DNA of 64,000 bases from positions 96,001 to 160,000 of the forward strand of contig CBDBHR010000026.1 in NCBI GenBank assembly GCA_965205865.1. Direction: 5' to 3'. How positions within the stretch are numbered: the first letter of the stretch is position 1; the number at the start of each line of letters is the position of its first letter. A program made the translations under genes and the position numbers. The stretch is from a bacterium (GTDB lineage: Bacteria > SAR324 > NAC60-12). This document shows, piece after piece, positions 1 to 64,000 of the stretch. The notes beneath the pieces were generated by a model. The model was not told the DNA's origin. It worked only from the letters and a program-made list of their open reading frames with translations, and ran no database searches.

Positions 1-829
1 ATCCCCATATGTCGGTGCGTGACAATTTGGGATTCGGCCTGAAACAGCAAAAACTCGACGGTAAGTTGATCGCGAAACAGGTTGATACGGCCGGGCAGAT
101 GCTGGGTTTGGGCGAGTTAATGCAGAGACGCCCCGTAGAGCTGAGCGGCGGCCAACGGCAAAGGGTCGCCGTAGGTCGCGCAGTGGTGCGTGACCCGACC
201 GTATTGTTAATGGATGAGCCCTTATCCAACCTGGATGCCAGCTTACGGGTCAGGACCCGCACCGAGATCAAACGCTTGCAACGCGAGCTCGGTACTACAG
301 CCATCTTTGTTACCCATGACCAGGAAGAGGCCATGGTGTTGTCCGACCGGGTGGCGGTGTTGCGTCAAGGCCAGTTACAGCAGATCGACTCGCCGCTGGA
401 AGTCTATCGCAACCCCAACAACCTGTTTGTTGCTTCTTTTATCGGCAGTCCGGCGATGAATTTTATCGCTGGGTCATTAACCGTTGCAGACCGTCAGCTA
501 CAATTCACTTCCCTGGATCATACCCGTTAGGACTTGAGACCATACGGGAAGAGACACTACGGGCCATCAACGGCACTCGTGAGGTCATGCTCGGCGTATG
601 CCCGACCGATATGCTGGTGGCAGCCGAGCGGGAACTGTCCTTGACCGGGAATGTTTTTTTGGTCGAACCGATCGGTCCGATTACTTATGTTGATCTGGAT
701 ATCGCCGGTTACACGCTTAAAGCGGTCGCTGATCCGGATCAGGCGCCGCAGATCGGCGATACCGTGAAGGTGGGTTTTTCCACCTCTCGGGTCTATGTCT
801 TTGATCCTGCCAGCGAGTTACGCCTATAA
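1..829 (+). pseudogene. Carbohydrate ABC transporter ATP-binding protein (MalK/UgpC type), 5'-partial, frameshifted near 510-530
   Basis: LSGGQRQRVA signature, LLMDEPLSNLD Walker B and HDQEEAM H-loop in 9..530; TOBE-like C-terminus continues in another frame (587..829). Confidence 0.8.
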
Positions 830-1447
830 GGCAGAAAACCCCTTCCAGTTTGTCCATGGCTCTGAAGAGCGATTCAGTTTTATAAAATGCAAAGAAGAGG
901 AGGAAGTATGAAATGTAGAGGCTGGAGTCGACGAGATTATGTTCGGCAATATTCCAACCGGTGATGTCGAAGCCTATCAGCGCGTGGAAGAGGAAATTGT
1001 CGCGGTCTTTTGATTGATAGATCCTCCGGACACGAAAAAACTTATTTTTCCAAACCAAGAGAAAGTGCATGCTCAAGGGCCTGTCTGGCACAAAAAACTC
1101 TTCGATTTAGATCATCCTTGTCATGATTGTATAGTTCAAAGCTGCTCCTTGGAAATCATGTTTTTTGAGTTTTAAGGTTTTCATTATCGTGTAAGGACGT
1201 GAAAACGATGGATCCTCCCCAGGATTTTTTTTTCAATGTTATTTAACCAAACTGGTTCTTTGGAGACCTGAAATAGTTACGATATATTTTGCTACCTGCG
1301 CATAAGATTCAATCGGGTCTTTGGGATGGAAAATTATCTGTGTTTCCAAGTAAGATTTCAATAAAAAATAATCTCTATCCGTATACGCGCATTCGGTTGT
1401 CAAATAAGGCAACTGATCAGGCAAGATTCTACAGGTTTAAGTTTCCA

Positions 1448-2764
1448 TCATTCAATATTTCCCAGATCTTCGCTGATTTCTGCGGGGGGTTTGTATGGTT
1501 GTGGATTTTTGAGGTGAATGAGGTGTACCCTTCTGCCAAATTTTTCGTGAAAGCGAGCGGGACGCTCCAGGGATGCGAATTCCTGAAAGGTCCATCCGAC
1601 GCTGGGCGCATATTTTTTGAAGTAGCCCAAGGCGTCGACGGGGGTATCCTGTTCTCGCCAATCGTGGAGGGTCAGATAGCAGGATCCTCCAGGTTTCAAA
1701 GTTTTCCTCAGTCTTAAAAGAATCTCACGAAAGAAGAGCTTCCATTGCTTCGGAGACATGCGCCTGGGTCCGATTTCATGGTGTTTCAAGTCTTTTTCAG
1801 ACAAATCGAGCCATTTCAATTGCAACTGGTAATGGCGGTAATAATCATAAGCGTCCGGCATGGGAGGATTGGTGATGATCAAATCCACGGGCTTTTCTTG
1901 AAAGCCATCCGGCGCATCAGTGAGCTTGTTTATGTCTTTCGCGGAAAGAATGGCAGCATTGGTCTTTACGGGGATTTTGCGATTGAATTCGTTTTGTAAT
2001 TTCAGCAATTCCTCCGTCAGGGTGAGCATGAGTCGCGAAATCACTCCTTTGCGGATAGAGGGGGTTTTTCGCTCTCCGGTCGGGTCTGCGCATTCATTTG
2101 AAAATCTGAATACCAAACCGACGAACACTGCACGTAGCGTCTCCCGGACCGGGGACGGGGGTAGCTTGTCGATCGCGTCGATCCAGGTCAGCAACTCCAC
2201 AAAAAGATGGGGAGCATAATGGGGTTTCAGCCAGGTCACGTTTCTACGGAGGATGATTTTTCTCTCTGCGGAACCATCTCTGGCGTTGACCTTTTGCTGC
2301 AAATTTTCGACCGTCCGGAGGACATGACGACTTTCAAGCGGAGTGCGCAGACGGCAGCGTTCTCGAGCCACCAGGGTTGCGATCGGATTCAGATCGTTTC
2401 CGGAAACTTCAAAGCCCCGACACATCCCCTCCACCAGGACGGTCCCTCCTCCCATGAAAGGGTCGAAAATCCGAAAACCCTTTCGCGCTTCCATTTTTTC
2501 CAGAAGCCGGCGCACGAGATGGGGATGACAGCGTCCCGGATAGGAATGGAAACCATGAGTGAAGGCAAAGTCAGGAGTGCGGAACTTCGGAAGAATCAAG
2601 GCCTGTACCAGCCGGGAATTGCCTTCTCCCTGTGGGCTAGTGCCGGTTTTTGCGGGAGAAACAGGTTCCCGGCGCACTGCCCTGATTTTTTTCCCGCTCG
2701 TATGCTGGGAATGAATCCTTTTTTTCTGCAAAGCTCTTTCGCCTAAAGGCAGTTTATTCGTCAT
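1448..2764 (-). CDS. Orphan SAM-dependent amino-(N4C/N6A-type) DNA/RNA methyltransferase-like protein
   Basis: HGFHSYPGR, IFDPFMGGGT (motif I), DLNPIA, DLIITNPPM (motif IV variant). Confidence 0.75.
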   Translation of the reverse strand: MTNKLPLGERALQKKRIHSQHTSGKKIRAVRREPVSPAKTGTSPQGEGNSRLVQALILPKFRTPDFAFTHGFHSYPGRCHPHLVRRLLEKMEARKGFRIFDPFMGGGTVLVEGMCRGFEVSGNDLNPIATLVARERCRLRTPLESRHVLRTVENLQQKVNARDGSAERKIILRRNVTWLKPHYAPHLFVELLTWIDAIDKLPPSPVRETLRAVFVGLVFRFSNECADPTGERKTPSIRKGVISRLMLTLTEELLKLQNEFNRKIPVKTNAAILSAKDINKLTDAPDGFQEKPVDLIITNPPMPDAYDYYRHYQLQLKWLDLSEKDLKHHEIGPRRMSPKQWKLFFREILLRLRKTLKPGGSCYLTLHDWREQDTPVDALGYFKKYAPSVGWTFQEFASLERPARFHEKFGRRVHLIHLKNPQPYKPPAEISEDLGNIE

Positions 2765-2860
2765 GCAATGGATTGAATAATTGAGGACGAGAATCAATCC
2801 AAGTCCTCGAGTTTACTGAAGATTCGTTCAAATTTTGAATTTATTGCGATGCACGGGTTT

Positions 2861-2970
2861 AATACCCCGCAGCTTGTTGCGTATTAAAAATTGAAGTTCT
2901 GAAATATACCCCGCTTGAGCGAAGCGAAAGTCGAGCCTAAGCAAGAGGGTTTGCCCCGGGGATCTTTATT
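2861..2970. repeat. REP-like element, same family as 43295-43415
   Basis: Shared ccgcagc..ttgYtgcg..ccgctYgagcgaagcgaaagtcRagcct..YttgcYccggg. Confidence 0.6.
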
Positions 2971-3165
2971 AAACCTTAAAATGAACTCGGGGTTCTCTAG
3001 AAGTCGTGAAAAAAGCTTGAATTCTAACGAATTCTCCTCAAAATGAAAGTGAAAGATTGGAATGCGCCTGCTTAATCTGCGCAATGCTATTGACATAATT
3101 CCGACATGCTGTAGAATCAGCCTAATAAGTACTAATTGAGAAAGTTCTGCATAAAGGAGCCTGCT

Positions 3166-4098
3166 ATGTTCAATTTTAAAGACCTGTCCAATTCCGAAAC
3201 AGAAGAAGAAAAATTCGACCCCGAAGCCTTTCGCCTGTCTTTTGCTGATTTTTTGGAGAAACGAAGGACGGCGGCGCGACCATACGTCTTTGATTTGAGG
3301 ACCGCTGAAGAATTTGAACATTCCCATCTGACGGGTGCCTACTCGCTGCCCATGTATCACTTTGAAGACGCCATTTACCAAATGCCCTATGAAGGAGATA
3401 TCCTGCTTTATGGCGGCGAAAATGATGAAGGGCGGCAAGCGGCGGAAATCCTCTATGAAAACGGATTCGACACTTTCCATTTTATCGAAGACTACCAGGG
3501 TCTGCTCGAATCTTTACGCCATGCCAGGTATTCCATTACCAACCACGCAATGGAAGGAATCAGGAAACGATTGCAAGATTCCTCCTTGAAGGGTTTTCGC
3601 ATTGTAGTCAAACCCATCTCAACAAAAAAAGCAAGGTACGGTTTCGCCTTCGTCAGTGCGGAAGAGGATACTTCCCGGGACACCGTCCTTGATTGCGGAG
3701 ATTTTGATATTTACTTGGACGCGGATGCGATGTTGTTCCTGGAAGGTACCACTGTCGACTATGACAACACTTCCGAAGAAAGATTCCAGGTCTCCAATCC
3801 GGAAAGAGAAGTGTCATCACTGAATGGTGACGAGAAGGAAATGATGGAACAACTGCTGGCAGAACAGATCAATCCAATGGTAGCTTCCCACGGTGGCTTC
3901 GTCGAGTTGATCGACATCAAGGAGGGTCGGATCTATCTGGAGTTCGGAGGCGGTTGCAAAGGTTGTGGCATGGTGAGCGCAACTTTGAAACAAGGAGTGG
4001 AAGTGCTGGTGAAGGAAAATATTCCGGGAATCGAGGAAATTCTGGACGTGACCGATCATGCCAATGGCACCAATCCCTATTACCAGCCTGGAAAATAA
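3166..4098 (+). CDS. Rhodanese-like / A-type carrier-like / NifU fusion (NfuA-like Fe-S biogenesis protein)
   Basis: FDLRTAEEFEHSHLTGA rhodanese N-terminus; FLEGTTVDY HesB-like region; INPMVASHGG..GGCKGCG NifU domain; RBS aaggag. Confidence 0.85.
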   Translation: MFNFKDLSNSETEEEKFDPEAFRLSFADFLEKRRTAARPYVFDLRTAEEFEHSHLTGAYSLPMYHFEDAIYQMPYEGDILLYGGENDEGRQAAEILYENGFDTFHFIEDYQGLLESLRHARYSITNHAMEGIRKRLQDSSLKGFRIVVKPISTKKARYGFAFVSAEEDTSRDTVLDCGDFDIYLDADAMLFLEGTTVDYDNTSEERFQVSNPEREVSSLNGDEKEMMEQLLAEQINPMVASHGGFVELIDIKEGRIYLEFGGGCKGCGMVSATLKQGVEVLVKENIPGIEEILDVTDHANGTNPYYQPGK

Positions 4099-4103
4099 GG
4101 TCG

Positions 4104-5522
4104 ATGCAACATGCGCTTTTGATTTCAACTTATGACCTGGGACATCAACCCTTCGGATTAGCCTCCCCGGCAGCCTGGCTGCAAAAGCATGGTTTTACGG
4201 TCCATTGCGGGGATACCTCCTTGGATCCTCTGCCTGTCGAGACCATCGAACAAGCGGATCTGATTGCTTTTTATCTTCCCATGCACACCGCAACCCGCCT
4301 CGCGGTCCGCACGATTTCCCAAGTCGTGCAAATCAACCCCAAGGCCCATCTTTGCTGCTACGGTTTGTACGCCCCCTTGAATGAAGACTACCTTCGCAGT
4401 CTGGGAGTGGGTACTATTCTGGGTGGCGAATTCGAAGCAGGTCTGCTCCATCTGGCCCGGCGTCTGAAAAACAGGGAAGGGCCGTTGCGGGCCTCACGCC
4501 AGCAAGAACCCGTCATCTCCCTGGCAAGACAGCAGTTCCTGCTCCCGGAACGTGGCAATCTGCCGGAGTTATCTCGTTACTCGCAATTGGTCCGGAGCGG
4601 GCAGAGCACAGGGACGGTTGGTTACGTGGAAGCATCCAGAGGATGCAAACATTCGTGTCGTCATTGTCCGATCGTGCCGATTTACAAGGGCAAATTCCGC
4701 ATAGTTCAAGCGGATATCGTGCGAGCGGACGTTCGTCAGCAAGTCGAAGCGGGAGCGGAACACATCACCTTCGGTGACCCCGATTTTTTCAATGGCACCG
4801 GACATACCCTGCCCTTGGTTCAGGCCATACACGATGAATTTCCCCGCCTGAGCTATGATGTCACCATCAAAATCGAACACATATTACGCCATGCGCATCT
4901 ACTGCCATTGCTGCAGGAAACAGGCTGCGTGATGGTCACCAGTGCCGTCGAATCCATTGACGAGCGGGTGTTGTCGATCTTTCGAAAGAATCACACGCAT
5001 GCGAATTTCATTCAAGCCGTTCAATTGCTCGATGAGACGAGTCTGGCTCTCAATCCGACCTTCATTCCCTTCACCCCCTGGACGACTGTCGAGGGTTACC
5101 GGGAATTGCTCTCCGCCATCCATGAGTTGGATCTGGTGGCAAGGGTCGCTCCTGTTCAATGGACGATTCGCCTGTTGATTCCAGCCGGCTCCCTACTTCT
5201 CGAGATCCCGGAAATTCGTGGAATTACAGGCAAATTCAACAATTCCTCTCTCACCTATGAATGGCGTCACCCGGACGAAAGAGTTGACGCGCTTCATGAA
5301 GAAATCACCCGGATCGTTACAGTGGAAACGGCAAAGCAAACATCGCATCAAAAAATTTTTACCATGATCTGGGAGAGAACGAATCAGTACTCGCCGCAGA
5401 ACCTCCCACCCCCCCTGCTACCCACGATTTCCTCTCGCGCCGCTTTCCCTTATTTGAATGAACCCTGGTATTGTTGAGCAGAGCCCTTGGATGAGCAGGT
5501 GGCTCGTCTCGGTGGCATTTGA
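4104..5522 (+). CDS. B12-binding radical SAM protein with CUAEP tail, predicted selenoprotein (UGA at 5475-5477)
   Basis: LISTYDLGHQPFGLASPAAWL N-terminus, CKHSCRHC motif; reading through TGA gives NEPWYC-U-AEPLDEQVARLGGI*. Confidence 0.88.
5490..5508 (+). promoter_or_regulatory. Putative bacterial SECIS hairpin
   Basis: GATGAGC-aggtg-GCTCGTC, a 7-bp stem with a G-containing loop starting 12 nt after the UGA. Confidence 0.7.
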
Positions 5523-5544
5523 ACTATCCGGCATTTTTCGTTCA

Positions 5545-5693
5545 GGAACAAACCTTAAATAACCTGTCAGATTATTCCAATGGGCAAAATTGGGGGACAT
5601 GTAACAGCAGGCATCCCAACTCTACTGTTTTATGCCTGCTGTTACCTGTCCCCTAATTTTTGCTATCCTGATTACTAACTTATTTTTTGTTCC
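5545..5693. mobile_element. MITE-like element family C
   Basis: ggaacaaa/tttgttcc ends; long internal hairpin; homologous to 55891-56053 and 62858-63020. Confidence 0.65.
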
Positions 5694-5815
5694 CAGGGTT
5701 CCTTCGGACTGCTGATTGATTTTGCAGGGAATGCAGGTAGAGTGTGGGTTTAAAACTCTCGGAAACAGACGGAATCAACCGCCAAAACGTGATATTGAAA
5801 AAGACTGATCAAAAT

Positions 5816-6814
5816 ATGCAAATCGAACACTCGTCCCTCTCTCCCGACACTACTCCGGATACCACCATCGACGTTCGTCAAGCATTCAGCATCGATATCG
5901 ATTTGCAAGTGCCGGCTTTCTCCGAGCGGACAGAGCAAGTACCGGAGTACGACAAGGTGTATCGTTTCAACCGGGAAACGACCCTGGCGATTCTTGCCGG
6001 TTTTGCCTTCAACCGTCGCGTGATGATTCAAGGCTACCATGGCACGGGAAAATCGACCCATATCGAGCAGGTCGCGGCCCGCTTGAATTGGCCCTGCATC
6101 CGCGTCAACCTGGACAGCCATATCAGCCGCATCGACCTGATCGGCAAGGACGCCATCGTTCTCAAGGAAGGGAAACAGGTCACCGAATTCCGCGAAGGCA
6201 TCCTTCCCTGGTGTCTGCAGCATCCGGTGGTCTTGGTATTCGACGAGTATGATGCCGGCCGTCCGGATGTCATGTTCGTCATCCAGCGTGTCCTGGAAGT
6301 GGAAGGCAAATTGACGCTGTTGGACCAGAACCGGGTGATTCACCCCCACTCTCATTTCAGGTTGTTTTCCACCACCAATACGGTGGGTTTGGGGGATACT
6401 TCCGGTCTTTATCATGGCACCCAGCAAATCAATCAAGGGCAGATGGACCGCTGGAACATCGTCACCACCTTGAATTACCTGCCACCGGAAGAAGAAATGA
6501 AAGTAGCCCTGGTCAATGCTCCCGAATGGCAGACCGAAGCAGGGCGAAGAACCGTTGCCAGTATGGTTTCCGTGGCCAACCTGACTCGGCAGGGATTCAT
6601 GAACGGTGATATTTCCACCGTCATGTCCCCGCGTACGGTCATCAATTGGGCGGAAAATGCATCGATCTTCAAGGATATCGGCTTTGCCTTCCGAGTCACT
6701 TACTTGAATAAATGCGACGAAATGGAACGCGCCACCATTGCAGAATACTACCAGCGTTGTCTGGGGGAAGAATTGTATGAATCCATCGTCAACCTGGCCC
6801 AGCTCGATTGCTAG
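5816..6814 (+). CDS. cobS: Cobaltochelatase subunit CobS (AAA+)
   Basis: [41 protein letters not shown]. Confidence 0.95.
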
Positions 6815-6851
6815 CTCACCAATACGACGATTCCGCGAAAAAGAGGAATAT

Positions 6852-8675
6852 TTGAAGAAGCCCAATGATTCCATGGAGACGCTCAAGCGGGCGCTCAGCG
6901 AAACCATGCGTGCCATTGCGGAGCAAAAAGACCTGCATGTCACTTTCAGCGGCAGCGCGCCTCTGATGAAAAACAAGGCCTCGCTGATCCCCCTGCCCAC
7001 CTCCGCCTTCACTCCTGATGAGATCGCCAAAAGTAGGGGTGCGGCGGACGCGTATGCCCTCCGCCTGCGCTACCACGATGACGAGATCCATCAAAATTTC
7101 AAACCGGAAACGGGCATGGCCTTGTCCATCTTCGAAGCAACCGAGGATGCGCGCCTGGCGGTTATCGGTTCAACTCATATGAAAGGCGTGGGCCACAATC
7201 TGGCCTGCGCGATGGAAGAGCGGCTCCGGCAACAGCAAAACTCGTCCTGTCGAGATAAAGAAGCCGAAGACGATCTGGGAGAAGCGCTCGGACTGCTCTT
7301 GCGGGAAAAATTGATCAGCCGTTCACTGTTGCCCCTCGCCAAAACTCTGCTCGACCAGAAACGAGAGTGGCTCGAAGAAAAATTGGCGGGGGAACTCGAT
7401 ACCGTTACGGAATTGATCCACGATCAGCAAGCCTTTGCCCTTAAATTCCGCCAGATCATCGAGTTGTTGGGATTTGAAAACCAGTTGAACTCCCCTCCTG
7501 AAGAAGATCCGCAGCAGGACGAAGATGACGAATTGGAAGAAAAACCACCAGATTCCGAAATGGATGAAGATTCCGAATCTGCCCAATTCGAAGAAGAGGA
7601 AAACGAAAGAGAAGGAGGAGAGGAGGATTTCGATCCCAACCGGGAGTGGCTTGATTCGGAGGAGTCTACCGAATCGGTACCCCTGCGACGTCCCCGCGTA
7701 GAATTTGGTGATATTACGAAAAATTTCTACTGCGCCTACACCACGGAATACGATGAAACGGTGAGGGCGGAAGAGTTGAGTGACCCCGAATCTTTGACTC
7801 GACTTCGCAAGCACCTGGATTATCAACTGGAGCCTATAAAAAATATCACAACCCGTCTGGCAGTCTGGCTGCAACGTCGCTTGATGGCCGTTCAGCAGCG
7901 CAGTTGGGAATTTGGCCTGGATGAAGGGATCCTCAATACGGCCCAATTGGCGGGGATCATCGTCAACCCCCTCCATTCGTTATCTTTCAAGCGGGAAAAA
8001 GATACTGAATTCCGGGACACGGTCGTGTCCCTTCTAATCGATTGTTCCGGTTCGATGCGGGGACGGCCGATGACCATTGCCGCCATGTGCGCCGATATCC
8101 TGGCGCAAACCCTGGAACGCTGTTCGGTCAGGGTCGAACTGCTGGGTTTTACGACAAGGGCATGGAAAGGCGGTAAATCCAGAGAGGATTGGTTGGCCCG
8201 GGGTAAACCTGAAAACCCGGGACGGTTGAATGATTTGCGGCACATTATCTATAAAGACGCCGATGTTCCCTACCGCCGGGCGCGGAAAAATCTTGGCTTG
8301 ATGATGCGAGAGGATTTGCTGAAGGAAAACATAGACGGCGAATCTCTCTTGTGGGCCCATAACCGCATTGCGGGACGGGAAGAACAGCGTAAAATCCTGA
8401 TGGTGATTTCCGATGGTCTGCCCGTGGACAACAGCACTTTGCTGGTCAACAAAAAAAACTTTCTGGAACGGCATCTTCATGCAGTGATCGAGGCGGTTGA
8501 AACATGTTCTCCAGTCGAATTGGTAGCCATCGGCATTGGTCATGATGTCAAACATTATTATAAAAGAGCCGTGCGAATTGCGGAAGTCGGCGAATTGGGA
8601 AAAACGATGGTGGAACAATTGACCGATCTTTTCGACATCAAAAAAAATCAAAATCGTCCGCGCAGCAGAATGTAG
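6852..8675 (+). CDS. cobT: Cobaltochelatase subunit CobT (VWA)
   Basis: RGAADAYAL, acidic linker, [21 protein letters not shown]; directly follows cobS. Confidence 0.93.
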
Positions 8676-8720
8676 TTGGCAAAATGTCCGCGCTGCCGTC
8701 TCTGTTGAGCGAAGTTTCGT

Positions 8721-9974
8721 TCAGGACGTAGTGATTTCTACCCGCAGACAATTGTAAGCCTCCCGCAAGGCATGTTCCACTGACTGAGGAGAAGGACCAC
8801 GACTAAAAATAAATCCCAGATAGCGGCTTCCGTAAGGCACGGGTTCCACAGGCTGCCCGGCAGGGATGGAAATCAAAACATCCTCGATTCCTGGGATCTC
8901 CCGAGCCTCTTCCAGACCAGTCACCCCTTGCAGGATTCCTTGTTCCGGCACTGGCAGCATCATCACGCCCGCCGCCTGATGATGACGTTGGACGGTCTGC
9001 ACTTCTTGTCCCAGAGCATGGAGTAAGATAAGTTCTTCCAGGGAAAGATTCCTGCTGAATTCCAAAACCCGGGAACACAATCCACCGATGGAGCGGGCGG
9101 CAATTTCGATCGGCCACACCCTTTCCCCGTCATAACGCAATTCTGCATGAACTGGTCCCTCCCGCAGCCCTAGAGCGCGAATCGCCTGTTGCGTGACATG
9201 AGCAATTTGCTCCTGAATATTTTCCGGCAACCGGGAAGGCGTGACATAGAGAGTTTCCACGAAAAACGGACCTTCCAGAGGATCAGGCTTGTCAAAAAGC
9301 GCAAGAATTTTCAATTCTCCCTTGGTCAGCAATCCTTCCAGGGATACTTCCTTACCAGGGATATATTCTTCCACCAGGATCTCTCGAACAGTTTCAAGAT
9401 GGAAAAGCGTTCCTGATTCCTGCTCGATTTCCGGATTCGAGAGCAAAGCCACAATCTGGTGAAAGGCCAGAGTGAATTCCGTGGAATTGTTGGCCCTGAT
9501 CACACCCCGGCTGGCAGAGAGAAAAGTGGGTTTCAACACGCAAGGATATTTAAGACGCTTGGCCCACTCCAGCGGATTCTCATCAATCGTGAGCAATTCA
9601 AAATGAGGGGATGGAATATTGGAAAATTGAAGCGCTTTTCGCATCAGGTACTTGTTTCGGGTGGCTTGCGCCGACTCTACGGAATTATGCGCCAGGGAGA
9701 GGGCTTCATTGGCCATTGCCGCCAAAATGACGGTTTTATCATCAATCCCGATCACGGCCTGAAAAGGTGATTCCTGCGCCATTTTCACCACCTGGGCCAC
9801 GGCTTTGCAGGGATCCTGAAAATCCAATACCAAGGTAGATCCCGGGGTCAATGGAGCCAGCGCCTGACTCTCGTCGGAAGCGACCACGACCTCCAGGCGG
9901 AGCCGTGCCGCCGCTTCCAAGAAGGCGCTAGCGCGATAAGTGGTGGTGGGAATGAGCAGCAATATGCGCGGCAT
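8721..9974 (-). CDS. ATP-grasp domain protein
   Basis: YPCVLKP..SASRGVIRA, LVEEYIPG, HAELR, IEIAARSIGG. Confidence 0.88.
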   Translation of the reverse strand: MPRILLLIPTTTYRASAFLEAAARLRLEVVVASDESQALAPLTPGSTLVLDFQDPCKAVAQVVKMAQESPFQAVIGIDDKTVILAAMANEALSLAHNSVESAQATRNKYLMRKALQFSNIPSPHFELLTIDENPLEWAKRLKYPCVLKPTFLSASRGVIRANNSTEFTLAFHQIVALLSNPEIEQESGTLFHLETVREILVEEYIPGKEVSLEGLLTKGELKILALFDKPDPLEGPFFVETLYVTPSRLPENIQEQIAHVTQQAIRALGLREGPVHAELRYDGERVWPIEIAARSIGGLCSRVLEFSRNLSLEELILLHALGQEVQTVQRHHQAAGVMMLPVPEQGILQGVTGLEEAREIPGIEDVLISIPAGQPVEPVPYGSRYLGFIFSRGPSPQSVEHALREAYNCLRVEITTS

Positions 9975-10335
9975 AAAGCGTTTTATTTTATTCAATACCG
10001 ATTCGATCGTTTCCCGGTCTCGAGTGAAATAAAGCATCACGAATGCATTCCGCCGCAAAATGACGGAACGATCAGGGTCGCGGCAAACCGGGGAGAATGA
10101 GACATGCAGAGATCAACGCCAACATTATCAATATTTGCCCCTGGAGGCAAAAAAAATGAGATGCTATTTTTTCAAAGCGATTTTTCAAGCTTTATGTTAG
10201 AAATGTAAAAAGGATTGACCTGATACCGGATTTTTCAAGGCAATCTGCCATTCTCGGGGTACGAAAAAAACTCAAACCCGGAAAAATTCCTTGTCTTCAG
10301 TTTTTCTCCTCATCCCCGCCTTATCTGAAGGTACA

Positions 10336-10533
10336 TAACCTGAGTTCGACATAAATCTTCAATAATATGAGTATCCTAGTGTATATGTCATCCTCGCGAA
10401 AGCGGGGATCCAGATTTCAGTCTGGCTGTATACCTCTGGATTCCTGCTTTCGCAGGAATGACAAGGTTTCTCTAAGATATGAAAATTCCATAACATATTG
10501 AAATTATTAAATTATTATCTCGAACTCAGGTTA
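10336..10533. mobile_element. MITE family A copy 1
   Basis: TIR TAACCTGAGTTCGA/TCGAACTCAGGTTA; internal gtcatcctcgcgaaagcggggatccag..ctggattcctgctttcgcaggaatgac palindrome; second copy at 32836. Confidence 0.85.
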
Positions 10534-10558
10534 CATTTAAAATTGCATAGGAATAACA

Positions 10559-10963
10559 ATGTCCGAAAAAATAGTGAAAAGTGAGGCGGAATGGCGGCAA
10601 CAACTGTCTCCCGAAGCCTTTAGAGTGTGCCGTAAAAAAGGGACGGAACAAGCTTTCAGTGGAATATATCATGATTGCAAGGAATCAGGCATTTACCGTT
10701 GCGCCTGCTGTGGCGCTGATTTGTTCTCCTCTGAAACGAAATTCGATTCCGGCACCGGATGGCCAAGCTTTTGGATGCCTCTGAATGAAGAAAAAATCGC
10801 TGTGGAAGACGATTACAGTCTTTTCATGAAACGAGTGGAAGTGCTATGCGCCCGTTGTGATGCGCACTTGGGACATGTTTTTGATGACGGACCTGCTCCT
10901 TCCTATAAAAGATACTGCTTGAATTCCGTGGCACTCGAACGAGTCGACCACGAAAAAGGATGA
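10559..10963 (+). CDS. msrB: Peptide methionine sulfoxide reductase B
   Basis: KFDSGTGWPSF, HLGHVFDDGP, RYCLNS. Confidence 0.96.
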   Translation: MSEKIVKSEAEWRQQLSPEAFRVCRKKGTEQAFSGIYHDCKESGIYRCACCGADLFSSETKFDSGTGWPSFWMPLNEEKIAVEDDYSLFMKRVEVLCARCDAHLGHVFDDGPAPSYKRYCLNSVALERVDHEKG

Positions 10964-11599
10964 ATGGTGATGCCACTTGAGGAATATCAAAATATCGAGA
11001 TCATTGTCGAGTTGGATAAAGGACAGGATGTCAACGCCGTGGCTGAACAATTAGGCGTCTCTTCCCACTACATCCGCAGAGTAGCTGCCATCGCCGGTTT
11101 GGGCGCATTTGCAAAAAAGAAGATGTTGCGCAAAAAACGGCTTTCGGATGAGGACCACGATTGCATCCTGAATCGTATCATGGATGGAGAAGCGATTGAA
11201 TCCCTTGCGCACGAATTCGATGTTTCAGCCTCTACCATCCTGCAATGGTGTAAAAAAGAAGGCGTGGTCGCACCCCGCTCTCTACGTCATCTCTCCAAAA
11301 AAGAGTGTAGCGAAATCAGAGAGTTGCTGGCTGCCAACGAATCACCCAATGAAATCGCCACGGCCTACAATTTGTCCTTGACTGCAGTTGAACAATTGCT
11401 GGAGAAGGATTACAAACAATTGGACCCGGAGGCCCTGGGGTTTTTATATGAAACCTTGCTGGAAAATCCTGGCGCCAGGCTTTCCGCCATCAAACGACTC
11501 GTTCAAAAGGCGGGATTCGAGCTCAATGAAAGCATGATCCTTTCCTATCAATACCGACTCGGGCAGTTGGAAAGGATCGATCGTGAAAATGCAGAGTGA
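10964..11599 (+). CDS. Multi-HTH hypothetical DNA-binding protein
   Basis: Three HTH-like segments (AVAEQLGVS, LAHEFDVS, IATAYNLS). Confidence 0.65.
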   Translation: MVMPLEEYQNIEIIVELDKGQDVNAVAEQLGVSSHYIRRVAAIAGLGAFAKKKMLRKKRLSDEDHDCILNRIMDGEAIESLAHEFDVSASTILQWCKKEGVVAPRSLRHLSKKECSEIRELLAANESPNEIATAYNLSLTAVEQLLEKDYKQLDPEALGFLYETLLENPGARLSAIKRLVQKAGFELNESMILSYQYRLGQLERIDRENAE

Positions 11600-11771
11600 A
11601 TCAACAATTCTTGTTCAAACAAAAAAAGTGATATAGTGGAATTTTGTATGGGAATCAGAAGCGCTGCTGCGCAATTTATGCATACCTTCCGGATCATCCC
11701 CAAAAGACATTCTTGTCAATTGGAAAGAATCATGTTTTTAGAGAGAACGGTTCAACCAGAGTGGATATGTT

Positions 11772-13125
11772 ATGGTAACAGAACACTTTCCCGACCCTCC
11801 ATCGACGCGTGAGATACATACCGAAGAGGCCCTGAATTTAAGGCTTCTTCAGCAAAGCTTCGATGCTTTCAAGCAGGCCACCCTCAAGCTACAAGCATAT
11901 TATCATGGACTCGAGGAAAAGGCGGACGAACTCAATCGTGAATTGGTCCGCAAAAACAAAGAATTACAAATGAATTTGTTGGAAAAAGAACGGACACAAA
12001 GTTTTCTCAGCAATATATTCGCAAGTTTCGCGGTTGGATGTATCGTCACTGATTCTGGGGGAGTCGTCAATTATGTCAATCAGATGGGATTACAGCTCCT
12101 TGGCAGTCCCCTGGAAAAGTTGCATGGGGTTGAATTGAACGAAGTGTTTCAGCATCCTATCCTGCCACAAACACTCACAAGGGAGGAGTTGAGAATTTAT
12201 GACAATGCCAAAGAGCAGGAGTTGGACTTTCAGCAACCCAATGGCTTAAAAAAGCGACTACTGCTTTCCATTTCTTCGATGCGCAGTGAAGCGGAGGAGA
12301 TTTCAGGAATCATTGTCAAGGCTGCAGGATATTTCAGACATGAAAAAACTGGAGGCAGAGGCTGAGCGAAAAAACCGCTTGACCGGGATGGGAGAAATGG
12401 GAGCCACCATTGCCCACAAAATTCGCAATCCTTTGGGCAGTATCGAGCTTTTTTCCGCCTTGCTGAAAAAAGATTTAGACCCGGAAGCCCCTCAACAACA
12501 GCTGATTGAGCACATTGCTTCGGCCACGCAAAGTATGAATCACGTTATCTCCAATATCCTGGAATACACCAAACCGCATCCGATTGCAGAAGAAAAAACG
12601 ATTGACATCCATCACTTGCTCAGAGAAACCTTGGAATTGTCGAGGCATGCGATTCCCGACCACCATGTTCGCATCCTCACCCAATTGGAAGCCACCGCCA
12701 GTCAGATCAAAGGTGACAGCGAGCTATTGAAACAAGTATTTTTCAATTTAATCTCCAATGCCCTTCAAGCAATTCTTGATAAAACAGAGTATAAACCCGG
12801 TGAAATCCGTATCAGAACCCGGAATAACCGGACCAATAACGAAAAAATCTTGAAGCGTTTCAATGGAGTTTGGGGAAGAGATCGGAACGTCCGTCGCGAA
12901 AATCTGCACTTGATTGAAATCTGTATTCAGGATAGTGGAATAGGAATGGCTCCCGAGGTCAGGCGAAAAATTTTCAGTCCTTTTTTTACAACCAAGGAAC
13001 ACGGAATAGGCTTGGGATTGGCCACGGCGTATAATATCGTCGAGTCCCACGGCGCAGTGCTCGACGTGGAAAGCGAAGTCGATAAAGGGACGCAAATGAC
13101 TTTACTCTTTCCCGTTGCGGAATGA
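11772..13125 (+). pseudogene. PAS sensor histidine kinase (FlgS/FleS-like) with a +1 frameshift at about 12320
   Basis: PAS region in 11772..12365; AHKIRNPL H-box and DSGIG/GIGLGL boxes in 12286..13125; removing one G from gtcaaggctg joins the frames. Confidence 0.8.
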
Positions 13126-13234
13126 AGGAAACCAAACCTCGTATCATTGCAAATCAAAGAAAATTGTCGAATTGTCGGACGCAGGGAACATCGGATGTTC
13201 GCTTTCAAAGTAAAGTTCTGAATAAGGAAATGGC

Positions 13235-14653
13235 ATGCAACCTATACTGATTGTTGATGACGAAGTGGAAATGCGAATCGCCATGTCGGAGACGCTGAAA
13301 CACTGTGGTTACTCCGTAGAGCTTTCTCACAATGCTCTGGATGCGATCAAGAAATTCAAAAACCATGGTTACTCCCTGATCATCACTGATATGACCATGC
13401 CCAAGCGCAGTGGCTTGGAATTATTGAAAGATATCAAAGCCATTGATCCCCTCAAACCTGTCATCATGGTGACCGCCTATGGCACGATTGAAACGGCGGT
13501 GGAAGCAATGAAACAGGGTGCATTCGACTATATCGTCAAACCCTTCAATTTTGATACCTTCACCTTCGTGGTGGAGCGAGCTCTCACTTTCAAACCGGAA
13601 CACGGTACTTTAGAGTCACTGAAATCACCGGATAGCGATGCAAAATGGGAAATCGTCACACAGAACGAAAATATGATGAAGTTACTGAAAGTGGCTAAAA
13701 ATGTGGCTCGCAGCAAAGCGACGGTCATGATTCAAAGTGAGAGTGGTACCGGAAAAGAGTTGTTGGCTCACTACATCCATCAACATTCCGAACGGGTGAG
13801 CCGGTCGTTCGTCCCGATCAATTGCGCGGCCCTTCCTGATACTTTATTGGAAAGTGAATTATTCGGCTACAAAAAAGGGGCGTTTACAGGCGCCCATCAA
13901 GATCACCGTGGTAAGTTTGAACAAGGCAATGGGGGTACGATCCTGCTCGATGAAATCAGTGAAATGGCCTTGCCTTTGCAGGCCAAACTGCTCCGCGTGC
14001 TTCAAGAGCATGAAGTGGACAAAGTGGGTGGCAAAGAACCCATTCCCATCGATGTGCGGGTAGTGGCAACGACCAACCGCAATATCTTGAAGCTGGTGGA
14101 GGAGGGAAAATTCCGGGAAGATCTTTACTTTCGCTTAAACGTCATTCCCTTGAGCCTACCGCCTTTACGGGATCGAAAAGACGACATTCCGTCCCTGGTT
14201 AATCATTTTCTGGCCAAGCATGCCAAATTGAACAATCGTTCCCAACCGCAAATAACCGATGAAACCTTGAATGTCTTGATGAATTACAATTGGCGGGGCA
14301 ATGTCCGCGAGTTGGAAAATGTGATCGAGCGGGCGCTGCTGCTTGCCGACGGGGAAAGTGTACAACCCACCAATCTTATGATGCATTCAAGCGAGGATTC
14401 GCAGTTCTTTAACGAAGAACCGTTCACTGCTGCTGCTTTACAAAGTGAATCTGTTTCGGAAACAATGAAAATTGAAGTGGGTATGTCTATGAGAGAAGCG
14501 GAAAAGAAATTGATTTTTGAAACACTTAAAACGACCAGTGGCAATCGGACGCACGCCGCCAAGATTTTGGGTATCAGCATCCGCACGCTGAGGAACAAAT
14601 TGAATGAATACCGCGTGGAAGGGGAAACCTCCCAATTCCAAACAGAAAACTGA
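13235..14653 (+). CDS. Sigma54-dependent response regulator (FlgR/FleR-like)
   Basis: Receiver domain, ESGTGKE, GAFTGA, C-terminal Fis HTH LGISIRTLRNKL. Confidence 0.92.
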   Translation: MQPILIVDDEVEMRIAMSETLKHCGYSVELSHNALDAIKKFKNHGYSLIITDMTMPKRSGLELLKDIKAIDPLKPVIMVTAYGTIETAVEAMKQGAFDYIVKPFNFDTFTFVVERALTFKPEHGTLESLKSPDSDAKWEIVTQNENMMKLLKVAKNVARSKATVMIQSESGTGKELLAHYIHQHSERVSRSFVPINCAALPDTLLESELFGYKKGAFTGAHQDHRGKFEQGNGGTILLDEISEMALPLQAKLLRVLQEHEVDKVGGKEPIPIDVRVVATTNRNILKLVEEGKFREDLYFRLNVIPLSLPPLRDRKDDIPSLVNHFLAKHAKLNNRSQPQITDETLNVLMNYNWRGNVRELENVIERALLLADGESVQPTNLMMHSSEDSQFFNEEPFTAAALQSESVSETMKIEVGMSMREAEKKLIFETLKTTSGNRTHAAKILGISIRTLRNKLNEYRVEGETSQFQTEN

Positions 14654-14787
14654 ACCCATCCAAATTTTACCAGAGACCTCAAGAAATAAAATAGTCAGGC
14701 CAGGCCGGAATAACACCTGTATTCTGGGAACCCCGCCCACTCTACCGGCAAGACGACAATGAAGAATGTCCATAAATATATTCATCT

Positions 14788-15345
14788 TCAGGGAAAGGAA
14801 ATATTTTTCATATTACGCAGAAAATAACTCTTGGTTGTGGAAAAATCTTTGTGCCCCAAGAGTTTTTGAACTTGACGCCATTCTTCTCGCGACGAGGGAT
14901 TGATTCGCTTGTAGACATTGACCGCGTAAGTCCAGCGAATGCGTTCGGCATTGACTTGAATATTCATACTCCGGCTCAGTTCACGGAAGAACCATGTGAC
15001 TGTTCCTCCCAGCATCCGCTTGCTTGTTTTCTGGAATACCCAACGTGAAGGTGAACGCAAATCCAGAAGAAGGCCAAAAAGGGTTTCATTGATCGGAATT
15101 CTGCGGGCATGACGATCACGACGGTGGGGAGACTTGGGGTTGGGCACCTTGATTTCCCGATTTTTCCACATATCCACGTCATGCCAGGTCAAAGCCAAAA
15201 TTTCATATCGTCGCATACCCGTTTGCAGGGCGAAAATGAAGTAATGAAAATACCACTTGTCTTTCTTCAATATCGCATCACTTATTTTTTCTATATCCTT
15301 TTCACTGAGAGGTTCCACCAGAGGTCTTGGCAATTCTTTGTTCAT
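14788..15345 (-). CDS. Small tyrosine recombinase (catalytic domain only)
   Basis: TGMRRYE, LLGH..TTKSY; HxxR box reads ERIR. Confidence 0.8.
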   Translation of the reverse strand: MNKELPRPLVEPLSEKDIEKISDAILKKDKWYFHYFIFALQTGMRRYEILALTWHDVDMWKNREIKVPNPKSPHRRDRHARRIPINETLFGLLLDLRSPSRWVFQKTSKRMLGGTVTWFFRELSRSMNIQVNAERIRWTYAVNVYKRINPSSREEWRQVQKLLGHKDFSTTKSYFLRNMKNISFP

Positions 15346-15676
15346 GTCATCCCTTTAAAATTGATGTTACGGGCACACTACTTGCTCAAAATGAATTTTT
15401 CAAGCAAGAGTCGTATCAAAAGAATACTCTCTGGCAAAATCCATCCACCTAAAATGAGTTGAAAAATTGAAATCGTAAGCTAAGCTCCAATGAAAAAAAT
15501 TCAGCCCTGAATGAGAGAAAACAATATCCTTCCTTCTTCCTCGTAGTCAAGAAAAAAGGGGAAATTCGAGATGGGTTCGGATGTGAAATTGATCTTTTAC
15601 TCTCAGGACGAATCAGTCGAAGTTCGTCATTGGAAAATCTTGTTGGTTTTTCCGGTAGGGGCTATTAAAATGAACA

Positions 15677-16948
15677 ATGCTGACAAAAGATTTGTTGCGT
15701 CATACCATCCAAGAAGACCGAATCCTCCCCTCGCTGATCGATCCGGCTGATCCTGCCATGCTCGGTTGCGCCCAACAACTGCTGGAAGTGTTTGAAGCCG
15801 GTAAAGGCAAAACGCGGCAGGCATTGCTGGAAGAAAGCAAAGAGCTCATTGATCGTTCTCCCGGAGACGCTGTCGTCACTCGAGGATTGGAAAAACTACT
15901 GCTTGATCATACCCAATTCGATACCACCATCGATACCGCTTTGATGGTTTTACGGGAGAATCTTTTCCGTCACGCGAGCCGTCTTTTATCCAAGCAAAAA
16001 TTCGTGGATTTACCGGCATACCATGAATCAATTCAAGACACGTTTCAACAATTCCCCGATCAGCGAAACGCCACCCACTTGAGCCATCAATTGTATGCGG
16101 ACTTGCCCCCTTACCAGCAGGTTCTCCATTTCAAATCCTTTTCTCCGGAAAATTTGCTGCATCGCTACAATTGTGCTCAGATTCAGGGATTGTTGCTGCG
16201 CTGTAATCGCTTACTCCTGCGTATCGCAGACAAGGATCCCGTACTTCTACGGCAATTGTGCAAGTACTTGCGCTTTTATCAACTCTTGGCCGATATCACC
16301 CAGGAACCAGAAGGGGACTACCGCATCATCATCGATGGTCCACTCGACCTCTTCCTGCAAACCCAAAAATACGGATTCAATCTAGCCAACTTTTTCCCGG
16401 CAATCCTCCATCAACCCCAATGGCAACTCCAAGCCCGCATCCGGCTTGGCAAGCGGAAACAATATCTGCTGCAGCTCGATGAATCCTGCAAAATTCGCTC
16501 ACATTACCGGCAATTTTTTGCTTACGTTCCTCAGGAAATCGACATGTTCCAAAAATCGTTCCGGCAAAAATCGAAAACCTGGAACGTGGAACCTGCTAAA
16601 CAATTCCTGCCTCTGGCAGGCGAATACTACTGCTTTCCCGATTTCCTGCTGAAACACCCATGCGGAACAGAGGTCTCCATGGAATTGTTTCATACCTGGC
16701 ACGCCTCCCATCTGACGGCCCGGCTTCAGCGGTTGGAAAAAGTGCGGCCTGACGAAGCCGGGGTTTTTCCGTTGATTATCGGGGTGGCCAAGAGTTTGCT
16801 CAAAGACCCCATGGTGGCGCAAGCCGTGGACCGGTCCGGACACTTCACACGGGCAGGTTTCGTTTTTCGGGAAATGCCTCCAGCCGACAAAGTGCTTTTG
16901 CTTTTAGAACAATTTGTTGACAATATGCCGCTTTTCTCTCAAAAATAA
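15677..16948 (+). CDS. DUF790 / Bax1-like endonuclease
   Basis: MLTKDLL start, LYADL, HRYNCAQIQGLL, IDGP..QTQKYG, FPDF. Confidence 0.85.
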   Translation: MLTKDLLRHTIQEDRILPSLIDPADPAMLGCAQQLLEVFEAGKGKTRQALLEESKELIDRSPGDAVVTRGLEKLLLDHTQFDTTIDTALMVLRENLFRHASRLLSKQKFVDLPAYHESIQDTFQQFPDQRNATHLSHQLYADLPPYQQVLHFKSFSPENLLHRYNCAQIQGLLLRCNRLLLRIADKDPVLLRQLCKYLRFYQLLADITQEPEGDYRIIIDGPLDLFLQTQKYGFNLANFFPAILHQPQWQLQARIRLGKRKQYLLQLDESCKIRSHYRQFFAYVPQEIDMFQKSFRQKSKTWNVEPAKQFLPLAGEYYCFPDFLLKHPCGTEVSMELFHTWHASHLTARLQRLEKVRPDEAGVFPLIIGVAKSLLKDPMVAQAVDRSGHFTRAGFVFREMPPADKVLLLLEQFVDNMPLFSQK

Positions 16949-16989
16949 GAGATCACTGAATTTCATATCCCCCCAAAATGAGAAAAATC

Positions 16990-19710
16990 ATGGCAGACAA
17001 TAAATTTGGAACCCGTCGCGCATTTGAAACAGGTAGTGGTTCCGCCGACTTATTCCATCTGAACCAACTGGAAAAAGATGGAGTCGGTCCCATCGGCAAG
17101 CTTCCCTTTTCAATAAAAATTCTTCTTGAGCAGGCTTTGAGGAATCTGGACAATTTCCAAGTCAACGAAAAAGACATCCTGGCACTGGCAAATTGGGCAG
17201 TGAGCCAAGGCGATGGTTCCCGGCAGGAACGGGAAATCCCTTTCAAACCAACCCGGGTGATTCTGCAGGACTTCACCGGAGTACCCACCGTAGTGGATTT
17301 GGCGGCCCTGCGTTCTGCCATGGTCGAGATGGGGGGAGACCCTGCCCTCATCAACCCTCGAGTTCCCGTGGACCTGGTGATCGACCATTCCGTGCAAGTA
17401 GATCAATACGGCACAGCGCAATCCCTGGAAAAAAACATGGATATCGAATTCAAGCGCAATAAAGAGCGTTACGAATTCCTCAAATGGGGCCAACAGGCAT
17501 TCAAGAATTTTCGCGTCATTCCACCAGGGATAGGTATCATCCATCAAGTCAATTTGGAATTCCTGGCAAGCGTGGTCCATTTGCGCGATGGCATTTGTTT
17601 CCCGGATACCGTAGTGGGAACCGACTCCCACACTACTATGATCAATGGTGCCGGAGTGATGGGATGGGGAGTGGGTGGTATCGAAGCGGAATCGGCCATG
17701 TTGGGACAACCCATCTACATGCGCATCCCCCAAGTACTTGGTTTCAAACTCTATGGTTCTCTCAATCCCGGTACCACGGCTACGGATCTCGTTTTGAAGG
17801 TAGTGCAAATGCTTCGTGAAAAAGGAGTTGTTGAAAAATTCGTGGAGTTTTATGGTGCCGGACTTTCCAACTTGAGTTTGGCGGATCGAGCGACCTTGGC
17901 TAATATGGCCCCGGAATATGGAGCCACCATGGGCTTTTTCCCCGTGGATAGTGAAACACTGAAATATTTAAAGGGTACCGGTCGTTCCGAGGAAATTGCG
18001 CAACGGGCGGAACGCTATTGCAAGGAACAAGGGTTGTATCGCACGGATGCGACTCCCGATCCAACCTATAGCGACCTGCTCGAACTGGACCTCGCCACTG
18101 TAGAACCTGCCTTGGCAGGTCCAAAACGTCCACAAGACCGTATCAATCTTTCCGAGATGAAATCCAGCTGGCGCCAGTCCATGCAGGCGCCCTTCAAAGA
18201 ACGGGGTTTTGCCCTGAATGACCAAGCCATCCTGACAGAAAGTCCCATCTCCTGGGAACGAGGTGGCACTTTGAAACAGGGTTCTATTGTAATTGCCGCT
18301 ATCACCTCCTGCACCAATACGAGCAATCCATCCGTACTCATCGCTGCCGGAATACTGGCCAAAAAAGCGGTCATTCGGGGGTTGACCACCAAATCCTGGG
18401 TTAAAACTTCGTTGGCACCCGGATCTCGAGTGGTGACGGACTATCTGAACAAATCAGGACTTTCCGCATATCTGGAGCAGCTGGGCTTTTACACGGTCGG
18501 TTACGGGTGCACTACCTGCATCGGCAATTCCGGCCCTCTGGCGGAAGCGATTGTTGCGTCCATCAATGACAAAGAACTGGTGGTCGCTTCCGTCCTTTCG
18601 GGAAATCGCAACTTTGAGGGACGAATCAGCCCACACGTCAAGGCGAATTTTCTGGCCAGCCCCCCCTTGGTGGTCGCTTATGCCATTGCCGGAACAGTGG
18701 ACATTGACCTGCGAAAGGAACCCATTGGCGTGGATTCCAATGGCCAGGAAGTCAAATTGGAGGAAATTTGGCCCAGCCCGGAAGAAATCGCAGAGGTCAT
18801 GAAGCTGATCACTCCACAAATGTACCGGCAGCGTTATGAGCAAGTGCAAAACAGTTCTGAAATGTGGAATCGCATCGAAAGCAAATCCGGAGCAGTTTAT
18901 TCATGGGACAACGCTTCCACTTATATCCGGAATCCACCATTCTTCATGAATATGTCGCTGGAGGCCACTCCTATACGGAATATTTCCGGGGCGAATACCT
19001 TGATCAAATTGGGAGATTCCGTGACCACGGACCATATTTCTCCTGCCGGTGCTTTTACTTCCGAACACCCTGCCGGGCGATATCTGATTGAAAAAGGAGT
19101 TGCACCTGAAGATTTCAATTCTTATGGTTCGCGACGCGGGAATGACCAGGTGATGACTCGCGGCACCTTTGCCAATGTGCGCATCCGCAATCAGATGCTG
19201 CGCGACATGGAAGGAGGTTATACGATCCATTTGCCCAGCGGAGAGCAAATGTCGGTGTACGATGCCGCCATCAAATACCAACAGCAGAATATTCCTTTGA
19301 TTGTCATTGCAGGCGCGGAATATGGTGCCGGCTCCTCACGAGATTGGGCTGCCAAAGGTACATTCCTACTGGGAATCAAAGTCGTGTTGGTTTCCAGCTA
19401 CGAGCGCATTCATCGCTCCAACCTGATTGGCATGGGAGTCCTACCCTTGCAATTCAAAGAGGGTAAAGATGCGGAAGATTATGGACTCACCGGCAAAGAG
19501 AATTTTTCCGTCGTCGGCTTCAGTGATAATATTCAACCGATGCAGGAATTGATTGTTAAAGCCGATGATCAGGAAATTCCAGTGATTTGCCGTTTGGACA
19601 CCGCCGTTGAGATCGAATACTATAAAAACGGAGGAATCCTCCACACTGTTTTGCGTCATTTTCTCCGCAATCACCAACGGTACGACAAAGGGGAAGTACC
19701 CGCACATTGA
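16990..19710 (+). CDS. acnA: Aconitate hydratase A
   Basis: [42 protein letters not shown]. Confidence 0.97.
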
Positions 19711-19713
19711 GAT

Positions 19714-20442
19714 ATGGCATCCATGCGCTCTTCCGAATTCCGGTTAAAAGACTGGCTTCTGGTCAAATCCTTGGTCTGGATGATTCGCGGGACTGGTTGG
19801 ACCTCAAAAACCGTCCACTTGAATGAAAAATTCGTCGATTCACTCAAGGGAAATTATATACTCGCCACTTGGCACCAGAATATTTATTTCAGCTGCTGGC
19901 TTTTAAAAAATCGGAAATACGGTTCCATGATCAGCAAGAGTCGAGATGGTGAAATGATCACAAGGGTGGTGGAGCATTTTTCCTTTGTTCCGATTCGAGG
20001 CTCCTCTTCCAATGGGGGTCCCTGGGCTCTTCGTGAGATGGTTTCTTATCTCAAAGGTCCTTTGCCCGCCGCCATCACTCCCGATGGCCCTCTTGGTCCC
20101 CGTGGCAAAGTGCAACCCGGAGTCATTATGATTGCCAAAAAGAGTGGTATGCCAATCATTCCCTGGTGTTATGATGCCATCGATCAGTGGACTGTCTACA
20201 ATAGCTGGGATCGTCACAAAATCCCGAAACCCTTCACCATCGCCGTCAGTGCCTTTGGCCCTCCGTTTTATGTTCCCGCTACGCTCAGGGGAGAAGAAAT
20301 CAAGGATTATTGCGATAAATTGGGGCAAGCCATGAGCGATCTCCAAAAGCAAGTCACTGCCGAAAAAAAAAGGCTGAAACAAGCAAGAGCACACCGCTTT
20401 CTCGACAAGCTTCGCTTGTGGTGGCCTTTAAAAAATCAATAA
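19714..20442 (+). CDS. Lysophospholipid acyltransferase family (DUF374)
   Basis: ATWH, ISKSRDGE, IRGSS, ITPDGPLGP, SWD..IPKPF. Confidence 0.88.
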   Translation: MASMRSSEFRLKDWLLVKSLVWMIRGTGWTSKTVHLNEKFVDSLKGNYILATWHQNIYFSCWLLKNRKYGSMISKSRDGEMITRVVEHFSFVPIRGSSSNGGPWALREMVSYLKGPLPAAITPDGPLGPRGKVQPGVIMIAKKSGMPIIPWCYDAIDQWTVYNSWDRHKIPKPFTIAVSAFGPPFYVPATLRGEEIKDYCDKLGQAMSDLQKQVTAEKKRLKQARAHRFLDKLRLWWPLKNQ

Positions 20443-20451
20443 AAAAGTCAG

Positions 20452-22527
20452 TTACTCGTCCATTGGGAGTTGGCTCTCTGCAATCACTTTCTGTTCATAG
20501 TCGCGTGGCATTTCTTCATAGTGACTGAACTCTTCGGAATGAATCCCTCTCCCTCCTGTCAAGGAGCGTAGGGTGGTCGCATAGTAATGCAATTCGGCTT
20601 GTGGCACCTGGGCTTTGACCACCTGCGTTCGTCCTTTGGAGTCCATCCCCAGTATTTTTCCACGACGACTGGAGATATCGCCCATCACGTCGCCCATGGA
20701 ATCTTCCGGTATTGTGACTTCGATATTGTAAATAGGCTCCAGCAAACAGGGTTTGGCTTCCTTGAAGGCTTCCTTCAAAGCTTGTTTTCCCGCTATTTGA
20801 AACGCGACGTCCTTGGAATCGACCGGGTGTTGTTTCCCATCGTAAAAATCCACTTTCAGATCCACCGCTCGATAACCAGCGATAATGCCTTCTTCGCAGG
20901 CAGCCATCACCCCCTTTTCGACGGAGGGCACGAAAATTCGGTCAACGTTCTGTCCCACCAACGATTGCATAAACTCCACTCCTTCACCCCTTTCTTTGGG
21001 TTCAATGCGCATCCAGACTTCGGCAAACTGCCCTGCTCCTCCGGTTTGCTTCTTGTGACGATACTTGGATCCCCCGTTGGTGCGAATGGTTTCCCGGAAA
21101 GGGATTTTGGGCTTATGCAGCTCAATTTCCACTTTGAAGCGACTCTTCAAACGATCGGTAATCACTTGTAAATGCAGCTCTCCCTGACCTGAAATAATGG
21201 TCTGGCGCAATTCGGAGTCGACGTGATAAATGAAAGTGGGATCTTCTTCATGCAGGGTTCCCAGACCCATGGCGATCTTCTCTTCTTCTCCCTTGGATTT
21301 GGGCTTCAAAGAAGCGTGAATATTGGGTTTGGGGTATTCCACCGGAAGCAGGGTTACGACGTTTTTAGCCCCGCAAAGTGTTTCATTGGTGTGGGTGTCC
21401 TTCAATTTTACTACCGCCCCTATATCCCCGCTGTTCAGGTTTTTCGCACTTTCTCGTTCCTTGCCATTGAGTAGATACACTTGCCCGATACGTTCGTTGA
21501 TCTTCCTGGCACTGTTGTAAACATCCATGCCGGAAGTGATAGTTCCTGAATAGATACGGAAAAAAGACATCTCTCCCAAATGAGCTTCACTGAGCGTCTT
21601 GAATACGTACATAACGGGATCAGTATCCGTCAAAGCAACATCCAATTCGTTCCCATCCGCATCCACCGCTTTCACGTGAGCACGGTCCTGTGGAGAAGGC
21701 GCATACTCCGCAATGAAATCCATCAATCCTCTCACCCCGATATTGCTCTCTGCAGAAGCGCAGAAAAGGGGAACAAAGGATTGATTTCGCACGGCAGTAT
21801 GAATGCCTGCTCGCATTTCTTCCTCTGTCAAACCTTTCTCGAAAAATTTCTCCAAAAGTGTGTCATCGGACTCCGCCACATATTCGATCAGGTCCTGATG
21901 CATCTGTTCCACTCGCTCTCGCCACTCTCCCGCCGCAGGTCTCTTTTCCCGTAGACCGCTACCATCCGTTTGATAGTCGCAAACATTGCCGGCTATTACG
22001 TCCAATATCTGATTGAAGCCAAGTCCTGCATTGATGGGGGTATTCATAGGAAACAGGTTGTTTCCGAATCGTTCCTTGACTTGGTCCAACACATTGTCGA
22101 AATTGGCATATTCCCTATCGAGACCATTGATCACCAGAATTTTGGGAATCTCGAAATTTGTGGCATAATTCCAAACCTGATCCGTGCCCACTTCCACTCC
22201 CTGAACCGCATCGACGACAACCAGGGCAAAGTCGCCCACCCGGAGTGCTCCCAGACTCTCGCTAATAAAATCGGAATATCCCGGAGTGTCGATGATGTTG
22301 AACTTTTTCCCTGCCCAGACGGTGTGCAGCAAAGACGCATGGATAGAGATTTGACGCGCTTGTTCATCTTCATGGTAGTCTGAAACGGTGTTCCCATTCG
22401 CAATACTGCCCAAGCGGTTGATCACGTCGCTGCAAACCAGCATCGCCTCACTCAGCATCGTCTTCCCCGAACCTCCATGGCCCACAATAGCAAAATTTCT
22501 AATATCAGCGGATTGATATTCTTTCAT
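20452..22527 (-). CDS. fusA: Elongation factor G paralog (EF-G2-like)
   Basis: GHGGSGKT, DTPGYSDF, KKQTGGAGQFAEV; lacks the canonical GHIDAGKT/RGITI motifs. Confidence 0.9.
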   Translation of the reverse strand: MKEYQSADIRNFAIVGHGGSGKTMLSEAMLVCSDVINRLGSIANGNTVSDYHEDEQARQISIHASLLHTVWAGKKFNIIDTPGYSDFISESLGALRVGDFALVVVDAVQGVEVGTDQVWNYATNFEIPKILVINGLDREYANFDNVLDQVKERFGNNLFPMNTPINAGLGFNQILDVIAGNVCDYQTDGSGLREKRPAAGEWRERVEQMHQDLIEYVAESDDTLLEKFFEKGLTEEEMRAGIHTAVRNQSFVPLFCASAESNIGVRGLMDFIAEYAPSPQDRAHVKAVDADGNELDVALTDTDPVMYVFKTLSEAHLGEMSFFRIYSGTITSGMDVYNSARKINERIGQVYLLNGKERESAKNLNSGDIGAVVKLKDTHTNETLCGAKNVVTLLPVEYPKPNIHASLKPKSKGEEEKIAMGLGTLHEEDPTFIYHVDSELRQTIISGQGELHLQVITDRLKSRFKVEIELHKPKIPFRETIRTNGGSKYRHKKQTGGAGQFAEVWMRIEPKERGEGVEFMQSLVGQNVDRIFVPSVEKGVMAACEEGIIAGYRAVDLKVDFYDGKQHPVDSKDVAFQIAGKQALKEAFKEAKPCLLEPIYNIEVTIPEDSMGDVMGDISSRRGKILGMDSKGRTQVVKAQVPQAELHYYATTLRSLTGGRGIHSEEFSHYEEMPRDYEQKVIAESQLPMDE

Positions 22528-23110
22528 GGATTTAACCTCTTGCTCTTAGTATTTCCAATTGACAATAAAATCAGGAGAGCCAATAGGTTGCAATCGCTCT
22601 TCTTGACACCCGAATTCCCCAGTCCAATCAAGAAGGCGCATTCCCTTACGATGTGCTGGATCGACAGCCTGATTTTGCTCTCCAAAATAGCTTTCTACCA
22701 ATGACAATTTCCATGCGACATTAGAAACAAACAAGGAATATGGACTGGTTCCCTATCACCGTATTTTAAACGATGACCCACTCACATTTCATCTGAAAAT
22801 TGGTATCGCTTATGAAATAGCCGAACATTATTACGTTGTCCTTCAATTATCAATTTATTTATTTGATATCGCCACCTGTCCGCATTCGGTCTTGCGGAAA
22901 AGCGTAAAAAATAAAATATGCGGTTGTCGACCCTTTGTTTTTAAAATATTCATTGTTTCTCAAATTTCTTTCGTTCCGGACTTTATTCTTTGCTGAAACC
23001 GGGATAAATTCTCTATCAATAAACATCCGGGCACACATCCATACAATTCCTTTCAACCCCGATAACCAGACGGTCCCCGGAGAAGGGAGCGAGCAACTTG
23101 AGGAATCAGC

Positions 23111-26100
23111 ATGCCCAAACGAACAGACATCCAATCGATATTGATTATCGGGTCAGGTCCCATCGTGATTGGGCAGGCCTGTGAATTCGATTACAGCGGC
23201 ACTCAAGCTTGCAAGGCATTGAAGGAAGAAGGATATCGCATCATTCTGATCAACAGCAACCCCGCCACCATCATGACGGATCCGAATTTGGTCGATGCGA
23301 CTTACATCGAGCCAATAACCGTTGACGCTCTGGAGGCCATTATCCAAAAAGAAAAGCCCGATGCCATTCTCCCCACCATGGGAGGGCAGACCGCTTTGAA
23401 CATGGCCATGGCGCTTCACCATGCCGGGATCCTGAAAAAATATCAGGTCGAATTGATCGGCGCCAAGGTACCTGCCATCCATAAAGCAGAAAACCGGGAA
23501 GCTTTCCGGAAAGCCATGAAAAACCTGGATATCCGCATGCCTGCAAGCCGGATCGTGCACTCGCTGGAAGAAGCGAGGCAAGTTGAAAAGGAGTTGGGGC
23601 TGCCTCTCATTATCCGCCCTTCGTTTACTTTGGGAGGCACCGGAAGTGGGATCGCGGAAACCAGTGAATCACTTGAAAAGATCGTATCCGGCGGTCTGTC
23701 CGTCTCTCCAACCCACGAGGTATTGGTCGAGGAATCGATTTTGGGCTGGAAAGAGTATGAATTGGAGGTGATGCGTGATTCCAAGGACAACGTAGTGATT
23801 ATCTGCTCCATCGAAAATTTTGACCCAATGGGGGTGCATACCGGAGACAGCATCACCGTGGCCCCCGCTCAAACACTAACTGATTCCGAGTACCAGCACA
23901 TGCGGAATCTGTCACTGCAAGTTATTCGTGAAATTGGAGTGGATACCGGTGGCTCAAACATTCAGTTTGCCGTCAATCCGGAAAATGGAGAAATCATTAT
24001 CATCGAAATGAATCCTCGGGTTTCCAGAAGCTCTGCACTGGCTTCCAAAGCCACAGGCTTTGCCATTGCCAAAATCGCAGCCAAATTGGCAGTGGGTTAC
24101 ACTTTGGACGAAATTCCCAATGACATCACAAAAAAAACGCCAGCTTCCTTCGAACCGACCATCGACTATGTAGTGACCAAAATCCCCCGCTTTGCTTTTG
24201 AAAAATTTCCACTGAGCGATACCAGTCTAACGACGCAAATGAAATCCGTAGGTGAAGTGATGGCCATCGGAAGAACATTCAAAGAATCGTTTCACAAAGC
24301 ACTGCGTTCTCTGGAAACAGGATCTGCGGGAATGGAACCCCGGGACTACAAAAACCGGGCGGCCGAAGAAATCGAAGCGCTGCTCGAACAACACTTGAGT
24401 TGTCCGACCAGTGAGCGGATTTGGTATCTGGCCGATGCGATACGTCGGGGATGGAGTGATGCAAAATTGTTTGCCTGCTCCAAAATTGATCCTTGGTTCC
24501 TGGGCCAAGTCCGAACGCTGGTCGAACAAGAACAACAGATAGCCGCTCTGTGCCTGCACGACCTCCAGCGTCCACAACTGCGCGCGTGGAAAGCAATGGG
24601 ATTCTCTGACTTGCGAATTGCTCAATTGCTGGACTGTTCTGAATCCCGGGTTTCTGACAAACGGAAAGCTTGGAACATCATCCCCGTCTTCAAGCACGTC
24701 GATACCTGTGCCGCAGAATTCCCTTCCGAAACACCATATTTTTATTCCACCTATGAAGAAGAGAATGAATCGATTCCCTCTCTGCGGAAAAAAGTCGTCA
24801 TTCTGGGCAGTGGTCCCAATCGCATCGGACAGGGAATCGAATTTGACTATTGCTGCGTGCATGCTGCTATTGCTGCTCGGGAAAAAGGATTCGAATCCAT
24901 CATGGTCAATTGCAATCCGGAGACGGTCAGTACCGATTATGACACTTCGGATCGCCTCTATTTTGAGCCGATCACTTTCGAAGACGTCATGCACATCGTC
25001 GAACTGGAAAAACCCTCAGGGGTGATTGTCCAGCTAGGGGGTCAAACTCCTTTGAAGCTGGCGAAGCAATTGCATGACGCTGGCGTGCCCTTGTTGGGGA
25101 CCTCATTCGAAAGCATCGACCGAGCAGAAGATCGCCAATTGTTTACCGAACTGCTCGATAAACTGAATTTACGGCAGCCTCCCAATGGCACCGCCTTTTC
25201 ATTGCGGGAGGCCTACAAAATTGGCCGCAGGATCGGTTATCCGATTCTGGTACGCCCTTCTTATGTCTTGGGAGGACGAGCCATGATGATTGTCGATTCG
25301 GAGGAGGAATTGGCGGGCTTTTTCCATGAAGCCGTCAAGGTATCTCCTCAACATCCCGTATTGATTGATAAATTCCTACTCAATGCCACCGAAATCGACG
25401 CGGATTTCCTGGCAGACGGGAAGCGAGTGGAATTGGGTGGCATCATGGAACATATCGAACAGGCGGGGATTCATTCAGGCGACAGTGCTTGCTCCCTGCC
25501 TCCTCATTCGTTGTCTCCGTCCATTTTAAAGGAAATCGAGCATCAGGGGCAGGCTGTGGGACGTGAACTGAATGTAGTTGGATTGATGAATATTCAATTT
25601 GCCGTCAAAGATGACAAAGTATACGTTATCGAGGTCAATCCCCGTGCCTCGCGCACCGTTCCATTTGTCAGCAAAGCCACTGGGCGACCACTGGCAAAAT
25701 ACGCCACCTATCTCATGCTCGGAGCATCGTTTGAGAGTCTCAACTTTTCCTACAAACCCCCTGCGACTTTCGCAGTCAAAGAAACGGTTTTTCCCTTTGC
25801 CAAATTTGCCGGAGCGGACACGGAGTTGGGACCTGAAATGAAATCAACCGGTGAAGTGATGGGTTGGGGAAACACCTTCGAAGAAGCCTACTTCAAAGCG
25901 CAACTTGCCGTTTTTCAAAAAATTCCTCCAAACGGCCACGTCTTCATTGGAGTGCTGGACAGGGACAAGCCAGCCATGATTCCACTGGCCAAAGAGCTGA
26001 CGACCCTGGGATTCTCCATCCTGGCCACACCCGGAACCCTGAAAATCCTCCGGCAGGGAGGTGTCCCTAACGCCAAAGTTGTTTCCATGGACATGGAAAG

Positions 26101-26320
26101 AGAGCAAAGTGTGTATGAATACATGTATCGTAACGAACTGGCCTTGGTGATCAACACCACCCATCCCCGCAAGCGTTTTGTAGACCATACGCATATACGA
26201 CGCATGACCCTGCTTTATAACTTGCCTTATTTTACGACGGTGCAAGGAGCATTGCATTTCGTACGCTCCATGAAAACCCAATACCAGCAGCACCTCACCT
26301 ACCGTGCTTTACAGTCATAG
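23111..26320 (+). CDS. carB: Carbamoyl-phosphate synthase large subunit
   Basis: [22 protein letters not shown]; two ATP-grasp halves; MGS-like domain. Confidence 0.97.
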
Positions 26321-26600
26321 TTCCTGCAAATTCAGTACTTCATTATTATTCCATTTCATGCCGGTTCCCCGCCTTTTTCAAGATTCAATGAATTCTTTTG
26401 GAGAATGAGACATGAATCCACTCCTTTGTCTTCACATCTTGGAAAAGATGATGTAAATCGGAGATATTGGAATTGATGCGATCCTTTTTAAATTTACGTC
26501 TTCGAGAAATCTCAATATACGAGCAAGGGTTTCCCATGGATATCCAATACAGCCCGCAGCAACACGATGTGCCGCGTCTGATTTTAATTCACGGAGTTCC

Positions 26601-27398
26601 ATGAGAATTTTTATTTGTCTCTCAGTCCTGTTCCTAAGCGCCGTTTGCAACTTTTCCCTCAGCTTGGGCCAGAACCTCCCGGATCTGCAAGGAAGAACGA
26701 TTGTTGCGGTCACGGAAAACGCATACGCGCCTCTCAATTTTGTCGATCCAAAAACCGGAGAAGGCATAGGATGGGAATATGACGCGGTGAACGAAATTGC
26801 AAAACGATTGAATGCCAAAGTGGATTGGAAACTTTCCAACTGGGATACGATGATTTCCGCAGTCCGCAATGGTCAATTCGATGTAGGGATGGACGGCATC
26901 ACCATCACTGAAGAAAGAAAAAAGCAGCTGGATTTTTCAGATCCGTATATGGCGTCACGGCAATTCATGCTGGTCCGCGCCGATGAGAGACGCTTTCAAA
27001 CTCCGCAGGAATTCAAAGCCAACGAAGAATTGCTGATTGGAGCGCAACCGGACACGACCAATTTTTATTTCGCCGTCTACGAAATATTGGATGGCAACCA
27101 ACAAAACAAACGGATTGTTTTGTTCGAATCATTTGGCGCCATCGTTCAAGCCCTCAGAGTAGGCGCCATCGATATGGTCTTGATGGATGCCACTTCCAGC
27201 CGAGGATATATGGGGGCCAATCCGGGGAGTTTCAAAATAGTAGGGGATCCCTTGCGTACTGAAGAATTTGGTTTCATATTTACACCCGGATCCGATTTGG
27301 TTGCTCCATTCAATGCAGCGCTTGCCTCTATGAAAGACGATGGATTTATCGAAAAACTGAATCAAAAATGGTTTTTTGAATACAAATCGAAAAACTGA
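26601..27398 (+). CDS. Amino-acid ABC substrate-binding protein (family 3)
   Basis: Signal peptide, [27 protein letters not shown]. Confidence 0.9.
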
Positions 27399-27473
27399 AC
27401 CCTAATCCGTGCCTTGGAACAACGATTGGTTCAGCATCGATGGTAGCCGCGTAGTTTTAACCACCAGGGTCGT

Positions 27474-28967
27474 CTAATCCCCTGCCCAATGACGGGAACG
27501 TTCCACTGCTTTTTTCCATCCGGCAATTAGAGATACAACTTGTTGGGGTTCCATCTTGGGAAGAAAATCGGAGTTTTTCTCACGGATTTGTTCGAGTTCT
27601 TGTTGATGCTTCCAGACGCCAGCGGCCAACCCCGCAAGATACGCGGCACCCATCGCGGTGGTTTCAATGATTGCCGGCCGATTCACAGTGATGCCCAGTA
27701 TATCCGCTTGAAACTGGCAAAGGAAGTCGTTACGACATGCGCCTCCATCGACCCGCAAGGTGCTAATTTTTTGCCCGGTATCTTGTTCCATACAATGCGC
27801 GATATCGTAACTTTGATAACAAATAGCCTCCAAGGCCGCCCGCACTATGTGATTTTTATCAACACTTCGAGTCAATCCCACAATGGTTCCGCGCGCATAA
27901 GCGTCCCAAAAAGGCGCTCCTAAACCAACAAAGGCAGGCACGATATAAACCCCCTGGGTGTCTGAAACCGACCGGGCCATGGTTTCAGATTCCCGAGCAT
28001 CCTTAAAAAGACCCAATCCATCCCGCAGCCATTGGATCAGGGCTCCTGCGATGAAAACAGATCCTTCCAGGGCATAAGTGACTTGATCTCCAATCTTCCA
28101 CGCAACCGTTGTTAAAAGTCCATGCTCAGAGCGGGCCGCCCGGCTTCCGGTGTTGAGCAGCATGAAACAACCAGTACCGTAAGTATTCTTCACCATCCCC
28201 GGGGAAAAGCAGGCCTGGCCGAATAAAGATGCATGCTGATCGCCGGCAACACCGGCAATCAGAATCTCACTGCCCAGTAACGAATCATCCGTCGTCCCCA
28301 ACACGCCACTGGATGCAACCACTTGTGGCAGCGCAGAAAACGGGATTTCAAATTTACTCAGAATTTCCTCATCCCATCGCTGCTCATGGATATTAAAAAC
28401 CATGGTGCGTGAAGCATTGGTGATGTCCGTTGCAAACACCTTCCCTTTTGTCAGTTTCCAAATAAGCCAGGCATCCACGGTTCCCAGTGCGAGTTGATCC
28501 TTTTGAGCCAAATAAGCCACTTGCGCATTGTTTTTCAACAGCCAACGCATTTTGGTTCCGGAAAAATATGCGTCCGTGACTAACCCGGTTTTTTCTTGCA
28601 GAACTTGATCGAATCCTTCCTTTTTAAGCGCTTCACAATAATCAGCCGTACGACGGCATTGCCAGACGATGGCATTTTGCACCGGTTCCCCCGTCGATTT
28701 ATCCCAGGCAATTACAGTTTCTCTTTGATTGCTGATGCCGATGGCATGGACTTCGGACATGGCAATGCCTGCTTTTTTGACAACAGCCTGCATGGTGGCG
28801 AACTGAGTTTCCCAAAGATCCAGCGGATCCTGCTCCACCCATCCGTCTTGTGGATAATGACAGTCAAATTCCGCACTCGCGCTGGCAAGGAGATGACCAT
28901 CTTCCTCAATCAACAAACTTCTGGAACTGGTGGTTCCCTGATCCAGAGCCATGATAATTTTTGACAT
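27474..28967 (-). CDS. glpK: Glycerol kinase
   Basis: ALDQGTTSSR, NQRET, VWQCRRT, KNTYGTGCF, YALEGS. Confidence 0.96.
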   Translation of the reverse strand: MSKIIMALDQGTTSSRSLLIEEDGHLLASASAEFDCHYPQDGWVEQDPLDLWETQFATMQAVVKKAGIAMSEVHAIGISNQRETVIAWDKSTGEPVQNAIVWQCRRTADYCEALKKEGFDQVLQEKTGLVTDAYFSGTKMRWLLKNNAQVAYLAQKDQLALGTVDAWLIWKLTKGKVFATDITNASRTMVFNIHEQRWDEEILSKFEIPFSALPQVVASSGVLGTTDDSLLGSEILIAGVAGDQHASLFGQACFSPGMVKNTYGTGCFMLLNTGSRAARSEHGLLTTVAWKIGDQVTYALEGSVFIAGALIQWLRDGLGLFKDARESETMARSVSDTQGVYIVPAFVGLGAPFWDAYARGTIVGLTRSVDKNHIVRAALEAICYQSYDIAHCMEQDTGQKISTLRVDGGACRNDFLCQFQADILGITVNRPAIIETTAMGAAYLAGLAAGVWKHQQELEQIREKNSDFLPKMEPQQVVSLIAGWKKAVERSRHWAGD

Positions 28968-29150
28968 GATCGTCTCCTGATAAAATACGGGAAAGGCATG
29001 AACTCAAACGAACGTGGAATTTCTTGAATATTTCCTCCGGGAACCAAGAACCTGTTTAAAAATAATTTGAAAACTATTTTTCTTGCTGTCCGACTCGCCT
29101 GTCGAGTCTGAAATCGAGCATCCAGCTGTCACTCCTCTAAAAATAAAGGG

Positions 29151-30656
29151 TTAAAAATCGTTTGCTGCCAGTGTTTGCGCCAGTCGTATTTTCCAGCGTT
29201 GATAGGCGTTTTGATATGCCTGTCTTTTGGAAGTGTCAGGATCAATGACTTGCAAAACGCGTAGACCCCGCAAGGCATCGGCAACGTTTTTGTAAATGCC
29301 GGCGCCAAAGCCTGCAGCTCGGGCTGCACCCTGGGCGCCGTCGGTATCATATAGTTCAACCCGGACGCCGGTGAGTGTCGCAAATGCCTCACAGAAAAGA
29401 GGACTGAGAAATAAGTTGGCCTTACCGGCTCGTACGGTCAGAGTCTTGATCCCCATGCTCCGCATCATCTGCAGTCCATCTTGCAGGGCGAAAACGATTC
29501 CTTCTTTCGCTGCTCGAAGCACATGCGCCCGTGTATGGATGTTGAAATCGATCCCGTCGAACCGTGCCCCGGGGTTTTGATTTTCCAGTGTCCGTTCGGC
29601 GCCGTTTCCAAAGGGCAGGAGAGACAAACCCTCGGCGCCAATGGGCACCGTTGCCGCGAGGTGGTTCATCTCGGGGTAGTCTGCCACTGCCCACATGAAG
29701 TTGTGCTTGAGCCAACTATAAAGGCTTCCCGTACCGTTGATGCAGAGAAGTATACCGTAGCGGGGACGATTGGCGTGGTGGTTTACATGTACAAAAGTAT
29801 TGACCCGTGAGCGGTCGTCGCTGAGGAGCCTATCGCTCACGCCATATACCACGCCTGAGGTCCCTGCGGTAGTAGCAATTTCACCAGGCTCTAACACGTT
29901 GAGGGAAAAGGCGTTGTTGGGTTGATCCCCGCCGCGATAGGTCAGCGGCGTTCCGACCGGCAAGCCCAGTTCTACTGCAGCGTCAGGGCGCAGCTGTCCC
30001 TGTTCCGAGAAATTGTCGACAAGAGCTGGAATGAACTCGGCCGGAACACCATAATGTTCCAGGAGTATATGGGCCAATCCTTGATGCCGGTAATCCCACA
30101 ATATACCCTCCGAGAGACCTGCAGGCGTTGTCAAGACCCGGCCGGTCATTTTCAAAGCGACGTAGTCTCCCGGTAGCATGGCCTTGTAGACTCTGGCATA
30201 AGTATGTGGTTCGTTCTCCTTGACCCACTTGAGCTTCGAGGCAGTAAAATTACCTGGCGAGTTGAGCAAGTGTTTGAAACAGGTTTGCGGACCAATCGCT
30301 TCGAAAGCCTGTTGGCCAATCTCTACTGCCCGACTGTCGCACCAAATGACGGCGGGACGGAGAACCTTCAGGGCCCGGTCGACGAGCACCAGACCGTGCA
30401 TTTGATATGACAGACCAAGGGCCTTCACTTGCCTGAGATCAATGCCGTCCTGGCTTGCCAGACAACGGGTTGACTCCACCATATGTAGCCACCAGACCTC
30501 CGGATCTTGCTCAGCCCACCCGGGTTTCGGCGCCTGAATCGACAACTCTGTTCGTGGAGAGGTGGCTGACGCCAGCAGCCTGCCAGTGTCCACCTCAATC
30601 AACGCCGCTTTTATGGCAGAACTGCCTATATCGTATCCAAGTACATACTGCGTCAT
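29151..30656 (-). CDS. xylB: Xylulokinase (FGGY family)
   Basis: GYDIGSS, SYQMHGLV, WCDSRA, GDQPNNA, TAGTSG. Confidence 0.88.
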   Translation of the reverse strand: MTQYVLGYDIGSSAIKAALIEVDTGRLLASATSPRTELSIQAPKPGWAEQDPEVWWLHMVESTRCLASQDGIDLRQVKALGLSYQMHGLVLVDRALKVLRPAVIWCDSRAVEIGQQAFEAIGPQTCFKHLLNSPGNFTASKLKWVKENEPHTYARVYKAMLPGDYVALKMTGRVLTTPAGLSEGILWDYRHQGLAHILLEHYGVPAEFIPALVDNFSEQGQLRPDAAVELGLPVGTPLTYRGGDQPNNAFSLNVLEPGEIATTAGTSGVVYGVSDRLLSDDRSRVNTFVHVNHHANRPRYGILLCINGTGSLYSWLKHNFMWAVADYPEMNHLAATVPIGAEGLSLLPFGNGAERTLENQNPGARFDGIDFNIHTRAHVLRAAKEGIVFALQDGLQMMRSMGIKTLTVRAGKANLFLSPLFCEAFATLTGVRVELYDTDGAQGAARAAGFGAGIYKNVADALRGLRVLQVIDPDTSKRQAYQNAYQRWKIRLAQTLAANDF

Positions 30657-30929
30657 GTCGGACCTCCGGAAATTCTTCTGTCTGTATCTGAAAAGGGAAC
30701 ATAAAAATGGCTTTGTCGTTTTTTTGAATTTTTCATTCTATAAAATCCTCATGCAGCCTTTTTTTAGATTGTTGCTGTTTTTGAACGGATCGCTTGCAGT
30801 GAATTGACTGGAAATGCCATGGTAATCTGTTGATAAGGTGTCTAACAAATATCACCGGAGAGGTCAAGTATCTGAAAATGTTTGAAAACCATGCAAAGGT
30901 TCAAGTCAATGAGTCCAATTTTATTCAAG

Positions 30930-31745
30930 GTCATGACCCCGCATGAGGCCATCAGGCACGCCTTCGGGCTGGATTTGCCCATCCATGTCCAGTATGGACG
31001 GTGGGTTGCCGGATTGCTGAGGGGGGACCTGGGGGAATCCTTATGGTCCGGGAGATCGGTACTGGAGAGCATCCTGACTAAGCTGCCCGTCTCCCTGGAA
31101 GTGGGCCTCCTGGCAATTGTGGTTTCTTTAGCCATTGCCCTCCCGGTGGGGGTCGTCTCGGGTATGCGGCCGGAATCGGGGCTGGATTATTTTTTACGAA
31201 GCATTGCCATCTTGTTCATTTGTATCCCCAGTTTTTGGCTGGGGACGGCTATCGTCGTCTATCCGGCCATCTGGTGGTACTGGTCTCCCCGGACCACGTG
31301 GATTTCTTTCTTTGAAGACCCCGTGGAAAACCTGGTGATGTTCATCGTCCCGGCCATTGTGCTGGGAATGTGGCTCTCCGGGATGACCATGCGTTTGACG
31401 CGCAACATGATGCTGGAGGTACTCCGCAGGGATTATGTCCGGACGGCCTGGGCCAAGGGACTTCGGGAGTGGGTCATTATTCTGCGGCATGTGCTGAAGA
31501 ATTCATTGATCCCGGTGATCACGATGATCGGCCTGCAACTCCCTGTTGTGATTGGGGGGGCCGTTGTGGTGGAGTATATCTTCAATCTCCCGGGATTGGG
31601 GTCGTTCTTAGTGAGTGCGATCAATACCCGGGACTACCCTGTCATTACGGGAGTCAATATCTTTCTGGCAGCCTTTGTCTTGCTGATCAATTTAGCGGTC
31701 GACATCAGCTACGCCTGGTTCGACCCACGGATTCATTATAGTTAG
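30930..31745 (+). pseudogene. Peptide ABC permease DppB-like, 5'-truncated
   Basis: GLDLPIHVQY..GDLGESL and RDYVRTAWAKGL present; the N-terminal TM segment found in the paralogs is missing. Confidence 0.8.
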
Positions 31746-31789
31746 TGTTTTAATATTCACATACGCCACTGTTTAAAAACACATAAACC

Positions 31790-32761
31790 ATGGTACGAAC
31801 AAACCAGATCACTCGCTTAGTCCCGACAATGCGAAGAGGCTCTTTTGGGGAGTTCCTCTACCGATTGTACAAAGAGAAGAAGTTGGGCTTTTTGGGCGCC
31901 ATTATCGTGATCCTCTTTTTTCTGATCGGAGTGTTCGCTCCCCTCATTGCACCAGAGGATGTCTACCAGATGAAAATGCGCAATCGCTTGAAACCGCCGT
32001 CCGCCGAATTTATTATGGGGACCGACCACATGGGGCGCTCCCAGTTCAGCCGGATCATCCACGGGGCTCGTATCTCGATGGTGGTGGGGGTGTCGGCTTG
32101 CGCGCTGGCCCTGTTGATTGCGACCGTCCTGGGCCTGGTCTCCGGGTACTGGGGTGGAAAGTTTGACCTCGTTTTGCAGCGCTTTGTGGACGCCTGGCTC
32201 GGGTTCCCCTGGCTATTCATCATCCTGTCCGTCATGGCTTTGATTGGACCAGGGATGGTGCAGGTGATCCTGGTCTTAGGCGCGTTTTGGGGAATCGCAC
32301 ACATCCGCATGGTCCGGGGGGTAGTGTTGAGCGCCAAGCAGAATGTATATGTCGAGGCAGCCCGGGCAGTGGGGGCTCCCACCTGGAGAATCCTCATCAA
32401 ACATATCCTGCCCCAGGTGTGGGCGCCGATCATTACCATGTTTTCCGTGGCCCTCGGCGGCATTATTCTCGACGAGGCCACCATCAGCTACCTCGGTTTT
32501 GGCATCCCTCCGCCCCAGCCGAGTTGGGGGGGTATGCTCAGTCTGGAAGGCAAGAAATACATGTTGCAGGCCCCCTGGCTGGCCTTATGGCCCGGCCTCT
32601 CCCTGGCTGTAGTGATCTACGGCATCAACATGTTCGGCGACGCCCTGCGCGACCTGCTCGATCCCAGCCTCCGCGGCGGAGCAGGCCGCTTTGATATGAT
32701 GGACCGCTATGGCCCCGTGAAAAAACTCTTCCAACTGATCAAAGGCAAGGTGAAAAAGTAA
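31790..32761 (+). CDS. Peptide ABC permease DppC-like
   Basis: MGTDHMGR, YVEAARAVGA, PSWGGML, GDALRDLLDP. Confidence 0.92.
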   Translation: MVRTNQITRLVPTMRRGSFGEFLYRLYKEKKLGFLGAIIVILFFLIGVFAPLIAPEDVYQMKMRNRLKPPSAEFIMGTDHMGRSQFSRIIHGARISMVVGVSACALALLIATVLGLVSGYWGGKFDLVLQRFVDAWLGFPWLFIILSVMALIGPGMVQVILVLGAFWGIAHIRMVRGVVLSAKQNVYVEAARAVGAPTWRILIKHILPQVWAPIITMFSVALGGIILDEATISYLGFGIPPPQPSWGGMLSLEGKKYMLQAPWLALWPGLSLAVVIYGINMFGDALRDLLDPSLRGGAGRFDMMDRYGPVKKLFQLIKGKVKK

Positions 32762-32835
32762 TAAAGGCACTTCGCTTAAAAGCTCCCGGCTTTCAGCTTA
32801 CGCCCTTCCGGAGCTAACTTGCGCAATATATTACT

Positions 32836-33055
32836 TAACCTGAGTTCGACATAAATCTTCAATAATATGAGTATCCTAGTGTATATTTCATCCTCGCGAA
32901 ACTTGTCCCCTCGAAAGCGGGGAGCGGGGACCCGGATTTCAGTCTGGCCGCATACCTTTGGATTCCTGCTTTCGCAGGAATGACAAGGTTTCTCAAAGAT
33001 ATGAAGATTCCATAACATATTGAATTTATTAAATTCTTATCTCGAACTCAGGTTA
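32836..33055. mobile_element. MITE family A copy 2
   Basis: Same TIRs and body as 10336-10533, plus a short inserted hairpin. Confidence 0.85.
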
Positions 33056-33297
33056 CCTGGTACCGCGATTCAGAAAAAAGTATCCAAAATGTCATCCCTG
33101 ACTTTACTGGTGCGCCAGCCCGGCCGGATTCAGTCTGCGAGAGAGCCCCTGATAATATTCTGGATGGCTCACTCCTGGATCCCCGCTTTCGCGAGGATGA
33201 CACAGAGGTTTAATTTGATCACTTATTTCTGATTAGCTGTACTTAGCGTCTGAATGAAAATTAGATAACTACATGATATTTATCAGAAAGGAAGCCA

Positions 33298-33618
33298 TGA
33301 CCGCAATTCTTTCAATCGAACAGAAGCAACGGTTGTACCGAGAGGGCTGCGGACAGACCGCGATACACCCAGGGGGTCACCACGTCGCTGAGCGGTTCTT
33401 CAACATGCAACGTGCTTACCGGGGAGCGACTGGGTCCGGAGGGACCCGGCAGGCCCCGGTTCGATTATTCCCCGCCTAGGCGTTGCGGCTCGAAGTTCAT
33501 GCCGGACTACATGTATGACGCGCATACGGACGAGACCTCGGAATGCGCGCCCGGCGGCAAGCGGTGGCCCAAATTGACGCAGCTTCTGGTGGGGTCAAGC
33601 TTGCAAATTGGTAATTAA
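33298..33618 (+). pseudogene. Degraded gene remnant, possibly a PhyH-type dioxygenase
   Basis: RBS aaggaag followed by MTAILSIEQKQRLYREG; fragmented GC-rich remainder. Confidence 0.3.
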
Positions 33619-33801
33619 TTTGGTTGTGTGGTCGTAATTTGTGAAAAGCCACTCAGACAAAGGATTGAGGTATGGTTCCTTTCTGAGACCTTCCTTGCTG
33701 AAAAGACAACGCATTGCCTTTCAAACCCAGATGAGAGTCAATCCTCAGATGGGTGAAAAACTCCTGCACTTAAATGACAATTTCTTAATACCAATTTGCA
33801 A

Positions 33802-33910
33802 GCCTGACACCATTCCAAGAATGGGTACCGGATTTTATGCTTGACCTTTCCGGGGGCCTGACACCATTCCAAGAATGGGTACCGGATTTTATGCTTGACC
33901 TTTCCGGGGG
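33802..33910 (+). repeat. 54-bp tandem duplication upstream of the SDR gene
   Basis: gcctgacaccattccaagaatgggtaccggattttatgcttgacctttccgggg occurs twice. Confidence 0.92.
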
Positions 33911-34035
33911 GAGGGGTAAAGCATGAGTTTCTTTCCTCCAATGGTGGGGGAAAGAAGCCGGAAATCCAAGTGGTTTCCGTGGGTACGCAAAAACCCTGGT
34001 ATTCAGGGATCATCCTTCATATATGAGGAGACCAA

Positions 34036-34827
34036 ATGAACAATAAATTAGCAGACAAGATCGCCATTGTGACGGGTGGTAACAGCGGCATCGGCGAAGC
34101 CACCGGCAAAGTCCTCGCCCGCGAGGGCGCCAAGGTCGCCCTATTGGCCCGCAGGCAAGAAAAAGGTCAGGCCGCGCAAGAAGAGATTCGGATGACCGGC
34201 GGCAATGCCACCTTCTTCCCCTGCGACGTGAGCAATCACATCGCCGTCGAGAGGGCCGTCGCGCAAGTAGTCGAACGCTACGGCGGAGTCGATATTCTGG
34301 TGAATAACGCCGGGGGTGGCGCCCTCGGCGGCAAAGCCGGAGAAGCGATGCGATTGGAAGACAATCAGACCTGGGACCGTGTTGTCAGCGTCAACTTGAC
34401 AGGCCCCTTCTACATGACGCGGGCCGTCTGGCCGCATATGGTGTCCGCTGGTGGCGGGGTGATCATCAACATCTCTTCTGGTGCGGCGGGTGGCGGTTTC
34501 ACCCCGAAGCTCCTGGAAATTGGGGGAGGCTTCGACGTGTCAAGCTACTACGCGTCCAAAGCCGGACTCGAGGGGTTGACACGTGTCACGGCTAGCATGG
34601 GAGGACCCGACAACATCAGGGTGAACGCCATTCGACCGCAACTCATTGTGAACAAGCAAGGCCATCATTGGCTCGAAGGGCTACGCGAGCATTTGCAAAT
34701 CCTCAAGGGTCCCCTGCAAGGCGAGGATGTGGCCAATATGATCCTCTTCCTCAGTTCCGAGGACGCCCGCTATATTACCGGGGAAACGATGGAGGTAGGC
34801 GGCGGGTTCATGTACAAATTGCAGTGA
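34036..34827 (+). CDS. Short-chain dehydrogenase/reductase
   Basis: TGGNSGIG, NNAG, YYASK. Confidence 0.93.
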   Translation: MNNKLADKIAIVTGGNSGIGEATGKVLAREGAKVALLARRQEKGQAAQEEIRMTGGNATFFPCDVSNHIAVERAVAQVVERYGGVDILVNNAGGGALGGKAGEAMRLEDNQTWDRVVSVNLTGPFYMTRAVWPHMVSAGGGVIINISSGAAGGGFTPKLLEIGGGFDVSSYYASKAGLEGLTRVTASMGGPDNIRVNAIRPQLIVNKQGHHWLEGLREHLQILKGPLQGEDVANMILFLSSEDARYITGETMEVGGGFMYKLQ

Positions 34828-35160
34828 TCAAGCTGGGCGACCATACTGACTGACAAAAGTTATTCCGGATGCCCTTATTCATTCCATTATAAGTCAAAAG
34901 AAGACCTGACCCCTTTGTCTTCAAACCAAAGCACTTAAGAATTTACTAGCGCTGATCACGCGAATATCTTCTTTAAGCGATAAAAAATCAATGTCTTCCT
35001 CTCGTACGACCTGGTAACCGAAAGGGATATTCAACCTACGTTTAAAATATTTCAAAGCAGTCGATATATTTTGACTTTTGCTGTAACTATTTAGGTTTCT
35101 TTAGAGACCCCTTCGATTTAAGCACGGAATTTGCATAGCATAAAATTCAGGAAGGATTTT

Positions 35161-36651
35161 ATGCTCTCGAAATTTCAAAAAAAATATATTAATTCCATTT
35201 CATCGACTTCCCTCCTTGAGGCTCTTCAAGAAGCCTGTCAACTCTTTGAAGAAGAACGGGATCAATGGAAGAAAGAGCGATTAAAACTCCTCGAACGTCT
35301 CGAAATAGAAAATAAGCGTATTGAAGCTCTCGAAACAGAAAATAAGCAACTTCGGGATCAGTTGGCTCTCAACAGCCAAAACTCAAGTAAACCTCCTTCC
35401 ACCGATCAAAGTCGAAAGAACAAAAGCTTACGTAAAAGCAGGGGTCGCTCTCGCGGAGGTCAACCCGGTCATAGAGGCCATCATTTGGCTTTCAGTGAAT
35501 CACCGGATCAGGTGGAGTCCCATTCTCCCAGCACCTGTGAAACCTGTGGAGAAGATTTATCCCAGGTGGTGGTTGAGGCCAGGCATAAACGCCAAGTGTT
35601 TGATCTTTCCCCGCTCCAATTAGAGGTCACCGAGCACCAGGTGGAACAAAAAATTTGTCCCTGCTGCCGGCATCTGAATCACTCGAGCTTTCCAGCAGGA
35701 ATAGAGGCACCCACTCAATATGGTCCCCGGATCAAAGGCTTAGCGGTTTATCTCAATCAATATCAGTTTCTGCCCTTTGATCGATGCCAGCAATTCTTTG
35801 AGGATCTGTTCGGCCAGCCGCTCAATGCGGCCACGATTTATGCCAGCCTCCAGCAAGCCGCCCATAGGCTTTATCCCTTCCAACAACAAGTGGCTGAAGC
35901 TCTGATTCAAGCGGAGGTGGTTCATTTTGATGAAACCTCTCTGTTTGAAAACAAACAACGTCGCTGGCTTCATTCAGCCTCTACCGAAGAGCTGACCTTT
36001 TATTTTATCCACGACAAACGGGGTCAAGCCGGAATGGATGCTGCCGGTATCCTGCCTCAGTTTGAAAAGACAGCCATTCATGATCACTGGGAGAGCTACC
36101 AGCATTATGAGTGTGATCATGGCTTTTGCAATGCGCATCATTTACGTGAACTCACTCGGGCCTATCAACAAGAAAAGGCCTTGTGGGCTCAGGAGATGAG
36201 CGACTTACTGGTAGAGATCAAAGAGCAAGTAGACCAAGCCAAGTTCAAAGAACAATCTGCTTTGAGTCCAATCCAACTCGATCACTTCCGGCAACGCTAT
36301 CGTGATATCACCCAAGAAGCCCTTGAGCTCTATCCTCCCCCTCCTCAAACAAAGAAACGAGGACGCCCCAAACAGAGCAAAGCCAAAAATTTACTCGATC
36401 GCTTGATCCTCTATGAAAAGGAAACCTTGTTATTCATGGATGACTTCCGGGTTCCTTTTGACAACAACCAAGCCGAGCGAGATGTGCGCATGGTTAAACT
36501 GAAACAAAAAATCTCCGGCGGCTTTCGAACGGCTGAAGGATCTCAGGCTTTTTGTATCATCCGGGGAGCCATTTGCACTACCAGAAAACAGGGAAAATCC
36601 ATCCTCGATTTGCTCACTCAGGCTTTGCATCCTTTGGCAACTCCTTTATAA
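35161..36651 (+). CDS. IS66-family transposase
   Basis: NSQNSSKPPS, GGQPGH, Zn-finger, HFDET, FDNNQAERDVR. Confidence 0.93.
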   Translation: MLSKFQKKYINSISSTSLLEALQEACQLFEEERDQWKKERLKLLERLEIENKRIEALETENKQLRDQLALNSQNSSKPPSTDQSRKNKSLRKSRGRSRGGQPGHRGHHLAFSESPDQVESHSPSTCETCGEDLSQVVVEARHKRQVFDLSPLQLEVTEHQVEQKICPCCRHLNHSSFPAGIEAPTQYGPRIKGLAVYLNQYQFLPFDRCQQFFEDLFGQPLNAATIYASLQQAAHRLYPFQQQVAEALIQAEVVHFDETSLFENKQRRWLHSASTEELTFYFIHDKRGQAGMDAAGILPQFEKTAIHDHWESYQHYECDHGFCNAHHLRELTRAYQQEKALWAQEMSDLLVEIKEQVDQAKFKEQSALSPIQLDHFRQRYRDITQEALELYPPPPQTKKRGRPKQSKAKNLLDRLILYEKETLLFMDDFRVPFDNNQAERDVRMVKLKQKISGGFRTAEGSQAFCIIRGAICTTRKQGKSILDLLTQALHPLATPL

Positions 36652-36676
36652 TTAAGGTCCCCATAAAGGACCTAAA

Positions 36677-36828
36677 TATACTGTGAACATATGATTTCTT
36701 CATTTTTTTGTCATCCTGAGGGAACCGAAGGATCTTCTTGATTCCCATGAGATTCTTGCTTAGGCAGCCCCTTTAGCTCGGAATAACAGGAATTTTGAAA
36801 AGTGAAATTTAAACCCGTTCAGAGTATA
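36677..36828. mobile_element. MITE family B copy 1 (TA target duplication)
   Basis: TATACTGTGAAC/GTTCAGAGTATA ends; second copy at 61900-62050. Confidence 0.88.
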
Positions 36829-37075
36829 GTTACTTTTTTTTTTGAATCCCGCATTTATTTTGCCTTGGGGGGTTGACATTGGGTTGTTGTGCTAGGATCA
36901 TGCCATTACTGAGTTGTTTTGGTGACAGAGAAGGTTCCCGATTGATTGAACAATATCGTGAGAGGAATTGAAAACGATTGATCTTCCCCGGGAATCTTTT
37001 TTAATGATATTTAACTAAACGGGTTTTTCAGAGACCTAAATAGTTACCAATCTAAATAAAAATAAAGGAGGACGT

Positions 37076-38941
37076 ATGTCTTTAAAAAAACGAATGAACG
37101 CATGTTTCAAATCAATCCTTAGTTTTAAACATCAAATCGAAAGAAAAAAGATGGATAATCAATGGAGTATTTCAAAATTCAGTGCAACCCTGCTGGCTCT
37201 CATCATGGGAGCAAGCGTCTTCATGGCTGGCCAGGTCTGGGCAGCCGAAATGGTCACAGATCCGACCACTGGTAAAATGGTGAGTGCACCTGAGTACGGC
37301 GGGACAATCACCTATCCCTACATATCAAAAGGCGATACTACGGACCCCTTTATTACTGGCGGCTATGTGCAGTTCCTCATTAATGGCGTTAATGAGCAGC
37401 TCGCCTGGGCGGACTGGGGAATAGATAGGGACGTATGGGACTTTTCAACCTCTTTCGGCTTTAGAGGACCTGCCCTTACAGGGCTGCTGGCGGAAAGCTG
37501 GGAGCAGCCCGACGCTACAACTATCATCTTTCACATCCGCCAGGGCGTTCACTGGCAGAATAAGGCGCCGGTATCCGGGCGCGAGCTAACTGCCGATGAT
37601 GTCGTATATACCTATCAGCGTATGTTGGCTCTGGGCGACTTCACCGAACGTCCCCAGCAAACTCCCAGATTGATCAACCTGCCATGGGAATCGATAGAGG
37701 CCACCGACAAATATACGGTTGTTTTCAAGCTGAAGGAACCAGTGCTCGGTGCGCTGAGGACTATCCTCAGCGAGGCACTGGTTTGGATATTACCCCCCGA
37801 GGTAATCGAGAAATACGGCAACTATGCGGATTGGCGAAACGTGGTCGGCACCGGACCCCTTATGCTGACTGACTATGTCGAAGACGTCTCTAAAACCTAT
37901 GTCAAGAATCCTGACTACTGGGGCTACGACCCAAAATACCCGCAGAACCGCCTGCCCTATATTGACCAGTTAAGGGCCCTGTATATGCCGGAAGAAGCAA
38001 CACGTGTATCGGCACTACGCACGGCTAAGGTTGATATAGTACATGCCGCCGGCGGTGGCACTACTCTGGTAAACCGCGACTTGGTAATGAGCCTCCAGCG
38101 GACCAACCCCGAAGTCCAGGTGACCACTGGTTTCTCACAGGCGCTCGGGTCTTTTCTTCTGAACATGCGCAAGCCGCCCTTTGACGACGTCAGGGTGCGC
38201 CACGCCATGCAGATGGCAATCGACCTCGAGACGATTAACAAGACCTACTTCGGCGGTCTCGCAAAGTGGGAACCCATGGGGACGATAGGGTATGTCTTTC
38301 CGGAGTTGCAAACCAAATTCGAAGACTATCCCGAAGAGGTCAAGCAATACTATAGGTATGACCCGGAAGGTGCCGAGAAGCTCCTTGATGAGGCGGGATA
38401 TCCGCGCGGCGCGGACGGCGTTCGATTCAAGGTCACCCATGACCACCGCTACCCCAACTATGATTTGGGCTATGCAGAAATAGCTGCCGGCTACTGGGCT
38501 GAGATTGGCGTTTAGGTATCGATTCAGAAACATGACACGGCTACTTGGGTCGGTATTTTAGGAGACCATGATTATGAGATGGCCTCTGGCAGCTCGGGCT
38601 TTCTTCACTCCCCTACATTTGGGGTAGAATGGTATCGCCATGAAGGCTCATTTCAACGCGAATATATGTCCGGAATCGAGACCCCTGAGCTGAACGCCGC
38701 CGCTGATGCCTTTTCCGCCGCTACCACCATTGAGGAGCAGAAGAGGCCACTTAAAGAGTTTGATATGCTCTTAATAAAGCAGCACAATCTGATATGGACT
38801 CCCATGGCTCCAATATATCACCTGAACCAGCCGTGGGTCAAAGGTTTTAGCGGTGAATACGGCATGGGATTTGGGGCATTACATTGGATCCTCATCCACC
38901 TTTGGATTGACCAGGAGCTGAAGGAAGAAATGGGCTTCTAG
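37076..38941 (+). pseudogene. Peptide ABC substrate-binding protein (family 5) with an in-frame TAG at 38513
   Basis: LAESWEQPD, GTGP, DVRVRHAMQMAID; the frame continues past TAG to LWIDQELKEEMGF. Confidence 0.85.
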
Positions 38942-39150
38942 TCGGTCACTGGACCCGAGCCCGAATCAGCATGAGCCACCCACCCTCCCATCCGCAATCC
39001 GGGTGGGAGGGATTTTTGGCATGTAGCGGGGCAGGCTTTTCGGCGGAATGACGGGAGTCTGCCCCCGCACCTGATACGGGGTTGGGATATGTCCTGCAAT
39101 GACAAAAGAGGGTTGGCAATGACGGGGAAAAGTGAAATAAGGTGTGTCAC

Positions 39151-40164
39151 ATGAGAGCCTATCTCATCAGGAGATTATTGCTGATAATTCCCACCCTGTT
39201 TATATTGACCATCCTGGTCTTCCTCTCCGTCCGCTTCATCCCCGGCGATGTCATAGACCTGATGGTGGCCAGAAATTTAGGCCCGGATTCGGGATATGGT
39301 GGCAAGATTGACCGTGAAGCACTTGAGCGTTTGCTGGGACTGGACGTGCCGGTCTACGTGCAGTATGGACGCTGGATAGGAGTGTTGCCGACCCCTGACT
39401 GGGTTAGCGGTGAGTCCCACTTGAAAGGTCTCCTCCAGGGCACCCTGGGCGACTCACTGATGGGCGGGCTTTGGACGGTAGAGGAGAAGATCATAGAGAG
39501 ATTGCCGGTAACCATTGAGCTTGGTGTCATGGCAATCGTAATCGGGGTCTTGATAGCCCTGCCAGTCGGCATCTACTCGGCGATTCGCCAGGATACGGCC
39601 GCTGACTATGTGGGGCGCTCCATCGCCATCCTCGGCCTGGCAACGCCTAACTTCTGGCTGGGACTGATGGTCATGATCTACCCGGCAATCTGGTGGACCT
39701 GGTCGCCACCGATGGAGTGGGTTCCTTTCACAAAAGACCCGCTGGGGAATCTCGGCATGCTCCTCATTCCCAGCCTGATTCTGGGGACGGCCTCGTCAGC
39801 CGCCACCATGCGGATGACGCGCACCATGATGCTGGAGGTGCTCCGGCAGGACTATATCAGGACGGCCTGGTCCAAGGGTCTCAAGGAGCGGGTCGTGATT
39901 ATCCGACACACCATCAAAAATGCCCTCATCCCGGTGGTGTCCCTGATCGGTATGCAGTTGCCTATCGTGGTAGGTGGCGCCGTTATCATGGAGAACGTAT
40001 TTATGCTGCCGGGGCTAGGTCGTCTCATGGTGGATGCGCTCAATGACAGAGACTACCCGGTGATCTCCGGAATAAACCTGTTTTTCGGCGTCGTCGTGAT
40101 GGCAAGCAATCTCCTGATCGACCTGATTTATCCCTATTTGGATCCGAGGGTGCGGTATGAGTGA
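39151..40164 (+). CDS. Peptide ABC permease DppB-like
   Basis: MRAYLIRR, QDYIRTAWSKGL, YLDPRVRY. Confidence 0.93.
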   Translation: MRAYLIRRLLLIIPTLFILTILVFLSVRFIPGDVIDLMVARNLGPDSGYGGKIDREALERLLGLDVPVYVQYGRWIGVLPTPDWVSGESHLKGLLQGTLGDSLMGGLWTVEEKIIERLPVTIELGVMAIVIGVLIALPVGIYSAIRQDTAADYVGRSIAILGLATPNFWLGLMVMIYPAIWWTWSPPMEWVPFTKDPLGNLGMLLIPSLILGTASSAATMRMTRTMMLEVLRQDYIRTAWSKGLKERVVIIRHTIKNALIPVVSLIGMQLPIVVGGAVIMENVFMLPGLGRLMVDALNDRDYPVISGINLFFGVVVMASNLLIDLIYPYLDPRVRYE

Positions 40165-41095
40165 ACCCAAGCGACGGGGCCGGCTGGCCGCATTCTTTAT
40201 CAGGCTGGTCAGGGAGAAGCCACTGGGTACTGCCTGCGGGATTATTATATTGCTCTTGATTCTGGTGGCGATCTTCACCGAGGCTCTGGCTCCTTATCCT
40301 TATATGAAAATAAACATGATAGACAGGATGCAGGGCTCATCCGCCCGGCATCTGCTGGGTACCGACTTCGCGGGGCGAGACATATTGAGCCGCATGATCT
40401 ACGGGGCTCGTCTTTCCTTAGCGGTAGGTCTGGCAGCGACGACCATTAATGTGGTGGTCGCTGTCCTGATCGGCGGCATTTCCGGATTTCTGGGCGGCAA
40501 AGTGGACCTGGCCATGCAGCGCTTTGTCGATGCCTGGATGGCTTTTCCGGGGCTGCTGCTCTTGCTGACCATCATGTCCATCGTGGGACAGGGTCTCCTC
40601 CAGATCATCATCGTCCTGGGGATCACCGGCGGCATCGGCGGCTCAAGAATACTCCGAGGCGCGGTGATCGGCATCAAAGAGAATGACTATTTTCTGGCCG
40701 CCCGGGCTTTGGGTGCCCCCACGGGTCAAATACTGACTCGCCATGTCCTGCCTAATATCATGGCACCGATCATCACCGTCTTCTCAATCAACATCGGTGG
40801 GGTGATTATGGCTGAGGCTTCTCTGAGCTTCCTGGGATTCGGTCTGCCCGTCGAGTTTCCCAGCTGGGGCGGGATGCTCAGCCGGGAAGGACGTCTCTAC
40901 ATGGAGGCAGCGCCACGGCTGGCGCTCTGGCCTGGTCTTTGCCTGACGATTACCGTCTACTCCCTCAACATGTTCGGCGACGCCCTCAGGGACCTGCTCG
41001 ACCCCCGGATGCGGGGCGGTCAGGGCAGTTACGGCGCCGCAAAGAAACGCAAAAGAAGCTTCCTGGTCCGGCTGATCAATCCTTTCAATGGGTAA
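40157..41095 (+). CDS. Peptide ABC permease DppC-like
   Basis: LGTDFAGRD, PSWGGML, GDALRDLLDP. Confidence 0.93.
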   Translation: MSEPKRRGRLAAFFIRLVREKPLGTACGIIILLLILVAIFTEALAPYPYMKINMIDRMQGSSARHLLGTDFAGRDILSRMIYGARLSLAVGLAATTINVVVAVLIGGISGFLGGKVDLAMQRFVDAWMAFPGLLLLLTIMSIVGQGLLQIIIVLGITGGIGGSRILRGAVIGIKENDYFLAARALGAPTGQILTRHVLPNIMAPIITVFSINIGGVIMAEASLSFLGFGLPVEFPSWGGMLSREGRLYMEAAPRLALWPGLCLTITVYSLNMFGDALRDLLDPRMRGGQGSYGAAKKRKRSFLVRLINPFNG

Positions 41096-41378
41096 GCGCA
41101 CAAAAGGAAACCGTCCCTTTTACCTTCCTGAGAATCACTGTTTTTTATTCTTTGTCAATTTTGGGCCATCGGGAAGAATCAAGCCCGAGAGAATCTATTC
41201 CTTTGCTGTGCGTTTTGGGACAATTCGGGAAAATGTATTGGGATGGCTGGTTTGTTCATCAATGCCTTTTCTTGCGATTCGAGAGCGAGTATGCCAAACT
41301 GAAAACTGATATATTAATAACTTATCAAACATCTTGATTGCAGACATTTTGTGTATACTGCTTAATAAAAGAGGTTCC

Positions 41379-41642
41379 ATGCGAATTACCGTTGATATCC
41401 CGGATAAATTGGGCAAGCAACTGGAACAGATTCCCAATAGCAATCAGTTAGTTGTGCTTGCGCTCCAACAAGCGGTTGAGGAGAAGACAACTCTATCTGC
41501 CCCAGAGGATTTTGAGATGCCAAAAACGATAAAAGAAGCTCTTGAAATGCTGCATAAATCACAACCTTTCCGGGATATAAAAGACCCGGTAGCCTGGCAA
41601 CAAGAAATCAGGAAAGACCGTGAGTTACCTTATAGACAGTAA
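41379..41642 (+). CDS. Putative antitoxin
   Basis: MRITVDIPD N-terminus and IKDPVAWQQEIR tail; overlaps the PIN gene. Confidence 0.7.
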   Translation: MRITVDIPDKLGKQLEQIPNSNQLVVLALQQAVEEKTTLSAPEDFEMPKTIKEALEMLHKSQPFRDIKDPVAWQQEIRKDRELPYRQ

Positions 41643-42057
41643 TATTTATATCTACGCTGCTAACTCAAAAGGCCCCGCAATCAAGTTTCTTTCAGATTTG
41701 CAAGACTCCTTTCATGCCTCTGTGATCCGAATTGAAGTACTCGATTATGATAAAATCACAGAGAAAGATAAAAAGGTGCTTCAATTTATCTTTTCACAAA
41801 GTACCATCCTGCCTCTATCACAAAATATTATAGATAAAGCGATTGAACTCCGATAACAACGCAATATGAAGCTGGGTGATACCATCATTGCTGCCACCTC
41901 TTTGGTACATAATCTCACTTTGGTGACTCGTAATACTGACGATTTTAAACATATTGAAGCCCTCCAACTTCACAATCCCTACGACCCACAGCCGTTGTCA
42001 GTTTCTCCTGTTAATGCGAATATTGAAGATTCCGATGAAAATGAGCCAAATAAATAA
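41620..42057 (+). pseudogene. vapC: VapC PIN toxin with an in-frame TAA at 41854
   Basis: [38 protein letters not shown]. Confidence 0.8.
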
Positions 42058-42139
42058 ATACGTTTCGAGTAGAGGCAAGACTCGTTCGGGGTTTCTTGCC
42101 CAAACGGCAGTTAAATACATGGCCAATCATTCACAATAG
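42040..42139 (+). pseudogene. HicB-like C-terminal RHH remnant
   Basis: [21 protein letters not shown]. Confidence 0.5.
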
Positions 42140-42253
42140 AATCTGCAGTTTTCCCTAAAACTGTGTTATTTAGATTCCTTTGCAACTGAAGAAACGAAAG
42201 GAATTTCCTAATGGACTTAGATTTTGCCAAATACAAGAGTCATCAATTGGAGA

Positions 42254-43459
42254 GGGGTCAGGCCTTTGATTAAATAATTAAATTGTGTTTTGTTAAATTC
42301 TATGGTTAGCATAGTTCTGGACTTGAGAGCAGCCGAGAGGAAAAATGGCAAGAAAACGAAGAGTTCATTATCCGGGAGCGGTCTATCATGTGATGCTTTG
42401 TGGCAATGGGGGGCAGGACATTTTTTTTGATGATGATGATCGTTTTTATTTTAGAGAGTTACTTTTGGAGGGAGTGGCGCGTTTTGAACATCGTATCCAC
42501 GGGTTTTGTTTTATGGGCAATCATGTTCACTTGGTGGTTCAAGTGGGTGTGATTCCGCTGTCTCGCATTATTCAAAATGCGTCATTTCGTTATACTCGCT
42601 GGATCAACACAAAACAAAAACGGATGGGACATTTGTTTCAGGGGCGCTATAAAGCGATTTTAGTGGATGCCGATCAGTATTTATTAGAGTTAATTCGCTA
42701 TGTTCACCTGAATCCGGTTCGGAACGGGCTCGTCAACGATCCGGAACAATATTTTTGGTCAAGCCATGCCGTGTATACGGGAAAAAGAAAGATGCCTTGG
42801 GTTCATACAGAGTGGGTTCATGCTCAATTTTCCAGGCACTTGGGTCATGCTCGCCGGATGTATCGTCGCTATGTTGAGGAAGCTCAGGAGGACACCCTAC
42901 CCTCCGAGTTCGAAAAAGGGAATAAAGAAGGAAGGATTTTGGGAGGTGATCACTTTGCGGAAAGTGCATTACAACAAGCGGGAGAGCACATTCATCAAAC
43001 ATTGGAGTTGGAAGAAATTATTCAGGCGGTTTGTCAATTGTATCGCATCACTGAAAAGCAACTCATTGCCAAGGGGAAAGAGAGGAAACCCTCTGAAGCA
43101 AGGTCGGTTATTGCCTGGATAGTGCGAGAATCAGAAAATCTAACATTGGAAGCCTGGGGAGAGCGTTGTGGTCGAGATGGCGTCACCTTAAGCAATGCCA
43201 TTCGAATTTTGCTAAAACGCGTCAAAACAGACAAAGATTTGGTAAAGAGGATGAAAGAAATTGAGGAAAAATTATTAATCTCTTTCGGGTCTGACTCGCC
43301 GCAGCCGCTCAGCGTACCGTTGCTGCGTTGAAAAAAAGATAATCCGACAAAATTCTCCGCTCGAGCGAAGCGAAAGTCAAGCCTCAACGAGAGAGCTTGC
43401 TCCGGGATAGTTTACTTAAAGAATGAAACGTCAAATGAAATAATCAAAGGCCTGACCCC
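42254..43459 (+). mobile_element. RAYT element bounded by perfect 19-bp inverted repeats
   Basis: GGGGTCAGGCCTTTGATTA at 42254-42272; its reverse complement at 43441-43459. Confidence 0.8.
42345..43331 (+). CDS. REP-associated tyrosine (HUH/Y1) transposase with DnaA-like C-terminal HTH
   Basis: MARKRR..YHVM, MGNHVHL, GHLFQGRY, YVHLNPVR, YFWSS. Confidence 0.9.
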   Translation: MARKRRVHYPGAVYHVMLCGNGGQDIFFDDDDRFYFRELLLEGVARFEHRIHGFCFMGNHVHLVVQVGVIPLSRIIQNASFRYTRWINTKQKRMGHLFQGRYKAILVDADQYLLELIRYVHLNPVRNGLVNDPEQYFWSSHAVYTGKRKMPWVHTEWVHAQFSRHLGHARRMYRRYVEEAQEDTLPSEFEKGNKEGRILGGDHFAESALQQAGEHIHQTLELEEIIQAVCQLYRITEKQLIAKGKERKPSEARSVIAWIVRESENLTLEAWGERCGRDGVTLSNAIRILLKRVKTDKDLVKRMKEIEEKLLISFGSDSPQPLSVPLLR

Positions 43460-43988
43460 ATTTCTCGCAATTTAGAGGGGAGGCGATCGATTGACGCGTT
43501 TTTTCTAAAAGACGTTCTAATTGTTCTGCATTTTTCGAGCATTTCTTACTGGCAGAGGTTTTCAGCTTCGAACCGTCAAGGTTTATTTCAGCGAAACCGG
43601 AGACCTGCTGATCAATGGCCATTTGAATCAATTGCTCAAAATAGAAGGGCAGGCGTTGCAAATGACGACGACGGAACCGGCTCAAGGCACAGTGGTCGGG
43701 GGTCAGATGCGCTGAAACATAGATATAACAAAGATCGCGTTTACAAAGTTTCTCCAAAACACGACTACTCTCAATGCCTTCACTGTAGGCATAAAACCAG
43801 GTCGCTAACAGAATCGCCGGATCATAGGCATCCCCCCCTTGCGATTTGTAGGAGCCATAAAGCGAGGATAAATCCAAGCGGGAAACGAAATCTACCACAA
43901 AACGGCATTTATCGTTATCCGGGATCAAGTGGTTCAAATCGGTGGTGGATAATTGGAGGGTGGAACGATCATTACTCAGAAAACCCAT
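43460..43988 (-). pseudogene. IS1182-family transposase, 3'-truncated
   Basis: DUF772-like AYDPAILL..YAYSEGIESSR..PDH..SRFR, LDGSK; the frame runs into the RAYT IR. Confidence 0.8.
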
Positions 43989-44099
43989 AATAGAAATCCA
44001 TTTTTACTATGGTTATATGAAAAGTGGACTCAAACCAGATACTAGACTATGAAAAGTGTAGCAAAATCCACCTGGAAAAAGCAAATAAAATCTGCAACA

Positions 44100-44284
44100 G
44101 CCTGGAAAGCGGGAATCCAGACTAATTTCGAATGGTTGCGTTTTCTGGATTCAGGGTCTTCGCCCGGAATGACAAGTTGCCCTCCCATTATTCAACGAGT
44201 AAGGGAACTGGGAAGCTCAAGCCTCCGCGCCAAGGACCCCCCGACCCCCTTTTTCCCTGAGGTCAGTCACAAGGGGTGTAACCC
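44100..44284. repeat. Palindromic element plus conserved SBP trailer (paralog at 51245-51444)
   Basis: ggaatccag..ctggattc..ggaatgac and ccgcgccaaggaccccccgacccccttttt are shared. Confidence 0.7.
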
Positions 44285-45290
44285 TTAATAACCCATTTCT
44301 GCCTTTAGCTCACTGTCAATCCAGACGTGGGATTAGATAGTACGATTCATATATGAAAGCCAGACTTCACCGTTAAAGCCGATGACCCACGGCTGGTGCG
44401 CCATGTAGCTTCCAACTTTAGGACCCCATATCCACCAGTGGTTCTCCATGGTGCGCATATCCACTTCTTTGACCAGTTCCTGCCGCTCCTCTTCGGAAGT
44501 AGTGGCTTGGGCGGCGTCGATTAGGGCGTCCAACTCAGGGCGCGGGACTCCGTGTAAGTCTGCTATACCGCTCGAGTGTACCCAGTTGCGTACTTCAGCC
44601 AACGGTGGTCCATTGTTGCCCAAAAGGTGAAATACCAGACCTTCCCAAGTACGGTTGCTTCGAGTAGCGCCACCACTAGCTTCATCCAATACGTTGATCT
44701 CTACATCAACGCCAAGATCTGCCCAGTAGATGGCAGCTAATTCACTATAACCTAAATCAAATCTATGGAAATGGTTCAACACGGTCTTGAATCGAGTTCC
44801 GTCCGCGCCGCGCGGATATCCGACCTCATCCAGCAAAGCTTCCGCCCCCGCCGGATCGTACATATAGCCCTTCTTGACCTCTTCGGGCCACTCTTCAAAG
44901 GGGGTGAAATACCCGGTGATGCCTTCCCCTACCAGCCCCTGAGGCTGCCACATTGCCGTGCCCTTGTAGTAGGTATTGTTAATGCCCTCGAGGTCCAGTG
45001 CCATCTGCATTGCCTTGCGCACAACTGCATGCCGATCAGGGTCACCACCGGGATAAAGCTCGAGGTCCAGTGTCATCTGCATTGCCTTGCGCACCCTGAT
45101 GTCGTCAAAGGGCAGCTTGCTCGCGTCCGGATCATAACTTTGGTCCGAACAGTGAAACACCGGGTGCAGCACGATTTCGGGGTTGCTCTTCCGGAGGCTC
45201 TCGACTACTTCGACCGATACTATATGAGCCCAACCAGCAGGGGCACCGATGAAATCAATCTTATTTTCACCACAGCTGGTTCGCTCATTA
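44285..45290 (-). pseudogene. Peptide ABC SBP, C-terminal half with internal duplication and in-frame TAA
   Basis: RKAMQM.LDLE occurs twice 72 nt apart; TAA at 44333 precedes HVWIDSELKAEMGY*. Confidence 0.8.
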
Positions 45291-45539
45291 AGCAACATGA
45301 ATTGACAATTTTAATTTTCCTTCTTACGCTAGGGTGAAAAACGGGAAAACTCTGCGTTGGCACCGAAGAAAAATCTCAACAGAATAGACAAATTCACTAA
45401 AAATCAACGATTCCATACAAAATCGAGAAAACGACTTTGAGACATAGGGACAACAAATAAGTCTCGCTGTTGCCCAAACGCTTTGATATACTGATTGAAA
45501 ACAAGTGCTCTCTTGTTCCCTTCTTTGAGGAGTATCCTG

Positions 45540-46409
45540 GTGAAACATCGCATTTCTCCGACAATCGATTGTGTCTACAAGGCCATTTTGGGAGCAGAGG
45601 AAAATAAGAACTTACTGATTGATTTCCTCAATGGTGTCCTGGCACCACAGTTTCCCATTTCGGATGTCGAAATCCTCAACCCCTATAATGAACGCGAGTT
45701 TTATTCGGACAAGTTGACGATTGTCGATGTGAAGGCCAGAGATGAACAGGGGACGACCTATCAGATCGAAATTCAATTGGCAGTTTTTTCTTATTTACCG
45801 GAGAGGATGCTCTACACGTGGAGTGACATCTATCAATCCCAGTTACAAAGCGGGGAGCCATTCTCAGAATTACGTCCGGTGATCTCCATTTGGATGTTGA
45901 CTGAAAATCTGTTTTCTGAAAGTCCGACCTTTCATCATCACTTCCAACTGGTGGATCAAGCGAACGAAAAACGTTTGTCGGAGCATTGTTCCATCCATGT
46001 TTTGGAATTGGAAAAATGGCGATATTCCGAGGCATTGAACGCTGAAGATTACTGGTTTTACTTTTTTAAAGAAGCCGAGAACTGGGAGGAATTACCCGAA
46101 ATCATCAACACCCCTAACATGAGGCAAGCGATGGCAGTCTTAGAGCGATTTTCTGAAAAAGAGGCCAACTATCACTTATACCAAGCCCGTCAAAATGCTT
46201 TGCGTGAGGAGAAAACAAGACTAAAGCTTTTTGAAGAAGCCTTGCGGAGGGAGGAAGAGGCGGTGCAAGATAAGGAAGAAGCCCTGCGGAGAGAGGAAGA
46301 GGCGGTGCAAGATAAGGAAGAAGCCCTACGGAGGAAGGAAGAGGCGGAAACTAAAGAAAAACATCTCAGAGAAATCTTGAAAAAAGCAGGAATTGATCCA
46401 GATGTTTAA
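45540..46409 (+). CDS. Rpn family PD-(D/E)XK nuclease / putative transposase
   Basis: PTIDCVYKAILG, VDVKARD..YQIEIQ, IHVLELEK; RBS gaggag plus GTG start. Confidence 0.88.
   Translation: MKHRISPTIDCVYKAILGAEENKNLLIDFLNGVLAPQFPISDVEILNPYNEREFYSDKLTIVDVKARDEQGTTYQIEIQLAVFSYLPERMLYTWSDIYQSQLQSGEPFSELRPVISIWMLTENLFSESPTFHHHFQLVDQANEKRLSEHCSIHVLELEKWRYSEALNAEDYWFYFFKEAENWEELPEIINTPNMRQAMAVLERFSEKEANYHLYQARQNALREEKTRLKLFEEALRREEEAVQDKEEALRREEEAVQDKEEALRRKEEAETKEKHLREILKKAGIDPDV
46233..46347 (+). repeat. 42-bp coding tandem repeat (EEALRREEEAVQDK), about 2.7 copies
   Basis: Directly visible in DNA and protein. Confidence 0.9.
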
Positions 46410-46519
46410 GCAATTTTTTCCTCGGTTTCTCAGACAGCCAAGTATGTAACAATTCAAGAAAATAAGTGCCAACAATGCGCTTCACCAGACGCTCACCCCT
46501 GCGCTTTTTCAACACTTTG

Positions 46520-46820
46520 GACCAACCGACCCGTGGTCAATCCCGCCCGGCGGGAACTGGACCGACAATACCGCTCGGTACAGTCCATGCTAACGCTGTG
46601 CCAAGCACGCTTTGCAGCCCTGACGCTTCATCCACAATCCGAGAGGCCTGAGATTCAAAAGTGGCAACAACAGAAAGCAGATCTGCAGGAACAGATCGAG
46701 CAGTGGGAGAAGGAGTTGAGCGTCTTGAAAGAACGAAAGCTCTTGACGCCTAAACATTTGGCGTGGGAGGATCTGCCTGAGGCAGAGAAGTTTGAGCGTC
46801 TTGCTCCAAGCCGTATTATT
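46520..46820 (+). pseudogene. Transposase fragment
   Basis: VVNPARRELDRQ..TPKHLAWEDLPEAEKF; truncates the attC-like site upstream. Confidence 0.5.
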
Positions 46821-46866
46821 AAGTCCGCGGTTTTCCAGCTCTTACCTCTAACAGTCCCAGCCTAAT

Positions 46867-47109
46867 CTACACTGCAGACAATCCCCCATCGATGGGGATG
46901 ATGGTACCGGTTACGTGGGGTGATTCATCCGATGCCAGATATAAGGCTAGACGAGCCACCTCAACCGGTTGCGCTATTCTGTATAAAGGAACATTCTTCA
47001 TATAAGCCTCTTTCCGTTCCGGGTCGCTTCTTATCCACTCGGTCATTGGGGTTTCAATCCTTCCAGGGCAAATCGTGTTTGCACGAATATTATGTGCCGC
47101 ATAAGACAC
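46867..47109 (-). pseudogene. SDR C-terminal fragment
   Basis: IRANTICPG.IETPM..LASDESPHVTG..IDGG. Confidence 0.75.
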
Positions 47110-47123
47110 GGCAATAGACCTCG

Positions 47124-47906
47124 TTAGCGAAAGAATTCCACCTTTGCTTGCCCCCGCTCACTCACCTCATCAACCGCATTTCGCGCTTCACGCTGCAGAA
47201 ACAATAAATCCATTCCGTACGCTATCCAACGAATGCCACTCTCCAACAATGATTTGACCGTGCTTGCAGTGGGCGGTATAGCCCACTGACAGAACGCTAT
47301 CCCTTTCCTCTGGCGCATGGCACGGACGTGGTCTCTGGCTTCAGTTATCTGGGGATGGTCAAACTAGCCGGCTATACCCAGCAGTTGTGAGAGATCGGCA
47401 TGGCCTACCCAGACCACGTCTATCCCGGGGATGAGAATCTCCTCCAAGTGTTCGAGTACTTCCGGAGTCTCGAGAATAAGGCCGAGCAACGTGTTGGCGT
47501 TAGCGTGAGCGCACGCTGCCGGTATATCAGGGGCCCCCATGCCAAACGCACGCTTTCCTTCAGGGTGGAATTTGGCAAAATTTATCAACCGCCGGACCTC
47601 CGCTCCGCTCCGGATACTTGGTAGGATCAGACATTGGCAGCCGTTGTCCAGCAATCTCGTGATAAAATGTTGCTGCAAGGCAGGAAGGCGTACCATCGGT
47701 TTGACACCAGCCAGATGAGCATAATAGACAGTCTCCACCAGCTCTTACAGATCAAAATTAGTATGCTCAGCGTCCATATCCAAGTAGTCCACACCAGCCT
47801 GCGCATAAGCCTCCACCACGTATGGTCCGCGGCTCTTCATTAATGTTCCGATGATCACTTCACCTCTTTTCAACTTTGCTTTTAACTGATTCTCCCGCAA
47901 TGGCAT
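47124..47906 (-). pseudogene. HpcH/HpaI aldolase with two in-frame stops (TAA 47745, TAG 47364)
   Basis: LKAKLKRGE, DMDAEH, LLDNG, ILETPE, GHADLSQLLGIAG*FDHP all lie in one frame. Confidence 0.82.
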
Positions 47907-47937
47907 TGTTTCCTCCTTTTTACTGCGGATAATTAAA

Positions 47938-48300
47938 GTGACCACCGGCTAAAGCCGGTGGCTTATTAAGGTGAACGCCTCAAAGGCTATTTATTGGGTC
48001 CCCCCGAGGGGTCCGATTCAGTCTCCCCCAGGTGAAGGTGAGAAAACCCCGGAGGGTTGACAGGACATATCCCAGCCATTTATGGCTGGGATAGGCTACA
48101 AAACGTTTTTAGTCCCAGAGGGACGACACTTTTGCTTCAGTGCGCTTTCAGTGTCGTCCCTCCGGGACTGGATCCACCATAAAAATCGGTCCCCAGCCAT
48201 CAATGGCTGGGCTATGACCTTTCGTCCCTCCGGGACTAAAATATGACCGCTGCGCACGGTCAAACCGATAGGGGTCCCCCACCTGAGGTGGGGGTTTATT
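47938..48300. repeat. Cluster of IS200/605-end-like hairpins and REP doublets
   Basis: ccaccggctaaagccggtgg; cccagccat..atggctggg twice; gtccctccgggac twice with complementary gtcccagagggac; cccccacctgaggtggggg. Confidence 0.65.
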
Positions 48301-48403
48301 CCAATTAATTAATAATTCCCCCGGAAATATGAACTTAAATTCCCAAAGTCACAGTCACCGTAAAGAACTGACTTATAGTGGTTTCCAGCCACCTTTCGTC
48401 ATT

Positions 48404-49045
48404 CCTCCGGTACAGATCCGGACGTGCGCTGCTAACGCATCCGGCTCCTGCTTCGAGTCAGACGCTCAAACGTTGCCGTTTGGCGCACCCTGCTTAAACC
48501 GCTCTCTGATTTTACCGGCCTCTGAGTTCCGAACACAGGAGGGCAAGCAGAATTCCTCTCAGCCAAGTCCCTTTGCTCCACAGGCTCCGTTGATTTCCTT
48601 TGCATTGTTACTCTCTACAAATGATCTCATTGTTCGCCGCTTCATCGCTACTACGAACTTGTCCGACTTCCTGAAGACGTAGATATCGGGGTTATTTATT
48701 AATTTTCCCGATCCGACTACCAATGGAATGTTGACAGTCGTCTTCAGGATCTCCCAGGTTCCGATCAAGAAACTTCCACACATGCACCGGGTCTTCGACT
48801 CCGCCAGGCTCGACCGGGACTCACGCTAACGCCTTCGGTTGATGTTGCCTTCCCCACCAGACTACAAGGTCAGCACCTGAAACTATGATTTCGGAGCTCA
48901 ATACCGAGCCTATGTTCTCCCCTGTCAACGCTTAGCGCCTATCCTTGCGAATAACCACTCATGACTCGGGGACTCGGCGGGTCGTTACTGCCTTACCGAG
49001 TAAGAGACTTTCACTCTCTATTTCTTGCCAGCTTTCCTGGTGCAC
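48404..49045 (-). ncRNA. ORF-less group II intron (IIB-like), domain VI truncated
   Basis: 5' GUGCACCAGG; DI motifs gcgttgacagggg and ggaaggcaac; D5 GAGCCGGAUGCGUUAGCAGCGCACGUCCGGAUC at 48415-48447. Confidence 0.85.
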
Positions 49046-49061
49046 GGCCTGACCCCGATTT

Positions 49062-50000
49062 CTAAGAGAAGGGGTTGAGCAGTCTGGAGAGGAATCCTCG
49101 TTTGCGTTTCACCATCGCGGCGCCGTAACTGCCCTCACCGCCCCGCAGCCGCGGATCGAGCAGGTCCCTGAGGGCATCTCCGAACATGTTGAGGGAGTAG
49201 ACGACCAGCGTGAGGAAAAGCCCCGGCCAGAGTGCCAGCCAGGGCGCGTGCTCCATGAACCGGCGCCCTTCGCGGCTGAGCATCCCTCCCCAGCTGGGAA
49301 TCTTGATGGGCAGCCCGAATCCGAGGAAGCTCAGTGACGCTTCGGCAATGATGACTCCGCCGATGTTGATGGAGAAGATGATGATGATCGGTGCCATGAT
49401 ATTGGGCAGTACATGGCGGATGAGGACTTGGGGCGTGGGGGTGCCCACGGCCCGGGCGGCCAGAAAATAGTCATTCTCTTTGATACCGATCACGGCACCC
49501 CGGACGACTCGGGAGCCCCCGATGCCGCCGGCGATCCCCAGGACCACGATGATCTGGAGGAGCCCCTGCCCCACGACCGACATGATCGTCAACAAGAGCA
49601 GCAGCCCCGGAAACGCCATCCAGGCATCAACAAATCTTTGCACCGCCAGGTCCAGTTTACCTCCAAGGAATCCGGAGGTGCCCCCGATCAGGAGTGCAAC
49701 GGCCACATTGAGTGCAGTCGTGGCCAGGCCCACCACTAAGGAAATACGAGCCCCGAAGATCAGGCGGCTCAGGAGGTCTCTTCCCAACTGGTCGGTCCCC
49801 AGCAGATGCTGGAAGGATGCGCCCTGCAGCCGATCTCCCAAGTTTAGTTTATCATAGGGATACGGGGTCAACACATCCGCAAAGAGCGCCACAAAAATCA
49901 AGAGCAGGATGATCATCCCGCAGAACGACCCCAGCGGCTTCTCCTTGAGAAGCCGGATGAAGAAATCCGCAAACCGGCCCCGTCGTTTGGATTCACTCAT
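49062..50000 (-). CDS. Peptide ABC permease DppC-like
   Basis: Close paralog of 40157 and 57372. Confidence 0.92.
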   Translation of the reverse strand: MSESKRRGRFADFFIRLLKEKPLGSFCGMIILLLIFVALFADVLTPYPYDKLNLGDRLQGASFQHLLGTDQLGRDLLSRLIFGARISLVVGLATTALNVAVALLIGGTSGFLGGKLDLAVQRFVDAWMAFPGLLLLLTIMSVVGQGLLQIIVVLGIAGGIGGSRVVRGAVIGIKENDYFLAARAVGTPTPQVLIRHVLPNIMAPIIIIFSINIGGVIIAEASLSFLGFGLPIKIPSWGGMLSREGRRFMEHAPWLALWPGLFLTLVVYSLNMFGDALRDLLDPRLRGGEGSYGAAMVKRKRGFLSRLLNPFS

Positions 50001-50983
50001 AGCGCACCCTCGGGTCCAGATAGGAATAGAGCAGGTCGATGAGGAGATTGAACCCCACCACCCCGGTGGCAAAGAACAAGTTGACGCCGGAGACTACCGG
50101 GTAGTCCCGGTCTTCGAGGGCAACCACTATGAGACGACCCAACCCCGGCAGGTTAAAGATGTTCTCCATGATCACCGCGCCACCCACCAGGATTGGCAAC
50201 TGCAGGCCGATCAGGGACACCACCGGGATGAGGGCATTTTTGATGGTATGCCGGATGATCACGATCCGCTCCCGGAGGCCCTTGGACCACGCCGTCCTCA
50301 CATAGTCCTGCCTTAAGACCTCCAGTGCGCGTCATGCGCATGGTGGCGGCAGCCGAGGCCGTCCCCAGAATCAGGCTGGGGATGATGAACACCCCCAGAT
50401 TCCCCAGCGGGTCTTCCGTGAAAGAAACCAGCTCCATCGGAGGCGACCAGCCCCACCAAATTGCCGGGTAGAGCATCACCATAGTTGCCAGCCAGAAGTT
50501 AGGCGTGGCCACGCCGAGGATGGCAATAGAGCGCCCCACATAATCGGCGGCCGTATCCTGACGCATCGCCGAGTAGATGCCGACCGGCAGGGCGATGACG
50601 AGCCCAATTACGATTGCCATGACACCAAGCTCAAGGGTGACTGGCAATCTACCTATTATCTTCTCCTCCACCGTCCAATCGCCCATTATTGATTCGCCAA
50701 GAGTGCCCTGGAGGATACCGTTGAAGTGGGACTCCTTGGTAATCGGGTCAGGGGTTGGCAACACTCCTATCCAGCGTCCATACTGCACGTAGACAAGCAC
50801 GTCCAATCCCAGCTTACGCTCCATAGCTTCACGGTCAATGTTGCTATGTTCAGTTTCCATCTCAGCCATCATTGCATCTATTACATCGCCGGGGATAAAG
50901 CGGACTGAGAGAAAGACCAGGATGGTCAATAGAAACAGGGTGGGGATTATGAGCAATAACCGCCTGATGACATAGGCTCTCAT
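49993..50983 (-). pseudogene. DppB-like permease frameshifted by a deletion of about 7 nt at about 50325
   Basis: MRMTRT-(MML missing)-EVLRQD compared with paralogs. Confidence 0.85.
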
Positions 50984-51444
50984 GTGACACTCCTCCTTGC
51001 CATTTCCCCGTCATTGCGGTATATATCCCAACTCCGTATCAGGTACCGGGCAGGCTCTCGTCTTTCCGGTGAAAACCGGAATCCACCTTCCACGTCTTTC
51101 CGGCCCCTTCCACTGAAGGGCGCGGCACTCTCTAAGGTGCGAATGACCCCTGCCAGGAAACTCGCCTCTCACCGCTTTGGGGAGTCCGGAGGGGTGAAAC
51201 CCCTTTGAAACGGGGGTTCAAGGTGGTGTCCCCCTTGATTCCCCCCGTCATTCCGCCGAAAGGCGGAATCCAGAGTAATTTCAAATGGTTGCGTTTTCTG
51301 GATTCCGGGTCTCCGCCCGGAATGACAGTAAGAAAGCGCGCCTCGCAATGACATCGTGTGTGGGAGCCGGGAGGCTTAAGCCCCCGCGCCAAGGACCCCC
51401 CGACCCCCTTTTTCCCCTGACGTCAGCCATAAGGGGCGAAACCC

Positions 51445-51645
51445 CTAATGACCCATTGCTTCCTTCAGCTCCTGGTCAATCCATAAGCGGGCAAACAGCG
51501 CACCACCCCCGTTCATGTCTCCGAGGACGACTTCACCGTTATAACCTTTGAGCCACGGCTGGCTCGCGAAGAACGCGGGAGCCACAGGACCCCATAGAGT
51601 CCAGAGCTCCTTTATCGCCATCGTATCCATCTCCTTAACTATTTC
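51445..51645 (-). pseudogene. Peptide ABC SBP extreme C-terminal remnant
   Basis: QPWLKGYNGE..LWIDQELKEAMGH. Confidence 0.8.
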
Positions 51646-51918
51646 CGGAACGAAAAGCATGTGATGCAGAGCGCATCATTTTAAGGAGTGATGAGCACTC
51701 GGCACGCGTTTCGAGGTCTGCTGAGATAACCGGGAAAACTCTTTCAGTTCTGCGATGCTTAAAACTTTCCTCTTTTGGAAGAAGGCCAAGTTATTTTTCT
51801 CGATGGGTTTGTCGGTTCGGTTCCTTTTGACTGGAGACTTCCCTTATCTTTCAAGGGATTGCGGGGAAATCTACCAAGATGTTGCCTTCAGAGAGCAAGT
51901 GGCGATAAAGCTGATAAA

Positions 51919-52333
51919 ATCATGGAGGATTTTCCGAATTTGAAGGCAGAGGATATTGAAGCTTGTCTCGCCGAGGCAGCCTCCCTGGCAGAAGAACCAA
52001 TCATTCTCATTGATTTAGAAGCGAAGAACGGGTGAAAATCATGGTCGATGAGAACATCCCCAAGATGACTGTCAGGGCACTATCAGCACGAGGAGATGAT
52101 CTTCTCGAGATCCGAGGAACCGAATGCGAAGGCATTCCGGAAGATCAAGTCTGGCAAATTTGCCAAGATCAAAAAAGACTTTTCATTTCGACAGAGAGGG
52201 GTTTTCCAAAGACCGAGAATCGAATCACGAGGGAAGGATGATTGTTTGCCTCAAACAACCCCGTGGCCAAGGCATCCATCAAAGCGTTTTGCCAGCATTT
52301 CATCAATATCCGGAAGAGGAATGGCAATGGTGA
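51919..52333 (+). pseudogene. DUF433 antitoxin fragment plus frameshifted DUF5615 PIN-like toxin
   Basis: IMEDFPNLKAEDIEACL; MKIMVDENIP..DQVWQ..RLFIS. Confidence 0.7.
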
Positions 52334-52476
52334 AAAAAGGGAGAACTCTGCGTTCTGCTTCTTGAGATATCACCCAAAATATCGCCTTTAACAGTTTCTT
52401 GTATTGAGACCATTTCTATGCTAAAGTTAAAATGTCTAGTCTGTCTAGCATATAATTTAATTAATTAGGAGGAGAG

Positions 52477-52728
52477 ATGTCTCAACAATGGCAATTACAG
52501 GACGCAAAAAATCGATTTAGTGAAGTAGTCGAAAATGCAATTCAAGATGGTCCACAGATTGTTACTAAAAGAGGAAAAGCAGCGGTAGTTATCGTTTCAA
52601 TGGATGAATATCGGAAGCTCACAACCCCAGCAAACAGTTTGGTTGAATTTTTTCATAATTCTCCTTTGTATGATCTTGAACTAGATCTAGAAAGAGATAA
52701 AGATTTCTCAAGAGAGGTGGATCTGTGA
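52477..52728 (+). CDS. Phd/YefM antitoxin
   Basis: WQLQDAKNRFSEVV..GPQIVTKRG. Confidence 0.92.
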   Translation: MSQQWQLQDAKNRFSEVVENAIQDGPQIVTKRGKAAVVIVSMDEYRKLTTPANSLVEFFHNSPLYDLELDLERDKDFSREVDL

Positions 52729-53162
52729 AATATTTACTTGATACAAGTGTAATTTCTGAACTGACTAAAAAGAAGCCTGATCCAAAGGTTATTCAATGGA
52801 TTAAGAAAAACCATGAAGTTGACCTTTATCTCAGCGTATTAACGCTCGGAGAAATTCAGAAAGGAATCACAAAACTTTCTGAATCAAAAAAGAAAAAAGA
52901 TTTGCGAGAATGGCTTGAAAAGGATTTACCTCAACGTTTTGAAAGAAGGTTCTTGGCAGTTACAATGGCTGTAGCAAAAAAATGGGGAGAAATAGAGGGA
53001 GATACAGAACAAAAGGGTGAGAAAATGCCTGCTATTGATAGCCTCATTGCAGCAACTGGTATTGTAAATAATTTGACAGTGGTAACACGAAATACTGAAG
53101 ATATGGAAAAAAGTGGGGTTAAACTACTCAATCCTTGGCAAGAAAAAAGAGAGGGAGTGTAA
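52725..53162 (+). CDS. vapC: VapC PIN toxin
   Basis: YLLDTSVISE, TLGEI, IDSLIAAT, VTRN; GTGA overlap with the antitoxin. Confidence 0.92.
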   Translation: MKYLLDTSVISELTKKKPDPKVIQWIKKNHEVDLYLSVLTLGEIQKGITKLSESKKKKDLREWLEKDLPQRFERRFLAVTMAVAKKWGEIEGDTEQKGEKMPAIDSLIAATGIVNNLTVVTRNTEDMEKSGVKLLNPWQEKREGV

Positions 53163-53446
53163 ATTGAACTCATCAAAGCGAAGCAGAACAAATGGTTAGC
53201 CACAAAGGGACAGAGGGGCACTACTCAAGGAAAAGAATCAGTTGCACTCGTCCTCAAATTTCCTCAGGATCTCGATGAGATTCGCCACAAAATGCGTTTG
53301 GGAGTGACAGTCCAAAAACCACACTATCCCATGGGAGGTTTTTCATATGTTGGCGCTTCCCCCCGGCACAACAGGTGGCTAACACACACTAAAGGCTCTA
53401 TGTTTCAGATTGTGTATTGAAACATCTAAAAAGCATAAGGGAATTT

Positions 53447-53659
53447 ATGAATAATGAATATACTGCAATAATCAAACAATCAGGAGATTGGTGGATTGGC
53501 TGGATTGAGGAAATCCCTGGGGTCAATTGCCAAGAAGCAACGAGAGAAGAATTACTGGACAGTTTAAGAATAACTTTACGGGAAGCTTTAGAGTTTAACA
53601 AGCAGGATGCAATTTCTGCTGCAGAAGACAACTTCCAAGAAGAACGAATTGCGTTATGA
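53447..53659 (+). CDS. hicB: HicB-family antitoxin (short)
   Basis: YTAIIKQSGDWWIGWIEEIPGVNCQ. Confidence 0.88.
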   Translation: MNNEYTAIIKQSGDWWIGWIEEIPGVNCQEATREELLDSLRITLREALEFNKQDAISAAEDNFQEERIAL

Positions 53660-53844
53660 AACGCAATGAATTGATCAAATATCTGCGCAAGCATGGATGT
53701 GAACTCCTTCGGGAAGGTGGTAATCATTCTTGGTGGCATAATCCTATTTTGAATACACGTTCGGCAGTTCCACGCCATACAGAAATCGATAACCAATTGG
53801 CAAAGAAAATTTGTAAAGATCTCAGTATTCCATCTGTGAGATAA
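53656..53844 (+). CDS. hicA: HicA toxin
   Basis: LLREGGNHSWW..AVPRHTEI. Confidence 0.9.
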   Translation: MKRNELIKYLRKHGCELLREGGNHSWWHNPILNTRSAVPRHTEIDNQLAKKICKDLSIPSVR

Positions 53845-53845
53845 T

Positions 53846-53968
53846 GCGCAACAAAACGCTGCAGTGGACCGCCACCTCGCCGTTTCTTCTCTCAAGTTGC
53901 CTTTGGAAATTTTGTTCATTTTCTCTTATTTTTCTCAAAGGTGTCGTCCACTGAGCTAGTCGTTAGTA
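53846..53968 (+). other. attC-like integron recombination site
   Basis: gcgcAAC..gctgcagtggaccgccacct / aggtgtcgtccactgagc..GTTAGTA; imperfect palindrome with extrahelical bases directly after the hicA stop. Confidence 0.75.
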
Positions 53969-54121
53969 CTATGAAAAACCTGGGTCTAAAAAAGGAAAAG
54001 ATTCTCTCGGGCTTGATTCTTTCCGATGGTCAAAACTTGAGGAAGAATAAAAAACAGCGATTCTCAGGAAGATAAAAGGGACGGTTTCCTCCCCGTTTTC
54101 ACGAGGACAATTTTTATGCGC

Positions 54122-54495
54122 TTACTCGTTGAACGGGTTGATCAGCCGGGCGAGGAGGCCTCGTTTGCGTTTCGCCGTTGCGCCGTAACTGCCCTCTCCG
54201 CCGCGCAGTCTTGGGTCGAACAGGTCCCTGAGGGCATCTCCGAACATGTTGAAGGAGTAGACGACAATCGTCAGGCAAAGCCCCGGCCACAGGGCTAGAT
54301 GGGGCGCCATCTCCATGTATTGACGCCCTTCCCGGCTGAGCATGCCGCCCCAGTCAGGAATGCTGGGTGGCAGACCGTATCCGAGGAAGCCCAGAGAAGC
54401 CAAAGACATAATCACCCCCCCGATGTTAATGGAGAAGATAATAATGACGGGTGCCATAATATTGGGCAGGACATGGCGGACCAGGATTTGGCTCG
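54122..54495 (-). pseudogene. DppC 3' half, deletion-fused to an SBP fragment
   Basis: SQILVRHVLPN..GDALRDLFDP. Confidence 0.85.
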
Positions 54496-55285
54496 AGGTC
54501 CAGTGCCATCTGCATTGCGTGGCGCACCCGGACGTCGTCAAAGGGCGACCTTGATGAGTTAACAGGCCAAGACGTCAAAGACCGATATGAAAACGGCTCC
54601 ATCAGGAGTTCGGGGTCGGTTTTCTTAAGGCTGTCTACCTGGTCCGTAGCCGAGAGTTGAGTGCCGCCGAGGAAGTGAGCCAGTACATCAATCCTACCCG
54701 AGCGTAGTGCCGCCAGACGTGTTGCTTCATCTGGTATAATCAGCGCCTTTAACGTGTCAACATAAGGCAGGCGATTCTCCGGGTACTTTTCGTCGTAGCC
54801 CCAGTAGTCGGGATTCTTTTCCCAGGTTACAGAGCTGCCCTCAACCCAGTCAGTCAGCTCAAAGGGTCCAGTGCCGACCAGGTTCCTCCAATCCTTAACG
54901 TCGCCGTGTTCCTCGACTACCTCGGGAGGATATGTAAAAGTCTAGAGGGACTTTAAAATAGTCCCTAGCGCGCCTGGATCTGCCTTCGTCAGCTTAAGGA
55001 CGAGCGTCCATTCGTCGGTGGCCGTTATCGATTCCCATGGCAGCTGAGCCGTCGACTCCCAGGAGGCGTAATAGGCAGCAGGTTCGGTGTAGCCGCTGCC
55101 CAGACCCAAATAACGGTGCAAGTTATATTCGATGTCCTTGGCAGTTAGCTCCCGACCGTTCATCGGTGCCTTATCATGCCAGTGAACGCCCTTGCGGATG
55201 TGGAAGACGATCGTGGTAGCGTCGGGCGTTTCCCAGCTTTCAGCCAGGTGCCCTCCATAGATAAAGTCAGGATGGTACGTTGTTC
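54495..55285 (-). pseudogene. Peptide ABC SBP internal fragment (in-frame TAG at 54942)
   Basis: HLAESWETPDATT, GTGPFELTDW, DVRVRHAMQMALDLE. Confidence 0.82.
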
Positions 55286-55339
55286 TAGAGTGCTAATAAT
55301 TTGTCGACCGTATTTTTTTCAATCGCTGGGAAGCGATTA

Positions 55340-55366
55340 TTAACACTCTATTAAAATGAGTGCTAC
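55340..55366. promoter_or_regulatory. CIRCE-like site (2 mismatches)
   Basis: TTAaCACTC-N9-GAGTGCTAc. Confidence 0.5.
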
Positions 55367-55559
55367 CATTAAACAATAATTGATCAAGCCCGCATGAAAG
55401 CGATCCGATGAATCCCCAGAAATGGACAGAAAAGGTCTGAGAGGCGGTAGAGCGAGCCGATGCATTGGCAATCGGCAGGAATCCTACCGCAATGCTTTCG
55501 TTGCCTCTTCTCTGGGCATTAATGGAACTAAAGGGTGGCTTAATTCCCCAGATTTTCTC

Positions 55560-55814
55560 ATGAGCACAACAACTGTCATTAATCCAGAGGCATTGTCGCT
55601 TCTTCGTGAAGGGTGGAGATTATTAGTTGACCAATTAGGGATTCAGAAGGCCACCCGGTTCGTCATGTTACTTGAACGTGGACAAGGAGATTCCGTCAAG
55701 GAAATTGCCGAATATTGGGGTAATATGAGTATTGAAGAAATTCATCAACAGGTGATGAATTGGAAGAGCCAACGCTCAGAAGAAACCTTGTCTCGGGGAG
55801 CGAAAACCTGCTAA
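55560..55814 (+). CDS. Small hypothetical protein, antitoxin-like, in an attC-terminated cassette
   Basis: EGWRLLVDQLG..RFVMLLERGQGD; stop codon overlaps the tgcTAAC inverse core. Confidence 0.65.
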   Translation: MSTTTVINPEALSLLREGWRLLVDQLGIQKATRFVMLLERGQGDSVKEIAEYWGNMSIEEIHQQVMNWKSQRSEETLSRGAKTC

Positions 55815-56089
55815 CAAAGCGGTAGAGCGGACCTGGGAATATACACTTTTTTCCAAGTTTATCAACACGTTGAAAGTTCATTGCCTTTACTAAGGAACAA
55901 ACCTAAAATAAACTGTAATTCTTCCAATGGTGTGAGCAAAATTGGGAGACATGTACACCGCTGCGCATCCCAACTCACTGTTTTATGCCTGTTGTTACGT
56001 GTACCTTAATTTTGCGTATCCAGACTTCCAACTTATTTAAATTTCATTCCTAAGTAGAGTTCCCAGGCCGCTCACTTTCAACGTTATGC
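55809..56089 (+). other. attC-like site interrupted by MITE family C (55891-56053)
   Basis: tgctaac..gtagagcggacctgggaa / ttcccaggccgctcac..GTTATGC. Confidence 0.7.
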
Positions 56090-56202
56090 ATTGAGACATG
56101 GACTAGCATGGGGCGAAGGTGAATAGACGGGAGAATGGATGAGTGAAGCACAAAAGATTGATAGCATCACACATGAAGCCTCCTGTAAGGATGGCATAGG
56201 AC

Positions 56203-56231
56203 TTGACATCTTCCGGGGGAGGCCATAGCAT
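56203..56231 (+). promoter_or_regulatory. Sigma70-like promoter
   Basis: TTGACA-N17-TAGCAT upstream of RBS aaggagg. Confidence 0.65.
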
Positions 56232-56284
56232 GGAGTGCATTCTTTAGAAGAATCGGTTTAAAACAGTGTGATAAGGAGGACCTA

Positions 56285-57319
56285 ATGGCAAATATCAGCA
56301 TGGAAAAAGAGGGATTGATCGATGGCATGCCTCGGGATGAACGGGGATTCTGGCACCCTGACAGAGGGACAGGCCCACCCAGTCCTTTGTTTGCCTGGCC
56401 ACCCAAGCCGGTCGAGGCTTTCAAATACCTGTTTCGTTTCCCAGGTTACCTGTATCCGTGGAATATGATCTATTTTTGCATCGCCACGTGCACGTGGCTC
56501 TACTTCCAGCCGGCCTTGTCCCGCTGTGTCACCTTCCAGCTCGACTGGATCCTGGAGATGTTTGTCCGCAACCTCGTGCTGCTGGTCGTCATCTATAGTG
56601 CCTGGCACTACTGGCTCTGGTCGCGTAAGTCTCAGGGGCGTCAGTACAAATACAACGCCGAGTGGCTGGAGACGGGAAATCGTAAGTTCCTCTGGGGGGA
56701 CCAGCTGCGCGACAACATCTTCTGGTGTTGTGTCAGCGCTGTTCCGATCTGGACGGCTTATGAAGTGCTGATGATGTGGGCCTACGCCAACGAGCTGCTG
56801 CCCTACATCGATCCACGAGAAAATCCGGTCTACTTTATCGTGCTGCTTGTCTGCATGCCCATGATTCGGATCTTCCACTTCTACTGGTTCCATCGTCTCT
56901 TGCACTGGCCCCCCCTCTTCAAAAGGATACACTACCTCCATCACAAAAACATCAACGTCGGGCCCTGGTCCGGTCTGGCCATGCATCCGATTGAGCACCT
57001 GATTGTCTTCAGCAGTGTTCTGATTCACTGGATCGTGCCCTCGCATCCCATCCACATGCTGATGAACACCCAACACAACGCGCTTTCCCCGCCTCAAGGG
57101 CATCTCGGGTTCCAGCAGCTGGTCCTCAAGGGAAACCTCCGGATCCCCGGTGCCAGCAGTTATTTCCATCATCTGCATCACCGCTACTTCGAGTGCAACT
57201 ACGGGGAACCCATGATGCCGCTGGATCATTGGTTCGGGACCTATCACAATGGCTCTCCCGAGGCCCACGAAGCGATCCTGAAGAAGCAAGCCCAGAAAAA
57301 CATGAGGTACAGTGCCTAG
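56285..57319 (+). CDS. Sterol desaturase / fatty acid hydroxylase family protein
   Basis: His boxes HRLLH, HYLHH and HHLHH; PWSGLAMHP; NYG. Confidence 0.92.
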   Translation: MANISMEKEGLIDGMPRDERGFWHPDRGTGPPSPLFAWPPKPVEAFKYLFRFPGYLYPWNMIYFCIATCTWLYFQPALSRCVTFQLDWILEMFVRNLVLLVVIYSAWHYWLWSRKSQGRQYKYNAEWLETGNRKFLWGDQLRDNIFWCCVSAVPIWTAYEVLMMWAYANELLPYIDPRENPVYFIVLLVCMPMIRIFHFYWFHRLLHWPPLFKRIHYLHHKNINVGPWSGLAMHPIEHLIVFSSVLIHWIVPSHPIHMLMNTQHNALSPPQGHLGFQQLVLKGNLRIPGASSYFHHLHHRYFECNYGEPMMPLDHWFGTYHNGSPEAHEAILKKQAQKNMRYSA

Positions 57320-57371
57320 AATGCAATAGCTAACTGAAATGGATGTTTGACTATGGGCTCCTTTTGTGTGC

Positions 57372-58334
57372 TTACCCGTTGAAAGGGGAGAGGATCCGGG
57401 CCAGGAGACCTCGTTTGCGTTTCACCATCGCGGCGCCGTAACTGCCCTCACCACCCCGCAGCCGCGGATCGAGCAGGTCCCTGAGGGCATCTCCGAACAT
57501 GTTGAGACTGTAAACGGTAATCGTCAGGGCAAAACCAGGCCAGAGTGCCAGCCAAGGCGCCTGCTCCATGTATCGACGCCCTGCCCAGCTGAGCAGAGTC
57601 CCCCAGCTGGGAACCTCGGGTGGCAGACCGAATCCGAGGAAGCTCAGCGACGCCTCACTGATAATCACCCCGCCGATGTTGATGCTGAAGATGATGATGA
57701 CGGGCGCCATAATATTGGGCAGCACATGGCGGATCAGGATTTGGCTCGTGGGGGTGCCCACGGCCCTGGCTGCCAGAAAATAGTCATTCTCTTTGACCCC
57801 AATCACGGCGCCTCGGACGACTCGGGAACCGACGATGCCTCCGGCGATCCCCAGGACCACGATAATCTGGAGGAGACCCTGCCCCACGATGGACATGATG
57901 GTTAACAAGAGCAGCAGTCCCGGGAAAGCCATCCAGGCGTCGACAAAGCGCTGCACCACCAGGTCCACTTTCCCCCCAAGGAATCCGGAAATGCCGCCGA
58001 TCAGGACAGCGACGAGAACATTGAGCGTGGTCGCGGATAGACCGACAATTAAGGAAAGACGAGCCCCGTAGATCAGGCGGCTCAAGAAGTCTCGCCCTAT
58101 CTGGTCGGTCCCCAGGAGATACTGGGCTGATGAGCCCTGCAGCCGGTCTCTCAGGTGCATTTCCGTATAGCCATAGGGAGCCAGAACATCGGCGAAGATC
58201 GTCACCAGAATCAAGAGCAAGACGATCATCCCGCAGACCGTCCCCAGGGGCTTCTCCCGCCACAGCCTGATAAAGAAATCCGCAAACCGGCCCCGTCGCT
58301 TGGGCTCACGGATGGGGGAGGGTTTCTCATTCAT
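57372..58334 (-). CDS. Peptide ABC permease DppC-like
   Basis: LGTDQIGRD, GDALRDLLDP. Confidence 0.93.
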   Translation of the reverse strand: MNEKPSPIREPKRRGRFADFFIRLWREKPLGTVCGMIVLLLILVTIFADVLAPYGYTEMHLRDRLQGSSAQYLLGTDQIGRDFLSRLIYGARLSLIVGLSATTLNVLVAVLIGGISGFLGGKVDLVVQRFVDAWMAFPGLLLLLTIMSIVGQGLLQIIVVLGIAGGIVGSRVVRGAVIGVKENDYFLAARAVGTPTSQILIRHVLPNIMAPVIIIFSINIGGVIISEASLSFLGFGLPPEVPSWGTLLSWAGRRYMEQAPWLALWPGFALTITVYSLNMFGDALRDLLDPRLRGGEGSYGAAMVKRKRGLLARILSPFNG

Positions 58335-59286
58335 ACCGCACCCTGGGGTCTAAATAAGGATAAATCAGGTCGATTATTAGATTGATCCCTAAAACCGCCG
58401 TGCCGAAAAACAGGTTGACTCCGGAGACCACCGGGTAGTCTCGGTCAGCCAGGGCAATCAGCATGAGACGACCTAACCCCGGCAGGTTAAAGAGGTTCTC
58501 CATGATCACGGCTCCCCCGACCAGGATCGGCAACTGCAGGCCGATCAGGGTGACGACCGGGATGAGGGCATTTTTGATGACGTGTCTCATCACCACGACC
58601 CGCTCCCGGAGCCCCTTGGACCAGGCCGTCCGGATGTAGTCCTGCCTGAGCACCTCCAGCATTGTAGTGCGCGTCATCCGCATGGTGGCGGCCGCCATGG
58701 CCGTCCCCAGAATCAGGCTGGGAATGAGGAACACCGCTAGATTCCCCAACGGGTCTTCGGTGAAAGGAACCAGCTCCAGCGGTGGCGACCAGCCCCACCA
58801 GATGGCTGGGTAGAGCAAGACCATCAGTGCCAGCCAGAAGTTCGGCGTGGCCAGGCCGATGATGGCGATGGAGCGCCCCACGTAGTCGGCGGCGGTATCC
58901 TGGCGAATCGCCGAGTAGATGCCGACGGGCAGGGCGATCAGGAGCCCGATGAGGATTGCCAGGACACCAAGCTTGATGGTCACCGGCAATCTACCCATTA
59001 TTTTCTCCTCTACCGTCCAATCGCCCCACAGTGATTCGCCCAGGGTGCCGTGCCGAAAAATACCTCCGATCCAGCGTCCATACTGCACCCAGACAGGCAC
59101 GTCCAGTCCCAGCTTATGCTCCAGCGCTTCACGGTCGAAACCGGGCATCATTCGACCCTCCATTTTACTCACCATGGCGTCTATGACATCGCCTGGGATG
59201 AAGCGGACCGCGAGAAAGACCAGGATACTCAAGAGAAACATGGTGGGGATGATGAGCAATACCCTCCTAATGAGATAGGCTCTCAT
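58327..59286 (-). CDS. Peptide ABC permease DppB-like
   Basis: MRAYLIRR, QDYIRTAWSKGL. Confidence 0.93.
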   Translation of the reverse strand: MRAYLIRRVLLIIPTMFLLSILVFLAVRFIPGDVIDAMVSKMEGRMMPGFDREALEHKLGLDVPVWVQYGRWIGGIFRHGTLGESLWGDWTVEEKIMGRLPVTIKLGVLAILIGLLIALPVGIYSAIRQDTAADYVGRSIAIIGLATPNFWLALMVLLYPAIWWGWSPPLELVPFTEDPLGNLAVFLIPSLILGTAMAAATMRMTRTTMLEVLRQDYIRTAWSKGLRERVVVMRHVIKNALIPVVTLIGLQLPILVGGAVIMENLFNLPGLGRLMLIALADRDYPVVSGVNLFFGTAVLGINLIIDLIYPYLDPRVRYE

Positions 59287-59293
59287 GGAACCC

Positions 59294-61285
59294 CTAATAC
59301 CCCATTTCTTTCTTCAGCGCCTGGTCAATCCACAGTCGGGATAAAAAGGCATAGTCATTGTTTCCGGATTCGGTTTCACCGTTATAACCGATGACCCACG
59401 GCTGGGTCACAGCAAAAACAGGAACTCTCGGACCCGCCACGTACCAGTGCTGCTCTATCCCGTACATATCTGCCTCGTTGACCAGCCTCTGCTGTTCCTC
59501 AATGGTGGTAGCGGCTGCGGCGGCCTCATATATGCGGTCATAAACCGGGTCATTGACGTTTTCGGGGGGCCATGGTGATAGAGTCGAGTGAGCGTGAATA
59601 ATTGCCCCGAGAGGGGGATAGTCGTTGTTGTTGGTGTCAACAATCAGACCTTCATTTTTACGGCTTTGTACAAGCGCGATCCAAGCAGCTCGGTCATATA
59701 CCTTCACCTCTATACCAATGCCAATGGCACGCAAGTATTCCATGACTATCTGGTAATAATCTAAATCGCTGAACTCGTAGTGCGGATAGACGGTCTGGAA
59801 TCGAATGCCGTCGGCGCCGCGCGGATATCCCGCCTCATCAAGCAACGCTTCGGCCCCTGCCGGGTCATACCTGTAGTATTGCCTGATTGCTTCGGGCCAC
59901 TCTTCAAATGGGGTAAAATACCCTTTAAGCGCTCTCCCGACATGCCCCGTAGGTGTCGTATCTGCCCAACCCTGCATGTAGGTCTCGTTAATGGTCTCAA
60001 AGTCGATGGCCATCTGTATTGCGTGGCGCACCCGGACGTCGTTCCAGGGCGGCTTCTGCGTGTTAAAAGTAAGAGAGTGTTCCGAACGAATGGAATAGGG
60101 CCACAGGTTCAGTTCGGGGTTGGTCTTCTTGAGGCTCATTGCCGCGTCGACAGTACCTAGTTGAGAGGCGCCCGCCTTACCGATGAAATCAGCCTTACCC
60201 GTGCGCATTAACGCCAGAATGGTCGCTTGATCCTTCGTAATCAGGGCCCTGATCTTGTCAAGATAGGGCAGGCGGTTCTCCGCGTATTTTTCGTCGGTGC
60301 CCCAGTAGTCAGGATTCTTGGTATAAGTGATAGAGCTGCCCTCCACCCAATCAGTCAGCTCAAAGGGCCCGGTGCCGACCACGTTGCGCCAATCCGTAAC
60401 GTCGCCGTATTGCTCGATTACCTCGGGGGATAATACAAAACCAGCATTATTGCTGAGGATGTCGCTCAGCACACCAAGCGTTGGCTGCTTCAGCTTAAAG
60501 ACAACTGTCCAATTGTCGGTAGCCGTTATCGATTCAACCTCAGAGAGCTCGGGGAAATATTTAATATGTGCGCCAGGTTCGCCTTCACTGAAATTGCCCA
60601 GCCCCAGCATCCGCTGCCAGCTATATTCGATATCCGAGGCCGTCAATTCTCTGCCATTCATTGGAGTCTTATTATGCCAGTGAACGCCCTGGCGGATGTG
60701 GAAGGTATAGGTGAGGCCGTCCGGGGAAATATCCCAGCTTTCCGCCAGCCTCCCTGTGATGGCAGATTCAGGGAGGTAAATTGTTCTGAAGTCATGTACG
60801 TCCCTATCGAATGCCCAGTTCGCGATGCCCAGCTTCTCATTAACGAGCCCAATAGCGTGTCCCGCGATCAATGCGACATAGGGGTCAATACTCGCAGGGT
60901 CGAGCATGTTGACGTAGGTCAATGTCCCGCCATACTCCGGCGCGCTCACCATCTTGCCGGTGGATGGATCTTTGACCATTTCGGCTGCCCAGACCTGGCC
61001 AGCCATGAAGACGCTTGCTCCCAGGATGAGAGCCAGCAGGGTTGTGCTCAAGGTTGAGCTGCTTTTTTGATTAAACATACGAGATTCTCGTTTTGGATGT
61101 TTAAAAATATTAAGGATTGATTTGAAACCTGCTTCCATTCCCGAAAGCACGTTCTCGACGAGTCCTCTACTTTTTTGACGGTTCATGGTGCTCCTTTCTG
61201 CTTTTTGATTAAAAACAAGATTGCGAGTTGCTTTGAAAACTGCTTTCATTACCGAAAGTACGTTATCGACGATTTCTCTACACAT
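59294..61285 (-). CDS. Peptide ABC substrate-binding protein (family 5), intact; start ambiguous (61285/61186/61078)
   Basis: Signal peptide ..GQVWA/AE, LAESWDISPDGLTYTF, GTGPF. Confidence 0.92.
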   Translation of the reverse strand: MCREIVDNVLSVMKAVFKATRNLVFNQKAERSTMNRQKSRGLVENVLSGMEAGFKSILNIFKHPKRESRMFNQKSSSTLSTTLLALILGASVFMAGQVWAAEMVKDPSTGKMVSAPEYGGTLTYVNMLDPASIDPYVALIAGHAIGLVNEKLGIANWAFDRDVHDFRTIYLPESAITGRLAESWDISPDGLTYTFHIRQGVHWHNKTPMNGRELTASDIEYSWQRMLGLGNFSEGEPGAHIKYFPELSEVESITATDNWTVVFKLKQPTLGVLSDILSNNAGFVLSPEVIEQYGDVTDWRNVVGTGPFELTDWVEGSSITYTKNPDYWGTDEKYAENRLPYLDKIRALITKDQATILALMRTGKADFIGKAGASQLGTVDAAMSLKKTNPELNLWPYSIRSEHSLTFNTQKPPWNDVRVRHAIQMAIDFETINETYMQGWADTTPTGHVGRALKGYFTPFEEWPEAIRQYYRYDPAGAEALLDEAGYPRGADGIRFQTVYPHYEFSDLDYYQIVMEYLRAIGIGIEVKVYDRAAWIALVQSRKNEGLIVDTNNNDYPPLGAIIHAHSTLSPWPPENVNDPVYDRIYEAAAAATTIEEQQRLVNEADMYGIEQHWYVAGPRVPVFAVTQPWVIGYNGETESGNNDYAFLSRLWIDQALKKEMGY

Positions 61286-61542
61286 TGGGTCTCCTTCATT
61301 TTGGAGTGATCAAAAAACCGATTCATTGGCTCCAGGATTGGGCAATGAACCATAAACCGACGCACTCAGGCGTCGATGATTTTCCAAATTCCCCATTGCC
61401 CTTTCGTTCCTGGAATTTGGAACGTGGGACTTGGAACTTGGAACAAGGACTTAAGGATCTCTCCCTGATGTCGAGATAATATAAGGGGGTAGAACTTGGG
61501 ATTGGGGACTTGTGACTTGTTGCTTGGAACTAATTACTAATT

Positions 61543-61597
61543 ACTGGGAACTGGGAACTGGGAACTGGGAACTGGGAACTGGGAACTGGGAACTGGG
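61543..61597 (+). repeat. Heptamer tandem repeat (ACTGGGA), about 7.9 copies, within a degenerate 7-mer tract from about 61410
   Basis: Directly visible. Confidence 0.95.
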
Positions 61598-61899
61598 CGT
61601 TTAAGCTTACTCTCATATCCACCTCATTATCAAGATTTTTTATACTTGAAACGGGTTAATTTCAGACTTTCATGTCATCCTGACGGTTCGCCGAGCAGCA
61701 AAGTGAAGGATCGCGTTATTGCCCTTCTATTCCTGGAATAAAATATTGTATAATCGCTCTGCAAATGTATCAAGATTTTTTTAAATATGGCGACTCATTC
61801 ATTCATGAGTGTATTCTTATGATCAACGAAAATACTTTTTCATATAGAGATACAGAAGTCAACATTTTTGACACTTTTCAATTCCCAGTTGACCGTTTT

Positions 61900-62050
61900 T
61901 ATACTGTGAACGGATGATTTCTTCATTTTTTGTCATCCTGAGGGAACCGAAGAATCTTCTTGATTCCCATGAGATTCTTGCTTAGGCAGCCCCCTTAGCT
62001 CGGAATGACAGTTCTTTTGAAAAGTGAAATTTAAACCCGTTTAGAGTATA
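61900..62050. mobile_element. MITE family B copy 2
   Basis: Near-identical to 36677-36828. Confidence 0.88.
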
Positions 62051-62306
62051 ACAATCTTCTGGGGATGATATGAGGTTCGACATGACTTTCGGCTAAATAA
62101 GTAGCGAAATTGAAATAAAACCTTCAGCCCAAGGCGATTTCTTGAAAACTATCACAAAAGAAACCGAAAGTCCAGCAGAATTTCTTAAAAACCTTCAACC
62201 CAGGGCATTTTCGTTGAAAATTATCACAAAAGCAAACGAAAGACCAGCTTAATAGAGTGCTAATAATTTGTCAACCATATTTTTTTCAATCGCTGGGAAC
62301 CGATTA

Positions 62307-62333
62307 TTAGCACTCTATTAAAATGAGTGCTAC
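62307..62333. promoter_or_regulatory. CIRCE-like site (1 mismatch)
   Basis: TTAGCACTC-tattaaaat-GAGTGCTAc. Confidence 0.6.
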
Positions 62334-62526
62334 CATTAAACAATAATTGATCAAGCCCGCATGAAAGCGGTCCGATGAATCCCCAGAAATGGACAGAAAA
62401 GGCCTGAGAGGCGGTAGAACGAGCCGATGCATTGGCAATCGGCAGGAATCCTACCGCAATGCTTTCGTTGCCTCTTCTCTGGGCATTAATGGAACTAAAG
62501 GGTGGCTTAATTCCCCAGATTTTCTC

Positions 62527-62781
62527 ATGAGCACAACAACTGTCATTAATCCAGAGGCATTGTCGCTTCTTCGTGAAGGGTGGAGATTATTAGTTGACCA
62601 ATTAGGGATTCAGAAGGCCACCCGGTTCGTCATGTTACTTGAACGTGGACAAGGAGATTCCGTCAAGGAAATTGCCGAATATTGGGGTAATATGAGTATT
62701 GAAGAAATTCATCAACAGGTGATGAATTGGAAGAGCCAACGCTCAGAAGAAACCTTGTCTCGGGGAGCGAAAACCTGCTAA
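62527..62781 (+). CDS. Small antitoxin-like protein, copy 2
   Basis: Same translation as 55560-55814. Confidence 0.65.
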   Translation: MSTTTVINPEALSLLREGWRLLVDQLGIQKATRFVMLLERGQGDSVKEIAEYWGNMSIEEIHQQVMNWKSQRSEETLSRGAKTC

Positions 62782-63056
62782 CAAAGCGGTAGAGCGGACC
62801 TGGGAATATACACTTTTTTCCAAGTTTATCAACACGTTGAAAGTTCATTGCCTTTACTAAGGAACAAACCTAAAATAAACTGTAATTCTTCCAATGGTGT
62901 GAGCAAAATTGGGAGACATGTACACCGCTGCGCATCCCAACTCACTGTTTTATGCCTGTTGTTACGTGTACCTTAATTTTGCGTATCCAGACTTCCAACT
63001 TATTTAAATTTCATTCCTAAGTAGAGTTCCCAGGCCGCTCACTTTCAACGTTATGC
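62776..63056 (+). other. MITE-interrupted attC-like site, copy 2
   Basis: Duplicate of 55809-56089. Confidence 0.7.
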
Positions 63057-63251
63057 ATTGAGACATGGACTAGCATGGGGCGAAGGTGAATAGACGGGAG
63101 AATGGATGAGTGAAGCACAAAAGATTGATAGCATCACACATGAAGCCTCCTGTAAGGATGGCATAGGACTTGACATCTTCCGGGGGAGGCCATAGCATGG
63201 AGTGCATTCTTTAGAAGAATCGGTTTAAAACAGTGTGATAAGGAGGACCTA

Positions 63252-64000
63252 ATGGCAAATATCAGCATGGAAAAAGAGGGATTGATCGATGGCATGCCTC
63301 GGGATGAACGGGGATTCTGGCACCCTGACAGAGGGACAGGCCCACCCAGTCCTTTGTTTGCCTGGCCACCCAAGCCGGTCGAGGCTTTCAAATACCTGTT
63401 TCGTTTCCCAGGTTACCTGTATCCGTGGAATATGATCTATTTTTGCATCGCCACGTGCACGTGGCTCTACTTCCAGCCGGCCTTGTCCCGCTGTGTCACC
63501 TTCCAACTCGACTGGATCCTGGAGATGTTTGTCCGCAACCTCGTGCTGCTGGTCGTCATCTATAGTGCCTGGCACTACTGGCTCTGGTCGCGTAAGTCTC
63601 AGGGGCGTCAGTACAAATACAACGCCGAGTGGCTGGAGACGGGAAATCGTAAGTTCCTCTGGGGGGACCAGCTGCGCGACAACATCTTCTGGTGTTGTGT
63701 CAGCGCTGTTCCGATCTGGACGGCTTATGAAGTGCTGATGATGTGGGCCTACGCCAACGAGCTGCTGCCCTACATCGATCCACGAGAAAATCCGGTCTAC
63801 TTTATCGTGCTGCTTGTCTGCATGCCCATGATTCGGATCTTCCACTTCTACTGGTTCCATCGTCTCTTGCACTGGCCCCCCCTCTTCAAAAGGATACACT
63901 ACCTCCATCACAAAAACATCAACGTCGGGCCCTGGTCCGGTCTGGCCATGCATCCGATTGAGCACCTGATTGTCTTCAGCAGTGTGCTGATTCACTGGAT
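63252..64000 (+). CDS. Sterol desaturase family protein copy 2, 3'-partial
   Basis: Duplicate of 56285 onward. Confidence 0.9.
   Translation, partial: MANISMEKEGLIDGMPRDERGFWHPDRGTGPPSPLFAWPPKPVEAFKYLFRFPGYLYPWNMIYFCIATCTWLYFQPALSRCVTFQLDWILEMFVRNLVLLVVIYSAWHYWLWSRKSQGRQYKYNAEWLETGNRKFLWGDQLRDNIFWCCVSAVPIWTAYEVLMMWAYANELLPYIDPRENPVYFIVLLVCMPMIRIFHFYWFHRLLHWPPLFKRIHYLHHKNINVGPWSGLAMHPIEHLIVFSSVLIHW

Follow-up and report, generated by a model that had tools for sequence, protein, structure and literature searches.

The element described here is a group II intron from which nearly all of the reverse transcriptase (RT) gene is missing, and it is likely that it belongs to a non-autonomous family whose members reverse-splice, through the exon-binding sequence EBS1, into the tips of Y1 transposons, using RT that intact parent introns supply in trans. 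It lies in a window of 64,000 nucleotides, by which we mean the whole stretch of DNA analysed (positions 96,001 to 160,000 of contig CBDBHR010000026.1, from a bacterium of the SAR324 lineage).

On the minus strand, the 5′ junction reads ...AAATCGGGGTCAGGCC followed directly by GTGCACCAGG (in longer form, ...TAGAAATCGGGGTCAGGCC followed by GTGCACCAGGAAAGC...). The intron boundaries were set by aligning 41 5′ junctions and 37 3′ ends from the same genome. The intron DNA starts with GTGCAC and, according to the 37 aligned 3′ ends, finishes with ...CGGTGAC at position 48354, and its length is therefore 692 nt; an original prediction, made from the letters of the window, had given about 640 nt and an end at 48404, a position that falls within domain 6, 50 nt short of the actual end. 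The 5′ end reads GTGCGCC in 37 of the 41 genomic copies, and the aligned 3′ ends are all ...GGTGAC or a close variant. The features of the site are these:

49045-48354, minus strand: ORF-less group II intron, 692 nt, 5′ GUGCAC ... GGUGAC 3′, from the junction alignment.
48789-49011, minus strand: domain 1 core, from the Rfam model RF02005 (group-II-D1D4-6).
48858-48863, minus strand: EBS1, AGUCUG, in a 9-nt hairpin loop of domain 1, from the Rfam model and the homolog alignment.
48475-48605, minus strand: RT gene remnant in domain 4, with its start codon at 48605-48603, 42 codons, and the deletion junction at 48475.
48415-48447, minus strand: domain 5-like hairpin, from the minimum free energy (MFE) fold.
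48354-48414, minus strand: extended domain 6, from the fold, with a 3′ end kept in 37 copies.
49046-49056, minus strand: end of the 5′ exon, GGGGTCAGGCC, the outer tip of a transposon end repeat; its last 6 nt, CAGGCC, are the intron-binding sequence IBS1.
48312-48353, minus strand: 3′ exon, TGTGACTTTGGGAATTTAAG..., the inner end-repeat part of a sister element family (family F below).

By its domain 1 match, covariation, and a domain 5-like and domain 6 fold with a bulged A, the window element is a group II intron, as had been predicted. The match to RF02005 covers the full model (1-225) at 164.1 bits (cut-off 49; E 1.7e-47), and the consensus fold of domain 1 in 15 homologs shows compensatory changes in 58 of 78 pairs; a literature search found no paper linking this Rfam model to an RT class. 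The last 99 nt of the intron have an MFE of -38.4 kcal/mol (z -3.3) and fold into the domain 5-like hairpin and a long domain 6, in which a single bulged A at 48361, 8 nt before the 3′ end, is a candidate branch point. The Rfam domain 5-domain 6 model RF00029 gave no match in the window at the gathering threshold, and on the same segment of sister copies it scores 31-31.6 bits, below the cut-off of 40.

We searched the window's own assembly (4.74 Mb in 30 contigs) with this stretch and obtained 50 matches, and 69 segments by BLAST; 41 5′ junctions are present, and sister copies are 96-100% identical to the window copy. By length, there are four copies of 1957 nt, one of 2039 nt with a broken frame, three of 1599-1606 nt, one of 720 nt and 16 of 689-703 nt. 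Another seven are either shorter or have been rearranged or disrupted, among them one of 3897 nt that uses the 3′ end of its neighbour, and for the other nine no 3′ end lies within 4.5 kb. The four 1957-nt copies are the RT-encoding parents that the original prediction had called for within its proposal of a non-autonomous element. They carry an open frame of 473-477 codons, encoding from its ATG an RT/maturase of 470 aa with a YADD motif, an RVT_1 match of 127 bits, and a TIGR04416 match of 344 bits (cut-off 300). As the protein ends 36 residues past the TIGR04416 match and RVT_1 is its only Pfam match, an endonuclease domain cannot be accommodated.

The window copy is a derivative of the 1957-nt form by a deletion of 1265 nt, which took nearly all of the RT/maturase gene. 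As predicted, it contains no RT ORF: the first 42 RT codons are retained and are followed by a frame-shifted tail. Since four sister copies hold the intact gene, the window copy is a non-autonomous derivative. Its deletion junction, which joins GCCAAACGGC to AACGTTTGAGC, is common to 13 copies, the window's included; three copies carry a second deletion allele (702-703 nt), and a single copy has a third (720 nt). Identity among the 16 ORF-less copies is 96.8-99.9%.

The sequence that precedes the intron, GGGGTCAGGCC, has three exact occurrences in the window, at 42254-42264 (plus strand), 43449-43459 (minus strand) and 49046-49056 (minus strand), which confirms that the 5′ exon ends in the same 11 nt that start the inverted repeats at 42254 and 43459. 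With one mismatch it has six matches in the window where 1.33 are expected, a number reached in 0 of 100 shuffles; the variant at 34903-34913 (minus strand), to which the prediction had also pointed, is among them. A further element is bounded by the copies at 42254 and 43459:

42254-43459, plus strand: intron-free RAYT-like Y1 transposon, 1206 nt, with 19-nt inverted ends at 42254-42272 and 43441-43459 and an ORF at 42345-43331.

Its 19-nt inverted repeats, GGGGTCAGGCCTTTGATTA, surround a Y1_Tnp ORF of 328 aa and also bound 78-nt gene-less elements. The Y1 protein matches PF01797 (Y1_Tnp) at 46.8 bits (cut-off 23) and PF08299 at 34.9 bits, and has an additional C-terminal helix-turn-helix (HTH) of DnaA_C type; inspection of the DNA by eye gave HVH and YVHLNP as candidate HUH and Tyr motifs. 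The repeat is thus associated with an HUH transposase, as had been proposed, and it is the end tip of a Y1 element; the name RAYT does not carry over as well. RAYT genes are single-copy and domesticated. The window Y1 gene is neither, and behaves like an active insertion sequence: about 12 near-full-length paralogs and many fragments are present in the genome. The NCBIfam RAYT model NF047646 scores the window protein at 65.6 bits, below its cut-off of 80. "RAYT-like Y1 transposon" is therefore the safer name. The elements are RAYT-like in their architecture, with a Y1 gene between inverted repeats and REPIN-like gene-less derivatives, and multi-copy like an insertion sequence.

Genome-wide, GGGGTCAGGCY has 138 exact sites (61 of GGGGTCAGGCC and 77 of GGGGTCAGGCT), where arithmetic from base composition gives an expectation of about 4 in 4.74 Mb. 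The slightly shorter GGGTCAGGCY has 164 sites, and an intron 5′ end comes directly after 27 of these. Counted from the introns, exact GGGTCAGGCY stands before 27 of the 41 5′ junctions and a one-mismatch version before nine more, so that 36 of 41 have it with at most one mismatch, and the expectation that the copies share their 5′ exons held. The tip motif heads the inverted ends of elements of fixed size (50-85, 78, 365, 1046 and 1204 nt), and six end families can be recognised:

Family A: GGGGTCAGGCCTTTGATTA..., elements of 1204 nt and 78 nt.
Family B: ...TTGCAAGTTTGCAAA, elements of 365 nt.
Family C: ...TTGAAAGTTTGAAAC, elements of 1046 nt.
Family D: ...TTGCATACTTGTATT, elements of 50-85 nt.
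Family E: ...TTCGTTATTTCG.
Family F: ...CTGTGACTTTGGGA.

Only the outer 10-11 nt are common to families A to F; the inner parts differ, often with a short direct sub-repeat. Families A and C encode proteins of 328-330 aa with a Y1_Tnp (IS200-like HUH) domain and a DnaA_C-type HTH, and families E and F contain remnants of Y1_Tnp/HTH genes. Several Y1 families and their miniature derivatives have GGGGTCAGGCY as the outermost sequence of their inverted end repeats. The 3′ exon could be read in 32 copies, 25 of which fall in the six end families (A 13, D 4, C 3, E 2, F 2 and B 1, with one of the three family C exons belonging to the copy that uses its neighbour's 3′ end). Among the rest, one abuts another intron and six run into other sequence, three of these six with the exact tip upstream.

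The window copy is inserted in an element end of family F. Its target is not one of the ends of the RAYT-like transposon at 42254-43459; the site belongs to this sister family, which has only the outer 11 nt in common with that element. The tip followed without interruption by the window's 3′-exon sequence is found at three other places in the genome, with a TGCGACTT variant at two more, and an intron-less paralog (C30:860414-860211) is 95% identical over 204 nt of the 3′ flank, its tip unbroken. Counted from the stop codon of a gene for an OppC-type ABC permease, the insertion site lies 5 bases downstream.

EBS1 lies where it had been predicted. The loop at 48858-48863 occupies the EBS1 position of the Rfam model, and its AGUCUG can pair with the window copy's own CAGGCC at five of six positions, including one G-U pair, and with CAGGCU at all six. 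Among the 35 readable copies in the genome, the EBS1 is GGTCTG in 22, AGTCTG in 11, and another sequence in two. Pairing of each copy with its own exon is 6/6 in 28 of the 35, 5/6 in five, 4/6 in one and 2/6 in one, the last being a tandem copy located after another intron and not at a tip. GGUCUG can pair with both CAGGCC and CAGGCU, and AGUCUG with CAGGCU alone; yet in four of the 11 AGUCUG copies, including the window copy and the tandem copy, the last exon base is a C, with which they cannot pair. The two variants are not clearly sorted by the last exon base (seven T and four C for AGUCUG, 13 T and nine C for GGUCUG).

With the RT as query, 37 related loci were retrieved from other genomes, at 47-86% identity. 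In these relatives the EBS1 columns vary together with the exon (TGTCTG with CAGGCA, TGGGTG with CACCCA, TGAGCG with CGCTCA, CGCCTG with CAGGCG, AGAGCG with CGCTCT, AGCTTG with CAAGCT, and others). Of 18 distinct EBS1/5′-exon pairs, 13 match at 6/6 and four at 5/6, and one, from a truncated copy, at 1/6; swapped EBS1/exon combinations reach 6/6 in 16 of 292. The assignment of EBS1 is settled because the same six columns covary with the exon and swapped controls rarely pair completely.

The prediction had also looked to folding for EBS2, and here the outcome differed. All of domain 1 was scanned for complements of exon positions -12 to -7, and none was identified. The only large internal loop, compared with exon positions -14 to -7 in 15 homologs, scored a mean of 3.17 for own exons against 2.87 for swapped ones, which lends no support to an EBS2 there, and in the same test two relatives showed 6-bp matches between loop and exon. 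A conserved CCCC beside GAGUC was considered as EBS2 and rejected, since it is paired inside domain 1. The run of G at positions -11 to -8 may be conserved merely as part of the transposon tip; it may also be read by the RT, by a non-canonical contact, or by nothing.

One may postulate that targeting depends mainly on DNA structure or on protein, with the hairpin of an inverted end being recognised in single-stranded fork DNA, as for class C introns, and EBS1 providing fine-tuning. The missing EBS2 is in keeping with this, as are the absence of an endonuclease domain from an RT whose best solved relative is that of a IIC intron (7uim, E 7.8e-45), and targets that are inverted repeats able to fold back. 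We nevertheless regard it as unlikely: EBS1 extends over a complete 6 bp and changes strictly in step with the exon, the intron sits within the 5′ arm of the repeat and not behind a hairpin, and the ends of gene-bearing elements are more than 1 kb apart. Moreover, two intron sites lacking a recognisable end repeat still keep GGGA-(C/T)AGG.

Under the preferred reading of EBS1-guided reverse splicing, a 1957-nt parent would first have lost 1265 nt, most of its RT/maturase gene, to give the ORF-less form. Members of the family would insert by reverse splicing as EBS1 (GGUCUG, or AGUCUG in the window copy) pairs with CAGGCY, with which GGGGTCAGGCY closes. Each new copy of a transposon or miniature would add two fresh homing sites, given that the tip heads both inverted ends. 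The endonuclease-less RT of the intact parents presumably binds the ORF-less RNAs and mobilises them in trans, and priming is presumably from replication-fork DNA. We infer mobilisation in trans from deletion alleles shared by many sites: the 13-copy allele is distributed over no fewer than five end families and occupies either arm of the 78-nt element, and the outer flanks of its copies are unrelated. Retrohoming of ORF-less RNA driven by the parental RT would also agree with the presence of intact parents, with the 5′ portion of the RT gene that the short form still has, and with how well EBS1 pairs.

A second explanation is that the copies multiplied mainly as DNA, through transposition of intron-carrying Y1 or miniature composites or through segmental duplication, and not by retrohoming of ORF-less RNA. 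Several observations are of the kind that this would produce, namely recurrent composite units of 770-781 nt (the 78-nt element plus an intron), clusters of copies at C28 322-359 kb and C29 717-735 kb, a common 5′ flank at C28:358767 and C29:409363, and a 100% identical 906-nt insert in four nested-intron composites. Duplication at the DNA level may well account for part of the copy number; as the main route it is quite improbable, however, as one deletion allele is found across these end families and both element arms, the sequences outside the 11-nt tip are unrelated, and the full-length form, two deletion alleles and the nested form are all found at the same type of site, which argues for many separate insertions.

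As for the window copy itself, it would have entered one end tip beside the ABC permease gene and later have gained a change at its 5′ splice site. Eight differences separate it from the consensus of the 16 ORF-less copies, one of them private: G5 to A at 49041, which gives GUGCA in place of GUGCG and is unique among the 41 copies. Its EBS1/IBS1 pairing has an A.C mismatch at position -1, next to the splice site. Because of these two features the copy may be inactive; judged by its sequence, it is a group II intron by descent whose splicing is possibly impaired. Contigs of three RNA-library runs and of one other run were compared with 48154-49256. None from the RNA runs joins the exons, and such contigs cannot show transcription. 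In run X1, two contigs pass over the intron but have 18-25 extra letters, and these probably derive from paralogous intron-less sites.

Relatives in three other genomes provide further instances of introns at tips of this type. In the metagenome-assembled genome (MAG) G005, whose partial RT is 86% identical, the 3′ exon enters a family C-type miniature element ending in ...GCCTGACCCC, and this tip also delimits Y1 genes there. In a Planctomycetaceae MAG (RT 61-63% identical), the order is GGGGGACAGGCG, intron, CGCTTAT..., with EBS1 CGCCTG; the uninterrupted site occurs 11 times, against 0 for a control pattern, and in one case it belongs to an element of 481 nt that has inverted ends and contains a Y1-like remnant. 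In Psychrobium (RT 52-53% identical), the site reads GGGACAGGCA before the intron and AAAATTTCTC... after it, and behind one copy lies a broken Y1-like gene, which matches PF01797 at 19.7 bits (below the cut-off) and gives 4.8e-6 in tblastn. Intron-free left ends with the tip are present at eight of the 12 Psychrobium loci retrieved (L109, L110, L112-L115, L118 and L119), while L111 comes after an intron 3′ end and three reversed minus-strand loci were left unread. A deltaproteobacterial MAG (L066) has a Y1_Tnp ORF (31 bits) beginning about 45 nt past the 3′ splice site.

Given these data, we can dismiss as highly improbable the notion that the 11-mer is the intron's preferred IBS sequence by chance and that the transposon link is unreal, for which it speaks that the window copy's site and the window's RAYT-like element share just 11 nt, as the many exact tip sites form inverted pairs around fixed-length elements, those elements encode Y1 transposases, most readable 3′ exons run into known end families, and the same arrangement recurs in three other genomes.

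The association is not general among the relatives. A Y1 match in the 3′ flank was found at only 4 of the 37 related loci, and many relatives target unrelated sequences, such as CGCTCA and CGTTAA; the tip association is thus a property of one sub-lineage. Two of three intron copies in Thiodiazotropha adjoin other genes. Pfam searches of the ORFs following L055 and of a 353-aa ORF of L042 gave no match, the left end of L042 is single-copy in its genome, and a RAYT-like query found no match in G003. A broader proposal, which we offer tentatively and hold to be somewhat short of probable, is that an endonuclease-less intron lineage spread across phyla is a specialised hyperparasite of one Y1 (RAYT-like) superfamily. 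It would always enter about 11 nt inside the outer tip, with EBS1 tracking the divergence of that tip (CAGGCY here, CAGGCG in the planctomycete, CAGGCA in Psychrobium). Spread of the elements would supply homing sites and perhaps a vehicle between genomes, and splitting of the tip may disable or regulate the transposon.

Most bacteria carry few group II introns, and by what route such introns reach high copy number is a standing question. Here, one short motif accounts for most of the 41 copies; as the intron is tied to the conserved tip of a proliferating transposon, its supply of targets grows with the host element. If the association across phyla holds, it would constitute a clean natural case of co-evolution between a retroelement and a DNA transposon, with retargeting legible in six RNA bases, and would bear on how Y1 and REP-type elements are restrained. 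A ribozyme of 692 nt together with a small, separate RT is also a candidate two-part tool for gene targeting.

The closest known parallel is that of the TeI3/TeI4 introns of Thermosynechococcus elongatus. These comprise 28 copies in which ORF-less forms arose from ORF-containing ones by deletion, with mobilisation by the RTs of sister introns inferred (Mohr, Ghanem and Lambowitz 2010, PMC2882425). The same study describes a preference for other mobile DNA, nesting within introns, and three F4 introns at a conserved site of ISEL1, an IS200-family element (PMC2882425). Trans-mobilised ORF-less introns, nesting, the preference for mobile DNA and insertion into an IS200-family element were therefore already known. 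The pattern on which mobilisation was argued there, with one allele at several sites, good EBS/IBS pairing and an intact RT elsewhere, is found here as well, and the family described here resembles TeI3/TeI4 in being multi-copy (41 junctions), in its ORF-less deletion forms, in nesting and in its mobile-DNA targets. It differs in that most of the copies are at a single target, the outer end-repeat tip that several Y1 families and their miniature derivatives have in common, and in that relatives in other phyla keep this type of target; the RT here is without an endonuclease domain, there is no thermophily, and the present system is known from sequence.

Class C (IIC) introns insert after terminator or attC stem-loops, using an EBS1 of 3-4 nt and an upstream DNA hairpin. 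The introns described here share with them a small RT without an endonuclease domain and dispersed repeat targets outside genes, and differ in a 6-nt covarying EBS1 and a site inside the repeat arm. RmInt1 of Sinorhizobium meliloti has its natural homing site in ISRm2011-2, inside the body of a DDE-type element, and we know of no ORF-less burst of such size for it. RmInt1 is an endonuclease-less group II intron of high copy number (PMC4615759, PMC5894124). The absence of an endonuclease, the high copy number and the insertion-sequence target are thus common to both, whereas the target here is the tip of a Y1/HUH inverted end.

In Pseudomonas putida KT2440, two of nine group II intron copies are associated with REP sequences (Tobes and Pareja 2006, PMC1525189). 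The proximity of an intron to REP-type repeats is similar, but 36 of 41 junctions have the tip here, compared with two of nine there. IStrons move as DNA by means of their transposase and splice as one unit. They are described as chimeras of a group I intron with an IS200/IS605-type transposon (PMC4227781). Like them, the present system joins a ribozyme to a Y1-type transposon; unlike them, it consists of a separate retroelement that invades the transposon's end. Apart from the ISEL1 insertions of T. elongatus and the REP association of P. putida, our search of the literature found no intron lineage that homes to REP/RAYT or Y1 ends, and the supplements of both papers may give exact positions. 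What is new is the nature of the site, an outer tip common to several Y1 families and their miniatures, together with its yield of 36 of 41 junctions and its conservation, with matching EBS1, in distant bacteria.

Upstream of roughly half of the near-full-length Y1 transposase genes in the genome (6 of about 12, on contigs C23, C29 and C30), 70-180 nt from the gene start, lies a copy of the intron in the same orientation as the gene, while insertion at the right end of the element was seen only once, at C25:251985, where the intron is antisense to a gene remnant. This placement suggests that co-transcription is selected for or that one strand is preferred, although the numbers are small. The features associated with the intron copies and with the RAYT-like element are as follows.

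G000:C26:239009-239711 and 239712 onward (locus L033, window's genome): head-to-tail pair of intron copies
G000:C30:1206305-1207210 (locus L031), and three other copies: 906-nt insert in the ORF-less intron
Window 49040-49024 and ~48750 (intron positions 6-22 and ~300): segments with two possible pairings
Window 43431-43988, minus strand: ORF of 185 aa whose product matches the DUF772 transposase domain at 42.6 bits
Window 48192-48237, plus strand: Acido-Lenti-1 (RF01687), Rfam 'sRNA' motif (52 bits)

In the head-to-tail pair, the GTGCGCC of the second copy directly follows the 3' end of the first (...GGTGAC), leaving zero exon between them. The four copies of the 906-nt insert are 100% identical and all interrupt domain 4 of the ORF-less intron at a single position; the insert has a weak match to RF02003 (33 bits) and a D1-like 5' part, and it is a nested intron. 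Two more intron copies carry different inserts, of ~834 and 901 nt, at this same position.

The start of the intron varies among relatives, with GAAAGCG or GAUAGCG replacing GUGCG at seven loci (L038, L039, L055 and L097, from a Planctomycetaceae MAG, together with L041, L045 and L057); for the planctomycete loci, a copy of the same element that lacks the intron confirms the boundary. Close to the 5' end, the segment CCAGG has two possible partners, a nearby CUGG that would form a local hairpin and a distal CCUGG that would close domain 1. Covariation in relatives was found for both, and the two pairings may represent an alternative-pairing switch.

The DUF772 ORF begins within the RAYT-like element's right inverted end and is a further mobile-element remnant adjoining that element. 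The Acido-Lenti-1 match in the window has an inverted partner near 48060-48130, and the repeat unit of 160-200 nt that contains it occurs in 7 places. Acido-Lenti-1 is repeated at dispersed sites across the genome, with 47 matches (43 over the cut-off), and its copies often form inverted pairs or tandem arrays with a spacing of ~70-75 nt; here it behaves like a REP-type element and not like a single-copy RNA gene. The published description of Acido-Lenti-1 reportedly mentions an unexplained proximity to group II introns.
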